DNA of 61,203 nt, taken from positions 1 through 61,203 of the forward strand of contig JAISKK010000012.1 of assembly GCA_031260965.1 (NCBI GenBank). The letters run 5' to 3'. Made by a program: the position numbers and the translations under genes. Below are positions 1-61,203 of the stretch, piece by piece (positions within the stretch are counted from its first letter, which is position 1; each line of letters starts with the position of its first letter). The DNA is from Desulfovibrio sp. GTDB taxonomy: Bacteria > Desulfobacterota > Desulfovibrionia > Desulfovibrionales > Desulfovibrionaceae. Under the pieces are notes generated by a model. The model was not told the DNA's origin. It saw nothing but the letters and a program-made list of their open reading frames with translations, and did no database searches.

Positions 1-1074
1 TGTGTTGCCGGCGTTGTCGCCATCACCTGAAGCCCACCAGCCGAAAATACCGGGAATCAAGCTGATATTATTGCCGAGGTTGAGCTTGTAATCCAAACTG
101 GCAGACAGGAACCAGCCACGGGTGCCATAGCCGGCCTCGTAAGCCGGATCAGGTACAAAACCGGCTATGCTGTTTTTGTTGGCGCTACCATATATGACGT
201 CAAAGTTGAAGACCAGAGGATCCAGAAGATTGAACCTCAGGTTCGTACCCAGCCACCAAGCAGCGGCGCGGTCGTTGGAAGTGACCCCGTTACCCATCAC
301 CCCAACTGCATTAGCATTTACGTCAGATCTGTTGCGGGCACTACCATATGCATAGTTATAGTATCCGGAAGATGCGCCTATATTGGCCCACATGAACCAG
401 GGTTTGATGTCCAAGCCGATGTTGCGGAAACTCATGGGCAGGATCAAAGCGAAGGCATCAACTTCGTCATAGCGCTGTCCTGAATCTATACCACCGGCGG
501 TTAAGCCGTCTTGCTGGTACGGGTCAAAAGGACGCGCCCAGACAAAGGTGATGCCCAGCCAGTCCGTAATCGGGCTGCTGACGGTGATACCGGCTACGTC
601 AGCGTTGAGAACAGGCTGACCTACCGGACCGGAGGGCAGTGCGATGGGCTGCATACCCATGCGTACCTGCACAGGAGTGTTCGGGATGATCCAGTCAAGA
701 TACAGGTGTTTGGTCACCACATTGGCGCCATCGGCGTTGATTTGACCACCACCACCGACATCACTGGTAGTGCCAGCACCTCTGCCCCAGTCCAGGGTGA
801 TTTCGAAGAGGGCGACACCTTGCAGATATTCATTGATGATGAAGTTGATCTGCGTGCGCAGGCGCTGGTTGGCATGGAAGCTGTCGCGGCTCCTGTCGCC
901 AGTGCGTTCGTTGGAGCTACGGTTGTAGCTGCTTGCGAAACCTTCGTTCACCAGCCAGCCGAAGCTGAACCACATGTTGCCCTTGACCTTGACATCGACG
1001 CCATCCGCTTTGGCGGCGGAGAAGCTGCCGAGCATCAGAGCCATGGCAAGCAATAATACTGTGATGCGTTTCAT
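1..1074 (-). CDS. Outer membrane homotrimeric porin, Desulfovibrio type (3' end runs off window)
   Basis: Manually translated, open for 358 codons: signal peptide MKRITVLLLAMALMLGSFSAAKA, then DGVDVKVKG, QRLRTQINF, YLDWIIPNT..VRMGMQPIALP, DVAGITVS, WARPFD, PGIFGWWASGD. RBS GGAGGT at 1081-1086. Not in the ORF track. Confidence 0.88.
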   Translation of the reverse strand, partial: MKRITVLLLAMALMLGSFSAAKADGVDVKVKGNMWFSFGWLVNEGFASSYNRSSNERTGDRSRDSFHANQRLRTQINFIINEYLQGVALFEITLDWGRGAGTTSDVGGGGQINADGANVVTKHLYLDWIIPNTPVQVRMGMQPIALPSGPVGQPVLNADVAGITVSSPITDWLGITFVWARPFDPYQQDGLTAGGIDSGQRYDEVDAFALILPMSFRNIGLDIKPWFMWANIGASSGYYNYAYGSARNRSDVNANAVGVMGNGVTSNDRAAAWWLGTNLRFNLLDPLVFNFDVIYGSANKNSIAGFVPDPAYEAGYGTRGWFLSASLDYKLNLGNNISLIPGIFGWWASGDGDNAGNT

Positions 1075-1197
1075 AATCTTACCTCCAATTTTGCAAGTAT
1101 GAAACATTGATGGCTTCTTCTAAATCCTTCTCCGAGGCTATAAGTATTTTCAACACTTTCGCTATATACAATTTTTCGTATAATACCCTCTAAACCT

Positions 1198-1226
1198 TTG
1201 ACATAAGCGTACGCCGTAAGTATGTT
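1198..1226 (+). promoter_or_regulatory. Sigma70-type promoter for the integrase
   Basis: TTGACA (1198-1203), 17-nt spacer, TATGTT (1221-1226); about 70 nt upstream of the integrase ATG. Confidence 0.6.
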
Positions 1227-1271
1227 GCTCTTTGTAGCGCAGCATGACGGTACGTCGTTTCCATCTCAAGT

Positions 1272-1293
1272 AGCGGGGCAAGAGCGGGGCAAA
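1272..1293 (+). repeat. 22-bp direct repeat, copy 1 (two AGCGGGGCA units; putative integrase arm-type site)
   Basis: AGCGGGGCAAGAGCGGGGCAAA ends 4 nt before the integrase ATG; matches 2545-2566 at 21/22. Confidence 0.8.
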
Positions 1294-1297
1294 ATTA

Positions 1298-2494
1298 ATG
1301 GCAAATGATAAGATAAAGACCAGCTTTCTTGGTGTCAGGTATCGGGAACATCCAACAAGAAAACACGGCATTCGAGCTGACCGTTGCTTTTTCATCCGCT
1401 ACAAGGTGGACGGCAAAGACAAGGAAGAGGTGGTCGGATGGAGTTCCGGCGGCATCACTGCCGAGGGGGCCTTCAAGTTGCTCTCCACGATACGGGCAAA
1501 TCTTCGGACGGGCGCCGGGCCGCGATCCATCTCTGAAATGCGGCAGGAACGTGAGCACCTTGAAGAACAGGCAAAGGAGGAACTGCGCCGGAAGGAAAAA
1601 GTAAGTTTAACCTTCGGCGAGTTTTGGGAGACAGAATATTATCCGGTTGCCAAAGCAACAAAAACATGGCGGTCTGTGGATACGGAAAGGGGGATGTACA
1701 GCAGATGGATTGGCCCGGCTATCGGCGACATCCCATTGCAGAAGCTTGATGCGGCAAAAATAGAAGATCTGTCTCTCCATGCTCAAAAATCCGGAAAGAG
1801 CGCGGCTACTGTGCGCTATATTTTAGCAGTTGTTTCTCAAGTCTGGAGCAAGGCGGTTGCGCGGGGAATTGTCACGGGAGAATGCCCTGTCCGCCTTGTG
1901 AAAAAACCCCGGCAGGATAACAGGCGCATGCGTTTTCTCTCGCGCGATGAGGCCCGCGCATTGCTTGAGGCATTGGCGGAACGCTCGCAAGACATGCATG
2001 ATGAAGCCCTGTTGTCTTTGTTCTGCGGCCTGCGCGCCGGTGAAATTCACGCCCTGACCTGGGGGGATGTGGATATGGTGAATGAAATTATCGCCATCCG
2101 GGACCCAAAGAATAAGAACAACCGCCATGCCTTTATGGTGCAGGAAGTGAGGACCATGTTCATGCGGCGGCACAAGGGACAGGAGAAAGGAGAACTGGTG
2201 TTCCCTGCCTGCAACGGCAAGCAGCGCTATTGGGTGTCCGATACCTTTGCGAAAACGGTGGAACGCTTGGGGCTGAATAATAACATAGTGGACGCCCGGC
2301 AAAGAATTGTGTTTCATTCTTTGCGGCACACCTTCGCAAGCTGGCTGGTCCAGGGCGGAACCCCGCTTTATACAGTGGCCGAGCTTATGGGGCATACCTC
2401 GCTGGACATGACGCGGCGCTATAGTCACCTTGCGCCGGATTCACTGCGCAAAGCAGTCATGAGCCTGCAAGGGAAGCTGGAAGCGCAGGCATGA
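1298..2494 (+). CDS. Tyrosine-type site-specific integrase (N-terminal arm-binding-like, SAM-like and catalytic domains)
   Basis: Catalytic motifs GLRAGEI (R), DPKNK (K), FHSLRHTFAS (HxxR), LMGH (H) and TRRYSH (Y) are all intact. Confidence 0.93.
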   Translation: MANDKIKTSFLGVRYREHPTRKHGIRADRCFFIRYKVDGKDKEEVVGWSSGGITAEGAFKLLSTIRANLRTGAGPRSISEMRQEREHLEEQAKEELRRKEKVSLTFGEFWETEYYPVAKATKTWRSVDTERGMYSRWIGPAIGDIPLQKLDAAKIEDLSLHAQKSGKSAATVRYILAVVSQVWSKAVARGIVTGECPVRLVKKPRQDNRRMRFLSRDEARALLEALAERSQDMHDEALLSLFCGLRAGEIHALTWGDVDMVNEIIAIRDPKNKNNRHAFMVQEVRTMFMRRHKGQEKGELVFPACNGKQRYWVSDTFAKTVERLGLNNNIVDARQRIVFHSLRHTFASWLVQGGTPLYTVAELMGHTSLDMTRRYSHLAPDSLRKAVMSLQGKLEAQA

Positions 2495-2544
2495 CCCGAT
2501 CTTTTCAACGTTGATCTGCTCAAGTCATCTTCAGTATCTGCGAC

Positions 2545-2566
2545 AGCGGGGCAGGAGCGGGGCAAA
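2545..2566 (+). repeat. 22-bp direct repeat, copy 2
   Basis: AGCGGGGCAGGAGCGGGGCAAA, 50 nt after the integrase stop. Confidence 0.8.
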
Positions 2567-2661
2567 CCGCCCATATGCCAAACGATGCTCACGATTTTAT
2601 CATAAGTCGGGGGTGTGCGTCTGGTGTTAAGGCTTGAATAGGCAAGGTCTTTGTCAGGTTT

Positions 2662-2743
2662 TGGAAAATGAAGCGGCGACAGGCGCTACGCGCTTGCCGC
2701 CGCTTCACTGCGAGGACTTGCGGGGGAAACCCGCAAGCTTTTT
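2662..2743. terminator. Two hairpins between convergent integrase and groEL
   Basis: GAAGCGGCG...CGCCGCTTC (2670-2706) is followed by ATTTT on the minus strand; CTTGCGGG-GGAAA-CCCGCAAG (2717-2737) is followed by CTTTTT on the plus strand. Confidence 0.6.
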
Positions 2744-2748
2744 GTGAA

Positions 2749-4398
<1,650 letters not shown>

Positions 4399-4447
4399 TG
4401 TTATTACTCCTGAAAGTTATTGGGCTCTTAAATGTTAGCGCAGACAA

Positions 4448-4735
4448 TCAGCCGATAATGGCGAGGATGTCGTCCTCACGCATAACCAGATGATCTACTC
4501 CGTCCAGTTTTATCTCGGTGCCGGCGTATTTGTTGAACAGCACCAGATTGCCAGACTTAACTGTCATGGCAATGGCTTTTCCGTTCTCAGCGATTTTGCC
4601 GGGTCCAACAGCGATAACTTCGCCCTTGGAGGGTTTCTCCTTGGCGGTATCCGGAATGAAGAGGCCTCCAGCGGTTTTTTCTTCGCTTTCGAGGCGCTTG
4701 ACCAGGACACGGTCGTTAAGGGGAGTGAGCTTCAT
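4448..4735 (-). CDS. groS: Co-chaperonin GroES
   Basis: [25 protein letters not shown]; lies upstream of groL. Confidence 0.99.
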
Positions 4736-4820
4736 AATGCAAAAACCTCCACAGAAATTGAGTTTTGATTAAATCTATCAGGATAAATTGCGCCGAGGGG
4801 ACGCTCTCAAGACATGCTTA

Positions 4821-4849
4821 AGATAAGGTCGGATTCGCGATTGGAAAGG
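4821..4849 (-). promoter_or_regulatory. Possible sigma32-type promoter of groESL
   Basis: Minus strand CCTTTCCA-N13-CCTTATCT loosely resembles CTTGAAA/CCCCATNT; the -35 match is weak. Confidence 0.3.
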
Positions 4850-5023
4850 GGCATTTGGCATTTTTTTATAAATTTTTTTCGAGATCTGTAAAATCAATGC
4901 CTTAGCATTAAAAAAAGAGTCCTGACCTGCAACCTGACGACGGTTCCTGCGCTGACGGAGCGAATCCGGGTGCTCGCTCTGAACAATTTTGAAGCCAGCG
5001 CGACATCCTGCTCTTTCAGGGGC

Positions 5024-5563
5024 TCAGTTTGGAACTATGCGGCGCAGGGAATCCGTTCCGGAATCCTGCCCGGAGCCCGGTCCCTCGTTTGCGGACGGTT
5101 TGCCGTCTTTGTCCTTTTTCTGTGCCCGGGCCGGGTCCGGAATATAGGGCATGGTGCGTTTATCCAGGGATTCCGGCATTCTCGGCCCGGCAAGGTTTGG
5201 CGGTCTGTAGGCCCCGTCCCCGTAGCCCGGAGTCGTCTGTTCCAGAGCCGGAGGGGGCGCTGCGTATTCGGGCTGGGGACCGTGGCGGAATTGATAGTCA
5301 CGGGCCTTGAAATCGTTGTCCCGCATCCAGGGATCACTCGGGCTGTTGCCCACATAGCCCCGCTGGAAGTCCCGGGGATTGTTGCTGTAAGAACCGGGCG
5401 GGGAGGAGGGGAGGGGAGGGGCCGCTCCGAGTGTGCTTACTCCCTGCACAGTGCCGGCGGCGAGATAAAGGGCCTGGTCCGGGGACGGCGCGGCATTTTC
5501 TTCGGCCCGCGCGGACAGGGGCGGGAGCAGAGCAAGACAGATAAGGCAGATATATATGCGCAT
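5024..5563 (-). CDS. Hypothetical secreted Pro-rich, low-complexity protein
   Basis: Signal peptide ending ARA-E, RBS GGAG upstream; no recognisable domain. Confidence 0.6.
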   Translation of the reverse strand: MRIYICLICLALLPPLSARAEENAAPSPDQALYLAAGTVQGVSTLGAAPPLPSSPPGSYSNNPRDFQRGYVGNSPSDPWMRDNDFKARDYQFRHGPQPEYAAPPPALEQTTPGYGDGAYRPPNLAGPRMPESLDKRTMPYIPDPARAQKKDKDGKPSANEGPGSGQDSGTDSLRRIVPN

Positions 5564-5712
5564 GGCAACACTCCGGAAAAAGACTGGCGGCCGGGCGCAG
5601 GCCCGTATATTTGCCGCTTATCAAGGTCTATGTATTTTCCGGGAAATTGTCTATAGAGATTTTGTGACTGTTTCGTTCCTGAACAAATTTTAAAAGCGCG
5701 GGAGAAGAGATT

Positions 5713-6489
5713 ATGCCCACGAACCGGGATATAAGGATGAAAATCCGGGAAGGGAAAGCCTCAGTCGGGACCTGGCTGCAACTGCCCTGCCCGGAAATAG
5801 CGGAAATAATCGCCCGCATGGGCTATGAATGGGCGGCTGTGGACCTTGAACACGGCGCTTTTACCCGCGCCTGCCTGCCGGACATGTTCCGCGCTCTGGA
5901 ACTTTGGGGAACCCTGCCCTTCGCGCGTCTGGCCGAGGCCAGTCTCACCCAGAGCAAGTATGCCCTGGAATCCGGAGCCGCCGGGCTTATTTTTCCCATG
6001 ATTGAAAGTCGGGAGCAACTGGATCGGGCTATTGAGTGCAGTATTTATCCGGGAGGGGAGTTCTTTGGGACGGGACGGCGCGGGGTCGGCTTTTGCCGGG
6101 CCAACTCTTACGGGCAGGACTTTGACAGCCACTTGAGCAACAAAGGTCCCGGACAGGAAATCGTTCTGGTGGCCCAGATTGAACACATAAACGCCGTGCA
6201 GCGTCTGGACGAGATTTTCGCCCACCCCCGTCTGGACGCCTGTATGGTCGGACCCTATGACCTCTCCGCTTCCATGGGTCTTACGGGGCGTTTTGACGAG
6301 CCGGCCTTTCTGGATGTTGTGGCGCGCATTGAGCGCAAGGCGGAGGAGTACCGGATCGGCAAGGGCTACCATGTGGTCTGGCCGGACGAGGCGGCTTTGC
6401 GTGACAAGATCCGGAGCGGCTATACCTTCCTGGCTTACGGCATGGATAGCGTCTTTCTGCGCAAGGGGGGGAAGGTTCCGGAATTGTAG
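5713..6489 (+). CDS. HpcH/HpaI aldolase family protein
   Basis: VGTWLQ, VDLEHG, GLIFPMIES, VAQIEH, MVGPYDLSASMG. Confidence 0.9.
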   Translation: MPTNRDIRMKIREGKASVGTWLQLPCPEIAEIIARMGYEWAAVDLEHGAFTRACLPDMFRALELWGTLPFARLAEASLTQSKYALESGAAGLIFPMIESREQLDRAIECSIYPGGEFFGTGRRGVGFCRANSYGQDFDSHLSNKGPGQEIVLVAQIEHINAVQRLDEIFAHPRLDACMVGPYDLSASMGLTGRFDEPAFLDVVARIERKAEEYRIGKGYHVVWPDEAALRDKIRSGYTFLAYGMDSVFLRKGGKVPEL

Positions 6490-6506
6490 GTATTTTCTCC
6501 GGTTGT

Positions 6507-7244
6507 TTACTGCGCTACGACAAAATTGCCGGGGTAGCCGGCCCGCATTTCATCCGCCGCCTGTTCGGCCTTCTTCAGACTGGGATAGGGACCGGCCTGG
6601 ACGCGGAAAAAGCCGACGTCTTCAGCGAAATAGCTGCGCGCCCCTCCGGTTTCCGCTTTAAGCTTCGTCACCAGACGGTCGGCGTTGCCTTTGCCGGAAA
6701 AAGCCCCCACCTGGACATAGAAGTGCCCGGTCAGGTCGCCGTCCTTGAGTCCCGGCACTGAGCCTTGGGTGAGCAGGATAACCGGGGCCGTGCCCTTGGC
6801 GATCATGCCGATGCGTTCCGCCGCCGTCCGTGTCAGGTCGATGACCCGATCCGACACAAAGGGGCCGCGATCATTGATGCGCACGACCACGGATTTGCCG
6901 TTTTCCCGATTCGTGACCAGCACTTTGGTTCCGAAAGGCAGAAGCTTGTGGGCGGCCGTCATCCCGAACATGTCGTAGCGTTCGCCGTTGGCGGTCGTTT
7001 TGCCGTGAAAATCCGGCCCGTACCAGGAGGCGACGCCTTCTTCCCGGAAATCGTGGGAGGAGAGCAGGGGATAATATGTCTTCCCCCTGACGGTATAAGG
7101 TTTTGTGCCCTTTGTCCCTTTGGGCACGCTTACCCCGGCCGGCGCAGTGCCTTCGCCTGAACCGGAACCGCGCAGTCCGCAAGCGCTGAGGGCAAGGCAA
7201 AGTGCAAGGACCGGAAGAAGGGAGAGGGATTTTGCGCGCATCAT
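6507..7244 (-). CDS. rlpA: Septal ring lytic transglycosylase RlpA lipoprotein with SPOR domain
   Basis: Lipobox LSAC, ASWYGPDFHGKTTANGE, TAAHKLLPFGT, INDRGPF, C-terminal YVQVGAFS. Confidence 0.95.
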   Translation of the reverse strand: MMRAKSLSLLPVLALCLALSACGLRGSGSGEGTAPAGVSVPKGTKGTKPYTVRGKTYYPLLSSHDFREEGVASWYGPDFHGKTTANGERYDMFGMTAAHKLLPFGTKVLVTNRENGKSVVVRINDRGPFVSDRVIDLTRTAAERIGMIAKGTAPVILLTQGSVPGLKDGDLTGHFYVQVGAFSGKGNADRLVTKLKAETGGARSYFAEDVGFFRVQAGPYPSLKKAEQAADEMRAGYPGNFVVAQ

Positions 7245-7960
7245 CTGTCCTTTTTAATGTCCGCGTAGAGGACCGCAAGGCAGGCGTCGGCCAGGGCCGT
7301 CAGGCTGGACACATTTTTTTCCGCGGGCAATCCCGAGGCCGCGTAGGCCAGGGGAAGCTCGGTGCAGGCTGTGGCCACAGCCAGATTTTTTTCTTTCCAC
7401 AGCCCTTCGGCAATGGACCGCATAAGCGTGCCGGATTCCTTCACCGCCCCGGCCTTGACCAGTTCAACGCAGCGTTGCGTTTTTTCCTGCGTCCGCTCTG
7501 AAACCATGTGGAAGACGTAGCCCATGTCGTGGGCGTATCTGCCGTACAAGCCACTGGCGATGGTCCCGGTGGTGGCCAGAAGCCAGGCCCCTTCAGGGCT
7601 TGTAAGGTGGGCGGCGGTTACGGTTTCCCGCACTATATGCACAAAGGGGCGGGGCAGATCGGCCGCGAAACGGTCAATAAATACATGGGCCGTGTTGCAG
7701 GGACAGGTGAGGAGATCCGCGCCCCAGGCCGCGAGTTTATCCAGGCCGGAGCGGATTCTCGCCTCCGGATCCGGCCCGTGGCCGGCAATGGCCGCGCTGC
7801 GGTCCGGGATACCGGGGTCCGAAAACATAATGACCCTGGGGTGTTCCTGATCCAGCTTCGCCTGAGCGCGCAGGGCCAGCAGACGCAAAAATTCGGCGGA
7901 GGCGGCGGGACCCATGCCTCCCAGAACTCCGAGGATTTTTTGCGGCGCGCTGGCTGTCAT
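7241..7960 (-). CDS. Aspartate/glutamate racemase family protein
   Basis: LGVLGGMGPAAS, PCNTAH and ACTELP (two catalytic Cys); start set at ATG 7960. Confidence 0.9.
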   Translation of the reverse strand: MTASAPQKILGVLGGMGPAASAEFLRLLALRAQAKLDQEHPRVIMFSDPGIPDRSAAIAGHGPDPEARIRSGLDKLAAWGADLLTCPCNTAHVFIDRFAADLPRPFVHIVRETVTAAHLTSPEGAWLLATTGTIASGLYGRYAHDMGYVFHMVSERTQEKTQRCVELVKAGAVKESGTLMRSIAEGLWKEKNLAVATACTELPLAYAASGLPAEKNVSSLTALADACLAVLYADIKKDR

Positions 7961-7976
7961 ATGCTGCCTTTGGCTA

Positions 7977-9380
7977 TTATGAACGATGCAGCCGGTCGGG
8001 GGAACGGTCCAGCGTGGCCAGGGCGCGGGCTGCGCCCTCGTGCTCCGGGTTAAGGCGCAGGGCCGTTTCAAAACAGGTCCGGGCACGCTTTTCCCGGCCG
8101 CTTTTCAAAAACACATAACCCAGGTTAAAGGCCACAGTATCCGAGACTTGCGGGAAATTTTCGTTCAAACTCAGCGACTTTTCCATACAGGTCCGGGCTT
8201 CGCCCATCTTTTCTCCCTGGGCGTAGGCCATTCCAAGGTTGTAGTGCAGCCCTTCGTCCTCCGGGGCGATTTTCAGGGCGCGCGTATATTCCGCTATGGC
8301 TTCTTCCCATTTGCCCTGGCGGCGCAGATTGATGCCGAGCATGTTGAAGACCCGCAGGTCTTCGTGGGTCAGATGCTCTTTTTTTATGTTCAGGGCCTTG
8401 CGCAGGAAAATTTCGCTGCGTAGCGGGTCTTTTTCGGCATAAAGCCCGGCTATGCGCTCGGCCATGGAAGAGATGAGGGCGGCGGCCTCTTTTTCCGCCT
8501 GGGCCAGCGCGCTTTCAAAGAGGCCGGCGGCTTTTTCGTCCTGCCCCAGCGTAAGGTTTATCTCACCCATGTTGATTTTGCGGTCCATGTTCAGGGGGGA
8601 GAGTTTGTCCATGCGCTCAAGGTAGTTCAGGCATTGCTCCATTTCGCCCATTTCTTCGGCAAGGGACGCCAGTCTGTTGAGAGGCTCAAGGTATAGGCCG
8701 GAGCTGTCCGCAGCCTGCTTGTAAGCCTGTCTGGCGGCATCCATATTGCCCATGGCCCGTTCGGCGTCCCCCAGAATCATCAGACCGGCCGCGCTGCCCG
8801 GTTTCATCTGCAAAATCTGCTCGGCCGCGTCTTTGGCTTTTTCCGGCTGGTCCTGCTGTAAAAGGCTCTTGGCCAGATCAATGGACTCGCCCAGTTGGTT
8901 CTGGGGTTTTATGGTAAAGGCCAGCTTTTCCATTATGGTCTGTGTGGACACGGGTTTGGCGATAAAATTGTCCGCCCCGGATTCATACAGGTAAATAACG
9001 CGGTTCTGCTCAATCTCCACAGTGAGAATCAGGATGAAAATCCGGGGAAAGGCTTCCTTGATCTCCTTGACCGTCAGGGACATGTCCCGGCTTTTGAAGA
9101 TGCGCTCCAGAATCAGAAAAGGACGCCGTCCTCTGTCCGCCGCCGTTTTGATGGTTTTGATCAGCTTGTCGGCCTCCGGGACATTGTCTATGACGTCCGT
9201 GAGCACAAGTCCGAGCTGTTTGCCGAGGAGGGAGCGAAAGGCCTTGAGGAAGGACTGGTCTTCGGTGAGCAGGACAAATAAACCCCGCTCATCGCGCGTA
9301 AAATCCGCTATGGTTTTTTCATAGTGGGAGGATTTAATCCGAACTTGCTCCTGGGCCGCAGTCAATTGAGCCGCAGACAT
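7977..9380 (-). CDS. Receiver-like domain plus tetratricopeptide repeat protein
   Basis: GADNFIAKP receiver motif followed by multiple TPRs (FNMLGINLRRQGKWEEAIAEY, YNLGMAY); RBS AAGGA before ATG 9380. Confidence 0.88.
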   Translation of the reverse strand: MSAAQLTAAQEQVRIKSSHYEKTIADFTRDERGLFVLLTEDQSFLKAFRSLLGKQLGLVLTDVIDNVPEADKLIKTIKTAADRGRRPFLILERIFKSRDMSLTVKEIKEAFPRIFILILTVEIEQNRVIYLYESGADNFIAKPVSTQTIMEKLAFTIKPQNQLGESIDLAKSLLQQDQPEKAKDAAEQILQMKPGSAAGLMILGDAERAMGNMDAARQAYKQAADSSGLYLEPLNRLASLAEEMGEMEQCLNYLERMDKLSPLNMDRKINMGEINLTLGQDEKAAGLFESALAQAEKEAAALISSMAERIAGLYAEKDPLRSEIFLRKALNIKKEHLTHEDLRVFNMLGINLRRQGKWEEAIAEYTRALKIAPEDEGLHYNLGMAYAQGEKMGEARTCMEKSLSLNENFPQVSDTVAFNLGYVFLKSGREKRARTCFETALRLNPEHEGAARALATLDRSPDRLHRS

Positions 9381-9429
9381 TGGCATCCTTCGCCCCGGAT
9401 AAGGCGCGTCCGCCTGCGCGCCCGGCCCG

Positions 9430-9523
9430 GGCCATGTGCTGGAGTTGGGGACGGTTATACATGCGGCGCGCCCGACCGGCCATTGGCTGGAGTTGGAGGA
9501 CGGTTATATTGGCGGCACGCCTG
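9430..9523. repeat. Imperfect tandem duplication of about 48 bp, each unit carrying a sigma70-like -10 element on the minus strand
   Basis: GGCCATGTGCTGGAGTTGGGGACGGTTATACATGCGGCGCGCCCG (9430-9474) versus GGCCATTGGCTGGAGTTGGAGGACGGTTATATTGGCGGCACGCCTG (9478-9523). Confidence 0.75.
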
Positions 9524-9550
9524 CACGGCAACAAGGCATCATATAAAAAT

Positions 9551-10381
9551 TCAGGACAGACTGTCCAGAATTTTTCCCTGATCCGTGAGCAGGGTATAGA
9601 GCAGACGTCCCACAGGATCTTCACGGGCGCCCAGAATGGCGCGCGCGGCGGCCTCGGAGAAGATGCCCGCGCGGTCCTGCAAAACCTCGGCGCTGGAAGT
9701 AAAGCTCGCCTCCAGAGCCTGCCAGCTCAGGTCCTGAATGCGCGCCGTACCCAGAGCCTGGTTAAGTCTGAACAGGGAATCGGCGAGGGTGGCGGAGTCT
9801 GTAACATCATCCCAGGTTGGAAGAGCTGAAGGAGTTGAGAGACCGGAAGAAGTGGATGTCCAGTCGGACCAGTCAGTCAGGATTATGTCCTTGTCCATGC
9901 CGCCCATGCGAATCTGTATCTTTCCGCTTTGGGTGCGCTCGTCCGCAGCCCATTTTGTCCCGTCCAGCAGACTCATGCCGTTATAGGAAGTCGTCTTTAT
10001 CAGGTTGGCTATATCGGCGGCCGCGCCCTTATAGGCGTTTTCTGCGGCCGTCTTCTGCTCCGGCGTCCAGGAGGAGGAATAGTTGGCCGCGATATCGCGC
10101 ATGGTGGTCAGGGCCTGCATGACGCCCTGACCAGTTGTATGCAGGCTGGCGGCGATACTTTGCCCTTCCAGGGCGTTTTGCGCGGACTGGTGCAAGGTTC
10201 CCGCGCTTGCCCGCAACTGGCCGGTTATGGCCTCGGCGGCTATTTCCCGCCCGCTTTTCTGGCGCGGGGCGAGCAGGCGGTCCACCAGACTTTCCGTTTG
10301 ACCGTCCGTCACCAGGCGCGTGATCAGCTCTTTCTGGACAGCCAGCAAGGTTGACAAATTGTCGCTGGAATAAAAAGCCAT
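9551..10381 (-). CDS. Divergent flagellin N-terminal-domain protein
   Basis: LHQSAQNALEGQSI..MRDIA..DIANLIKTTSYNGMSLLDG..IQIRMG matches the flagellin N helical region; canonical termini absent. Confidence 0.72.
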   Translation of the reverse strand: MAFYSSDNLSTLLAVQKELITRLVTDGQTESLVDRLLAPRQKSGREIAAEAITGQLRASAGTLHQSAQNALEGQSIAASLHTTGQGVMQALTTMRDIAANYSSSWTPEQKTAAENAYKGAAADIANLIKTTSYNGMSLLDGTKWAADERTQSGKIQIRMGGMDKDIILTDWSDWTSTSSGLSTPSALPTWDDVTDSATLADSLFRLNQALGTARIQDLSWQALEASFTSSAEVLQDRAGIFSEAAARAILGAREDPVGRLLYTLLTDQGKILDSLS

Positions 10382-10416
10382 GCGTTCTCCGGAAGCAAAA
10401 TAAGGTTCTGGAACGC

Positions 10417-10444
10417 TTGTCGGCAGATTGATGACAAAACTTTA
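10417..10444 (-). promoter_or_regulatory. Sigma28 (FliA)-type promoter
   Basis: Minus strand TAAAGTTT-N12-GCCGACAA versus consensus TAAAGTTT-N11-GCCGATAA, 35 nt upstream of the flagellin-like ATG. Confidence 0.7.
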
Positions 10445-10468
10445 GGCTTTATGCCCGGTGTTCGTTTT

Positions 10469-11551
10469 TCAGTCTTCAGTAAGCATGCCCCATTTGAGCA
10501 CGCTGTCTTCGGGGATGTCCACCCTGGCCTTGAGACCTATGATCTCGTCATACAGACGCGGACTGAGACCGTGGGCGGGGCGTTTGAAAGTCAGATCCGC
10601 CGCGCTGATTACGGCCCCGGCCCGGATGTCCGCGGCCGCCACCAGACTGCGTCTGGCGTTTGCCCGCGCCGGGGCTTCCGAAGGCAGACTGCGCAAATCG
10701 GATCCGCCGATGCGGGCCGAGGTCCTTTCAAGCCTTTGCCGGAAATTGCGCAGGTCCGTTTTGTCCATGGCGTGGTAATGATCATTGCCGGGCAGGCTTT
10801 TGTCGTGAGTGAAATGTTTTTCCAGGATACGCGCTCCGAGCAGAACGGCAGTGAGCAGAACGCCCATGTCGCCCGGCAGGGTGTGATCCGAATAGCCGAT
10901 GGGCAGATCCGGGAAAAGTTGGCTTAGAGAGCAAATTTTGCCCAGGGCCGCGTTTTCGTCCGCTGTCGGGTAGTTGAGAACACAGTGCATGAGGGCCAGA
11001 TCGTTGCCCGCCTCGCGGATCCAGGAGACGGCTTCCACGATTTCATAGGCCTCCGAGGCTCCGCAGGAAAGGATAACCGGTTTGCCGAAGGCGCTGATGA
11101 AGCGGATAAAAGGTTTATCGGTAATGTCCGAGGAGGATATCTTGAAGACATCCATGAGATCATTCAGGAAGGTCGCGGATTCCCTGTCAAAGGGGGTGGA
11201 CATGAACTCTATGCCGGCCGTCTCGCAGTGGCGTTTTAAGGCCTCGAACTCGTTTTTCCAGAATTTGTCGTGGCGGCGGAAAAGTTCGTACTGGCTTTTG
11301 GTCGGCTCTTTTTCCGTGTCCCAGTAAGCTGGAGAGTCTTTGGAAGCCAGGGTTTCAGCCTTGTAGGCCTGAAACTTTACGGCGTCCGCTCCGCCTTCCC
11401 TCGCTTCGTCTATAAGCCTGCGGGCAATGTCCAGGCTGCCTTCGTGATTGACCCCGGCCTCGGCTATGATGAAAGGCGGATAAAGACCCCTTGAGTTGAC
11501 AAGGGCTGCCCCCCCGCGGGGGGCGGTTGAGAAAAATTCAAGTATTTTCAT
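10469..11551 (-). CDS. N-acetylneuraminate (nonulosonate) synthase family, NeuB/SpsE, with C-terminal SAF domain
   Basis: FIIAEAGVNHEG, GADAVKFQ, STPFD, GYSDHT, LEKHFT, ARRSLVA; start ATG 11551. Confidence 0.93.
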   Translation of the reverse strand: MKILEFFSTAPRGGAALVNSRGLYPPFIIAEAGVNHEGSLDIARRLIDEAREGGADAVKFQAYKAETLASKDSPAYWDTEKEPTKSQYELFRRHDKFWKNEFEALKRHCETAGIEFMSTPFDRESATFLNDLMDVFKISSSDITDKPFIRFISAFGKPVILSCGASEAYEIVEAVSWIREAGNDLALMHCVLNYPTADENAALGKICSLSQLFPDLPIGYSDHTLPGDMGVLLTAVLLGARILEKHFTHDKSLPGNDHYHAMDKTDLRNFRQRLERTSARIGGSDLRSLPSEAPARANARRSLVAAADIRAGAVISAADLTFKRPAHGLSPRLYDEIIGLKARVDIPEDSVLKWGMLTED

Positions 11552-11651
11552 GGTGTTGCCTCTTGATAAAAATATATCCCCTAATTTATGAAATTGCAAA
11601 AGCGATTTTGCCTTCGACTTTTGTTTTGTCGCGGGAGCGCAATAAAAAGCG

Positions 11652-11680
11652 TTGAAATTCCCCCCGAGTTTAGCTAGTCT
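11652..11680 (+). promoter_or_regulatory. Sigma70-type promoter
   Basis: TTGAAA-N17-TAGTCT upstream of the S1 gene. Confidence 0.45.
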
Positions 11681-11788
11681 GCCGAGGTGCTACGGGGCCG
11701 GTTTTTGCCGGTATTTAAAGAGCGGGTCAGCCCCCGGCGTGGTCGCATTCAGAGCATTTCATTTGTGCAATGCTCGCAAGGAGAAAAC

Positions 11789-13324
11789 ATGAGTTCAGAG
11801 ATTGAGCTTTTAATCCCCGGAGCGGAAGACGGCGTTATGCCGGACCCGGACCTTCCTTCCGGAGCGGACGCGGCGGAAAACGAAGACATGACCTTTGCGG
11901 AGATGCTGGCGCGCCAGGAAGGCGAGACCGCTCCCGGTCGCGGTCTTGAACAGGGGCAGCGGGTCAGCGTGCGCATTGTGGCCATTACCGCCGATACAAT
12001 TTTTGTCAGCACCGGGGAAAAGGTGGACGGCATAGTTGAGCGGGAGGAGATGGAAAAAGACGGCGAGCTTCTCTGCGCGGTCGGGGATACGCTGGATCTT
12101 TACGTTGTCAATGCCGGTCCGCAGGAAGTCAGACTCTCCCGCATCCTGCGTGGAGCAGGCAGTCTGACCGCCCTGGAGCAGGCGCGCGAAAACGGGCTTC
12201 CCGTCGAAGGCAAGGTGCTGGCTCTAATCAAGGGCGGTTATGCCGTGGACATCATGAAACGGCGCGCTTTCTGCCCGCAGAGCCAGATGGACCTTCACCC
12301 CTCCTCGGACCCGGAAAGCCATGTCGGGCAGCTTTATCCTTTCCTGATTACCCGCCTGGAAAAAAATGGACGCAATATAGTCGTTTCCCGCCGTTCTTTG
12401 CTTGAGCGCGAACAGATGGAAAACCGCGAGACCCTCCTGGCCGACATCAAGGCCGGGGATGTGCGCGAAGCTGTCGTTACGCGCTTTGCGCCTTTCGGGG
12501 CTTTTCTGGAACTCGCTCCGGGGGTTGAGGGTCTGGCCCATCTTTCCGAACTTTCCTGGTCCCGCGTCGGACAGGCGGAGGAAGCGCTCAGCATAGGCGA
12601 TCGCGTGCGCGTGAAAATTCTGGAGATCGAAACGGACAAAAAAACACCGCGTATCTCCCTGTCTCTGCGTCAGGCTGCGGATGACCCCTGGGCGGGTCTT
12701 GCCGAGCGTTTGCAGGCCGGGGATATAGTCGGCGGCAAGGTCGTGCGCCTCGCTCCCTTCGGGGCCTTCGTCGAAGTTCTGCCGGGCATAGAGGGTCTGG
12801 TGCACATCTCCGAGCTTTCCCATGAAAAACGTATTCTCAAGGTTGAGGATGCGGTAAGTCCGGGGGATATGGTGTCGGTGAAAGTCAAGGAAGTGGATGC
12901 GGAAAAGAGGCGCGTGTCCTTGAGCCTGCGCGACGCCGCCGGCAATCCTTGGGACGGCGTGCAGGAGTCCCTGCCTCTGGACGCCGAAATCAGCGGCAGT
13001 GTGGAAAGGCATTCCCCTTACGGCATCTTTGTCTGTCTTTCCCCCGGGCTGGTCGGCCTGCTCCCCAAATCCGCCCTGCACAACTCTCCTGCCGGGAAAA
13101 GCCTGGAGCGCCTGCCTGCGGGAGCGGAAATCAAGGTGCGCGTCAAGGAAATTGACGGCGAAAGACGGCGCATCAGTCTGGTTCTGGCCGATGCGGGCGC
13201 GGGGCAAGATGCGGCGCTTTTGGAAAAAGACTGGAAAAAACACGTCCCCAAAACGCCGCCGGCTCCGGCCGTTGGCTCTCTGGGCCTCGCTCTGCAAGCC
13301 GCCCTGCAGAAGAAAAAGAAATGA
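11789..13324 (+). CDS. rpsA: 30S ribosomal protein S1 family protein (about 5 S1 domains)
   Basis: Repeated FGAFVE..PGxEGLxHxSELS motifs; RBS AAGGAG before ATG 11789; may be a paralogue. Confidence 0.85.
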   Translation: MSSEIELLIPGAEDGVMPDPDLPSGADAAENEDMTFAEMLARQEGETAPGRGLEQGQRVSVRIVAITADTIFVSTGEKVDGIVEREEMEKDGELLCAVGDTLDLYVVNAGPQEVRLSRILRGAGSLTALEQARENGLPVEGKVLALIKGGYAVDIMKRRAFCPQSQMDLHPSSDPESHVGQLYPFLITRLEKNGRNIVVSRRSLLEREQMENRETLLADIKAGDVREAVVTRFAPFGAFLELAPGVEGLAHLSELSWSRVGQAEEALSIGDRVRVKILEIETDKKTPRISLSLRQAADDPWAGLAERLQAGDIVGGKVVRLAPFGAFVEVLPGIEGLVHISELSHEKRILKVEDAVSPGDMVSVKVKEVDAEKRRVSLSLRDAAGNPWDGVQESLPLDAEISGSVERHSPYGIFVCLSPGLVGLLPKSALHNSPAGKSLERLPAGAEIKVRVKEIDGERRRISLVLADAGAGQDAALLEKDWKKHVPKTPPAPAVGSLGLALQAALQKKKK

Positions 13325-13361
13325 CGCGGTCCCGAATATGGCTTTTTAAAGGCAAATATCT

Positions 13362-13877
13362 TTGCTTGGCAAAGTGATCGGTCGGGCATCCCTTTGCGCC
13401 CTTGTCCTTTTTCTGGCCTTATGCAGCCTGTGGCTGTGGCCGGTGGACGTTTTGTTCATCAAAAATGAAAACGGTGTTATTGTAAGCGAAGCAGTCCTGC
13501 GATCCGGTCATTCTTTTGAGACGCGCTATGTGCATTCCGTCCAGTTGAGTCTGGTTGAAGACCTCTACATGGTCCGGGGCGGACGCATATGGCAGTGGCG
13601 GGGGCGTGTGAGTTCCCAGAACGCGGGACTGCCCACCGTGCTGCCTGGGCGGACACGCTATCGGCTGGAGGACCCTTGGCTGGTATTTGAAGGACGCTTG
13701 CCCGTGACGGCGGAAATAGTCCTGCGCGTTGGCGATTCCTTGACAGGCCGGAACTGCCTGCGGCTGGGGCAGGGCGAATGGGAACCCCTTTACGGGGAAT
13801 TTGCCGGAAAACGTCTTTATCTTTCGGCCGGACGCCGTGCCTTTGGACAGATACTTTTCATAGCGGAGAAATTATGA
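13362..13877 (+). CDS. DUF1850-like protein associated with TRAP-TAXI system
   Basis: N-terminal TM, RYVHSVQLSLVEDLY, SQNAGLP; ATGA overlap with the permease; start codon uncertain. Confidence 0.7.
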   Translation: MLGKVIGRASLCALVLFLALCSLWLWPVDVLFIKNENGVIVSEAVLRSGHSFETRYVHSVQLSLVEDLYMVRGGRIWQWRGRVSSQNAGLPTVLPGRTRYRLEDPWLVFEGRLPVTAEIVLRVGDSLTGRNCLRLGQGEWEPLYGEFAGKRLYLSAGRRAFGQILFIAEKL

Positions 13878-15883
13878 CATCTGCAAAAGACGGCATCAAC
13901 AACGAGACAGAGCATGCGCATGCGTCCGGCGAGGGTTCAATAGATTTTGACAAGCTGATGCGACAATACGACACGGAGTCGCGGTTTCGCATTCTCACCG
14001 GACCCAAGGCCAAACTGGTCGCCATCCTGGCAACCCTCATGTCCTGTTTCCACTTCTACACAGCCGGCTTCGGGCTGCTGAACGCCCAGACCCAGGGCGC
14101 GATGCATCTGGCCTTCGCCCTTTGCCTGACCTTTCTGCTCTATCCCCGCAAACACCACATGGGGGAAAAACACCACGCCATACCCTTTTATGATTACCTT
14201 CTCGCCGCAGTTTCCGCCGGCGCCTGCCTCTATCTGGTGATCAACTTCGAGGAGTTGAGCTACAGGTCCGGTTTGCCCACGGATATAGATCTTCTGGCCG
14301 GCTTCCTGCTCATTGTCCTGCTTCTGGAAGCCACGCGGCGCATATCCAACCCTGTTCTGTCCTGTCTGGCCATATTGGCCCTTTTATACTGCCATTTCGG
14401 CGCTTATCTGCCGGATTCCCTGGGCGGACACCGGGGTTTTTCCGTTACCCGCATCATCAACCACATGTATCTGGGCGGCGAGGGCATTTTCGGCACCCCC
14501 CTGGAAGTTTCCTCGACCTATGTCTTCATGTTCATCCTTTTTGGCTCGGTGCTGGAAAAGACCGGCATAGGCAAATTCATAATCGACATCTCCCTGGCCC
14601 TGGCGGGCTGGTCCTCCGGCGGCCCGGCCAAGGTGGCCGTTGTCGCTTCCGGTTTGATGGGCACGGTTTCCGGATCTTCCGTGGCCAACGTCTGTACGAC
14701 GGGCATGTTCACCATCCCTTTGATGAAGAGCGTAGGCTACCGCCCGCACTTCGCCGGGGCTGTTGAAGCCGTTGCCTCCACGGGCGGGCAGATTATGCCG
14801 CCGGTGATGGGGGCCGGGGCCTTCATCATGGCCCAGTTTCTTGGCGTTCCTTACAACGAGGTGGTCATTGCCGCTGTTGTTCCGGCCCTGCTTTACTACG
14901 CGGCGGTCATGATCCAGGTGCATTTCGAGGCCAAGCGTCTGGGTCTGGTCGGGCTGCCCCGCGACCGTCTGCCCAGCGTCATGTATTTGTTGCGCACCAG
15001 GGGTTTTCTCCTTCTGCCCCTGGCGGCGATCATCTATCTGCTTCTGGCCGGATATACGCCTCTGAAAGCGGCCTTCTACGGTATTCTGACCTGCATCGTC
15101 CTGTCCTGGCTGAACAAGGAAACCCGTCTGACCCCGAAAAAACTCTGCGAGGCCTTTGAAGCCGGAGCGCGCTCCGCCCTCAGCGTGGCCTGCGCCTGCG
15201 CCTGCGTGGGCATGATCATCGGGACCGGCACCTTAACCGGTCTGGCCCTGCGTATCGCCAACGGCATCGTCGCCCTGGCTCACGGCATGCTTCTGCCCAC
15301 CATGCTTATGACCATGCTGGCCAGTATCCTGCTGGGCATGGGGCTGCCGACGACGGCCAACTTCATCGTCACCAGCACCATGGCCGCGCCGGCCCTGCTG
15401 CAACTTGGCGTGCCGCCCATGGCCGCCTATATGTTCGTCTTTTATTTCGGCATAGCCGCGGATCTGACGCCGCCGGTGGCCCTGGCCGCCTATGCCGGGG
15501 CCGGCATCGCCGGCGCGGATCCGATGCTCACGGGGGTGACAGCCTTCAAACTGGCCCTGGCCGGCTTTATTGTGCCCTATATTTATGTTTTCAATCCCAT
15601 GCTCCTTTTTATCGACGCCACACCCCTGCCCATGATACAGGCCATACTGACGGCCCTGCTCGGGGTTTTTCTTCTGGCCATAGGCTCCGTAGGCTATTTC
15701 AGGACAACCATGTCCTGGCCCTTCCGCATCCTGGCTCTGATCGGCGCCGTGGGACTGCTTGACCCCGGCACGATAACGGATATTATCGGTCTCGCTATTT
15801 TGGCGCTGATTCTTGTTGTCCAGAAGGCAAAGGCAAAGGAAAAGGCGTCCCAAAACCTCAATACAGGAGAAGAAGTATCATGA
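13874..15883 (+). CDS. TRAP transporter 4TM/12TM fused permease
   Basis: GGPAKVAV, SGSSVANV, EAVASTGGQIMPPVMGAGAFIMA, DLTPPVALAA. Confidence 0.95.
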   Translation: MTSAKDGINNETEHAHASGEGSIDFDKLMRQYDTESRFRILTGPKAKLVAILATLMSCFHFYTAGFGLLNAQTQGAMHLAFALCLTFLLYPRKHHMGEKHHAIPFYDYLLAAVSAGACLYLVINFEELSYRSGLPTDIDLLAGFLLIVLLLEATRRISNPVLSCLAILALLYCHFGAYLPDSLGGHRGFSVTRIINHMYLGGEGIFGTPLEVSSTYVFMFILFGSVLEKTGIGKFIIDISLALAGWSSGGPAKVAVVASGLMGTVSGSSVANVCTTGMFTIPLMKSVGYRPHFAGAVEAVASTGGQIMPPVMGAGAFIMAQFLGVPYNEVVIAAVVPALLYYAAVMIQVHFEAKRLGLVGLPRDRLPSVMYLLRTRGFLLLPLAAIIYLLLAGYTPLKAAFYGILTCIVLSWLNKETRLTPKKLCEAFEAGARSALSVACACACVGMIIGTGTLTGLALRIANGIVALAHGMLLPTMLMTMLASILLGMGLPTTANFIVTSTMAAPALLQLGVPPMAAYMFVFYFGIAADLTPPVALAAYAGAGIAGADPMLTGVTAFKLALAGFIVPYIYVFNPMLLFIDATPLPMIQAILTALLGVFLLAIGSVGYFRTTMSWPFRILALIGAVGLLDPGTITDIIGLAILALILVVQKAKAKEKASQNLNTGEEVS

Positions 15884-16827
15884 AATGCAAGATTGGCATC
15901 CTGGCTCTTGTGCTGGCCCTGTTCTCCATGACTCCGGTGGCCGGGGCGGTGGAACGGCTTTCCCTGGCTACCGGCGGGACCGCAGGGACTTATTTCCCCA
16001 TCGGCGGAGCCATAGCCAACGCCGTGAGCAAAAGTGGAGCGCTCAATGCCACTGCGGAAACCGGCAACGCCTCTGTGGCCAACATCAATCTTCTCGCCAA
16101 AGGGGACATTGAAACGGCCATGGTGCAGAATGACATTACTGACTGGGCCTATAACGGACGGGAGATGTTCAACGCTCCGGTAAAGAATCTGCGCGCCGTG
16201 GTAGCCCTGTACCCGGAACATGTGCATCTCGTTGTTACCAAGGCCAGCGGGATCACGAAACTGGCGGACCTGCGCGGGAAGAAAGTCAGCGTCGGCGCTC
16301 CCGGTTCCGGAGTGGAAGCCGACGCCAAAGCCATTCTCCAGTCCGTCGGGCTGACCTATAAAGACATTGATGCCCAACGCATGGACTTCGCTGCCACGGC
16401 CAGCCGCTTCAAGGACAATCAGGTTGACGCCGCCTTCCTGACCACCGGGTATCCATCTCCGGCCATCATGGACATAGCGACGACCAAGGACATCACCCTG
16501 GTGTCCCTGGATAAAACCTTTATGGAAACCTTGAACAAGACCCACCCCTATTTCGTGCCCAATTCCATTCCGGCCGGAACCTATACGGGTGTGAACACGG
16601 CTACGGCTACCCCGGCGGTCATGGCCATCATCGTGGCCCATGACAAAGTTTCGGAATCCGCCATTTACGAATTTTTGAAAGGCCTTTTTGACAACCTCCC
16701 CGATGTGCAGGCTTCCCACGCCATGGCCAAGGAAATTTCCCTGGACAAGGCCCTGAACGGTCTGACCGTTCCCCTGCATCCCGGCGCGATCAAGTATTAC
16801 AAGGAAAAGGGCGTTAAACTGCCCTGA
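15880..16827 (+). CDS. TAXI-family TRAP solute-binding protein
   Basis: Signal peptide, ATGGTAGTYFPIG, ASVANI, LYPE, PLHPGA. Confidence 0.95.
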   Translation: MKCKIGILALVLALFSMTPVAGAVERLSLATGGTAGTYFPIGGAIANAVSKSGALNATAETGNASVANINLLAKGDIETAMVQNDITDWAYNGREMFNAPVKNLRAVVALYPEHVHLVVTKASGITKLADLRGKKVSVGAPGSGVEADAKAILQSVGLTYKDIDAQRMDFAATASRFKDNQVDAAFLTTGYPSPAIMDIATTKDITLVSLDKTFMETLNKTHPYFVPNSIPAGTYTGVNTATATPAVMAIIVAHDKVSESAIYEFLKGLFDNLPDVQASHAMAKEISLDKALNGLTVPLHPGAIKYYKEKGVKLP

Positions 16828-16838
16828 TCTGACGGCTC

Positions 16839-17657
16839 TTGAAAACCTTATCCGTTAATGCGTCTCCGGCGGTCGGTCTGTCCGTCGCCGGAGACCCCAA
16901 AGGGCAGCCGCAGGGTCAGCCGGACGAGCCGTCCCTGCGTTTTCCTGAACTGCCGGAGCTTGATTTTCCCGAAGGGGAAATGGTTGTTTTCGATCCGGCC
17001 CGGCATTTGCGTTTCGTCAGCGTCGATGCGGACAAAAGCGCCTCGGATTCTGCGCTTCTCCCCCTGGCCCGGGCTGTTCGGGCCAACCCCGGAATTATGC
17101 TGATCCCCAGGGACGAGGATTGCCTGGCTCTTTGGGATCGCTACGCCATGCTGCCGCATATCCGCGAACACAGCCGTAAGGTGGCGGATATGGCCCAGGC
17201 CATTGCCCTGCGCGCTCTTGAACTCGGCGTCAAGGTCAATGCGGATGCGGTGCGGGCGGCCGGGATGCTGCACGATTTGGGCAAGACCTGGAGTATCGCC
17301 AGGGGCGGGCAGCACGCCCAGCTCGGCGCGGCCTGGGTAATGCGCGAGACGCGCAACGCCCCCCTTGCCAGAGCTGTCCTTTTCCATGTCTTCTGGCCTT
17401 TTGCGGAAAAGGGCGATGCCACGCATTTTATGATTATGGCCATAATCTATGCGGATAAACGCACTCTGCATGACGGTTATGTCGGGCTGGAAGAACGTTA
17501 CGCGGATCTGGTCGAGCGCTATGGGATCAATGCGGCGGTGCGCGAGCGCATCCTGCTCTCGCATCAGCAGGGCAAGCGCATTGAGGAAAGACTTTCCCGC
17601 CTGCTTGGAGTGACACTTTATGAATATACTGCTGATCGCGGGAGGCTGGTCCGGTGA
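16839..17657 (+). CDS. HD-domain (HDIG-type) metal-dependent phosphohydrolase
   Basis: HIREHS, LHDLGK, HAQLGA, YADK; start uncertain (TTG). Confidence 0.8.
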   Translation: MKTLSVNASPAVGLSVAGDPKGQPQGQPDEPSLRFPELPELDFPEGEMVVFDPARHLRFVSVDADKSASDSALLPLARAVRANPGIMLIPRDEDCLALWDRYAMLPHIREHSRKVADMAQAIALRALELGVKVNADAVRAAGMLHDLGKTWSIARGGQHAQLGAAWVMRETRNAPLARAVLFHVFWPFAEKGDATHFMIMAIIYADKRTLHDGYVGLEERYADLVERYGINAAVRERILLSHQQGKRIEERLSRLLGVTLYEYTADRGRLVR

Positions 17658-18570
17658 ACGCGATGTTTCCCTGTCCGGGGGCGTTGAAATCCAGGCCGCC
17701 CTTGGGCGCCTCGGACATCGCGTAAGTCTTTATGATCCGGCCTGCTCTTTGAGCGGCTTGCCCGAGGCCGTGCAGGGCCGGGATTTCGCTTTCATCAATC
17801 TGCATGGTTCACCCGGTGAGGACGGTCTCATCCAGGCCATGCTCGAACGCCTCTCCTGTCCCTACCAGGGCTCCGGTCCGGCGGCGTCCATGCTCGCCCT
17901 GAACAAGGCGGCGGCCAAAACCCTTTTCGCCGGGGCAGGACTTTGCACCGCGCCCTTTGTCCTGCTCAACGCCAGATCGGAAAAAGACAAGCTCGCCGCT
18001 CTGTCCTGTCCGCTTTTTATCAAAGACAACACCGGCGGTTCCAGTCTGCATATGGAAAAGGTGGAGAACGCGCGGGATCTGGACGCCGCTCTGGACCGTC
18101 TTTTCGCCCTCGGCGCATCCTATCTGGCGGAAGAGGCGGTAGACGGATTTGAAGTCACCTGCGGAGTCCTCGGCGCGTTTGAGGCGGGCCGGGAAAAGCC
18201 TTTTGCCCTGCCGCCGATCCTGATTCGTCCGGCTGTGGGCAAGATTTTTGATTTTCAGAGCAAGTATTCGCTGGGCGGCGCGGAGGAAATTTGCCCCGCG
18301 CCTTTACCGGAAAAGCTGAACGCGCGCATCCGGAGTATGGCTCTGGAGGCGCATCTGGTCCTTGGCTGCGAAGGCTATAGCCGGGTTGACTTCATAGTGC
18401 CGGAAAAGGGCGAACCGGTCATCCTGGAAGTGAACACCCTGCCGGGAATGACGAAAATGAGCCTCTTGCCCAAGGAGACCGCGGCCGTAAATCTTTCTTT
18501 CGACGCTCTGGTCGGACGGCTGCTGGATCTGGGACTGGCGCGGCGGAAAAATTCGGGTCTGCCCGCATGA
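17620..18570 (+). CDS. ddl: D-alanine--D-alanine ligase
   Basis: GGWSGERDVSL, LHGSPGEDG, GGSS, SRVDF, LEVNTLPGMT. Confidence 0.95.
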   Translation: MNILLIAGGWSGERDVSLSGGVEIQAALGRLGHRVSLYDPACSLSGLPEAVQGRDFAFINLHGSPGEDGLIQAMLERLSCPYQGSGPAASMLALNKAAAKTLFAGAGLCTAPFVLLNARSEKDKLAALSCPLFIKDNTGGSSLHMEKVENARDLDAALDRLFALGASYLAEEAVDGFEVTCGVLGAFEAGREKPFALPPILIRPAVGKIFDFQSKYSLGGAEEICPAPLPEKLNARIRSMALEAHLVLGCEGYSRVDFIVPEKGEPVILEVNTLPGMTKMSLLPKETAAVNLSFDALVGRLLDLGLARRKNSGLPA

Positions 18571-20102
18571 TCACCCGCGCAGCCTGCGGCGCCCTGCATG
18601 GGGTGGACGCCTTTCGCGTGGATCTGGAAGTGGATTTGACCCGCGCCGGTCTGCCCGCCTTTACCATGGTGGGACTGGCCGAAGGTGCGGTGCGCGAGGC
18701 CCGCGACCGCGTCTTCGCAGCCCTGCGCAACGGCAATTTTCGCCTGCCCCCGGCCCGCATTACCGTCAATCTGGCCCCGGCCGACCGCAAAAAGGGCGGC
18801 TCCTCCTACGATTTGCCCATGGCCGTGGCTTTGCTTGCCGCTGCGGGACATTTGCCGGAAAACGCGGTCGACGGCTATTTCCTGTCCGGAGAACTGTCTC
18901 TGACCGGGGAAGTCAAGCCTGTGACCGGTGTTTTGCCCTTGGCTATCCTGGCCAAAGAAATGCGGGCCAGGGGATTTCTGGTCCCGGCTGCCAACGCGCG
19001 TGAGGCGGCTGTCGTGCAGGGTCTTGACGTTTATGCCGTGGAAAGCCTGGGTCAGGCTGTGGCTTTTTTGTCCGGGCAGGGAATTTTGCAGCCGGTCGAA
19101 TTTCCGGACCCCGCTCTCTCTCCCCGCTCCGAAAGCGTTTTTGCCCTGGATTTTGCGGATGTGAAGGGGCAGGATCACGCCAAACGGGCTGTGGAGATTG
19201 CCGCCTCCGGCGGGCATAATCTGCTCCTGATCGGACCGCCCGGCAGCGGCAAGACCATGCTGGCCGAGCGTATAGCGGGTGTACTGCCCCGCCTGTCCTT
19301 TGCCGAGGCTTTGGAGGTCACCAAAATTTACAGTGTGGCCGGAATCCTGCCGCCCGGTCTCGGCCTTATGGAAGAGCGTCCCTTTCGCGCCCCGCACCAC
19401 AGTATTTCGCAGGCCGGACTGGTGGGCGGCGGCTATATTCCGAAGCCGGGGGAAATTTCCCTGGCCCACCGGGGAGTGCTTTTTCTGGATGAGCTTCTGG
19501 AATTTCACAAGCATATTCTGGAAGGCCTGCGCCAGCCCCTGGAAAGCGGCCGCGTGACCATATCCCGCGCTACGCACAGCCTGACCTATCCGGCGGATTT
19601 CATGCTGGTCGCGGCCATGAACCCCTGCCCCTGCGGGCATCTGGGCGACGTCCGCAAGAAATGCGTCTGCGGCAAAGGCGAGGTTCAGCGTTATCGCGCC
19701 CGTCTTTCCGGTCCTCTCCTGGACCGGATTGATCTGCATGTGGAAGTTCCGGCCGTGCCCTTTGAGGATTTGAGCCGCGAAGAAAGGGGCCGTTCCACGG
19801 CCTTGATGCGGACAAGCGTGGATGCGGCGCGCGCGCGCCAGAGCGCGCGTTTTCAAAACACTTCCTGCCGCTGCAACGCGGATCTGTCCGGGCGGGAACT
19901 GGATCGGCACTGTCGTCTGGACAGCCACGGCAAGGCCTTTCTGCGCGACGCCGTGGGCAGCCTGCACCTTTCCGCCCGAGCCTATACGCGCATCCTGCGT
20001 ATCGCCCGGACCATTGCCGACCTTGAAGACCAGGAATCCATTGCCATTGTCCATCTGGCCGAAGCCCTCAACTGCCGGACTTTGGACAGGACACGGCTGT
20101 GA
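18567..20102 (+). CDS. comM: YifB/ComM family Mg-chelatase-like AAA+ ATPase
   Basis: ITVNLAPAD, GPPGSGKTMLA, RPFRAPHH, AAMNPCPCG, SGPLLDRID. Confidence 0.93.
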   Translation: MITRAACGALHGVDAFRVDLEVDLTRAGLPAFTMVGLAEGAVREARDRVFAALRNGNFRLPPARITVNLAPADRKKGGSSYDLPMAVALLAAAGHLPENAVDGYFLSGELSLTGEVKPVTGVLPLAILAKEMRARGFLVPAANAREAAVVQGLDVYAVESLGQAVAFLSGQGILQPVEFPDPALSPRSESVFALDFADVKGQDHAKRAVEIAASGGHNLLLIGPPGSGKTMLAERIAGVLPRLSFAEALEVTKIYSVAGILPPGLGLMEERPFRAPHHSISQAGLVGGGYIPKPGEISLAHRGVLFLDELLEFHKHILEGLRQPLESGRVTISRATHSLTYPADFMLVAAMNPCPCGHLGDVRKKCVCGKGEVQRYRARLSGPLLDRIDLHVEVPAVPFEDLSREERGRSTALMRTSVDAARARQSARFQNTSCRCNADLSGRELDRHCRLDSHGKAFLRDAVGSLHLSARAYTRILRIARTIADLEDQESIAIVHLAEALNCRTLDRTRL

Positions 20103-20670
20103 GGGCAATATCCGTACCGTAGCGGGTCTGAAGCGCAGCGACAGTCAGGGGTTCTGCCGGTTCAGGGGCGGGGTGGGGGCTTTGCAGTTCTTTTTCCAGA
20201 AGGCAGACATCGTGCCAGGCGTTCAACTTGTAGCCGGACCTGCGCCATACTCCCGCCGGGGTGAAGCCCAGCTTTTCGTGTATATTGAGGCTGGCCGGGT
20301 TGGGCAGGGTGATGACCCCGAAAGCCGTATAAAAGCCCTGTTTTTGCAAAAGATCGAGAAGACAGGCGTAGAGGCTTTTGCCGAGTCCCTGCCCCTGCTG
20401 TTTTTTTGCGACATAGATGGAAAGCTCCACACTGAAACGGTAGGCCCTGCGGACGCGGAAGGAAGATGCGTAGGCGTAGGCGGCGATGTTTCCGTCCACT
20501 TCGCAGACCAGATAGGGGTAGGCGGCGCTGATCCGGGCGATGCGCTGCCGGAACTCGTCGGGCGTGGGGGGGCTTTCCTCAAAACTGACGGCGGTATCGC
20601 GGACATAGGGGGCGTATATTTCGAGGATGCCTGTCGCGTCCGCTTCGGTTGCGAATCTGATTACAGTCAT
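20068..20670 (-). CDS. GNAT N-acetyltransferase, phosphinothricin acetyltransferase-like
   Basis: VSFEESPP, VELSIYV, QGQGLGKSLY, PNPASLNIHEKLGF, GYKLNAWHDV. Confidence 0.9.
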   Translation of the reverse strand: MTVIRFATEADATGILEIYAPYVRDTAVSFEESPPTPDEFRQRIARISAAYPYLVCEVDGNIAAYAYASSFRVRRAYRFSVELSIYVAKKQQGQGLGKSLYACLLDLLQKQGFYTAFGVITLPNPASLNIHEKLGFTPAGVWRRSGYKLNAWHDVCLLEKELQSPHPAPEPAEPLTVAALQTRYGTDIALTAVSCPKSGS

Positions 20671-20944
20671 TTGCTTACGCCTCTTGGATAGTGGCCGCGG
20701 TTATTTCAATGCCGGGCCTTTCTTGTATATTCGACCGGCGCCGGACAGCATTGAGCATTTCGGGACGCTCGGCAAGTATGCGTAAAAGCATCATTAACCT
20801 CAAGCAAAAAATGTGCTGAAGGAGCTTATTTTGCGCACATCAGAGTGCTGAGCCGCAGCCTGTTTGCAGGCCGCCGTATTTTTCGATATCATCTTTATGA
20901 CGCAAGCCGCGCAACATGGCTGTTATATTTTACAAGGAGACACT

Positions 20945-21142
20945 ATGAGCGAAATTGAGGATATGTGGCGTTGTAAAACCGCGAACTGCGGCTATGTTTA
21001 TGATCCTGAACGCGGGGATCGCAAGGGCAGGGTGGCCAAGGGCATAAAATTCGAGGATCTGCCCGAGGACTGGCGCTGCCCGATCTGCGGGGCTAGCAAA
21101 GAACGCTTTGTGTCCCTTGCCGCCCAGCTGACGGCAGGCTGA
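20945..21142 (+). CDS. Rubredoxin-like protein (Cx4C...CxxC type)
   Basis: WRCKTANCGYVYDP..FEDLPEDWRCPICGA; RBS AAGGAG before ATG 20945. Confidence 0.92.
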   Translation: MSEIEDMWRCKTANCGYVYDPERGDRKGRVAKGIKFEDLPEDWRCPICGASKERFVSLAAQLTAG

Positions 21143-21205
21143 TAATCAGGATAAAAACGCGGCTTTTAATCCATGCTGGCGAACCCAAAGCCATAAGATT
21201 CTTTT

Positions 21206-22444
21206 ATGCAACCCGATTCCCTGATGCCTCCACATTTATCCGCAGACACGGAATTCAAGAGTGCGGTCTTCGCTTTGGGCCGCCGCCCTTTTATCATTTA
21301 TCTGGCCTTTTTGAACGCCTTTGTCCCCATCTCCACGGATCTCTATCTGCCGGCCCTGCCGCACATGATGGAAATCTTCCAGTGTCCGCGTGTTCTGGCC
21401 GATCTTACTCTGAGCGGCTTTATGCTCTCCTTCGCCCTGTCCATGCTCTTCTGGGGGGCCTACAGCGACAGGTATGGCCGCCGCCTCATCCTTATGGCCG
21501 GACTTGGGCTTTACGCCGTTGCCTCCGTCATGTGTACAGGCGCAACGGACATTTTCGTCCTTATAGCCGGACGCGTTTTGCAGGCTGTCGGGAGCGGGGC
21601 GATCTGCGCGGTCAGCATGGCTGTCGTCAAAGACGTATTCAAGGGCAAAGAGATGGAAAACGTGCTGATCTGGATGCAGGTCATGACCATGCTCGCGCCC
21701 ATGCTGGCCCCCAGCCTGGGATCCCTGCTGCTGCGTTTGACCTCCTGGCGGGGGCTTTTTGTGATTCTGCTTTTCTGTTCGCTTCTGGCTCTGCTTCTGC
21801 TCTTTTTTCTCAGGGAAACCCTGCGCGATCCGGGCAAAGGCCGGGGGATCGAGAGCTTGAAACGCATCCCCGCGGTACTTTGCGATCCCGGCCTGCGCCG
21901 GCTGCTTATTCTTTTTTCCCTCTCCGTCATGCCCTTTATGGCCTACCTGACTTCCTCGGCCTTCATTTACATCAAATTTTACGGGCTCTCCCATGAACAA
22001 TTCGGTCTCTTTTTCGCCGCCAACGCCGGGGTCGCCATGTTCGGTCCCCTGCTTTACTCGCGTCTTTTCCGGAACCTGCCGCGCCGCTTTTTTCTCTCCC
22101 TGGTTTACGGAGTGATGGCGGCAAGCGGCGTCTGCCTTTTTTTTGTCGGAGACCAGGGGCCGTTTTATTTCATCGTTTTCTATCTGCCCCTGACCCTTTT
22201 CGCCTCCGCCAGCCGTCCCGTCGGGGCTTTGCTCATGATGTCGCAGCTCGACACGGACAATGGGACTGTGGCCGCGCTTATGGGCTGTTGCGGACTGCTC
22301 TGCGGCGGGGTTGCGATGATTATCTGCTCTCTGGGTTTCGCCAATCCGGTCTTGCCGGTGGCCGGAATGGCCATGTTGATCGGCCTTGCCTGCCTTATCC
22401 TCTGGAATGTCCTGGACAGCCGTAAATTGTACCGTATTCCGTAG
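21206..22444 (+). CDS. MFS drug:H+ antiporter, Bcr/CflA family
   Basis: STDLYLPALP, SDRYGRR, GRVLQAVG, about 12 hydrophobic segments. Confidence 0.9.
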   Translation: MQPDSLMPPHLSADTEFKSAVFALGRRPFIIYLAFLNAFVPISTDLYLPALPHMMEIFQCPRVLADLTLSGFMLSFALSMLFWGAYSDRYGRRLILMAGLGLYAVASVMCTGATDIFVLIAGRVLQAVGSGAICAVSMAVVKDVFKGKEMENVLIWMQVMTMLAPMLAPSLGSLLLRLTSWRGLFVILLFCSLLALLLLFFLRETLRDPGKGRGIESLKRIPAVLCDPGLRRLLILFSLSVMPFMAYLTSSAFIYIKFYGLSHEQFGLFFAANAGVAMFGPLLYSRLFRNLPRRFFLSLVYGVMAASGVCLFFVGDQGPFYFIVFYLPLTLFASASRPVGALLMMSQLDTDNGTVAALMGCCGLLCGGVAMIICSLGFANPVLPVAGMAMLIGLACLILWNVLDSRKLYRIP

Positions 22445-22631
22445 CGGAGCAGTTCGTCATTCCCATATTTTTTCAAACGATTCCCTACCTCTACTGTGTT
22501 CTTACCCCCGCTGATGACACTTGGTCCGGAAAAGGGTAAAATATATTTTGTTTGTATATTGCCCCCAGTGTCAGGAAAGATACGGCGAGGTGCCGCGAAA
22601 ATTAAATTTTTAATAAAACTAGGATCTTGTA

Positions 22632-22928
22632 ATGAGCAAATGCTATGTTACGGCTATTATCACTCCCAAGGCGGGCCAGGAAGAAGCCCTGAAAAAGGCC
22701 ACTCTTGATAATATTCCTCTGGTCCGCAAGGAACCGGGTTGCCTGCGTTATGATCTGCACGCTCTGGCGGAGGGCGGGAAATTTTTGTTCTATGAAATCT
22801 GGGCGGACAAAGCGGCTCTGGATGTCCATGCGGCTTCCGCCCATATGGCGCGCTACCACGAAAAAACGGATCACCTGCTGGCCGGTCCCCTGGAAATCAG
22901 GATCTGGTCTGCGCTTGACACGCGGTAG
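22632..22928 (+). CDS. Antibiotic biosynthesis monooxygenase (ABM) family, putative quinol monooxygenase
   Basis: VRKEPGCLRYDLH, FLFYEIW, ALDVHAASAHM. Confidence 0.9.
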   Translation: MSKCYVTAIITPKAGQEEALKKATLDNIPLVRKEPGCLRYDLHALAEGGKFLFYEIWADKAALDVHAASAHMARYHEKTDHLLAGPLEIRIWSALDTR

Positions 22929-22982
22929 CGGTGTAATCTCGGGGTCAAAATTACCTGCGTACCGCTATATATCCCTTATTTT

Positions 22983-24353
22983 TCAGGAGGAGCCTTTTTG
23001 CAATTTCATATGCAGGGTCTTCCGGCTTATGCCGAGCAGTTTCGCCGCCTCACTTTTATTGCCTTTGCTTCTGTCGAGAGCCCTGCGTATGGCGAGACGT
23101 TCAAGCTCTTCAAGGGAAGCGGGCAACTCCGGCGACTCCGCTTCAAGTGCTGCTGCTTCCAGCTCTTTTTCTTCAGCGAATGCCCGGATAGAATCCGGCA
23201 GCTCGCGCTTCGAGATCTGCTCACCCATCATAAGCACCACGGCGCGTTCAATGGTGTTTTCCAATTCGCGCACATTGCCGGGCCAGGAGTAGCGGATCAG
23301 GCTCTCCATACTTTCGGGGGTGAAGCCCTTGACTTCTTTCTTGTTTTTGAGCGCATAAAGAGCGGCGAAGTGTGCTGCCAGCAGGGGAATGTCTTCTTTG
23401 CGTTCGCGCAGGGGCGGAACTTCCAGGGCCACAACATTAAGGCGGTAGTATAAGTCCTCGCGAAAACGTCCCGCAGCGACCTCGCGTTGCAGATCCCGGT
23501 TTGTAGCGGTGAGAATGCGCACATCCACGGATTCGGATTTTTCTCCCCCAACGCGCGTGACTTCCCTTTCCTGTATGACCCGCAAGAGTTTGACCTGCAT
23601 GGAGAGCGGCATTTCACCGATTTCATCCAAAAACAGAGTCCCGCCCTCGGCCTGACGGAAGCAACCTTCGTGGCGTTTGCCTGCCCCGGTAAAAGCGCCT
23701 TTTTCATGCCCGAAAAGTTCAGATTCAAGCAGCGACTCCGAAAGCGCGGCGCAGTTGACAGCCACATATGGGCCTTTACAGCGCGGACTGCTCCTGTGGA
23801 TGGCGCGGGCAACCAGTTCCTTGCCGGAGCCGGACTCGCCGCTGATGAGCACTGTCGCCTGCGCAGGGGCCACCATCCGCAACAGTTCCAGCATGGACCG
23901 CATGGGGGGGCTGTTGCCGACAAGTTCCTGTCTGGCCTCCACACCGGAAAGAGTGCTGGCAAGACGCGAATTTTCCTCTTTGAGGGCGGAATATTCCAGG
24001 ATATTGCGCAGGCAGACGTGTAACTTTTCAAAGTCGAGGGGTTTGGTAAGATAATCATAGGCGCCGCTTTTGATGGCCTCAACCGCCGCGTCCACAGTGG
24101 AAAACGCCGTCATGACAAGTACGGGTATGGTCGGCTCGTATTCCTTGATCTCTTTCATGGCTGACAAACCGTTTTTTTTGGGCATCCGGACGTCCATGAG
24201 CACGAGGGAAAAAGATCTTTCCCTGCATTGCCTGACGGCTTCTTCGCCGTCGCCCGCTTCCGCTACCCCATAGCCCCAGTCTTCAAGGAGAAGCCGCAAC
24301 ATGGCGCGGTGCGAACGGTCGTCATCCGCGAGAAGAATAGTTGTGTCGCCCAT
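22983..24353 (-). CDS. zraR: Sigma54-dependent response regulator, ZraR-like
   Basis: Receiver (LADDD, LMDVRMP), [15 protein letters not shown]-terminal Fis-type HTH; context with kinase and zraP. Confidence 0.88.
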
Positions 24354-24372
24354 AAACAAAGCGCCTCCGGAC

Positions 24373-25770
24373 TCAGCCCTTTGCAAGGGGCAGGATGAGT
24401 GTAAAAGAAGCGCCGCAACCCGGTCGGCTTGCAACGCGCACGCTGCCGCCGTGCTGTTCGACGATCTGTCGGGTAATGGTCAGACCGAGGCCGGAACCCT
24501 GCGCTTTTGTCGTATAATAGGGGGTGAAGATATTGTTGAGCGTTTCCCGGGTCATGCCGGCGCCCGTATCGGTTACGCTGAGGGCAAGAAAACCTGCCGG
24601 ACTGTCTTTATCGCCGATCTCAACCGTGATTGTGCCGCTCTCGGATGTGGCCTGCACCGCGTTCAACAATATGTTCAAAAGCGCCTGCACGAGCCTGTCG
24701 CTGTCGGCAAGCAGACGCAGGGGAGAATCGGCCTGGATAAAGTGGAGAGCGATGTGCTTCGCCTGGGCTTCGGCTTCAACAAGGCGCAAGCTTCGGATGA
24801 CTATTTCGCCGGGATTGGCGGGAGCGAGTTCCAGTTTCCCGGGGCGGGCCACGCTCAACAAATCCGAAACAACGCGGTTCAGACGTTCAATTTCGGCAAT
24901 CATCAACAGAGCCGTAGAAGCACCCTTCGGATCGCCGCGCAGTTTGTCCGCAAGGTAGGTCGCGTATCCTTTCACCGTACTCAAGGGATTGCGGATTTCA
25001 TGCGCCACTCCGGCGGCGAGGATGCCAATCTTGGTCGCCAGGGCTTCGGCATCGTGCAAAAGGCGTTTTGAGCGCCGGTATTTTTGTATGTAGTAGAGGA
25101 GAAACAAGGCGCAGAAACCGGCGAAAACCACGAGAGTCGTTAGTATGACGGTACTTGCGATATAATCGTCAAGCTCGTCCAGAGTTGGCGTCGCGTCCAC
25201 TCCAACGTAAACCGCGAGTTCCGGCATTTCATCTTCGTCCTGCAAAGCTTCCGGGAAGCGCTCGTGCGCGCGTCTCCCCCGCGTATAATAGCGGGCCGGG
25301 GTGAATAATTTTGCAACTTCAAGAACAGGACCGCTTTCCCCTTCAACAAGAGCCGATTGCAACGCGGAGGATGGCAGCGGCGTTTCGGGGGCCTGTTCAT
25401 GCAAAGGATGGCCGACCTGATCCGGCGAACTGTGCGCGATGCTCACGCCTTTGCTGTCCGTGATTGCCACATAGACAATGCCGGGTTGTTTGGCCATTTC
25501 TTCAATGAGTTTTGCAGGCAAAAGGGGGCGATGCGGCATGTGCCGTCCGCCGCCCAGTGAACGCGCTCCGCCTTCGAGCGCCCAGATGAGCACTCCCGCC
25601 CTGTCGCGCATATTGGCAAAAAGTTGCCGGCGCGTCTTTTCCGTATCGCGAAAGCCGAATACAGCCGCAGCGCACAATAGGATAACAGCGCAGGCATAAA
25701 GCAGCCAACGCGGCAACCCTTGTTGCGAATCGTCCCCCGTTCCGGCGGAGATGAGACTGTTGTGTAACAT
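24373..25770 (-). CDS. zraS: Sensor histidine kinase, ZraS-like
   Basis: Two TM segments, LIWALEGGAR periplasmic motif, AHEIRNPL H-box, N, G1, F and G2 boxes. Confidence 0.87.
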   Translation of the reverse strand: MLHNSLISAGTGDDSQQGLPRWLLYACAVILLCAAAVFGFRDTEKTRRQLFANMRDRAGVLIWALEGGARSLGGGRHMPHRPLLPAKLIEEMAKQPGIVYVAITDSKGVSIAHSSPDQVGHPLHEQAPETPLPSSALQSALVEGESGPVLEVAKLFTPARYYTRGRRAHERFPEALQDEDEMPELAVYVGVDATPTLDELDDYIASTVILTTLVVFAGFCALFLLYYIQKYRRSKRLLHDAEALATKIGILAAGVAHEIRNPLSTVKGYATYLADKLRGDPKGASTALLMIAEIERLNRVVSDLLSVARPGKLELAPANPGEIVIRSLRLVEAEAQAKHIALHFIQADSPLRLLADSDRLVQALLNILLNAVQATSESGTITVEIGDKDSPAGFLALSVTDTGAGMTRETLNNIFTPYYTTKAQGSGLGLTITRQIVEQHGGSVRVASRPGCGASFTLILPLAKG

Positions 25771-25811
25771 TTTTACTCGCTTTCTTATAAGGCTGGGTAA
25801 TTTTGTAACAG
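25761..25811. promoter_or_regulatory. Putative ZraR enhancer sites
   Basis: TGTGTAACATTTTTACTCGC (25761-25780) and GGGTAATTTTGTAACA lie about 75-120 nt upstream of the sigma54 promoter and resemble, from recall, the GAGTNAAAA..ACTC-type ZraR site. Confidence 0.4.
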
Positions 25812-25882
25812 ATGCCCTTGAGAAAAACAAGCCCGCAAAGCTGTACTGTCTTTATCATAGTGATTTTATTTACTCTATATGC

Positions 25883-25899
25883 TTGGCACAAGCATTGCT
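25883..25899 (+). promoter_or_regulatory. Sigma54 (-24/-12) promoter of zraP
   Basis: TTGGCACAAGCATTGCT, with GG at 25885 and GC at 25897 (canonical spacing). Confidence 0.88.
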
Positions 25900-25980
25900 A
25901 AGACGAAGACGTAGCGCTTCTTCAAAAGAATTACCGTCTTCGAGAAGCAAGAATCGTACAACCACAGAACAAAGGAAAAC

Positions 25981-26526
25981 ATGATGAAAAAGAGCACTAC
26001 CGTAATGATGGTTATGGGTCTGGTTTTTGTAACCTCTTTCACTTTTGCGGGTTCCGGTCTGGCGCAAGGTCCTGGTGGTCGTGGATGCGGTGGCGGGTCA
26101 CATGGTTTTATGGAGCGCGCGCCCCGGGCGACTCCTGAACAAGCGGCCAGAGCGCAAAAATTGCGTGATTCGTATTTCCAATCCACAAACACCTTGCGGG
26201 GACAGCTTCACGAAAAAAAAGCCGTGCTGCGCGCCCTGATGGCGGCGCTTACGCCTGACAAGGCGAAGATCGAGGCCACATCGCAGGAACTCGGCGCTTT
26301 ACGGGGCAAACTGAATGCCGAGCGCGCCGAGTTTATGGCTCAGTTGCGTAAGGAAGGGATAGCCGGGTTGAATTATTTTGCTCCACGACAGATGAACAGG
26401 CAGGGCGGCAAGCAGGGGCAAAGTCGGCACATGGGAAACGGGCCTCACAACGAATCCTTCCAGCGTGACCATTCCAATCAGCATGACGACCACACTGTTT
26501 CAGCCGTCACGCGTGATGATTCATAA
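25981..26526 (+). CDS. zraP: Periplasmic Spy/CpxP/ZraP-family metal-responsive chaperone
   Basis: Signal peptide, Gly-rich segment, TPEQ..LRGQL..K..L.ALM....PD.AKI...SQEL..LR, His-rich tail; divergent from zraSR. Confidence 0.8.
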   Translation: MMKKSTTVMMVMGLVFVTSFTFAGSGLAQGPGGRGCGGGSHGFMERAPRATPEQAARAQKLRDSYFQSTNTLRGQLHEKKAVLRALMAALTPDKAKIEATSQELGALRGKLNAERAEFMAQLRKEGIAGLNYFAPRQMNRQGGKQGQSRHMGNGPHNESFQRDHSNQHDDHTVSAVTRDDS

Positions 26527-27028
26527 GGCGAAGATGCGCCGGGGGTCTCTCAAGCGTAACATGCTCTGATCCTTGGCGTGTCCTGCCGATAAAGGTAAAA
26601 ATGACAGCCCTCGTTTTTTTTGAAACGGGGGCTGTTTGCCCATTTTCAAGGCGTGACAATTTCATTGCCTTATTCAGCGTTATCGTTATGCTCCATGACC
26701 TGCCAATGCCCGCCTTTTTTCGGGCCTGCACGCCGCAAGCGGCGAAGACGCTTCGCAACATGATCCTCTGTTTGCAGTTACCTGGGGATAATTATAAATC
26801 GGTTAAACCACCGGGTGTGAGAGCTTGTCCGGTAGGGCATCAGGGAGGAACCACGAGGTTCCCCCTGCTTGAATTGCTAAAGATGCCAACGATGTAAATG
26901 GTTCATGCCGCTTGCCAGAATGGGCGCAATATTTTATCATTGCGACAGGGGAAACTTTAAGGTGTAAAATTTCCGGGCAATCCTTCTAAGGGGAGGGTTT
27001 TTGCTATGGGTGAGCAAGGATTTGGGAA

Positions 27029-28705
27029 ATGGCCATGAATAATAATAATATTATCGAAGTACACAGTAATGAAGGCATTTTTTGCGTCAGTCCGGCTGGA
27101 ACAATCCAGCCGGGAACGAATACAGTATTCGGCGAGCCGGGGGATGAAGTCCAGATCATCAGGTTTAATCTTGAAGAATGGAAGTTTTTTCACAGGCAGG
27201 AAGAATTGCCGCCAAGCCTTGATATTCCGGATTTGGGCTACAATTTTGTAAGACTGGATACCGGCCAGCTCGGGTTCAGGAAACCCGATGCCGGCTGGCG
27301 GGAGCTTCATTACAAAGACCGGCACAAAAACCAGGGCAGCGCGTTAATTGTCCCTCCGGATGCGTCCCTGTGGGAGATGGCGAAGTACGGAAATCTGCCT
27401 GAAGGATTTGAACAGTGGGAATTACTGGCGGTGGACATCTGGACGGTGGCGCATATCGCGGCAAGATACGGGCGTCTGCCTGTCGATTTTGATCAGTGGG
27501 AACTGACAGCCGAGAACGGCGATACCGTAGCGCATATCGCGGCAAGATATGAGCATTTGCCTAAAGGATTCAGCCGCTGGGATCTGACCTGCAAAGATGG
27601 CTGGACCGTGGCGCATGAAGCGGTACAATTCGGGTATCTTCCGGCAGTGTTCAAGCAATGGAATCTGGTGGACTATAAGGGCTGGTCCGTGGCTCATGTC
27701 GCTGCGGAATTTGGACATCTGCCGAATAACTTCGAGCAATGGGGAATGAGAAGCAACAATGGCGAGACGGTTGCGCATGTGGCGGCCAAACATGGAAATT
27801 TGCCGGAGGGATTATACAGTTGGGATTTGACTGCCCGGGCAGAATCCGCAGACATCAATTTTGATTTTGCAGCTGACGCCGACGAATGGGAGGAATGGCT
27901 GGACGGACACTGCACCTCGCGGGCGCATTTTGCCGCCCACGTGGGGAAGTTGCCGATTGATTTTGACCGGTGGAATATATGCAACGATATATTTTGGACT
28001 GTGGCGCATGAAGCTGTCAAAAAACAATGGTTGCCGAGCTGGTTTGACCAATGGGAATTGGCGAATAAAAGTGGTTGGACCGTGGCCCACGAAGCGGCCA
28101 AAAATGGTTTTTTGCCGGAAGGATTCAGTGATTGGAGCCTGGCAGATAAAGAAGGTTGGACCGTGGCCCACGAAGCGGCTAAAAATGGGCATTTACCGGA
28201 ATGGTTCACCCAGTGGACACTGGCAGACAAAAGTGGTTGTATTGTTGCCCATTTTGCGGGCAGAAGCGGATGTCTGCCCGCAGATTTCACACAATGGGGG
28301 CTGACGGACGAAGACGGTCAGACCGTAGCGCATTGGGCGGCTGAATTCGACCATCTACCGGCAAATTTTAACCAGTGGGATCTGGCTGACGACATGGCAA
28401 GAACCGTGGCCCATGTGGTGGTCAAACTGAGACAACTCCCGGCGGATTTTACCCAATGGACCATGGCTGACAATAACGGCTGGTCGGTGGCGCATCAGGC
28501 CGCCGCATTTGGGCATCTGCCGGAGGGCTTCGACCAGTGGGGAATAAAAAATAAAGACGGTTGGACAGTGGCCCATGCGGCGGCAAGCGCAAAGCATCTG
28601 CCGGATGGCTTTGATCAGTGGCGCCTGGCGAACAGAAACGGATGGACGGTGGCGGACGAGGCCAACAGGGGTCATCTCCCTGGGACTCAGCAAGGCAAAG
28701 ATTGA
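27029..28705 (+). CDS. Hypothetical protein with about 14 tandem 27-aa ankyrin-like repeats (TVAHxAAxxGxLPxxFxQWxLxxxxGW)
   Basis: Repeat visible in the translation; 81-bp DNA periodicity (GGTTGGACCGTGGCCCACGAAGCGGC at 28073 and 28154). Confidence 0.85.
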   Translation: MAMNNNNIIEVHSNEGIFCVSPAGTIQPGTNTVFGEPGDEVQIIRFNLEEWKFFHRQEELPPSLDIPDLGYNFVRLDTGQLGFRKPDAGWRELHYKDRHKNQGSALIVPPDASLWEMAKYGNLPEGFEQWELLAVDIWTVAHIAARYGRLPVDFDQWELTAENGDTVAHIAARYEHLPKGFSRWDLTCKDGWTVAHEAVQFGYLPAVFKQWNLVDYKGWSVAHVAAEFGHLPNNFEQWGMRSNNGETVAHVAAKHGNLPEGLYSWDLTARAESADINFDFAADADEWEEWLDGHCTSRAHFAAHVGKLPIDFDRWNICNDIFWTVAHEAVKKQWLPSWFDQWELANKSGWTVAHEAAKNGFLPEGFSDWSLADKEGWTVAHEAAKNGHLPEWFTQWTLADKSGCIVAHFAGRSGCLPADFTQWGLTDEDGQTVAHWAAEFDHLPANFNQWDLADDMARTVAHVVVKLRQLPADFTQWTMADNNGWSVAHQAAAFGHLPEGFDQWGIKNKDGWTVAHAAASAKHLPDGFDQWRLANRNGWTVADEANRGHLPGTQQGKD

Positions 28706-28759
28706 TGATTTTTGCCGATATATGATTTTATTGTTTTTTGGCCGGAGAAGGTCAAGATC

Positions 28760-28791
28760 AAAGAAAAGGGGGCATAAAACCCCCTCCTCTT
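28760..28791 (-). terminator. Rho-independent terminator after cysK
   Basis: Minus strand AGGGGG-TTTTATG-CCCCCT followed by TTTCTTT. Confidence 0.65.
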
Positions 28792-28809
28792 AAAGCGGTT
28801 TCAGGTCGA

Positions 28810-29763
28810 TCAACCTATGCCTTCATAGAGTATGGAGGAGAGGTAACGTTCGCCGGCATCGGGGAGAACCACCACAATGGTTTTGCCCGCGAATTCCGGC
28901 AGAAGGGCGAGGCGGGCGGCGACAGCTCCGACCGCGCCGGAGGAGATGCCGGCCAGGATGCCTTCCTCTTTGGCCAGGCGTCTTGCGAACTCGACAGCCT
29001 CGTCATTGTCCGCCGTCTCCACGCGGTCCACCAGGGAGAGGTCCAGAGTGGCGGGAATAAAGCCCGCTCCGATGCCCTGAATTTTGTGCGGGCCGGGCTG
29101 GATGGGCTGACCTGCCAGGTGCTGGCTGATCACCGGGCTGGTCTTCGGCTCCACTGCCACCGCAGTGATGGCCTTGCCTTTGGTTTTTTTGATGTAGCGG
29201 GCTATGCCGCTGATCGTTCCGCCTGTGCCCACGCCGCTGACAATGACGTCAACGCCGCCGTCTGTGTCCGTCCAGATTTCCGGGCCGGTGGTTTTTTCAT
29301 GGATAGCCGGGTTGGCCGGGTTTTTGAACTGTTGCGGGATAAAATAGCGGGCCGGGTCATTGCCGGCTATTTCCTCCGCCTTGCGGATGGCTCCCGGCAT
29401 ACCCTCGGCGCCGGGAGTCAGAATCAGATTCGCCCCGAGCATGGCCAGGACCCGGCGGCGTTCCAGACTCATGGTTTCGGGCATGGTCAGGGTAAGTTCA
29501 TAACCGCGCGCGGCGGCCACAAAGGCCAGGGCTATGCCCGTGTTGCCGCTGGTGGGCTCTATGATCTTCACGCCGGGTTTTAAAAGCCCGCGTTCCTCCG
29601 CATCCCAGATCATGGCCGCGCCGATGCGGCATTTGACGGAATAGGAAGGGTTACGACCTTCGATTTTGGCCAGGACAGTGGCTTTTGACCCGGCCACCCT
29701 GTTCAGTTTGACCAATGGAGTATGGCCGATGGATCGTGAATTGTCAGGATAGATGGTGGACAT
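28810..29763 (-). CDS. cysK: Cysteine synthase A
   Basis: [48 protein letters not shown]. Confidence 0.96.
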
Positions 29764-29826
29764 TTTTTCTCCTCGCAAAGTCTTTGCTTTGCCTGTTTGA
29801 AACAGTTAACGGTTCAGATGTTGCTG

Positions 29827-30963
29827 TTAAGACAATACAACTTCAAGATCTCCAATTAAATCATCCGCATCCTCCAGGCCGATGGAAAGTCGCAGGAGCC
29901 GGTCCGTAAGACCGAGGCGGGCCTTGGCGGCCTCGTCCAGATCGGCGTGAGTCTGGAGGAGGGGAAAGGTGACCAGGGATTCCGGTCCACCCAGACTTTC
30001 CGCAAACATGAAAACTTTTACGCCGGAAAGGATGCTCTCCACCCTTGCCCGGCTTTCTACCTCCAGAGAGATGACCGCCCCGAAACCCTGCGCCTGCGCG
30101 CTGAGGGTTTTATGACCAGGATCAGATTCAAGACCGGGATAATAGAGCTTTTTTACGCCTTTGTGCCTCCTGAGAAAATTGGCCACCACCAGAGCGTTTT
30201 CCCCATGTCGTTTGAGGCGTATGGCCAGTGTTTTCAGGCTGCGCAGCAAAAGCCAGGATTCAAAGGGTCCGAGGATTGCGCCTACGGCATTTTGCACGAA
30301 GGCCAGCCTTTCTCCGAGTTCGGCGTTTTTGGCCACGACCAGCCCGGCAATCAGGTCGTTGTGTCCGCCCAGATATTTCGTGGCGCTGTAAACCGTCAGA
30401 TCCGCCCCGAAGTCGAGGGGGCGGCAGAGAAAGGGGGTCAGAAAGGTGTTGTCCACAATAAAGAGCAAAGCGCGTTCTTTGCAGGCCGCGCCCAGGCTTT
30501 TCAAGTCCGCGACCTTCAAAAATGGATTGGAGGGGGATTCCACGAGCAATCCCTTGACGTCCGGCTGATCCAGCGCTTGCAGGACGGCTTTGTTGTCCGA
30601 GGTGTCAACGTAGATGAAATCAAGACCTTTTTGTCTGCCGAAACGCTCCAGGAGCCGGAAAGTTCCGCCGTAGAGATCCTCGGTGACCACCAGGCGGTCC
30701 CCGGAGGAGAAAAAACTGAGAGCCGCATCCAGGGCGGCGAGACCGGAGGCGAAGGCGCAGGCTTTGGCCCCGCCTTCCAGTTTGGCCAGAGTTTCCTCCA
30801 GGGCCAGACGGGTGGGGTTGGCGGTGCGCGAGTAGTCAAAGCCCGTGCTTTGTCCCAGGGCAGGGTGCTGAAAGGCGGCGGAAGTATGGATGGGCATGCT
30901 TATCGCGCCGGTGGATGGGTCGCGCCGTGCTCCGGCTTGGGCCAGGATGGTGTCCGTTTTCAT
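29827..30963 (-). CDS. Cystathionine gamma-synthase/lyase family PLP enzyme
   Basis: YSRTANPT, FASGLAA, VDNTF, SATKYLGGHND, FAESLGG, LLRLSIGLED. Confidence 0.93.
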   Translation of the reverse strand: MKTDTILAQAGARRDPSTGAISMPIHTSAAFQHPALGQSTGFDYSRTANPTRLALEETLAKLEGGAKACAFASGLAALDAALSFFSSGDRLVVTEDLYGGTFRLLERFGRQKGLDFIYVDTSDNKAVLQALDQPDVKGLLVESPSNPFLKVADLKSLGAACKERALLFIVDNTFLTPFLCRPLDFGADLTVYSATKYLGGHNDLIAGLVVAKNAELGERLAFVQNAVGAILGPFESWLLLRSLKTLAIRLKRHGENALVVANFLRRHKGVKKLYYPGLESDPGHKTLSAQAQGFGAVISLEVESRARVESILSGVKVFMFAESLGGPESLVTFPLLQTHADLDEAAKARLGLTDRLLRLSIGLEDADDLIGDLEVVLS

Positions 30964-31050
30964 GCTTCTTCCTATGATACTATAAAATCGATAGTCTTAG
31001 TAATATTTTATTCCGCAACACAACCTTTGCCGCAGCCCCGTAGATTCAAG

Positions 31051-31491
31051 TCAGATGCAAAAATCCAGGGATTTCCCTTTGCGTTCATCATCCAGCAGGT
31101 CCTGGAGGTTTTTTCCGGAGTAAACCTTTTCCAGGGCATCGCGCGCCTCCCGCCAGAGAGGGAGAAAAACGCAGGAATCTCTTGTGTCGCTGTTGGGCGG
31201 GGGCGAGGCGCTCTCGCAGTCAACGGAATAAATCTGCCCGTCCACAAAACGTACAATATCCGCAATGGAAATGGAACTTGGCGCTTTGGCCAGCCTGAAA
31301 CCACCCCCCCTGCCTCGCCGGCTCTCCACAAAGCCGCCGCTGCGCAACTGGTTCAGGATATTTTCCAGAAAACGCTCCGGAATGTGCTGGGCGGCGGCAA
31401 TGTCCGGAATGCGTAAAAGCCCCTGTCCCCAGTTCCGGGACAATTCGTGCAGGGCACGCAAACCGTATTGGCACTTCATGGAAACTCCCAT
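31051..31491 (-). CDS. Rrf2-family transcriptional regulator (CymR-like)
   Basis: YGLRAL, IPERFLENIL, VESRRGRGGGFRLA; upstream of cysteine/methionine genes. Confidence 0.9.
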   Translation of the reverse strand: MGVSMKCQYGLRALHELSRNWGQGLLRIPDIAAAQHIPERFLENILNQLRSGGFVESRRGRGGGFRLAKAPSSISIADIVRFVDGQIYSVDCESASPPPNSDTRDSCVFLPLWREARDALEKVYSGKNLQDLLDDERKGKSLDFCI

Positions 31492-31577
31492 GCCCGGCTC
31501 TCTTTTGCTTGGTTATAAAGTCACATAAACTGACAGGGATTATGATAAATTAGTTTTCCGGGCTACGCAAGCAATTT

Positions 31578-32669
31578 TCAGGAAAAATTTTCCCTGATAA
31601 TTCCTCCCCCCACAATCAGGTCATCCAGGCAGAAGACCAGGGACTGCCCGGCAGCGACTCCCCCCTGCGGCTCAATAAATTCCACATGCGCGTGTCCGCC
31701 CGCTTCCTGGCGGGCGCGCACCGGCGTGGGCTTCTGCGAAGAGCGCAGGCGGGCGCAAAGTCCAGCTTCGTCCAGGGCCTCGGGCACATTGAGGCGGGTC
31801 TTTTCGATGCGGCAGGAGCGGATCAGACCATCCTCGCGCCCACCCACGACGACGGCATTGCGTTTTGCGTCCGTTTTCAGGACATAGAGGGGGGCAGGGG
31901 CGGCCAGACCCAGGCCTCGCCTTTGACCGGGAGTGAAACGCCAGAATCCAGAGTGTTCGCCGAGCACATGTCCTTGCTGGTCAACAATGGGACCGGGGCG
32001 GGGGGCGACGCCCAAAAGTTCCGTGTAGTCCCCGGCAAAAAAATCCTGGCTGTCCGCCTTGTCATGCATGGGCAGGCCCCGTTTTCGGGCCAGATCCCGC
32101 ACCTCGGCCTTGCGCATTTCCCCAAGGGGGAAAAGGCTGCGGGCCAGTTGCGCGTGGCTTAAGCGGTAGAGAAAGTAGGACTGGTCTCTGCTTTCGTCCA
32201 GACCCCGGCGCAGCACGGGGCGGGTGTATTTTTGCGAAAACTCCACGCGCGCGTAGTGACCGGTGGCGAAATAGGCGTGGCTCATGCCGGCTTGCGCGGC
32301 CAGAGCCGGGAGCAGGCCGAATTTTAAGCGCTGGTTGCAGCGTACGCAGGGGTTGGGGGTTTGTCCGGCCAGATAGGAGGAGCGGAAATAATCCAGAACG
32401 ATTTTTTTGTAGCGGGCGGACAGATCAAAGACCCGGAAGGGGATACCGAGATCCCGGCACAGAGAGGCGGCGGCCCCGATATCCTCTGCCTCGGCCCGAT
32501 CATAGCAGGCGCTTGCCCCGGCCGGACCGGGAGGACCGTCGTAAACGGCCATCATCGCCCCGCTTACGTCGTAACCGCGCTCCAGCAACAGAAGAGCGGC
32601 CACGGAAGAATCCACGCCGCCGGAGAGTCCGACCAGAACTCTGGTCTTTTTGGGGGAGAGCGCCGGCAT
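31578..32669 (-). CDS. mnmA: tRNA 2-thiouridine(34) synthase MnmA (variant)
   Basis: SGGVDSS PP-loop, TPNPCVRCN, ATGHYA, DQSYFL, FTPGQRRGLG; start ATG 32669 overlaps the fliM stop. Confidence 0.92.
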   Translation of the reverse strand: MPALSPKKTRVLVGLSGGVDSSVAALLLLERGYDVSGAMMAVYDGPPGPAGASACYDRAEAEDIGAAASLCRDLGIPFRVFDLSARYKKIVLDYFRSSYLAGQTPNPCVRCNQRLKFGLLPALAAQAGMSHAYFATGHYARVEFSQKYTRPVLRRGLDESRDQSYFLYRLSHAQLARSLFPLGEMRKAEVRDLARKRGLPMHDKADSQDFFAGDYTELLGVAPRPGPIVDQQGHVLGEHSGFWRFTPGQRRGLGLAAPAPLYVLKTDAKRNAVVVGGREDGLIRSCRIEKTRLNVPEALDEAGLCARLRSSQKPTPVRARQEAGGHAHVEFIEPQGGVAAGQSLVFCLDDLIVGGGIIRENFS

Positions 32670-33649
32670 CAGGTGTATTTGGGCTCTTCTTCCTTGATAA
32701 TCTGCAAGGCAATGTTGCCCTTGACAGTGCCGCACACGCCCCAGAATTTTGTGACCCCGGCCAGGGTCACTTCCAGAAGCTCGTCCGTGTCCGTGTCCAG
32801 CAGGATAACATCCCCCGTTTTCAGGCGCATGATCTGGTTGCCGCTCAGTTTGGCGTCCCCGAAGCGCACCTTCATTTCCACCGGGGTTTCCATGATGCGT
32901 TCCTTGAGACGCGCCACCCAGGCGTGGTCCACCTCCAGGCGTTCGGTCTGGAAGCTGGCGTGCAATTTGGAGCGGATCGGCTCAATAGTGGCATAGGGCA
33001 GACAGATGGTCAGTGAACCGATGGCTGTTTCCAGTTCCACCTCAAAGGTAATCACGACAACCACATCGCTTGGAGGCACTATGGAGGCGAACTGGGGGTT
33101 GATTTCCGAACGCAGAAGCTCAAGGCTCACGTCATGCACGGGACGCCAGGACTCTTCCATATTCTGGAGCACAATGCGGATGACCTTGTCAACAATGACC
33201 TGTTCGATGCGTGTGAATTCCCGGCCTTCAATCTTGGGCTGGCTGCCCTGGCCGCCAAAGAAACTTTCCACCAGGGCGAAGACCAGACGCGCGTCTACTA
33301 CGGCCAGGGCGTTGCCGCGTAAGGGGTCCATTTTGAAAATGTTGATGCTGGTGGGCACGGGCAGGGAACGCATGAAATCCCCGAATTTAACCATGTCTAT
33401 GGACAGGGGATTGAGTTCCACGCGCTTACGCAGGATGTTGGACAGCGCGCTGGTACAGAGGCGGGAGAAGCGGTCGTTGACGATCTCAAGAACCGGCATG
33501 CGTCCCCGGATGATGCGGTCCTGATTGGCCAGATCGAAGTTGACCACCCCGGATTCGTCCGGGGCCTCGTCGGTTTCGGATTCGAGTTCGCCGCCGGAGA
33601 GTCCGCGCAACAGCGCGTCAACCTCATCCTGGGCGAGAATTTTGTTCAT
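32669..33649 (-). CDS. fliM: Flagellar motor switch protein FliM
   Basis: ILAQDEVDALL, EGREFTRIE, SEINPQF, C-terminal SpoA-like domain. Confidence 0.97.
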   Translation of the reverse strand: MNKILAQDEVDALLRGLSGGELESETDEAPDESGVVNFDLANQDRIIRGRMPVLEIVNDRFSRLCTSALSNILRKRVELNPLSIDMVKFGDFMRSLPVPTSINIFKMDPLRGNALAVVDARLVFALVESFFGGQGSQPKIEGREFTRIEQVIVDKVIRIVLQNMEESWRPVHDVSLELLRSEINPQFASIVPPSDVVVVITFEVELETAIGSLTICLPYATIEPIRSKLHASFQTERLEVDHAWVARLKERIMETPVEMKVRFGDAKLSGNQIMRLKTGDVILLDTDTDELLEVTLAGVTKFWGVCGTVKGNIALQIIKEEEPKYT

Positions 33650-34089
33650 GCGCTCTTCCTTTTCATCTGGCAGTCAGGGCAGAGACCGTAGAGAATCATG
33701 CGGTGCGAGGTGAGCACAAAACCGTTGCGTTTGGCCACTTCCTCCTGTTTGGCCTCAATGGCAGCATCCACGATCTCCACATTGCGTTCGCATGCGATAC
33801 AAATCAAATGATCGTGATGTTTGCGCTCGTCCAGGGCCTCATAGCAGGCGCTCTGGCCTCCGAAATTTTGTTCTTTGGCAAGACCCGCCCGGCACAAAAT
33901 TTTGAGGGTCCGGTAAACCGTTGCCTGGCCGATGCTCTTGTCCTTTTCGCGCACAGCGGCGTACAGCTCCTCCGTGGTCAGGTGTTTTCCGGATTCAAAA
34001 AAAACTTCCACGATCAGCCGCCGTTGCGGTGTATTTTTCAGGCCCTGTTCCGCAATATAAGTTGCGAAGCGGCTCATTGGATTATTCAT
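33646..34089 (-). CDS. fur: Ferric uptake regulator family protein
   Basis: TPQRRLI, HLTTEELY, IGQATVYRTL, HHDHLICIAC, GLCPDC. Confidence 0.9.
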   Translation of the reverse strand: MNNPMSRFATYIAEQGLKNTPQRRLIVEVFFESGKHLTTEELYAAVREKDKSIGQATVYRTLKILCRAGLAKEQNFGGQSACYEALDERKHHDHLICIACERNVEIVDAAIEAKQEEVAKRNGFVLTSHRMILYGLCPDCQMKRKSA

Positions 34090-34326
34090 GCCGCACTTGT
34101 CCTTGTTTATTCCCAAAATATATATGACCCGAATATATATTGTCCCGCGCTTGTCGGCAAGGTCTTTCAGTCACATGCAAAGAGCGGACCGTTTTGCGCA
34201 TGGCCTGCCGGGGCCGGGACACCCTGGGATGTCTGGCCGCCCTTGCATCACTTGGCTCTATGTTGTATTGTAATGTCATAAGGTTGTGGCTTCCGGCAAA
34301 ATTTTCTGTGAAGAGGACAAGTGGAT

Positions 34327-36363
34327 ATGGAAGTGACTCTCTGGGGGGTGCGTGGCAGCATCGCCAACCCCACGCCGGCGCGGCAGTTTTACGGCGCCAA
34401 CACTACTTGTGTTGAACTGCGTCTGGCCTCCGGCGGACTGCTCATTTTTGACGCCGGGACGGGTATCCGCTCTCTGGGCAAAGAATTGCCGGCCCAGGGC
34501 GAGTGTCATATTTTCATCAGCCACGGGCACAGCGACCATGTGCAGGGCTTAAGTTTTTTTCCGCCCTTCTTCAATCCGGACTGGACGATCAATCTCTATC
34601 TCCCGGAAGGCATGGAAGATCTCCCGCACCGGCTTTTCGACGGCAACAGTTTCCCGGTGGCCTTTGAGGATCTCAAAAGCAAAATAATTATCCGCACTGT
34701 AAAAGCGGACAGCGAATTCGAGATCAATGTCCAGGACGAGCCGCTTCTGATCAAAACCTTTGCCTGCAACCACCCTGGTGGCAGTGTGGCCTATAAGGTG
34801 CAGGCCGGAAAGCCTGTTTTTCTTTTTTCCGGGGACCATGAGATCACGGATGACCCCGGCATCAGGCAGAAAACTGCCGGGATGCTGGAGGGCGTGCATA
34901 CAGCCGTGGTTGACGCCGCCTATTCCAGGGAAGACCAGCCCAAAGGCTGGGGGCACTCCGCCTGGGAAGACTGGGCTATTTTGTCCGAGCGGGCTGGAGT
35001 GATTGTTCTTGTGCTTTCGCACCACTCCCCGGATCGCGCTGACGCCGAACTTGATGTTTTGCAAAAATTCCTCAACCTCAAACGGGAAAAGGGCAAGGAG
35101 AAAATGCAGGTTGTGGCGGCCAGAGAGGGTATGAGACTCTTTGTGCCCGCGCCTGTGGAAGTTGAGTGCAGATCCAGCGACTGGATTGTTGAATTTACAG
35201 AAAAACTCTCCCAGTTCAGGGAAGAAAACGCCCTGCTGGACAGCATCCTGCAAAAGGCCAGGGAGATCACGCGCGCGGATGCGGGAACTTTTTTCCTGGC
35301 CGACGCGGATGAATTGGTCTTCGCCTATTCGCAGAACGACACCCTTTTCCCCGGCAACACCCAGAACAAAAGCGCCTATGTCAATATGCGCCTGCCCATC
35401 AACACGGATTCCATAGCCGGCTACACGGGCGCTACCGGGCGCAGTCTGAATATCCCTGACGTGTATCGGCTGCCGCCGAATGTTCCTTACAGCTTCAATG
35501 AAAGTTTTGATAAAAGCACCGGCTACCAGACCCATTCCGTACTCACCACACCTCTCTTCAGCCGGGATCGCGCTCTGCTCGGGGTTCTGCAGATCATCAA
35601 CAGTCTGAGTCCCCTGAACGGCAAGCCGCAACCCTTTGCCCGGACGATGATCATGTCCGTGGAGCGCCTGGTCGCCGATGCCGCTACCTATCTGGAAATA
35701 AGCGCTCAGGTGCGGGAAAACGTAAAACGTCTCATGGATATAGCCCGCATGCATGATCCGTCCGAAACCGGACCTCACGCCGAACGTGTCGGCGCAATAT
35801 CGGCCGAACTTTACCACCGCTGGGCCATAAAAAAGCAGGTCCCCCTGGAGGATCTGCGCTATTTCAAGAGCCGCCTGCGCCTGGCCGCAATGCTGCACGA
35901 CATCGGCAAAGTCGGCATCAGTGATTTGATCCTGAAGAAGCCCGGTAAACTGACCGATGAGGAATTCTTGCTCATGAAGAGGCATACGGAGTTCGGGGCG
36001 GCCCTTTTTGCCGGAGACGCAAAAGATATAGACGTCATATCGCGGGATATCTCCCTGCATCATCACCAGAAGTGGAACGGCAAGGGTTACCCTCTGCCCG
36101 TGCAGGGGAAAGCGCTGGCCTCCAGGGAAATTCCCCTGTCTGCCCGTATTGTGGCTGTTGCTGATGTTTTTGACGCCCTGGTTTCGCCGCGCTGTTATAA
36201 AAAGCCCTGGTCCTTTGCCGAAGCGGAGCGCCAACTGCATATGGATGCGGGCGAGCATTTTGACCCGGAGATTGTGGACTGTTTCAGTGAGATCCGGGAC
36301 GTGGTGTCCATGATTTACGAGCGTTTCCCGGATAGCGGCGAGGCCGCTCCTCTGCCCGAATGA
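34327..36363 (+). CDS. MBL-fold metallo-hydrolase + GAF + HD-GYP fusion protein
   Basis: WGVRGS, DAGTG, SHGHSDH (HxHxDH); GAF segment SIAGY..LNIPDVY..FDKSTGYQT..GVLQIIN; LHDIGK, HHQKWNGKGYP, VADVFDAL. Confidence 0.9.
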   Translation: MEVTLWGVRGSIANPTPARQFYGANTTCVELRLASGGLLIFDAGTGIRSLGKELPAQGECHIFISHGHSDHVQGLSFFPPFFNPDWTINLYLPEGMEDLPHRLFDGNSFPVAFEDLKSKIIIRTVKADSEFEINVQDEPLLIKTFACNHPGGSVAYKVQAGKPVFLFSGDHEITDDPGIRQKTAGMLEGVHTAVVDAAYSREDQPKGWGHSAWEDWAILSERAGVIVLVLSHHSPDRADAELDVLQKFLNLKREKGKEKMQVVAAREGMRLFVPAPVEVECRSSDWIVEFTEKLSQFREENALLDSILQKAREITRADAGTFFLADADELVFAYSQNDTLFPGNTQNKSAYVNMRLPINTDSIAGYTGATGRSLNIPDVYRLPPNVPYSFNESFDKSTGYQTHSVLTTPLFSRDRALLGVLQIINSLSPLNGKPQPFARTMIMSVERLVADAATYLEISAQVRENVKRLMDIARMHDPSETGPHAERVGAISAELYHRWAIKKQVPLEDLRYFKSRLRLAAMLHDIGKVGISDLILKKPGKLTDEEFLLMKRHTEFGAALFAGDAKDIDVISRDISLHHHQKWNGKGYPLPVQGKALASREIPLSARIVAVADVFDALVSPRCYKKPWSFAEAERQLHMDAGEHFDPEIVDCFSEIRDVVSMIYERFPDSGEAAPLPE

Positions 36364-36386
36364 AGTTTCGCCCGGGAAGGTAAAAG

Positions 36387-38621
36387 ATGAAGATGGGTCC
36401 GCCCGCTCTTTTGCGTTTCCTGCGTGGACGGCGCTTTACGGTCTGCGTCCTGTCCTTCGCCGTTGCTGTTCTGATGCTCGCCCTCTATATCAGCCGGCCC
36501 CCGATCATGCGCTTTCTGGAGCACAAGATTTACGACACCATGCTGCGCGCCGGCGCTGACGGACAGGTTACCCCATCCTGTCCCGTAATTATAGACCTGG
36601 ACGAGGAAGCGCTAAAGGCCTACGGACAATGGCCCTGGCCGCGATTTTTGGTAGCGGCCCTCTTTGAGAAACTGGGCGAGATGGGCGTTGCCTCGGTGGG
36701 CGTGGATATCATCTTTTCCGAAGCGGATCGCTCATCCCCGATTCGGCTGCGCGAAGACCTCAAGCGTTTGGACATCAACGCGAAACTTGACGAGATTCCT
36801 GCTGAATTTCAGGATTATGATCAGCTTCTGGCCTCTTTTCTGCATGAGGGTATTGTGCTGGGCATGTATGCGAATTTTATCGCCTCCGCCTCGCCCTCCG
36901 GCGCGGTGGCCGGGGATGGCGCTTTTGCCCCGCTCCCCGCTCCGCCGTCTATTGGCCTGATCATGCAGGGCGGGTCGGATGGCGAACCTTCTGAAACACA
37001 GATCATAAAGGCCAGGGGCGCGACCTTCCCCCTGCCGCTTTTCTGGGACGCAGCCGCGGTCGGCATGGTTAACATGAACCCGGACGAGGACGGGGTGGCG
37101 CGCGGTCTGCCCCTGATCTGTTTTTACCAGGGACGGCTTTATGCGGCCCTTTCCCTGCGTTCGCTCATGGCCAGTCTGGGTCAGAGAAACCTTTTCCTGA
37201 ATTTTGCTTCGGGCGGTCTGGAATCCATAAAAGTCGGCAAGTACACGATCCCGGTCGGGCCGGACGGACGCTATACCATCCCCTATAAGGGGGGAGCGCA
37301 CACCTTCCCTTACTATAGCGCCAAGGACATACTTGATGATGCTGTTCCGGCGGAAAAACTTGCCGGGCGCATCGCCTTTCTCGGCACTTCCGCGCCGGGT
37401 CTGATGGATATCCGCGTCTCGCCTCTGGACAGGGTCTATCCCGGGGTGGAGGTGCATGCCTCGGTCCTGGATTCCATACTGGCGGAAAATTTTCTCCTCA
37501 CTCCGTCCTGGACGCCGGGCGCCCAGGCTCTGGGAATAATCATCTGCGCTCTGATCGGCGGCCTCTGTTTCGGATTTGCCAAGCCTATAGTCTATGCACC
37601 TGCCGCGGGGGGGCTGACCGGACTGATTCTTTATTTTTCCATGTATTTTTTCCGCCAGGGACTGGTCATTTCCCCCCTCTATATGCTGGCGACTTTGGCC
37701 CTGCTTGGTGTTTGCCTGCTCGTCCTGCGTTTCTGGCAGGAGGAGAAGCAGAAAAAAATGCTGCGCAGCGCCTTTTCCCGCTATGTGGCCCCGGAAGTTG
37801 TGGAGCGCATCGCCGGGCTTGAGGGCGATATCTTCGCGGGTGAGGAAGCGCCCCTGTCCATAATGTTCACGGACATTCGCGGCTTTACCTCAATTTCCGA
37901 AAAACTGAGCCCGCGTCAGATCGTCTCCCTGCTCAACCGCTACTTCACCCCCATGACTGCCCTGGTGCGCGGCAACCTGGGAACCCTGGACAAATTCATC
38001 GGCGACGCGCTGATGGCCTTCTGGAACGCCCCCGTGCAGGTTCCGGACCATCCGCGCCGGGCCGTGCTGACGGCCCTGGCCATGCAGGATACACTGCGGG
38101 AAATGAACGGGTCCTTGCGCGAAGAGTTCGGCATTACCCTGAACATAGGCGTCGGCGTTCACAGCGGCACGGCCTATGTGGGCAATATGGGGTCGGAAGA
38201 TCTGTTGAACTACACGCTGATCGGAGATAACGTCAATCTGGCTTCACGTCTGGAGGGCCTCTGCCCGCAGTTTGGAGTGGGTATTGTGGTCAGCGCCCAA
38301 ACCCGCGCGGGCTGTGGGGACGAGATAGCCTTTCAGCCCCTGGATCTATTGCGCGTCAAAGGCAAAGAACAGCCGGTCTCGGTATTTTGTGCCATGCGTC
38401 CCGAGGAATGGACGCAACGGGCGGAGGAGCTCGAAGAATACATCAGCGCGCGCGATGCTTACGCGGTCGGGAATTTTGCCTCGGCCGGCCGAATATTCGG
38501 CGCGCTCGCAAAGACCTACCCGCAGTCCAAACTTTATGCTCTCTATGCGGCACGCTGCGCGGCCCTTGTGCATAATCCGCCTGCCGAGTGGGATGGGGTC
38601 TGGACCCTGAAAAGCAAATAA
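36387..38621 (+). CDS. CHASE2-domain class III adenylate cyclase
   Basis: GQWPWPR, DEDGVAR, PGVEVHA, 3 TM, FTDIRGFT, DKFIGDA, YTLIGDNVNLASRLEG (Lys/Thr specificity pair, class IIIb). Confidence 0.93.
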   Translation: MKMGPPALLRFLRGRRFTVCVLSFAVAVLMLALYISRPPIMRFLEHKIYDTMLRAGADGQVTPSCPVIIDLDEEALKAYGQWPWPRFLVAALFEKLGEMGVASVGVDIIFSEADRSSPIRLREDLKRLDINAKLDEIPAEFQDYDQLLASFLHEGIVLGMYANFIASASPSGAVAGDGAFAPLPAPPSIGLIMQGGSDGEPSETQIIKARGATFPLPLFWDAAAVGMVNMNPDEDGVARGLPLICFYQGRLYAALSLRSLMASLGQRNLFLNFASGGLESIKVGKYTIPVGPDGRYTIPYKGGAHTFPYYSAKDILDDAVPAEKLAGRIAFLGTSAPGLMDIRVSPLDRVYPGVEVHASVLDSILAENFLLTPSWTPGAQALGIIICALIGGLCFGFAKPIVYAPAAGGLTGLILYFSMYFFRQGLVISPLYMLATLALLGVCLLVLRFWQEEKQKKMLRSAFSRYVAPEVVERIAGLEGDIFAGEEAPLSIMFTDIRGFTSISEKLSPRQIVSLLNRYFTPMTALVRGNLGTLDKFIGDALMAFWNAPVQVPDHPRRAVLTALAMQDTLREMNGSLREEFGITLNIGVGVHSGTAYVGNMGSEDLLNYTLIGDNVNLASRLEGLCPQFGVGIVVSAQTRAGCGDEIAFQPLDLLRVKGKEQPVSVFCAMRPEEWTQRAEELEEYISARDAYAVGNFASAGRIFGALAKTYPQSKLYALYAARCAALVHNPPAEWDGVWTLKSK

Positions 38622-38646
38622 AGCCGTCCATAAGGACAAGACAAAT

Positions 38647-39786
38647 ATGAAGATAGCGGTGTTGGGCAATCAGGCCAGGGCCATGAGCAATTTCTGGACG
38701 GTGTTGCTGCGTTGCATGACGGCTGCCGGGCATGAGGTTCTTTGTCTGATCCCCCACAGCGGGGCAGTAGACGACCCGGTCTGGGAAGATACTCTGGTTG
38801 CGGCCGGGGCGCGTCTCGTCCATTACCGTCTGGATCGCAAGGGCCTCAATCCCTTGCGGGATCTGTTCTGCATTTTTGATCTGTGGAGGATTTTCCGGCG
38901 CGAGAGACCGGATCGTCTCTTCGCCTATGCCATAAAGCCCGTCATATATGGAAGCCTGGCCGCAGCCGTGGCCGGGGCGCCGGACCGCGCGGGGCGCAGC
39001 CTGATGATTACGGGTCTGGGGTATGCCTTTGAGGGGGATTCCCTGCCCAAACGCCTGCTTATGTTTCTGGCCGGGTTTTTGTATCGCCTGGCTTTTTCCC
39101 TGTCCGGGCTGGTCCTTTTTCAGAATGGGGACGACAGAAATCTTTTCGCGCGTCTGGGCATCCTCCCCGCCTCTGGTAAAGTTATGCTCTGCAAGGGCAC
39201 GGGCGTTGATCTGGGGCGTTTTACCTTTTGTCCGCAAGCTTTGGGCGCGCCTCTTTTCCTCTATGTGGGCCGGCTGGTGGCTGCCAAAGGTCTGCGGGAA
39301 TTTATGGCTGCTGCCCGCTTGACGCGGACCAGATACCCGCAGGCCATTTTCCGCATAGTCGGCCCGCCGGAACCGGGACCCGGCGGTGTGCCTTTGCAGG
39401 AGGTTCTGGCCGCACAGGCCGCTGGGGATGTCGAATACCTGGGCGAAAGCCCCGATGTGCGGCCGCACCTCGAAGCAGCCAGGGCTCTGGTGCTGCCTTC
39501 CTACCGCGAGGGTTCACCGGTTTCTCCGCTCGAAGCCATGGCTTGCGGCCGCGCTGTCCTGGCCGCCGACGCCCCGGGATCGCGCGAGGTCGTAATCCAC
39601 GGGGTCACGGGATTTTTAAGCCCGCCGGGGGATGTCAAGGCTCTTGCCGCGGACATGGAATCCCTTATAAAGGATGCAGGGCTGGCCGCGGAAATGGGGC
39701 GGCGGGGAAGGGCCTTTGTGGAAAAAGAATATGACGCAGTAAAGGTAGCTGGGGATTTGCTGCAACAAATCGGAGTAAAGGGATGA
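38647..39786 (+). CDS. Glycosyltransferase family 4
   Basis: IKPVIYG, ITGLG, FQNGDD, VLPSYREG..LEAMACG. Confidence 0.92.
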   Translation: MKIAVLGNQARAMSNFWTVLLRCMTAAGHEVLCLIPHSGAVDDPVWEDTLVAAGARLVHYRLDRKGLNPLRDLFCIFDLWRIFRRERPDRLFAYAIKPVIYGSLAAAVAGAPDRAGRSLMITGLGYAFEGDSLPKRLLMFLAGFLYRLAFSLSGLVLFQNGDDRNLFARLGILPASGKVMLCKGTGVDLGRFTFCPQALGAPLFLYVGRLVAAKGLREFMAAARLTRTRYPQAIFRIVGPPEPGPGGVPLQEVLAAQAAGDVEYLGESPDVRPHLEAARALVLPSYREGSPVSPLEAMACGRAVLAADAPGSREVVIHGVTGFLSPPGDVKALAADMESLIKDAGLAAEMGRRGRAFVEKEYDAVKVAGDLLQQIGVKG

Positions 39787-41156
39787 ACAGTAACGCCCGC
39801 ATTATCTTTCGCCTCGTGGATTTGGCCTGTATCCTGGCGGCTCTGGGCCTGAGTTCCAGCCTGATGCTTCCCCCCTATCTGGAAATCTTTGCGGATTATA
39901 CGGGCGCGTCCACCTTTACCGTGATTATCTTACTTTTGTCCTTTTATATGATGGACTGCTACAACGTGGGCCGGGAGGATTTCCGGGACAGCTGCGCGCG
40001 CGTGCTGGTGGCAGTGCTGATCGGCGTTGTGGCCGCCGGCTTCACCTTTTATTCCTTTGAACACTGGCGTTTCCCGCGCATGATGTTTGTCCTGCAGATG
40101 GTTGTGAATCTGACCCTTTCCCTGGCTTGGCGGCGGATATATTTTTTGCTCGGGCGCAGGCGCGGAACGGAAGTAAACCGGGTAATCTTTCTGGGTTCGG
40201 CCGGGGCGGAGCGCGCCGCGCGTCTGCTTGCCGAATACGAGCCGGAAACGCGCATTCTGGGCTATGTGGGTGAGGCAGATCCGGCGCCGGCCTCGGGTCA
40301 GGGGCAGCAGAATCTGTCCGGACCCCATCTTGGCTCCGCCGGCGCTATTTTCGCTTTGATAGAAAAGTTGCAGCCGACCCGGATTATTGTGCTTGAGGAT
40401 TCATTTCCCGACCAGAGCATTGTGCACGGGCTTTTCCTGGCCAAGCTCAAAGGCCTGAAAGTGGTTGATATACGCGGACTTTACGAGCGTCTGGCCGCGC
40501 GGGTTCCGGTAGACCTGATCCAGGACGACTGGCTGCTTCTGGAGGACGGTTTCAATCTGAACGTAAACGGGGCCATGCGCAGGCTCAAGCGGGCCATGGA
40601 TATTTGTTTTTCCCTGGGACTTCTGATCTTCACCCTGCCCCTGATGCTGGCGGCGGCCCTTTGTGTGCGTCTCGATTCCCCCGGATCGGCCTTTTACAAG
40701 CAGAGGCGCGTTGGCCTCTACGGCAAGGAGTTCACGGTATACAAGATCCGCTCCATGCGCCTGGACGCGGAAAAAAACGGGGCGGTCTGGGCCGGGAAGC
40801 ACGACGACCGGGTAACGCGTATCGGGAAATTTATCCGCAAGACGCGCATTGACGAGTTGCCCCAGCTTGTGAATGTGCTTAAAGGCGAGATGAGCTTGAT
40901 TGGCCCGCGCCCGGAGCGCATGGAATTTGTGCGTGAACTCGCCGCCGTCATTCCCTATTACGATGTGCGTCACACGATAAAGCCGGGCATAAGCGGCTGG
41001 GCCCAAGTCTGCTATCCTTATGGAGCCTCCATTGAGGACGCGCGCTTGAAGCTGGAATATGATCTCTATTACATCAAGAATATGTCAGCTTTGCTGGAAG
41101 CCAAGATTATTCTGAAGACTATCGGGGTCGTCCTCTTCCCCAGAGGCGCCCGTTAA
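39783..41156 (+). CDS. Polyprenyl glycosylphosphotransferase (priming sugar transferase)
   Basis: KRAMDI, KIRSMR, IRKTRIDELPQL, GEMSLIGPRPE, KPGISGWAQV, YDLYYIKN. Confidence 0.93.
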   Translation: MNSNARIIFRLVDLACILAALGLSSSLMLPPYLEIFADYTGASTFTVIILLLSFYMMDCYNVGREDFRDSCARVLVAVLIGVVAAGFTFYSFEHWRFPRMMFVLQMVVNLTLSLAWRRIYFLLGRRRGTEVNRVIFLGSAGAERAARLLAEYEPETRILGYVGEADPAPASGQGQQNLSGPHLGSAGAIFALIEKLQPTRIIVLEDSFPDQSIVHGLFLAKLKGLKVVDIRGLYERLAARVPVDLIQDDWLLLEDGFNLNVNGAMRRLKRAMDICFSLGLLIFTLPLMLAAALCVRLDSPGSAFYKQRRVGLYGKEFTVYKIRSMRLDAEKNGAVWAGKHDDRVTRIGKFIRKTRIDELPQLVNVLKGEMSLIGPRPERMEFVRELAAVIPYYDVRHTIKPGISGWAQVCYPYGASIEDARLKLEYDLYYIKNMSALLEAKIILKTIGVVLFPRGAR

Positions 41157-41357
41157 GGTCTCGCCGTCGCAGAGGAGGAGGCTGTGCCGGGCCTGGTCGA
41201 GCAGATTTTTGCAGGACAGGGAAAGGGTCTTGCCTTCCCTGTACAGTTCGACGCTTCTCTCCAGGGGGAGGTCAATATTTTCAAGCTCGCGCACTATGGC
41301 CTCCAGGCGCCGCATCTGTTCTTCAAAACCGGCTTCTTTTTCCACCGTCTCTTCCAT
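41085..41357 (-). CDS. xseB: Exodeoxyribonuclease VII small subunit
   Basis: FEEQMRRLEAIVRELE..LPLERSVELYREG..L..C..LLDQA. Confidence 0.88.
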   Translation of the reverse strand: MEETVEKEAGFEEQMRRLEAIVRELENIDLPLERSVELYREGKTLSLSCKNLLDQARHSLLLCDGETLTGASGEEDDPDSLQNNLGFQQS

Positions 41358-41446
41358 ATTTTCCCCACAAGTTTCAGTTTAAAATTTTAATCTGAACAAC
41401 AGACGAAATTTGACAGGGTCCAGGGGCAAAAGGCTATTTGCATTTC

Positions 41447-42469
41447 TTAACAAATGCGCGGCAATGGTTCGCCCTCAAGTATCGGAAGCAGTCGCCGTCC
41501 GCCCGGAGCGGTTTCCAGGACCGTCTGCCCGGACCTGGTTCCCGCGCCCGGCGCTTCTATCGTTCCGATGCACGCGGCTGCGCGTCCTTCCGGGAATCGG
41601 CGCAGCACGGTGAGGGCCGCCTCGGCTTTCGCTGCGGGCAGGATGCAGATCAGCTTGCCCTCATTGGCCAGGTACAGGGGGTCAAGGCCGAGCAGGGAAC
41701 AGGCGGCGGCCGTTTCCGCTCGCACCGGCACATCTCTCTCCCGCACCCGGCAGACCGTCCCGGACTGGACGGCTATTTCGCCCAGGGCAGTGGCCAGTCC
41801 GCCCCGCGTAGGATCGCGCAGGACATGAATGTTCCCGATTTCACGAATCAAGGCCTCGACCAGATGGTTCAAAGAGGCGCAGTCGCTACGCAGCCCGGCA
41901 AAACCCCGGATCCCCTCACGGGCCGTGAGGATGGTCAGACCGTGTTCTCCGACCTGCCCGGACACGAGTACCGCGTCGCCCACAGCCGCTCGCGCGCCGC
42001 CGGGGGCGGGTTCAGCCAGAATACGCCCGATGCCGGTGCTGACGATAAAAATTTTATCCGCCGCCCCGCGCGGCACAACTTTGGTATCTCCGGTCACGAT
42101 TAAAACTCCGGCCGCGCGCGCGGCCTTGCCCATGCTCCGGGCCAGACGCTCCAGCAAAGACAGGGGCAGACCTTCTTCCATGATAAAGGCGCAGCTCAGA
42201 TAGAGAGGTCTTGCGCCGAGCATGGAGACATCGTTGACCGTGCCATGCACGGCCAGACAACCTATGTCGCCGCCCGGAAACTCCACGGGGTCGACGGTGT
42301 ATCCGTCCGTACTCATGGCCAGCGCCCCCGGCCCGGCTTCCAGATAAGCAGCGTCGTCCATGCGTTCCAGTACGGGATTGGCGAAGTGGGGCAGAAACAG
42401 ATCCCGGATAAGGCGCTGCGCTGCCCTGCCTCCGCTGCCGTGTTCCAGAAGAAGGTAATCTTCACTCAT
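41447..42469 (-). CDS. hypE: Hydrogenase maturation protein HypE
   Basis: HGSGG, FPGGDIG, GTVND, RDPTRGG, ANEG, C-terminal PRIC. Confidence 0.97.
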   Translation of the reverse strand: MSEDYLLLEHGSGGRAAQRLIRDLFLPHFANPVLERMDDAAYLEAGPGALAMSTDGYTVDPVEFPGGDIGCLAVHGTVNDVSMLGARPLYLSCAFIMEEGLPLSLLERLARSMGKAARAAGVLIVTGDTKVVPRGAADKIFIVSTGIGRILAEPAPGGARAAVGDAVLVSGQVGEHGLTILTAREGIRGFAGLRSDCASLNHLVEALIREIGNIHVLRDPTRGGLATALGEIAVQSGTVCRVRERDVPVRAETAAACSLLGLDPLYLANEGKLICILPAAKAEAALTVLRRFPEGRAAACIGTIEAPGAGTRSGQTVLETAPGGRRLLPILEGEPLPRIC

Positions 42470-42479
42470 ATGTTTTCCT

Positions 42480-43628
42480 TTAAAAATCTATCTGATAACG
42501 GAAAAAAGCGGCGCAGCTTCCTTCGCTGGAGACCATGCAGGGTCCGGCCGGTCGCTCCGGAACGCAGACCTTGGCGAAGAGAGGGCATTCCCGGGGGCTG
42601 ATGCGCCCGCGCAGCACCTCGCCACATTTGCAAGCGGGGTTTTCCAAAGCGGATGCGGGGTCTGAACAATCAAGGGAGAAGCGTTCGCGCGCGTCAAAGT
42701 CCACATAGGCGGCACGAATTTCAAGGCCGCTTTGCGGTATAAGTCCCAGACCTCGCCAAAGGGAGTCCGCTGCCGTAAACACCTCGTCCATAAGGGCGCG
42801 GGCCTTGGCGTTGCCCTTTGCGTCCACTGCCCGGCTGTACTGGTTGACTATCTTTGCCCTGCCTTTCTTACGCATCCGGATCATGAGCAGCAGGGATTGC
42901 AGGATATCCGTCGGCTCAAAGCCCCCGATCACGCCGGGTTTGCCGTATTCGTCGGCAATAAAGCGGAAAGGCTCCGGACCAAGGATGGTGGAAACGTGTC
43001 CGGGCAGGAGAAAGGCATCGAGGATCGGGGCGACCGGATTGCTCGGAGCATCCTCTTCCTTTACGGGTTCTTGCTCCGCCTCGCGTAGCAGGGCGCGCAG
43101 GGCCGGAGGGGTTAACTTGTGCATGCAAAGTACGCTGAAATTTTCAAGTTTTGCTTGCCGCGCCGCGCAGATGGCTACGGCCGTGGCCGGGGCCGTCGTC
43201 TCAAAGCCCACTCCCAAAAAGACCACGGCGCGCTTTGGATTTTGTACAGCCAGTTCCAGGGCTTCCAGAGGGGAGTATATGATGCGCAGATCCGCGCCTT
43301 TTGCTCTGGCCCGGCCAAGGCTCATTCCTTTTGGTCCGGGAATGCGCATCAGGTCTCCGAAAGAGGCCAGGATGACCTCGTCTTTCCCGGCAAGTTCGAG
43401 ACAGGAGGCTATTTCCCGGCTATGGGTCACACAGACCGGACAGCCGGGGCCGGAGATGTGAGTGATGCGGCTGGACCACAGAGAGGGAAGACCGGCGCGG
43501 AAGATGGCTGTGGTGTGTGTTCCGCACACCTCCATAAAGCGCAGGGGGGAGTCAAGTTCATCTTCTATTCTGTCCAGAAGGCCGCGACAGAGTTCTGGAT
43601 CGGAAAAGGTGGGATCAATAGGCTGCAT
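42480..43628 (-). CDS. hypD: Hydrogenase maturation protein HypD
   Basis: MEVCGTHT, GPGCPVC, GFETT, PGHVS, GPCMVSSEGSC. Confidence 0.97.
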   Translation of the reverse strand: MQPIDPTFSDPELCRGLLDRIEDELDSPLRFMEVCGTHTTAIFRAGLPSLWSSRITHISGPGCPVCVTHSREIASCLELAGKDEVILASFGDLMRIPGPKGMSLGRARAKGADLRIIYSPLEALELAVQNPKRAVVFLGVGFETTAPATAVAICAARQAKLENFSVLCMHKLTPPALRALLREAEQEPVKEEDAPSNPVAPILDAFLLPGHVSTILGPEPFRFIADEYGKPGVIGGFEPTDILQSLLLMIRMRKKGRAKIVNQYSRAVDAKGNAKARALMDEVFTAADSLWRGLGLIPQSGLEIRAAYVDFDARERFSLDCSDPASALENPACKCGEVLRGRISPRECPLFAKVCVPERPAGPCMVSSEGSCAAFFRYQIDF

Positions 43629-43759
43629 AAAATTGCCTGGCTGATTTTTGTCCGGATTCTAAACTCATGACCCGCCCTTGTCAAAAAATGCCGCTTCAAT
43701 TAGAAGCCATTATCCATTTAGCAATGACTTTAATTTCACCTTCCGTAATGAGGAGAGCC

Positions 43760-44944
43760 ATGAATATATCCGTACCCAAAGGTTTTCGCCTGGCCGTAGC
43801 CGCAGCCGCCTTCAAAAAAACGGGTCGCAACGATCTTGCCTTGGCCCTCAGCGATTTTCCGGCAGCCTCGGCCGGGGTGTTCACCCGCAATCTCTTCAAG
43901 GCCGCTCCGGTGCTTGTGGGTCAGGAAACGCTTAAAGCGCGGATGAGCGCGCGCGCCGTGCTCATAAATTCCGGACAGGCCAATGCCTGTACAGGGCCGG
44001 AAGGATTCAGGCGTTGCGAACAAAGCCGGACCCTGGCCGGCGCGGCTTTCGGAATTGATCCCGCCGACATTCTCCCCGCGTCCACCGGAGTAATCGGGAT
44101 GCAGCTGAATATGGAGGCTTTTTCAAGGGCTACGCCTTCGCTCGCGCAAAATATCGGCCAAGCCGGAATTGAAGATTTCGCCGCCGCCATCATGACTACG
44201 GACGCCTTTCCGAAATTTTGCGGGGAAAGCCTGGATTTCGCCGGAAAAAAAGTTCTGCTGGCCGGGGTGGCCAAGGGCGCGGGCATGATCTGTCCGAATA
44301 TGGCCACCATGCTTTCGGCAGTTTTTTGCGACGCCGAAGTGCAAACGCCGGACTGGCGCGCTATGTTCAAAAGGGCAGTGGATCTCAGCTTTAACCGGGT
44401 CAGCGTGGACGACGACACCAGCACCAACGATACCCTCTACGGTCTGGCCAACGGCGCATCCGGGGTGAGGGTGGCCGGGCCGGACCTGGAGAGGCTGGAG
44501 GAGGCTCTGGTCCGGGTGCTCAAGGATTTGGCCTATAAGCTGGTGCAGGACGGCGAAGGGGCGAGCAAGGTCCTGCATATTCAGGTGCGCGGCGCGTCCG
44601 GTGCGGCTGACGCGGAGCTTGCGGCGCGCACCGTGGGACGTTCGCAGCTCGTCAAGACCGCCATGTACGGCAAGGACGCCAACTGGGGACGGGTGATCTG
44701 CGCCCTGGGTCGCTCCGGGGCCTCCTTCAATCCGGATGAGGTCAGCTTCACTTTCTGCGGTGTGGAACTTTTCAGCCAGGGGCGGCCCACGGATAGCGAT
44801 TTTGACAGCCTGCTCAAAGAGGCTCTGGAGAAGCGGGACCTGACCCTGGATATCAGCCTCGGTCGGGGATCGGGCGAATATCTGCTTCTGGCCTCGGATC
44901 TGGGGCATGAATATGTGAGTCTGAATGCGGATTACCGTAGCTAG
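43760..44944 (+). CDS. argJ: Bifunctional ornithine acetyltransferase/N-acetylglutamate synthase
   Basis: NSGQANACTG, STGVIG, KGAGMICPNMATML, DTSTND, DGEGA, NWGR, NADYRS. Confidence 0.97.
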   Translation: MNISVPKGFRLAVAAAAFKKTGRNDLALALSDFPAASAGVFTRNLFKAAPVLVGQETLKARMSARAVLINSGQANACTGPEGFRRCEQSRTLAGAAFGIDPADILPASTGVIGMQLNMEAFSRATPSLAQNIGQAGIEDFAAAIMTTDAFPKFCGESLDFAGKKVLLAGVAKGAGMICPNMATMLSAVFCDAEVQTPDWRAMFKRAVDLSFNRVSVDDDTSTNDTLYGLANGASGVRVAGPDLERLEEALVRVLKDLAYKLVQDGEGASKVLHIQVRGASGAADAELAARTVGRSQLVKTAMYGKDANWGRVICALGRSGASFNPDEVSFTFCGVELFSQGRPTDSDFDSLLKEALEKRDLTLDISLGRGSGEYLLLASDLGHEYVSLNADYRS

Positions 44945-45022
44945 AGATATTGGCGCGAATTGTGCATATATTCGTCAGGCGCGCTGTTTTTCCGACGCGC
45001 GCCCCGAACACAAGGAGCGCCT

Positions 45023-45982
45023 GTGGACAGTCAATCCCCAAAATCAGGGTTTGCCCCTTCGGCTATCGAGACCGCGCAGGCATGTGCGAACCTCGGTTAC
45101 AGCCCCCCGCGGCGGGACGAAAACGTTTCCGGCAAAAATGCGCTGGTGCGTTTGGCCGCCGCCCTGGCCTGTCTGGCTCTGCTCATGATCGGAGCCGGTC
45201 TGGGCGCGTCCGGAATAAAACTTTGGCCGGGCATGGCCCTGGCTGCGAATGAAGGCGCGCAGATGCCGCCGGACCTTGTCTCCCCGGAGCGGGCCGCCCT
45301 TTTGCAGTCCACTGTGGACAGTGTCGCCTTAAGCCTTGGTCGGGTGTTTTTCTTCTCTGAAGACATCCCTTTTGACGAGGAAGGGGAAAAACAGACCCTG
45401 CGCCGGGTTTTGAATTCCTTGAGTTTTGAACTGGGCGGCGGTCTTTATTTCACCGCCTGGCGGGGAACCCGCAATATTTGTTCCCCTTTGAGTCCGGATG
45501 CGGAAAATATGGATTTTGCCGAGAGTCTGGATGCCGGAGGTTTCCCCTTCGTCAGAGAAATGGCGGCTCTGGCCGGCAGGGGAGGGGGTTTCCTGCAGGC
45601 TCGCCTGCCCTTGCGACGTCCCGATGCGCGATCTTCCGGGCTTCCTTTGGACCACATTATTTATGTGCGAGAAATTCCTGCCGCAGGGTCAGCGCCGGAT
45701 CTGGCGCTGACCCTGGCCTCATCTTTCGCTTCCACAGCGGCTGCCGCAAAGGCAGGCGGGGGGGAAGTCTTTCTGGCCGCCTTTATGCCTACCGCGTCCG
45801 TGGCCGCAAACGGCGGGTTTTCCTCATCCTGGCAGGTGGATCGTCTGGACGGACGCAGCTCTTTGGCCAGGGACAATCTGCGCAAGGGGCTTTTTTTGTC
45901 CGGCTTTGCCCTGGCCGGACTTTCCGGTCTGCTGCTGGCCCTGCGTCGCGGCTGTGCGGAAGGACAGGAATGCGCGGGATGA
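45023..45982 (+). CDS. Membrane protein with single Cache-like periplasmic domain
   Basis: N- and C-terminal TM; LYFTAWRG..SP..ENMDFAESLDAGGFPFVREM...GGGF; RBS AAGGAG before GTG 45023. Confidence 0.6.
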   Translation: MDSQSPKSGFAPSAIETAQACANLGYSPPRRDENVSGKNALVRLAAALACLALLMIGAGLGASGIKLWPGMALAANEGAQMPPDLVSPERAALLQSTVDSVALSLGRVFFFSEDIPFDEEGEKQTLRRVLNSLSFELGGGLYFTAWRGTRNICSPLSPDAENMDFAESLDAGGFPFVREMAALAGRGGGFLQARLPLRRPDARSSGLPLDHIIYVREIPAAGSAPDLALTLASSFASTAAAAKAGGGEVFLAAFMPTASVAANGGFSSSWQVDRLDGRSSLARDNLRKGLFLSGFALAGLSGLLLALRRGCAEGQECAG

Positions 45983-46530
45983 GAGTGGCGGCAGTGTTTT
46001 CGCTGCTTCTGCGCGGTCTCGGGTTATATAAAATTCCCTTGCCGTTCAGACTGGCCCTGATCATTTTGCCGCTTCTGGCGGCTCTTTTTTTCGCGGAATT
46101 TGTCGTTTTGAAGGGCGGAATTGTAATCTCCGTCACGGACGGGGATTCTCTGGTTTTTTTGAGCCGTAGTGGTCAGACGCTTAAAGTCCGGCTTTACGGG
46201 GTGGATGCTCCGGAATACGACCAGCCGGGCGGGGCGGAGGCGAAAAAATTTGTCTCCAAACTGGTTCTTTTCGAGCATGTGGATCTGCGGGAGTTCGATG
46301 AGGATCGCTACGGGCGCGTTGTCGCTCTGGTCAGTCTGGAAGACGGGCGGACGCTGAACGAGGAACTGGTGCGGGCGGGCCACTCCTGGGTTTATACGGC
46401 CTATTGCCGCTCTTCTTTTTGTCCGCGCTGGCGAATATTGGAAAGAGAAGCCAGGCAGAGCAAGATCGGGCTCTGGAAAGGCCAAAAGCCTGTTTACCCG
46501 GAAAAATGGCGGCGGCATGATTTCAAATAG
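45979..46530 (+). CDS. Thermonuclease (SNase) family protein
   Basis: VTDGDS, VRLYGVDAPE, DRYGRVVA, LNEELVRAG, EARQSKIGLW. Confidence 0.92.
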   Translation: MRVAAVFSLLLRGLGLYKIPLPFRLALIILPLLAALFFAEFVVLKGGIVISVTDGDSLVFLSRSGQTLKVRLYGVDAPEYDQPGGAEAKKFVSKLVLFEHVDLREFDEDRYGRVVALVSLEDGRTLNEELVRAGHSWVYTAYCRSSFCPRWRILEREARQSKIGLWKGQKPVYPEKWRRHDFK

Positions 46531-46609
46531 AACCGTGACTTGCTCTTTACCGGGGGCAGAGTTAATAAGCGGGAGAAGATCCTGCACCAAAGCAAAGAGA
46601 GAATACCGT

Positions 46610-47416
46610 ATGCGCGCACTGCTGTTTATTGTTTCCCTATCCCTGGTCGCTCTTGTCCAAGGCTGCAAAATCCAGTCCAGCGGAGCGGAGTCCGCCGGCT
46701 TTAACGCGTTTGGGCCGGTTTCGGCTCACATCGCCGTCAGTCCGCCCCTGACCCTTGCGGCAAGCGGGCGCTTTAGCGCCCGGGTCCCTGCCGACACCAT
46801 AGTGTCGCCACCCTCGGCTGATTTTCGCTTCGCGCTTTTCGGCGAAGGAGAGAGCGGGGATGTGTCGCGCTCGGCTTATGTGGCCTTAAGCGAACTCCCC
46901 AGTTCCGGCTGGCGCTGGGAAATGGAAAGCTGGGCCAGAACGGAAAGTTTGCAATACAGCAAACTTACTGCCGTGGGCCGTTACTGGACCGTACAGATTT
47001 TTCCCGTACTCCCCGCAGAGGACTGGTTCGGCGAGCTTTGGGCCTTGAATGGCCGTACAACACCGGAATTCTGGCTGGCCAAACACTGGTCCGCGACCCC
47101 GGATGAGGAGACGCGCATTGTGGCCGAATACCGCGAACCCGCTCCGGCTTGTATGCGTGAGGAACTGCGTGCCTATGCCGAAAGCAGGAACAACAGGGAA
47201 TTTCCGCCTTTGCAGGGGAAAGCCTTGCGCGCGCGCTGCGAAAGGGAGATGGATGAATTTTCCGCCCGGGCAGACGCCATGATCCATCTGGACGAAAACC
47301 TTTCTCTCCCTTTGGCTGAAGGCGGCGCAAAGCTGCGTCTGCCGGACAGCCGGCCGAACATGCGCAATCTGGTGGGAGTCGCGGAAATGGTCCGTGTCGA
47401 CATGAGTTCCAGATGA
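46610..47416 (+). CDS. Hypothetical lipoprotein (possibly DUF4851-like)
   Basis: Lipobox VQGC; RIVAEYRE motif; the DUF assignment is from recall only. Confidence 0.6.
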   Translation: MRALLFIVSLSLVALVQGCKIQSSGAESAGFNAFGPVSAHIAVSPPLTLAASGRFSARVPADTIVSPPSADFRFALFGEGESGDVSRSAYVALSELPSSGWRWEMESWARTESLQYSKLTAVGRYWTVQIFPVLPAEDWFGELWALNGRTTPEFWLAKHWSATPDEETRIVAEYREPAPACMREELRAYAESRNNREFPPLQGKALRARCEREMDEFSARADAMIHLDENLSLPLAEGGAKLRLPDSRPNMRNLVGVAEMVRVDMSSR

Positions 47417-48456
47417 TTCGTATTTTGGCCGGAGACATAGGGGCGACCCACTGCCGCTTCGCCCTCTACTGCGCAGGGCTTGAGGGAGAGGAAAAGCCTT
47501 TCCTGCCGCGCCTGTTGCGCAAGCGGGTCTTTCCGGGCCGGGATTTTCCGGACGGCGCGGTTGCTTTGCGCAGTCTTTTTCTTCCCGGTCCCGGCGGCGA
47601 GGGAGCCCTGCTCGGCACGGACACGCCGCCGGACATTGCTGTTCTGGCCCCGGCCGGTCCCATTCTGGCCGAAGGACAGGAGGCGCAGTGTTCCATGCCC
47701 AATCTGCCCTGGCGCTTGTGCACACAGGAAGTACGGCCTCTGCTCGGTCTTGCCCAGGTGTACCTGATCAACGATCTCGCCGCCCAGGCCTATGCCTGTC
47801 TGCTTCCGGAAGAGGTGGACGCGGTTCGGATACTTGCGGGGGATACTGAAGCGAATGCTGCTGCTGCGGTGCTGGCGGCCGGAACGGGCCTGGGCAAGGC
47901 GCTCTTTCTCTGTGAGCGGGCGCTGGCAGCAGAGGATGCGCAAGAGACAATCGCGCGTCTTTTACGCGCCCGCGTGTTGCCCAGTGAAGGTGGACACGCG
48001 GATTTTCCCTTTGTGGGGGAGGATGAATTCGCCTTTGCCCGTTTCGCCGCCGCAAAAAAGGGCCGGGTGCGGCTTAACGGCGACGATATCGTGAGCGGTT
48101 CCGGCCTGGCCCTTATTTGCAGCCATCTCAGCGGAGAGGATTTGTCACCGCAGGAGGCGGTCCTGCGTTGCGCCGGGCATCCTCGGGTTCTGGAATGGTA
48201 CGCCCGCTTTTATGGCCGCGCCTGCCGCAATTACGCTCTGGACGCTCTGACTTTGGGCGGAATCTATATATCCGGGGGCATGGCCCTGCGCGTGGGCGTT
48301 CTGGAACACCCGGCTTTTGCCGGGGAATTCTACGCGGGCATTGGCCCGGATCATTTTTTGCGCCGAGTGCCGCTCTGGCATATACGCTCCCCGGAAGCCG
48401 GGCTTTTCGGCGCGGCCCTTTACGGTTTTTTGCGTATGGCGACGGATCGTTTCTAG
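47413..48456 (+). CDS. glk: Glucokinase
   Basis: LAGDIGATHCRF, AGP, LINDL, GTGLG, PSEGGH, SGSGL, GGIYISGG. Confidence 0.9.
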   Translation: MIRILAGDIGATHCRFALYCAGLEGEEKPFLPRLLRKRVFPGRDFPDGAVALRSLFLPGPGGEGALLGTDTPPDIAVLAPAGPILAEGQEAQCSMPNLPWRLCTQEVRPLLGLAQVYLINDLAAQAYACLLPEEVDAVRILAGDTEANAAAAVLAAGTGLGKALFLCERALAAEDAQETIARLLRARVLPSEGGHADFPFVGEDEFAFARFAAAKKGRVRLNGDDIVSGSGLALICSHLSGEDLSPQEAVLRCAGHPRVLEWYARFYGRACRNYALDALTLGGIYISGGMALRVGVLEHPAFAGEFYAGIGPDHFLRRVPLWHIRSPEAGLFGAALYGFLRMATDRF

Positions 48457-48476
48457 AGATATTTTACGTCTCCAAT

Positions 48477-49634
48477 TCAGATTCTCAGTTTTGTATATAA
48501 AGCGCCCAAAAAAGGGCTGGAATAAATAAAGGCCCGGCTGTTCAGCCAGGTCGCGCCCTTGTCTTTGGCCTTGAAGCGGTGGACGGCCAAAGCCTGGCCG
48601 GGCGGATTGACGCCCTCTTTTGTAGTGAAAAGGACTTCAAAACCGGCTTGGCGCGCCAGATCCAGGGCTTCCCGGCAATAGTGCCCCCAGGGCCAGCACA
48701 GGCTTATGACCTTGCGGCCGAGGATTTTTTCCAGGTCCTCCCGGCCACCGGCTATTTCCCGCCACATGCGTTGCTCACGTTCCGAATCGCTTTCAAGGCG
48801 GCCTATCCGGTCCGCGAAGACGGCGTAAAGCGCTTGCAGATCCTGGAGCGCGGCGGGATTTCGCGCGAAACTGCGCATTTCCTGGAAGTTTTGGGGGACC
48901 AGGGACTTGATTGCCTCCACAAAATCCGGGTCGGGCAGAAAGGCCCGGTGCATAAGACCGGGGCCGACCTTGAAATCGGGCAGGCCGAAGATCGGCCCAA
49001 TTTCAGTGTGGAAAAAGGTCCGGTAGAGGTTGTCCGGAAGGAAGGCTTCTTTATATTCCGGGCCGGTGAAGACCCCGTAATGCCCGCGTCCGTGGGATGC
49101 CGGGTTCAGGGTCCCGTCCTCGTCCAGGGCCTTGATCTCCGCAGGGTTTAGAAAGACATCGCTACGCAGCACTGCCCCCGCTCTTTCTTCATAAGGGTTG
49201 AGGACCTGCGGAAAATCCGGCTTTTCTCCCGCCTTGAGGGCGGCGATGGGCATGCGGATTTTGTCCGGACCAAGCCCCGAACCGGGATTTTGCTTGTAAG
49301 ATGGGGCAAAACTGCATGCGGAGTTTTGGCCGAGGCGGGCGGAGACGGCAAAAATGGTGGCCTGATGTCCGTATTTGTGCAAAATGGGCAGGGCGTAAAG
49401 GTAATTGTCAAGAAAGCCATCGTCGAAGGTAAGGAGGACGCTTTTTTCCGGCAGGGCTTCGCCGTAAATGAAATAGGCCTCGGCTTCGGCCAGACTGACT
49501 CCACGCCGACCTTTGGCTGCCAGGGCGCGGCAGTGTTCCTCGAAGCGTTCCGGGGATATGGTTATGGCCCCGGACCAGGCGTTCACATAGTGGTACATGA
49601 GCACCGGGAGACTTTGCGTTCCGGATTTTTTCAT
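48477..49634 (-). CDS. Polysaccharide deacetylase family protein
   Basis: LPVLMYHYV, LTFDDG, ASHG, CWPWG; start ATG 49634 (the longer ORF is antisense to cbpA). Confidence 0.88.
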   Translation of the reverse strand: MKKSGTQSLPVLMYHYVNAWSGAITISPERFEEHCRALAAKGRRGVSLAEAEAYFIYGEALPEKSVLLTFDDGFLDNYLYALPILHKYGHQATIFAVSARLGQNSACSFAPSYKQNPGSGLGPDKIRMPIAALKAGEKPDFPQVLNPYEERAGAVLRSDVFLNPAEIKALDEDGTLNPASHGRGHYGVFTGPEYKEAFLPDNLYRTFFHTEIGPIFGLPDFKVGPGLMHRAFLPDPDFVEAIKSLVPQNFQEMRSFARNPAALQDLQALYAVFADRIGRLESDSEREQRMWREIAGGREDLEKILGRKVISLCWPWGHYCREALDLARQAGFEVLFTTKEGVNPPGQALAVHRFKAKDKGATWLNSRAFIYSSPFLGALYTKLRI

Positions 49635-49757
49635 ATAAAGTGACCTTGTTCCCGCGACGGTGCCGAAATGCATTTTGCGGACCTGCCCGGCAGACTGATT
49701 TTTAGCGGAGCGGACGTTTTTAGGCAAGAAAAGAGGAGTGGGAGGAAAATAATCAGT

Positions 49758-50705
49758 ATGAGCATGGAATATAAAGATTATTACAAAATACTCGGCATCG
49801 GCAAAAACGCAAGCGCCGAAGAGATCGGCAAGGCTTACAAAAAATTGGCGCGCAAACACCACCCGGACCTGAATCAGGGCGATAAGGGGGCCGAGGAGCG
49901 CTTCAAGGATATAAATGAAGCCCATGAAGTCCTTAAGGACCAGGAAAAGCGCAGGCTTTACGACCAGTTGGGTCCGAATTGGCAGAACGGTCAGAATTTC
50001 CAGCGCCCGCCGGGTTTTGAAAATGTCCGCTTTGATTTCGGCGGTATGGGCCAGGGCGGTTCCGGATTCAGCGACTTTTTTGAGACCCTCTTCGGCGGCG
50101 GGGGCGGACGCGGCTTCTCCGGGGGCTTCGGCGGCGGCAGTCCCTTTGAGGGCGCGGAATTCGGCCCCAGACACTCCGCCCCGCGCAAGGGCCGGGATGT
50201 GGAGGCCGGTCTGCGTCTGAGCCTGGAGGACGCCTTTAACGGCGGCAAAAAAACTATTACCCTTGCGGGCGGGCCGGGGGCGGCGCAGCGTTCCCTGGAG
50301 GTGAACATCCCGGCCGGCGTCAAAAACGGAGGGCGCATCCGGCTGTCCGGACAGGGGGACCAGGGTTCACCCGGCGCGCCGGCCGGAGATCTCTTCCTGA
50401 AGGTGGACATAGCCCCCCACCCCCACTTCAAGCTGGACGACACTGATGTCATTTACGATCTGCACATTCCGGCCTGGGACGGGGCTTTGGGAGCCAAAGT
50501 CACCATTCCCACCCTGTCCGGGCAGGTGGCCTTGAATATTGCCCCCGGAACGGGCAGCGGCAAAAAACTGCGTCTGCGCGGCAAAGGCCTGGGCAGCGGA
50601 AAAAACCGGGGTGATCAGCTGGTGCGGATTTTTATTGATGTCACCGAACCCGCCGGAGCGGAGGAACGCAAACTTTGGGAGAGCTTGCGGGGCCTGGGCA
50701 AATAG
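49758..50705 (+). CDS. cbpA: DnaJ-class co-chaperone, CbpA-like (J domain, G/F region, C-terminal domain, no Zn finger)
   Basis: YKDYYKILG, HPD, FSDFFETLFG, GDLFL, LRLRGKG. Confidence 0.85.
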   Translation: MSMEYKDYYKILGIGKNASAEEIGKAYKKLARKHHPDLNQGDKGAEERFKDINEAHEVLKDQEKRRLYDQLGPNWQNGQNFQRPPGFENVRFDFGGMGQGGSGFSDFFETLFGGGGGRGFSGGFGGGSPFEGAEFGPRHSAPRKGRDVEAGLRLSLEDAFNGGKKTITLAGGPGAAQRSLEVNIPAGVKNGGRIRLSGQGDQGSPGAPAGDLFLKVDIAPHPHFKLDDTDVIYDLHIPAWDGALGAKVTIPTLSGQVALNIAPGTGSGKKLRLRGKGLGSGKNRGDQLVRIFIDVTEPAGAEERKLWESLRGLGK

Positions 50706-50777
50706 GCGCAGGCGAACTTTGCTCGTAAGCGGCCATGGGAGGGCGTCAATTGCTCAAAAGAAAACAAAGGCCTTGCG

Positions 50778-51254
50778 TCAGCATGCTTTTTCCCGTTTGC
50801 GTTCCAGGTGGAAGACCAGCACGGCCCCGAGCATTTTGCTGGCGCTCATCAGCAGGACCGAGAGAGGGGAGAGCAGGTCTACCAGCCAGAGGAAGATCAG
50901 GCTGTCTACCGGGGTGCTGATCAGGCTGGAGATGAGTATGCGCTGGGAAAAGGGACGAGCGCTTATGGTGTAAATGCCCCAGTCCAGCATTTCGCCGGCG
51001 AAAAAGGCGCAGGCGGCGGCGAAAGCGATAGTCGGGGTGGAGAAAAAGGCGCTGATCAGCGCCCCCAGAAGCATGGCCGGCAGGATCAGGTGTCCGATTT
51101 CACGTTGCGCGTAATCGCGGATTACAAATATAAAACCGACGATCAGGGAGGCCGGGGGCCAGATGTCCCCGCCCGGCATCTGCAGAGGAGGCAGGGCGTC
51201 AAAGGCCCAGTTTACAAAAATTACGGCGAGGATATAGAGAACTGTGTATTTCAT
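50778..51254 (-). CDS. VUT (vitamin uptake transporter)-family membrane protein
   Basis: GFIFVIRDYAQREIG, AFFAGEMLDWGIYT, STPVDS. Confidence 0.75.
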   Translation of the reverse strand: MKYTVLYILAVIFVNWAFDALPPLQMPGGDIWPPASLIVGFIFVIRDYAQREIGHLILPAMLLGALISAFFSTPTIAFAAACAFFAGEMLDWGIYTISARPFSQRILISSLISTPVDSLIFLWLVDLLSPLSVLLMSASKMLGAVLVFHLERKREKAC

Positions 51255-51359
51255 GTTTTTTGTCCTGTCATGTAAGCCCAAACGGGTAGCCCAAACATAC
51301 AAAGAGGCGGCTGTTTAGGCAAGTCCCGGCTCAGCCGGAAAAACAAAGGAGAATTCGTT

Positions 51360-52229
51360 ATGAAGAAGATCGGTTTTATCGGAGTGGGCATTATGGGCAA
51401 ATCCATGGTACGAAACCTGATGAAAGCCGGCTTTGAACTGCATATTTTTGCGCGCTCCAAAGCGAAGGTGGAGGATGTGATCAGCGAAGGCGCTGTTTTC
51501 CATGATTCCATCGCCGGTTGCGTCAAAGGCTGTGCAGCCGTCATTACGATTGTCGGTTTTCCCAACGATGTGGAAGAAGTCTATTTTGCGAAAGGAAACA
51601 TTCTCGACAGCGCCGAGCCGGGAAGCTGTCTGATTGATATGACGACGACCAGCCCGAAGCTTGCGGAAAAGATTTATGCGCAAGGCACGGCCAAAGGGCA
51701 TCATGTCCTTGACGCGCCCGTGACCGGCGGCGACACCGGCGCCAAAGCCGGAACCCTGTCCATTCTCGTGGGCGGCCGCAAAGAAGATTATGAAAGTTGC
51801 CTGCCCCTGTTTAAGGCAATGGGCACGAACATCCAGTATCATGGCAAAGCGGGATGCGGTCAGCACGCCAAGCTGGCCAATCAGATTATGATCGCGGGAG
51901 CCATGTCCGGACTGTGTGAGGCGCTGGCCTACGCGAAATTGAAAGGTCTTGATTTGAAAACTCTTCTGGCCTCCGTGGCCACCGGTTCCGCCGGAAGCAA
52001 ACAGTTGGATATTTTTGGCCCCAGGATTTTGGCCGATGATTTTGCGCCGGGATTTTTTATGAAACATTTCATCAAGGACATGAAATTGGCGGTCGCGGAA
52101 GCGGAAGACGGCGGCTTGCATCTGGAAATGCTGCGGCAGGTTCTTTCCAACTATGAGGCCCTGGAAGCGGAAGGCTACGGCAATTCAGGGACACAGGCCT
52201 TGATAAAACACTACAAAAAACAGAGGTAG
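51360..52229 (+). CDS. NAD(P)-dependent beta-hydroxyacid dehydrogenase (3-hydroxyisobutyrate/tartronate semialdehyde family)
   Basis: GFIGVGIMG, DAPVTGGD, AKLANQI, FFMKHFIKDM. Confidence 0.92.
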   Translation: MKKIGFIGVGIMGKSMVRNLMKAGFELHIFARSKAKVEDVISEGAVFHDSIAGCVKGCAAVITIVGFPNDVEEVYFAKGNILDSAEPGSCLIDMTTTSPKLAEKIYAQGTAKGHHVLDAPVTGGDTGAKAGTLSILVGGRKEDYESCLPLFKAMGTNIQYHGKAGCGQHAKLANQIMIAGAMSGLCEALAYAKLKGLDLKTLLASVATGSAGSKQLDIFGPRILADDFAPGFFMKHFIKDMKLAVAEAEDGGLHLEMLRQVLSNYEALEAEGYGNSGTQALIKHYKKQR

Positions 52230-52488
52230 CGTTCCGCCCCGGTCCACCGGAGCATTTCGCCTGAGATTGTCGCCTGCGGCAAGCAAAAGCCCGCCTGCTC
52301 CAATCTCGCGGCAAGGCTTTGCAGGCAAACCCTTGCAGAGCGGAAGTACATATTCAATGTTCATCTGCTCCAGCCGGCGGATTGACTGGATATGTTTATA
52401 TGAATAAAGTATGCTGCGCCCTTGCCGCAAACGCGCGGTTTTAAGTGAAAAATGTCTGGTGCGGCAAGAGGGGAGAGCAGGAGAAAAT

Positions 52489-53385
52489 ATGTTAAAGCAT
52501 TTTGTCAGGATCGGAGACCTCGGCAAAGAGGCCCAGGTTCTTTTGCAGCGCGCCGGGGAAATGAAGGCCGGGCGCTATCCCGGTGAACTCTTGCGCGGCA
52601 AGATTCTCCTGCTGATCTTCGAGAAGGCCTCCACCCGTACCAGACTGTCTTTTGAAGTAGGCATAAGACGTCTGGGCGGGCAGTGCATCTTCATGACCCC
52701 TGCGGAAAGTCAGCTTGGCCGTTCGGAGCCTATCGCGGATACGGCCCGAGTCATTTCCCGCTACAATGACGGAGTGGTCATCCGTACCTTTTCGGAAAGC
52801 AGGCTGCGTCAGATAATTGAATACGGCAGTATCCCGGTGATCAACGCCTTAACCGACGAAGGTCACCCTTGTCAGGTATTGAGTGATGTCTTCACCATGT
52901 ATGAGCATCGCCCGGATCTGACCGCCCTCAAGGTGGCCTGGGTAGGAGACGGGAACAATATGGCCAATTCCCTGATCGAGGCCGCGGGCGTCTTCGGTTT
53001 TGCTCTGACCCTGGCCTGTCCAGAGGCTTATGCACCGGATGCGGGAGTGCTGGAGACGACGCTGAAAGCCGGCGGGCGTGTGCGTCTGGTCCGGGACCCG
53101 GCCGAGGCGTGTGCCGGAGCGGATTTTGTACATACCGATGTCTGGGCCTCCATGGGTCAGGAAGAGGAGCGTCTGGCCAGGGAAAAGGCTTTCAGCGGCT
53201 ATTATGTGGACAAAAAACTGATGTCTCTGGCCGCTCCGGGGGCCTGCTTCATGCATTGTCTGCCCGCCCACAAGGGCGAGGAAGTCAGCGAAGATGTCTT
53301 TGAAGGCCCGGCCTCTATTGTCTTTGATCAGGCCGAGAACCGCCTGCATATGCAGATGGCGATTATGGAATGGGTGTTTAAATAG
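52489..53385 (+). CDS. argF: Ornithine carbamoyltransferase
   Basis: STRTR, HPCQ, DVWASMG, HCLP, QAENR. Confidence 0.97.
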
Positions 53386-53411
53386 AGCAAATCAACAGCA
53401 AGGCGCGAACC

Positions 53412-54608
53412 ATGCCCAAAAAAGTTAACAAAGTCGTGCTTGCCTACTCCGGCGGGCTGGATACCTCGGTCATTCTCAAATGGCTGCAGGAAGAATATAA
53501 ATGTGAAGTGATTACCCTGACCTGCGATCTCGGTCAGGAGGAAGAATTGTCAGGGGTTGAGGAAAAGGCCCTGAAAACGGGCGCGTCCAAAGTCTACATT
53601 GAGGATCTGCGTGAAGAATTCGCCCGTGATTTCATCTTCCCCATGCTGCGGGCCGGGGCGATTTATGAAGGGCGCTATCTGCTCGGAACCTCCATAGCCC
53701 GGCCCCTGATCGCCAAAAAGCTCGTCGAAGTCGCGGTCCGCGAAGGGGCCGACGCCATAGCCCACGGAGCTACCGGCAAGGGCAACGATCAGGTGCGTTT
53801 TGAGCTTACGGTCATGTCTCTGGCGCCGGAGCTTTCCGTCATCGCCCCCTGGCGGATCTGGAAACTCAAATCGCGTACGGATCTGAACAATTTCGCGGAA
53901 AAGCACGGTATCCCCCTCTCTTCCGGGGCAAAGCACTACAGCATGGATCGCAACATGCTGCATCTTTCTTTTGAGAGCGGCGAGCTGGAAGACCCCTGGG
54001 AAGAAGCCGGACCGGGTTCATACATCCTCTCTGTGCCTCCGGAAAAAGCCCCGGACAAGGCCGAGTATGTGGAAATAGAATTTGCCGCGGGCAATCCGGT
54101 GGCCCTGAACGGGGAAAAACTCTCTCCCGCCGCTTTGATTACGGCCCTGAACGGGATCGGCGGACGCAACGGGGTTGGACGCCTGGATATGGTGGAGAAC
54201 CGCTATGTGGGCATGAAAGCGCGCGGGGTCTATGAAACGCCCGGAGGCAGCATTCTTTATGCCGCGCACCGGGACCTGGAAGGCATCTGTCTGGACCGCG
54301 AGGTCATGCATCTGCGCGATTCCCTCATCCCCCGCTACGCAACGGCGATTTACAACGGCTTCTGGTATTCCCCGGAGCGCGACTGCCTGCAAGCTTTCAT
54401 GGACAAAAGCCAGGAGAAGGTGAGCGGTGTTGTGCGCGTTAAGCTCTATAAGGGGAACATTCTGCCCGTCGGCCGCAAATCGCCTTATTCCCTGTTCCGT
54501 AAAGACCTGGCTACCTTTGAACGCGACGATGTCTATAACCAGGCCGACGCTTATGGTTTTATCCACTTGAACGGCCTGCGCATTCAGGGCTACGGGCGGA
54601 GACGTTGA
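53412..54608 (+). CDS. argG: Argininosuccinate synthase
   Basis: [23 protein letters not shown]. Confidence 0.98.
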
Positions 54609-54611
54609 CCG

Positions 54612-56024
54612 ATGACCGGGGAAAAACTTTGGGACGGGCGCTTCACAGCCGGTCCCAGCGCCCTGCTTGAGGAATACACGCAATCCGTTTCTTATGATCG
54701 CGCCCTTTACCGCCAGGATATAGCCGGGTCCAAAGCCCATGTCCGCATGCTGGCCCGGCAGGGTATTGTAAGCGATGCGGAGGCGCAAAACCTGATCCGG
54801 GGTCTGGACGCGGTGCTGGGCGAAATCAAGACCGGCGTCTTTGTCTGGAAAATCGCGCACGAAGACGTGCATATGAATATTGAGAGCCGACTGACGGAGA
54901 TTGTGGGCGAGGTCGGGAAAAAACTGCACACCGGCCGTAGCCGCAATGATCAGGTAGCCCTTGATTTTCGTCTTTTCGTCTCGGACCGGGTCCGAGAATG
55001 GGGAGATTTGCTGCGTGAACTTATCGGTACGCTTACGGACCGTGCCGGAGAAAACATCAAAACCCTTTTGCCCGGCCTTACCCACATGCAGCCGGCCCAG
55101 CCTGTGAGTCTGGCCCAGCATCTGCTCGCTTACGCCTTTATGTTCCGCCGCGATGCGGACAGGCTGACGGACGCGGACATGCGCATCCGCATCTCGCCTT
55201 TGGGCGCGGCCGCCCTGGCCGGAACTCCCTATCCTCTGGACCCGGAATCCGTGGCCGCTGAACTGGGCATGAACGGCGTTTTTGCCAACAGCATGGATGC
55301 CGTATCGGACCGGGATTTTGCTCTTGAGGCCATGTTCTGCGCTGCCTTGATCATGATGCACCTCTCGCGCCTGTGCGAGGATTTGATCCTCTGGGCCAAC
55401 CCCTCCTTCGGCTTCGTACGCTTGCCGGACGCTTACTCCACCGGCTCAAGCATTATGCCGCAGAAAAAAAACCCGGATGTGGCCGAGCTTATGCGCGGCA
55501 AAACCGGCCGGGTTTACGGATCGCTTATGGCCTTGCTGACTACCTTGAAGGGTCTGCCCATGACCTATAACCGGGATTTGCAGGAGGACAAGGAACAGTT
55601 TCTGGACCTGGACCGGACCTTGAGCTTATCCTTGCGGATCGCGTCCGGCATGATGCGGGAAATGGGCTTTGTACCGGAGAAAATGCGCGCCGCCTTAAGC
55701 CGGGGTTTTCTCAACGCCACAGATCTGGCCGATTATCTGACCGCCAGAGGGGTGCCTTTCCGCAAGGCGCATCGTATGGCGGGCCGGGCTGTGGCCGAGG
55801 CGGAAAAACGCGGTCTGGGAATAGAGGAACTGCCCCTGGAGTGGCTGCGCGGAATTTCTCCGTTGATTGAAGAAGATATTTATCCTGCTCTGGATTTCGC
55901 GCGTTCGGCAGCCGTGCGCGAAAGCCCGGGCGGGACCGGGGCGAAATCCGTCCGTCGGCAGATCTCCGTTCTGCGTTCTTATTTAAGGCGCGGGCGCAAA
56001 GACGACAGGAAAAAGGTCCGGTGA
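54612..56024 (+). CDS. argH: Argininosuccinate lyase
   Basis: [36 protein letters not shown]. Confidence 0.98.
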
Positions 56025-56085
56025 TGCTGCCGGAAACCCCCGGCATTCATTCGGCCTGTTGCATAAGGAAGGGGGACTGTTTCTG

Positions 56086-56727
56086 ATGTGTGAAGCAGAA
56101 AAAACGCGTTGCGGCTGGGCGAGCGGCCTTGACCTTGCGGTTCGCTATCATGATCAGGAATGGGGCGTCCCGCGCTACGATGATCCGGGTCAGTTCGAGT
56201 TCCTGACCCTTGAGTCGGCTCAGGCGGGACTTTCCTGGAATACCATCCTCAAAAAGCGCGAAGGCTATCGGCATTGCTTTGCCGGATTCGATCCGAAACA
56301 GGTGGCAGGGTTCACGGTTAAGGATGTTGAACGGTTGATGGCGGATGCCTCCATCGTGCGCAATCGCAAAAAAATCGAAAGCGCCATCAGCAATGCGCGG
56401 ATTTTTCTGGATCTCGCCGCCAAACACGGCACCTTCTGCAAGTGGTTCTGGGGATTTGTGGATGGGCAGCCCGTCCAGAACGCCTGGAAAGATATGCGTG
56501 AGGTTCCGCCCACCAGCCCTCTCTCCGATGCCATTGCCAAAGAAATGAAGAAGCTGGGCTTCAAATTTATGGGCAGCACCATCGTTTACGCGCATATGCA
56601 GGCCACCGGCATGGTCAATGACCATCTGACTTCATGCTTTCGCTACGATCCGGTGCGCGCTTTGTCGAAGGGCGCGGCAATTCGGAAGGGAAGGCTACAG
56701 GCCATTGCCTCCTGCGCCTTGCCGTGA
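56086..56727 (+). CDS. tag: DNA-3-methyladenine glycosylase I
   Basis: RCGW, YHDQEWG, QAGLSW, IVRNRKKI, GMVNDH...C. Confidence 0.95.
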   Translation: MCEAEKTRCGWASGLDLAVRYHDQEWGVPRYDDPGQFEFLTLESAQAGLSWNTILKKREGYRHCFAGFDPKQVAGFTVKDVERLMADASIVRNRKKIESAISNARIFLDLAAKHGTFCKWFWGFVDGQPVQNAWKDMREVPPTSPLSDAIAKEMKKLGFKFMGSTIVYAHMQATGMVNDHLTSCFRYDPVRALSKGAAIRKGRLQAIASCALP

Positions 56728-56783
56728 TTTGCGGCGGTGTTTTGTAAAGGCAACGCCGGTCTCTTTACGACTTTACTCCACCC

Positions 56784-57593
56784 TCAACCGGACTCGCCGC
56801 TTTTCTGCGCCGCGATTACAAGATCCTTGCCGATAAACAAATCTCTGGATAATAAGGCGTCACGCATTTTACTTATTCTTTTTATGTCAGCGTCCGTCTC
56901 CACTTCATATCCTTCAAGTTTGCTTTTATGCTTCAATAAAAAGTAATGTGTGCTGATCCAGAACAAGGGCAGGAGACATAAGGTAATATTGTCAAGCATG
57001 TCTATCTCTGATGCCTGTGCAGACGTTATTGTCAGTCCGGACTTGGTCAGAAAATATTCCAGTTCCGGATAACCGACCAGATTGATGTGTTCTTCACCCA
57101 GCGGGTATTTTAAATTTATAGGTTTCGGCATTCCCCGGTAAAATCCGGTCAGCAGATAATAAAGGCGGGAGCGCAAGCAGAGGCGGTTCGGCAAAGTCAG
57201 TATGACAACGCCTTGCGGCTTCAGATGCCGTTCAAAAATACGCAATGCATGTGGGATATTTTCCACATGCTCAATTACTTCCCGGCAGAGTATCGCATCA
57301 AAAGGCGCTTTGGGCAGCGAGACATCGGGCAGGTTAATATCAATTTCGTGCTCTTCCAGACCGTATTGCGCGTGTCCATAGCTGTGTAAGTTGGATATGG
57401 TCACGACATGCCCCATATCCCGCAAGGTCCTCGCAAGATGCGCCCCGCCCGCGCTGACTTCAAAGATGTTGAGATTTTTGTGGGCCGGGAGCAGGCTTGC
57501 GATCAGGGAATCTTTTTTGATCTCTCTAAGGACGCGGGGCATACAAGGCAACCTTGCTTTTGCATTGCGTCACTGCCGGACTTTTTGGAGCAT
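56784..57593 (-). CDS. Class I SAM-dependent methyltransferase; in-frame TGA at codon 8 if it starts at ATG 57593, otherwise starts at 57551 or 57542
   Basis: EVSAGGA motif I variant, FDAILCREVIEHV, LKPQGVVILTLPN; visibly AT-richer than the flanking genes. Confidence 0.75.
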
Positions 57594-57764
57594 GACCGGA
57601 CCTTGGCCTGCTGACCCGCTTTGCGGGAGTGACCGCTTGCAGTGGCTGCGTTTACTTAGCCTTTTTATAACTTTTACGTCAATAGTTTGCGTAATAGTTT
57701 ATAAGAAGCTTCTAAATTTCCTGAGAGTATGCCGCTATGCGGGTTTTACCGCATGGAGGGCTTA

Positions 57765-58112
57765 ATGGCGCAACAATCCCGGAGACCGTTGACCTCTGTT
57801 TTCGGCACGATTGTTGCCGAGAAACGCAAGTTGCAGGAGATGAGCCAGGAAGAACTGGCGGAGAAGGTGGGAATTTCTCAGGTCGCTTTGTCGCGTATGG
57901 AAAAAGGCATCATCGCGCCACGTTTCGAGCGCCTGCAAAATTTTGCTGATGCCCTTGGCTGCTCCGTGTCGGAACTTTTTCCGCCTCCGGAAAAACACTA
58001 TGCGCGGGCGGCGGACATCGCGGATATCATCACCTGTCTGTCAGATGAACAGCAAAAAGAACTTATTGAAATAGCGGCAAAAATAGTCAAAATTACACGC
58101 CCCAAAGCTTAG
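57765..58112 (+). CDS. XRE-family helix-turn-helix regulator
   Basis: MSQEELAEKVGISQVALSRMEKG; RBS GGAGG before ATG 57765. Confidence 0.9.
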   Translation: MAQQSRRPLTSVFGTIVAEKRKLQEMSQEELAEKVGISQVALSRMEKGIIAPRFERLQNFADALGCSVSELFPPPEKHYARAADIADIITCLSDEQQKELIEIAAKIVKITRPKA

Positions 58113-58117
58113 ACGCA

Positions 58118-58960
58118 TTAATCTGGTCTGTGTATATCTCCGATGCGGCGTATGACTGCGGCGGAATCCCTTTGTACTGTGCGGGCGTAGCGAACGGCCG
58201 GAAGCCCGAAAAGTATGGTATAGAAAGGGGCAGCAGGTGCGATCCCCAATCTGCTTCTGAACTCGGGAGCAATTTCCAGTATTGTGCTCAGGATGCCACA
58301 CCAGCAGGCGCCGAGACCTGCGCAATTCGCCAGCATTTCAAAATAGGCCAAAGCGAGGATCACGTCTTCACGGGCACAAGGGGCGTCTTTGTCCGCAGTG
58401 ACAATGAGAAAATGTGGGGCGCCCCGGAAAATCCAGTCATCCCCTTTGTTTTTAAATGCCTTGAGGCCATCTCCTAAAAATTCTGGCAAAGCTGCGCCAT
58501 CCGCCTGTCGTTTTTCCAGGGCTTCAATGACTTCTCCCAGAATTGTTTTCGTAAGCTCACGCTTGTCTGAAAGCAGGAAGCTCAGGGCGCGGGCGTTACA
58601 TCCGGTAGGAGAGTTGGCAAGATCGGCCAGAAGACGTTTAATGAGGTCAGAAGGCACATCGTCCTGCCGATACTGGCGTACACTTCTACGACCCCGTACC
58701 AGGGTTTCCATGCTTTGCAGGTTGGGGAAAGAGTCCGAGGCAAGGGGAATACTGACTGCCGGGTCATGACCAAAAATGCTGATTGCGCCGGTGGGGCACA
58801 CCGCGAGGCAGTGTTCACATTGCAGACAACTGTTTTCTTCTCTTTTGGAGATTAGCGGGAGTTGATTTTTAAGACGAATGATGCCGCTGGGGCAGTCTCG
58901 TTCACATGCCCCGCAATGGGTACACTTCTCAGCATCTACAGTAAAATTTAAATTTGTCAT
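58118..58960 (-). CDS. Nitroreductase family protein with N-terminal 2[4Fe-4S] domain
   Basis: CTHCGACERDCP and CLQCEHCLAVCP; RRSVRQY, SPTGCN, GLGACWCG. Confidence 0.92.
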   Translation of the reverse strand: MTNLNFTVDAEKCTHCGACERDCPSGIIRLKNQLPLISKREENSCLQCEHCLAVCPTGAISIFGHDPAVSIPLASDSFPNLQSMETLVRGRRSVRQYRQDDVPSDLIKRLLADLANSPTGCNARALSFLLSDKRELTKTILGEVIEALEKRQADGAALPEFLGDGLKAFKNKGDDWIFRGAPHFLIVTADKDAPCAREDVILALAYFEMLANCAGLGACWCGILSTILEIAPEFRSRLGIAPAAPFYTILFGLPAVRYARTVQRDSAAVIRRIGDIHRPD

Positions 58961-59073
58961 GTCTGATGTCTCCTTTCTGTCTGCATATTATGGCCATCAT
59001 GTTTTGCTTGTTTTGCCGACATAATTTAATTGAACAGGTCGCAATTTTAGGCGACTGACCCGGATGAACTCGC

Positions 59074-59613
59074 TCAAACATTCTCGCCAAGGCGTTTCGC
59101 CTGCGCCAGCTCCGTGCGCCCTACAATTTCGCCCTGGTTGTGCAGGCCTGGGGCAACGATGATTCCGGCTTCATCCCATTTCAAGTATGTGGAAATCTGC
59201 CGAAACATGGAAATGGAAGACTTGGCTGCATTGTCCGAATCGTCACCGCAGGTCATCAACAGCGCGGCGCGCTTGACAGGCATACCTTCCTGCAGCAGGG
59301 CATAGAAGCGGTCGATGGCGAGCTTGATCTGGGCGGTGACGCCGAAATAGTAAACGGGCGAGGCGAGAACCAAAGCATCCGCTTTGCAGAGCGCGTCAAG
59401 TATCGGTGGCATGTCATCCTTCTGAACACAGACTCCCTGTTGCTTGAAACAATGGTTGCAACCGCGACAGCCTCCGATTTTTAAATCGGCTACACGAAAA
59501 AGTGCTATTTGCTTGCCCGCGGCTTTGGCGCCGTCAACGAAGGCTTGCGCCAGCCGGTCGGTATTGCCGCCTTTACGCGGGGAACCGGAAAGAATGACGA
59601 TGTTTTTGCTCAT
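59074..59613 (-). CDS. Flavodoxin-like iron-sulfur flavoprotein / NADPH-dependent FMN reductase family
   Basis: GSPRKGGNT, CRGCNHC...CVQKDDM, SPVYY. Confidence 0.92.
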   Translation of the reverse strand: MSKNIVILSGSPRKGGNTDRLAQAFVDGAKAAGKQIALFRVADLKIGGCRGCNHCFKQQGVCVQKDDMPPILDALCKADALVLASPVYYFGVTAQIKLAIDRFYALLQEGMPVKRAALLMTCGDDSDNAAKSSISMFRQISTYLKWDEAGIIVAPGLHNQGEIVGRTELAQAKRLGENV

Positions 59614-59661
59614 AACTGTCCTTTATTATCCAACAATTTTGTTTCGGTCATTGATCAGGGG

Positions 59662-60186
59662 TTATCCTAACATATTTTTTAGAGCGGCGCGATGCGATTC
59701 TGCGGAATCCTCGCTGAAGCAGACCAGTCGCACTTCCTCTATAGACGTTTCATGGCGGAGGAAATCGGCAACGGCCTGCACGGCTATTTTTGCGGCCTCT
59801 TCCCTGGGGTAAGCATAGACTCCGGTGGAAATCGCCGGGAAGGCAACGGTTTTAGCTCCCACCCGCACAGCTTCGCGCAGGGAGTTTTGATAGGCCGCGG
59901 CAAGAAGTTCAGCGGCTTTATCCGGGCTGTGGCGATGGTAAATCGGGCCAACGGTATGAATGACCCATACGGCAGGCAGTGCGTAGCCTTTGGTGGTTTT
60001 GGCCTCGCCCGTCTGGCAAGGGGCCAGGAGAAGCGATTCCTTGACCAGATTCGGACCTGCGGCTCTGTGAATTGCTCCGTCAACACCACCGCCGCCAGCA
60101 AGAGAATTGTTGGCGGCATTTACGATGGCGTCTACATTTTGCGTTGTAATGTCGCCAACCATGATTTTGATGCGCTGTTTAGTCAT
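59662..60186 (-). CDS. Macro-domain protein (O-acetyl-ADP-ribose deacetylase, YmdB-like)
   Basis: GDIT, AIVNAANNSLAGGGGVDGAIHRAAG, IHTVGP, AFPAISTGVY; RBS GGAGG before ATG 60186. Confidence 0.93.
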   Translation of the reverse strand: MTKQRIKIMVGDITTQNVDAIVNAANNSLAGGGGVDGAIHRAAGPNLVKESLLLAPCQTGEAKTTKGYALPAVWVIHTVGPIYHRHSPDKAAELLAAAYQNSLREAVRVGAKTVAFPAISTGVYAYPREEAAKIAVQAVADFLRHETSIEEVRLVCFSEDSAESHRAALKNMLG

Positions 60187-60559
60187 ACAGGGGACCTCCG
60201 TTGGAATTATTGAGCATAGAAAATGATGGCGCGTCAAGATTTTATCCGTTTCTCGCCCGCGACTATTTGGCGGCAAGGATTTACAGGAAATCCTTACAAG
60301 CATTTCATATGTTAAATGATCTAAAAGTCTCCCTCCCTCGCAAAGTCCCCGGCTATGGCACGGGTGAAACACAGTGCTTGCCATGCCTCTCCTGGAACAG
60401 CAAAAAAAATCTGCATCCATTCTGAAAAAATATCTTGACTTATTTTTGAGCAGGCTTTAGATATGTCGTCATATGTATGATGATATTTCCAATGATGTAC
60501 GATGATTTGTCCAATAAGGGTTTTACCCACAACCGATACCAATATTAAAGGGGAAAGCT

Positions 60560-61203
60560 ATGATTACTGAGAATACTCGCAACGGTTTAATCGCAAGCGC
60601 TTCGGCTGTTTCTTCAATGCATGTGCGCCCGTCAAATAACGGAGCGCTGGTGACGGTAAGCGTTCCGCGCGCCGGTCATTTTATTCTGGATTTTGATCCG
60701 GCCGACCTGCAAGCTGTCAGCCGGCAAAGCAACGATTTGGTTTTTACCTTCCCGGGTGGCGGCACAACCGTGCTGCATGATTTTTTCACCATTGTCGCTG
60801 AAAGCGGGGGAATGGATTTTGTGCTGCCCGATGGAACAGAGATGGCAGTCAAAGATTTTTTGCATGACTATGATATAGAAACAGCCTCCGGCCTCACAGC
60901 TTCCAATACCGGCGGCGCCGGCGCCTATAACGATGACCCCGGCGCGCTGGTTGACGGGGTAGATAAGCTTGGCGCCCTTGGTAAAGTGAGCTGGTCCAGC
61001 CTGGATCTGTTCCAAGAAGATATCATTCTGCCCAGTGCGAATGCAAATCAAAGCGGCTTAGTGGGAACAACCGGCAATATCAAAGAACTGATCGTCGGAC
61101 CGGTGGACCCGGATACCGGCAATCCGATTGCCGCGGGCGGCGCGGCCGCCACGGTGGAAGAGGGCGGCGACCTGGTCTTTACGATTGGCCAGAACGCGGC
61201 CAG
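60560..61203 (+). CDS. N-terminus of a large surface adhesin, probable T1SS/RTX substrate (runs off window)
   Basis: Manually translated open frame MITENTRN..LDFDPADL..SRQSNDLVFTF..VLHDFF..LPDGTEM..DIETASG..GGAGAYNDDPGALVDGVDKLG..TVEEGGDLVFTI; no Sec signal; not in the ORF track. Confidence 0.75.
   Translation, partial: MITENTRNGLIASASAVSSMHVRPSNNGALVTVSVPRAGHFILDFDPADLQAVSRQSNDLVFTFPGGGTTVLHDFFTIVAESGGMDFVLPDGTEMAVKDFLHDYDIETASGLTASNTGGAGAYNDDPGALVDGVDKLGALGKVSWSSLDLFQEDIILPSANANQSGLVGTTGNIKELIVGPVDPDTGNPIAAGGAAATVEEGGDLVFTIGQNAA

Follow-up and report, generated by a model that had tools for sequence, protein, structure and literature searches.

The protein P0001, encoded by a single-copy gene in a 61,203-nt stretch of Desulfovibrio sp. 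DNA (the whole stretch analysed, referred to here as the window), is built from 27-residue units, each of which is, with high probability, an ankyrin repeat minus six residues of its second helix, stacked as a solenoid with one helix per unit. The family to which it belongs probably works in the manner of ankyrin binders but is not a canonical member of that group. For the reading as a whole, in which P0001 is a chromosomally captured copy of a protein binder that diversifies, acts in the cytoplasm and belongs to mobile elements, we estimate a probability of about one half.

Organization of the Repeat Gene

Scanning P0001 for the 'LP' anchor of the repeat located 16 anchors, spaced by 27 amino acids with a single exception at the insert (Table 1), and these correspond to the degenerate first unit, 14 units carrying the AH motif and the truncated last unit. 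Self-identity of the protein at a lag of 27 is 0.416, against a shuffle maximum of 0.113 (1000 shuffles, lags 20–39). Both the count of about 14 tandem 27-residue units given in the original prediction and the two imperfect units that it placed at the ends are thereby borne out. The period is exactly 27, as was also claimed, but the array is not uninterrupted, since it is broken by one acidic insert and the first 106 amino acids are non-repeat. At the DNA level, the unit copies are old (median pair identity of 56%), and the two units earlier described as near-identical, which start at 28064 and 28145, are the closest pair, but at only 79% identity over 81 nt, the near-identity being that of a 34-of-35-nt patch at their core; judging from the sequence, this pair appears to be the most recent duplication in the array.

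Table 1. Coordinates of the repeat gene, its parts and neighbours (window positions), and of the pDF308 region (positions of that record).
Feature	Position	Strand	Remarks
ZraP-like gene, upstream neighbour	25981..26526	+	PF13801
Two sigma-70-like promoter matches upstream of the repeat gene	26912-26940, 26942-26970	+	Consensus matches only
ORF P0001	27029..28705	+	558 aa: N-terminal region, then 27-aa mini-ankyrin array
N-terminal region, aa 1-106	27029..27346	+	GC 0.485; neither relatives nor fold detected
Degenerate first unit (N-cap)	27347..27427	+	Model helix at aa 114-120
First array, 5 full 27-aa units	27428..27832	+	pLDDT 93-97 in blocks covering aa 141-260
23-aa acidic insert, interrupting the period	27833..27901	+	50-aa spacing; low pLDDT
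Second array, 9 units, the first of them degenerate	27902..28630	+	pLDDT 91-98 in blocks covering aa 321-540
Truncated last unit (C-cap) and short tail	28631..28702	+	Repeat-anchor positions
CysK-like gene, convergent downstream neighbour	28810..29778	-	PF00291 (PALP); syntenic with metC and rrf2 in relatives
L004, part of pDF308	130001-180000		15 ORFs with sister 27-aa subtype; mostly annotated hypothetical, one histidine-triad protein

The N-terminal region has no homologue among proteins of 60–193 aa and no relative among the proteins collected from related loci, in the Atlas or in Pfam, and its single-sequence model, with a pLDDT of 37, was unusable. A hydropathy scan, which is cruder than SignalP, gave a 19-residue maximum of 0.89 and revealed neither a hydrophobic stretch anywhere in P0001 nor an N-terminal signal peptide, in agreement with the earlier claim that no signal peptide is present.

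Ankyrin Ancestry and Predicted Fold

The canonical ankyrin unit, as outlined in PMC3932732, comprises 33 residues folded into two antiparallel helices. Set beside canonical ankyrins (PF00023, PF12796 and PF13637; 1n0r, the DARPins and 5y4d), P0001 has the turn, the TPLH-type motif with its His, helix 1 and the following Gly in collinear order, with its variable residues at groove positions; it also passes Pfam cut-offs and forms a stacked solenoid in its model. Two defining features are nevertheless lacking, namely the 33-residue period and, according to the model, the two helices per unit, with Leu-Pro-x-x-Phe-x-x-Trp replacing six residues of helix 2. The unit is thus ankyrin-derived and yet non-canonical, because it has 27 rather than 33 residues and one predicted helix rather than two.

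Five Pfam Ank models score above their curated cut-offs on P0001 (Ank_4, 82.5; Ank_2, 63.2; Ank_3, 51.5; Ank_5, 42.4; and Ank, 26.7 bits), but these scores are sums of part-unit matches, the best stretches being partial (positions 2–15 of 33 for Ank), and a full-length match to the 33-residue models, which would speak against a distinct family, was looked for and not obtained. P0001 was not picked up by a genome-wide Ank_2 search, and NCBIfam and PHROGs hold no meaningful family for it. The best sequence match in the PDB is the consensus ankyrin 1n0r, whose alignment is broken only once, by a gap of six residues in helix 2. When 300 sampled family units were combined into a profile, it matched 18 canonical 33-aa units from P0132 with a probability of 96–98%, the first 16 columns being collinear and followed by six gap columns.

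The AlphaFold model of P0001 (58 aligned repeat sequences) has a pLDDT above 90 across most of both arrays and shows, with high pLDDT, one helix of 6–8 residues per unit, a count predicted from this alignment, in which short 3-10 turns may go undisplayed. In both the PDB and BFVD, the top Foldseek rows list only ankyrins or proteins of ankyrin type; their TM-scores do not exceed 0.51, and their rmsd values are 5–20 Å over the whole chain, figures that again set P0001 apart from the canonical fold. Ankyrin-repeat chains also lead a second fold search, VIA (6mol, Z 16.4, rmsd 5.3, 363 aligned; ankyrin-B 5y4d, Z 16.2, rmsd 4.3, 392 aligned). The 1n0r gap, the profile comparison and the model together support the original prediction of a distinct, compact ankyrin-derived family without the canonical second helix, the core of which is probably replaced, on the evidence of the model, by the conserved Phe and Trp of the shortened segment. 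The His and Trp 'ladders' that had been proposed as a special feature are not supported by this comparison, since the repeat His aligns with the ankyrin motif His and the repeat Trp with a hydrophobic loop position.

Family Size, Variants and Relation to Known Proteins

P0001 had been taken for an orphan but belongs to a wide family, with 122 relatives of similar length and with 1030, 618 and 134 cluster representatives at E ≤ 1e-3, E ≤ 1e-10 and E ≤ 1e-30, respectively, the cluster counts also taking in ankyrins of other forms (P0132 and P0178, for example). The 27-residue period dominates, accounting for 2006 of 2597 spacings in 392 distinct family proteins (54 in 165 cases, 28 in 99 and 33 in two). 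Repeat forms of 30–31 aa, between 33 and 27 in length, are found in P0178, P0107, P0108, P0112, P0114 and P0119, and a sister subtype, also of 27 aa but differing in the second half of the unit, occupies 15 ORFs within 50 kb of pDF308, a megaplasmid of a vent bacterium, and 30–31 places in the whole record.

Most ORFs at family loci are repeat-only, with up to 49 units, and other relatives carry a fused relaxase, LPD7, LPD23, HEPN/HepT, polyphosphate kinase, HTH or PIN-like domain or a TPR region. The LPD domains are found in P0080 and P0098 and not in P0001. In two close records (P0077 and L191:1-1947, minus strand) the array precedes polyphosphate kinase as an in-frame N-terminal fusion; the TPR-like N-terminal region of L190:196-3366 (minus strand) was judged by eye; and at L075:11888-16786 (minus strand) a TPR-CHAT gene adjoins an array of paralogues. 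A Lys-Met-Gly-type C-terminal tail is common to 20 of 215 proteins with unrelated N-termini (22 pattern hits, of which two were dropped as chance); its bearers include P0011, P0020, P0054 and P0063, several of them from 250–310-kb contigs with multiple paralogues, and P0001 is not among them.

Besides canonical ankyrins, three sets of known proteins come closest to the family. The ANKp proteins of sponge 'Ankyphages' are, like family relatives, ankyrin-type proteins encoded by phages, and the survey that describes them relied on the Pfam Ank models that the P0001 family also triggers (bioRxiv 10.1101/608950). It reports signal peptides in two ANKp proteins and action on eukaryotic cells, whereas the P0001 family is mostly without signal peptides and occurs in free-living hosts as well. 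A second likeness is to polyvalent proteins with LPD domains, which have been tied to the early phase in which phages and conjugative elements invade (PMC5512222, whose main text, online files aside, does not mention ankyrins): some relatives of P0001 are fused to LPD7, LPD23 or relaxase, and some lie beside transfer genes, although P0001 has no LPD domain and most family members consist of repeats only. Third, the pDF308 paralogues of Deferribacter desulfuricans, which RefSeq labels 'hypothetical' or 'ankyrin repeat domain-containing', share the 27-aa register and the first half of the unit, with 40 of 46 spacings equal to 27 and 40% identity to the window's array, but have a different second half; the accessible part of the D. 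desulfuricans genome paper does not describe these repeats. No published description of the 27-aa repeat was found in the open literature, subscription journals and supplements aside, nor is one given in the accessible parts of PMC12483993, PMC2885270 and PMC7608387.

By current definition an ankyrin repeat has 33 residues and two helices. A natural, stable one-helix form of 27 residues, accompanied by 30-residue intermediates and a second 27-residue subtype, would reveal to what extent the fold can be shortened and would provide a smaller binder scaffold. Because Pfam either overlooks these proteins or calls them ordinary ankyrins, tallies of 'ankyrins' that serve as indicators of symbiosis in gut bacteria and phages may take in a family whose role is a different one, tied to mobile elements.

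A Candidate Binding Surface

Across 1942 distinct units, entropy exceeds 3 bits at unit positions 2, 3, 5, 10, 13, 14, 16, 19 and 23. Positions 2, 3, 5, 13 and 14 are those that we take to form the ankyrin turn/helix-1 groove randomised in DARPins, position 10 being added in this analysis, and positions 16, 19 and 23 equal some groove positions in entropy. When recent unit pairs within genes were compared by simple counting (69 or 155 recently duplicated pairs, chosen on framework synonymous sites), dN/dS was 1.10–1.88 at groove positions versus 0.70–1.03 at seven other variable positions. The groove value was the higher in 1000 of 1000 bootstraps under all six settings, and its interval excluded 1 in five of the six. 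Non-anchor framework positions had a pN of 0.00–0.15, against 0.2–0.55 for the groove. It is important to stress that a dN/dS above 1 at the groove does not prove positive selection, because codon bias can lower dS and so inflate both classes, and non-groove positions are also near 1; what can safely be said is that change at the groove is 1.6–1.8 times faster than the other variable positions. By entropy and by this faster change, the variable positions do look like the diversifying binding surface that had been suggested for them.

Distribution and Genomic Contexts of Relatives

Genomes and viral contigs were scanned with a degenerate DNA motif, and the genome-scan counts are lower bounds. 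The family is patchily spread: in the genus it occurs in 2 of 25 genomes, in relatives in 2 of 41, and across the class in 9 of 301 genomes. In another order, 17 of 50 genomes have matches, and five repeat-rich ones give 42–163 each, these being matches and not gene counts. Among the loci collected, the largest expansions comprise at least 31, 20, 13 and 12 distinct ORFs per genome, the richest genome holding 391 units in its at least 31 ORFs. One of the repeat-rich genomes has PF09820 (AAA-ATPase-like) genes that recur beside its repeat genes (L019, L070 and L077), perhaps a second expanded family. Other holders include Desulfacinum, Desulfomicrobium, Acidithiobacillus, Thauera and Gammaproteobacteria, and some family copies carry stops.

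Relatives occur in phages and prophages, on a megaplasmid and next to genes for relaxases or coupling proteins. In IMG/VR, six family stretches lie on five contigs, and the neighbours, in the four contigs scanned (all but L007), are terminase, portal, RecT, phiKZ-like or baseplate genes; in the ESM Atlas, viral members make up 94% of the nearest cluster (0.98). Of 29 cellular contigs scanned, a subset of many more collected and with marker calls limited to the flanks read, eight carry clear mobile markers in the form of integrase, Prim-Pol, VRR-NUC, Bro-N, lysozyme, relaxase or coupling-protein genes (L011, L018, L026, L040, L060, L071, L184 and L186), and several of these hold arrays of 3–7 paralogues; among the remaining 21, L039 shows weak prophage-like features, and the other 20 appear to be chromosomal, their neighbours being unrelated. 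On L184, a relaxase gene is followed directly by three paralogues, with a two-partner secretion pair about 7 kb away (one case), and the Acidithiobacillus copy is flanked by an integrase gene and a coupling-protein gene. A SMODS nucleotidyltransferase and SLATT pair, CBASS-like, lies at L185:16512-17887, about 20 kb from relaxase-linked copies. Queries with P0001 and P0100 gave no match among 50,697 records of cultured phages, and only one matching record was found among 72,556 plasmids, results that tell against a purely phage-based account. A related-locus search returned no viral contig for P0001 and one 5.6-kb metagenome contig for P0054.

Proposed Role and Competing Explanations

According to the reading that we prefer, P0001 would be a non-catalytic, cytoplasmic solenoid that shows a row of variable residues, the groove would bind another protein, presumably of bacterial origin, and duplication of units together with substitution would retune it. 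At home on phages and plasmids, such binders would block or divert proteins of the bacterial host, while chromosomal copies, P0001 among them, would have been captured from a phage or plasmid and sometimes amplified. We infer protein binding, the absence of catalysis, a role in the conflict between mobile elements and bacteria, and chromosomal capture. The original prediction had proposed a diversifying binder that might be a host-directed effector, an anti-phage sensor or a metal/ligand scaffold; the variable surface argues for the binder, whereas the spread of the family favours mobile elements and the metal option is unsupported.

An effector acting on eukaryotic cells, either gut flagellates or the insect, in the manner of symbiont ankyrins and phage ANKp, is unlikely, although part of the evidence leans its way. 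The DNA of the window is present in a termite-gut metagenome, possibly its source, and the genomes with the biggest expansions carry the names Gx485 and Roe453, which are those of lower-termite metagenomes (PMC11707648), while ankyrins are reported to be enriched in symbionts (PMC3932732). TssC, of the type VI secretion system (T6SS), is present in the window genome and in all four repeat-rich genomes tested, but the link is unspecific and these genes do not discriminate, because TssC also occurs in 11 of 25 genus genomes, against 2 of 25 for the repeat. In the window genome itself, four TssC matches on three contigs (G000:C113, C156 and C32) indicate up to three type VI secretion clusters. 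VirB4 was unmatched in five of five genomes, and a hydrophobic N-terminus is found in only 4 of 345 family proteins, P0001 not being one of them. Genome size runs opposite to the symbiont trend: in the repeat-rich order, only 1 of 11 genomes of up to 2.9 Mb was matched (genome completeness not given), and the richest are 4.6–6.7 Mb, with three of 6.8–7.1 Mb lacking matches. The family is also found in Acidithiobacillus, Desulfacinum and a vent megaplasmid, and its spread as a whole suggests a link to mobile elements more than an effector aimed at eukaryotes.

Improbable too is a benefit to the bacterium, in which P0001 would be an orphan immunity protein against the toxins of rivals, or a sensor or blocker of phage proteins, and the expansions a defensive repertoire. 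Ankyrin-type immunity proteins exist, and a cytoplasmic protein with a variable groove, tandem arrays of paralogues, a T6SS-rich community and relatives fused to HEPN/HepT, a PIN-like domain or a TPR region would all be in keeping with such a role, which may suit domesticated copies even if their origin is mobile. However, P0001 has no effector domain, and neither VgrG, Rhs, PAAR nor a known toxin family was found among 270 neighbouring ORFs (112 + 103 + 55; E ≤ 1e-6 or 1e-5). Orphan immunity genes would not be expected to have such neighbours.

That the His and Trp rows bind metals, nucleotides or nucleic acid instead of proteins is very unlikely. His occurs in 93% of units and Trp in all of them (Trp formed part of the search anchor), a ZraP-like gene adjoins, and the ankyrin domain of RNase L, one of the fold matches, binds 2-5A. 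The His, however, is accounted for by its alignment with the ankyrin motif His, which has a structural role; exposed positions vary freely, with no second ligand residue conserved among them, no zinc-related neighbour recurs at the loci of relatives, and no evidence was found for the metal binding once suggested.

Least credible is a functionless passenger that grows by slippage and drifts, as the patchy, random chromosomal sites, the stops in some copies and the near-neutral evolution at non-groove variable positions might suggest, since frames stay open over as many as 49 units, framework positions change less than those of the groove, and a second study's contigs carry the gene at the same site.

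If mobile-element binding is the right reading, the family supplies candidates, open to testing, for a class of counter-defence proteins of phages and plasmids. A bolder version, which we offer tentatively and think doubtful, is that one-helix 'mini-ankyrins' form a natural library, borne by phages and conjugative elements, whose members disarm bacterial proteins, some of them sent through the conjugation channel by the C-terminal tail, and that termite-gut bacteria have domesticated and amplified this library into dozens of genes with hundreds of shuffled units. The shared Lys-Met-Gly-type tail as a transfer signal is a guess. Such a library, if real, would be the prokaryotic counterpart of the designed ankyrin libraries, on a smaller fold.

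The Chromosomal Copy in the Window

With relatives in phages, the window copy itself sits among housekeeping genes, next to zraP and cysK. Its GC content of 0.532 is slightly below that of the genome (0.557) and of ten neighbours (0.551–0.629), so the gene is AT-richer, as had been noted, but the difference is mild, and its GC3 of 0.567 is close to the 0.571 of zraP; the N-terminal 330 nt have a GC content of 0.485. The search for sigma-70-like promoters gave seven matches in the region versus 2.5 expected. The order cysK-metC-rrf2 is conserved in relatives, and in eight of eight of their cysK regions (one with only 1 kb downstream) both the repeat gene and zraP are absent downstream of cysK. 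That the repeat gene was inserted alone between zraP and cysK is therefore not shown: because none of the eight regions carries either gene there, the repeat gene could have come in together with the zra genes or on its own. There is no tRNA inside the window and no recognisable flanking repeat around the gene, which, like the housekeeping neighbours, weighs against the preferred reading. The other copy in the genus sits at a different place, where a gene close by has a GroEL-like tail.

The stretch is contained in two runs, each of a different study, one of them labelled termite gut metagenome, and no RNA dataset is among those listed as containing it. The contigs of the second study span most of the gene, with gaps inside, and one of them links its 3′ part to cysK; the gene is thus not an assembly artefact. 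Two differences from the window are listed for contigs of run X1, at 28357 and 28362, and are read as synonymous third positions, or one of them as residue-changing, in which case it falls at a variable position of the repeat. Elsewhere in the window, tandem repeats of 9 nt × 4 and 22 nt × 2 occur at 2755-2790 and 60473-60515, respectively.
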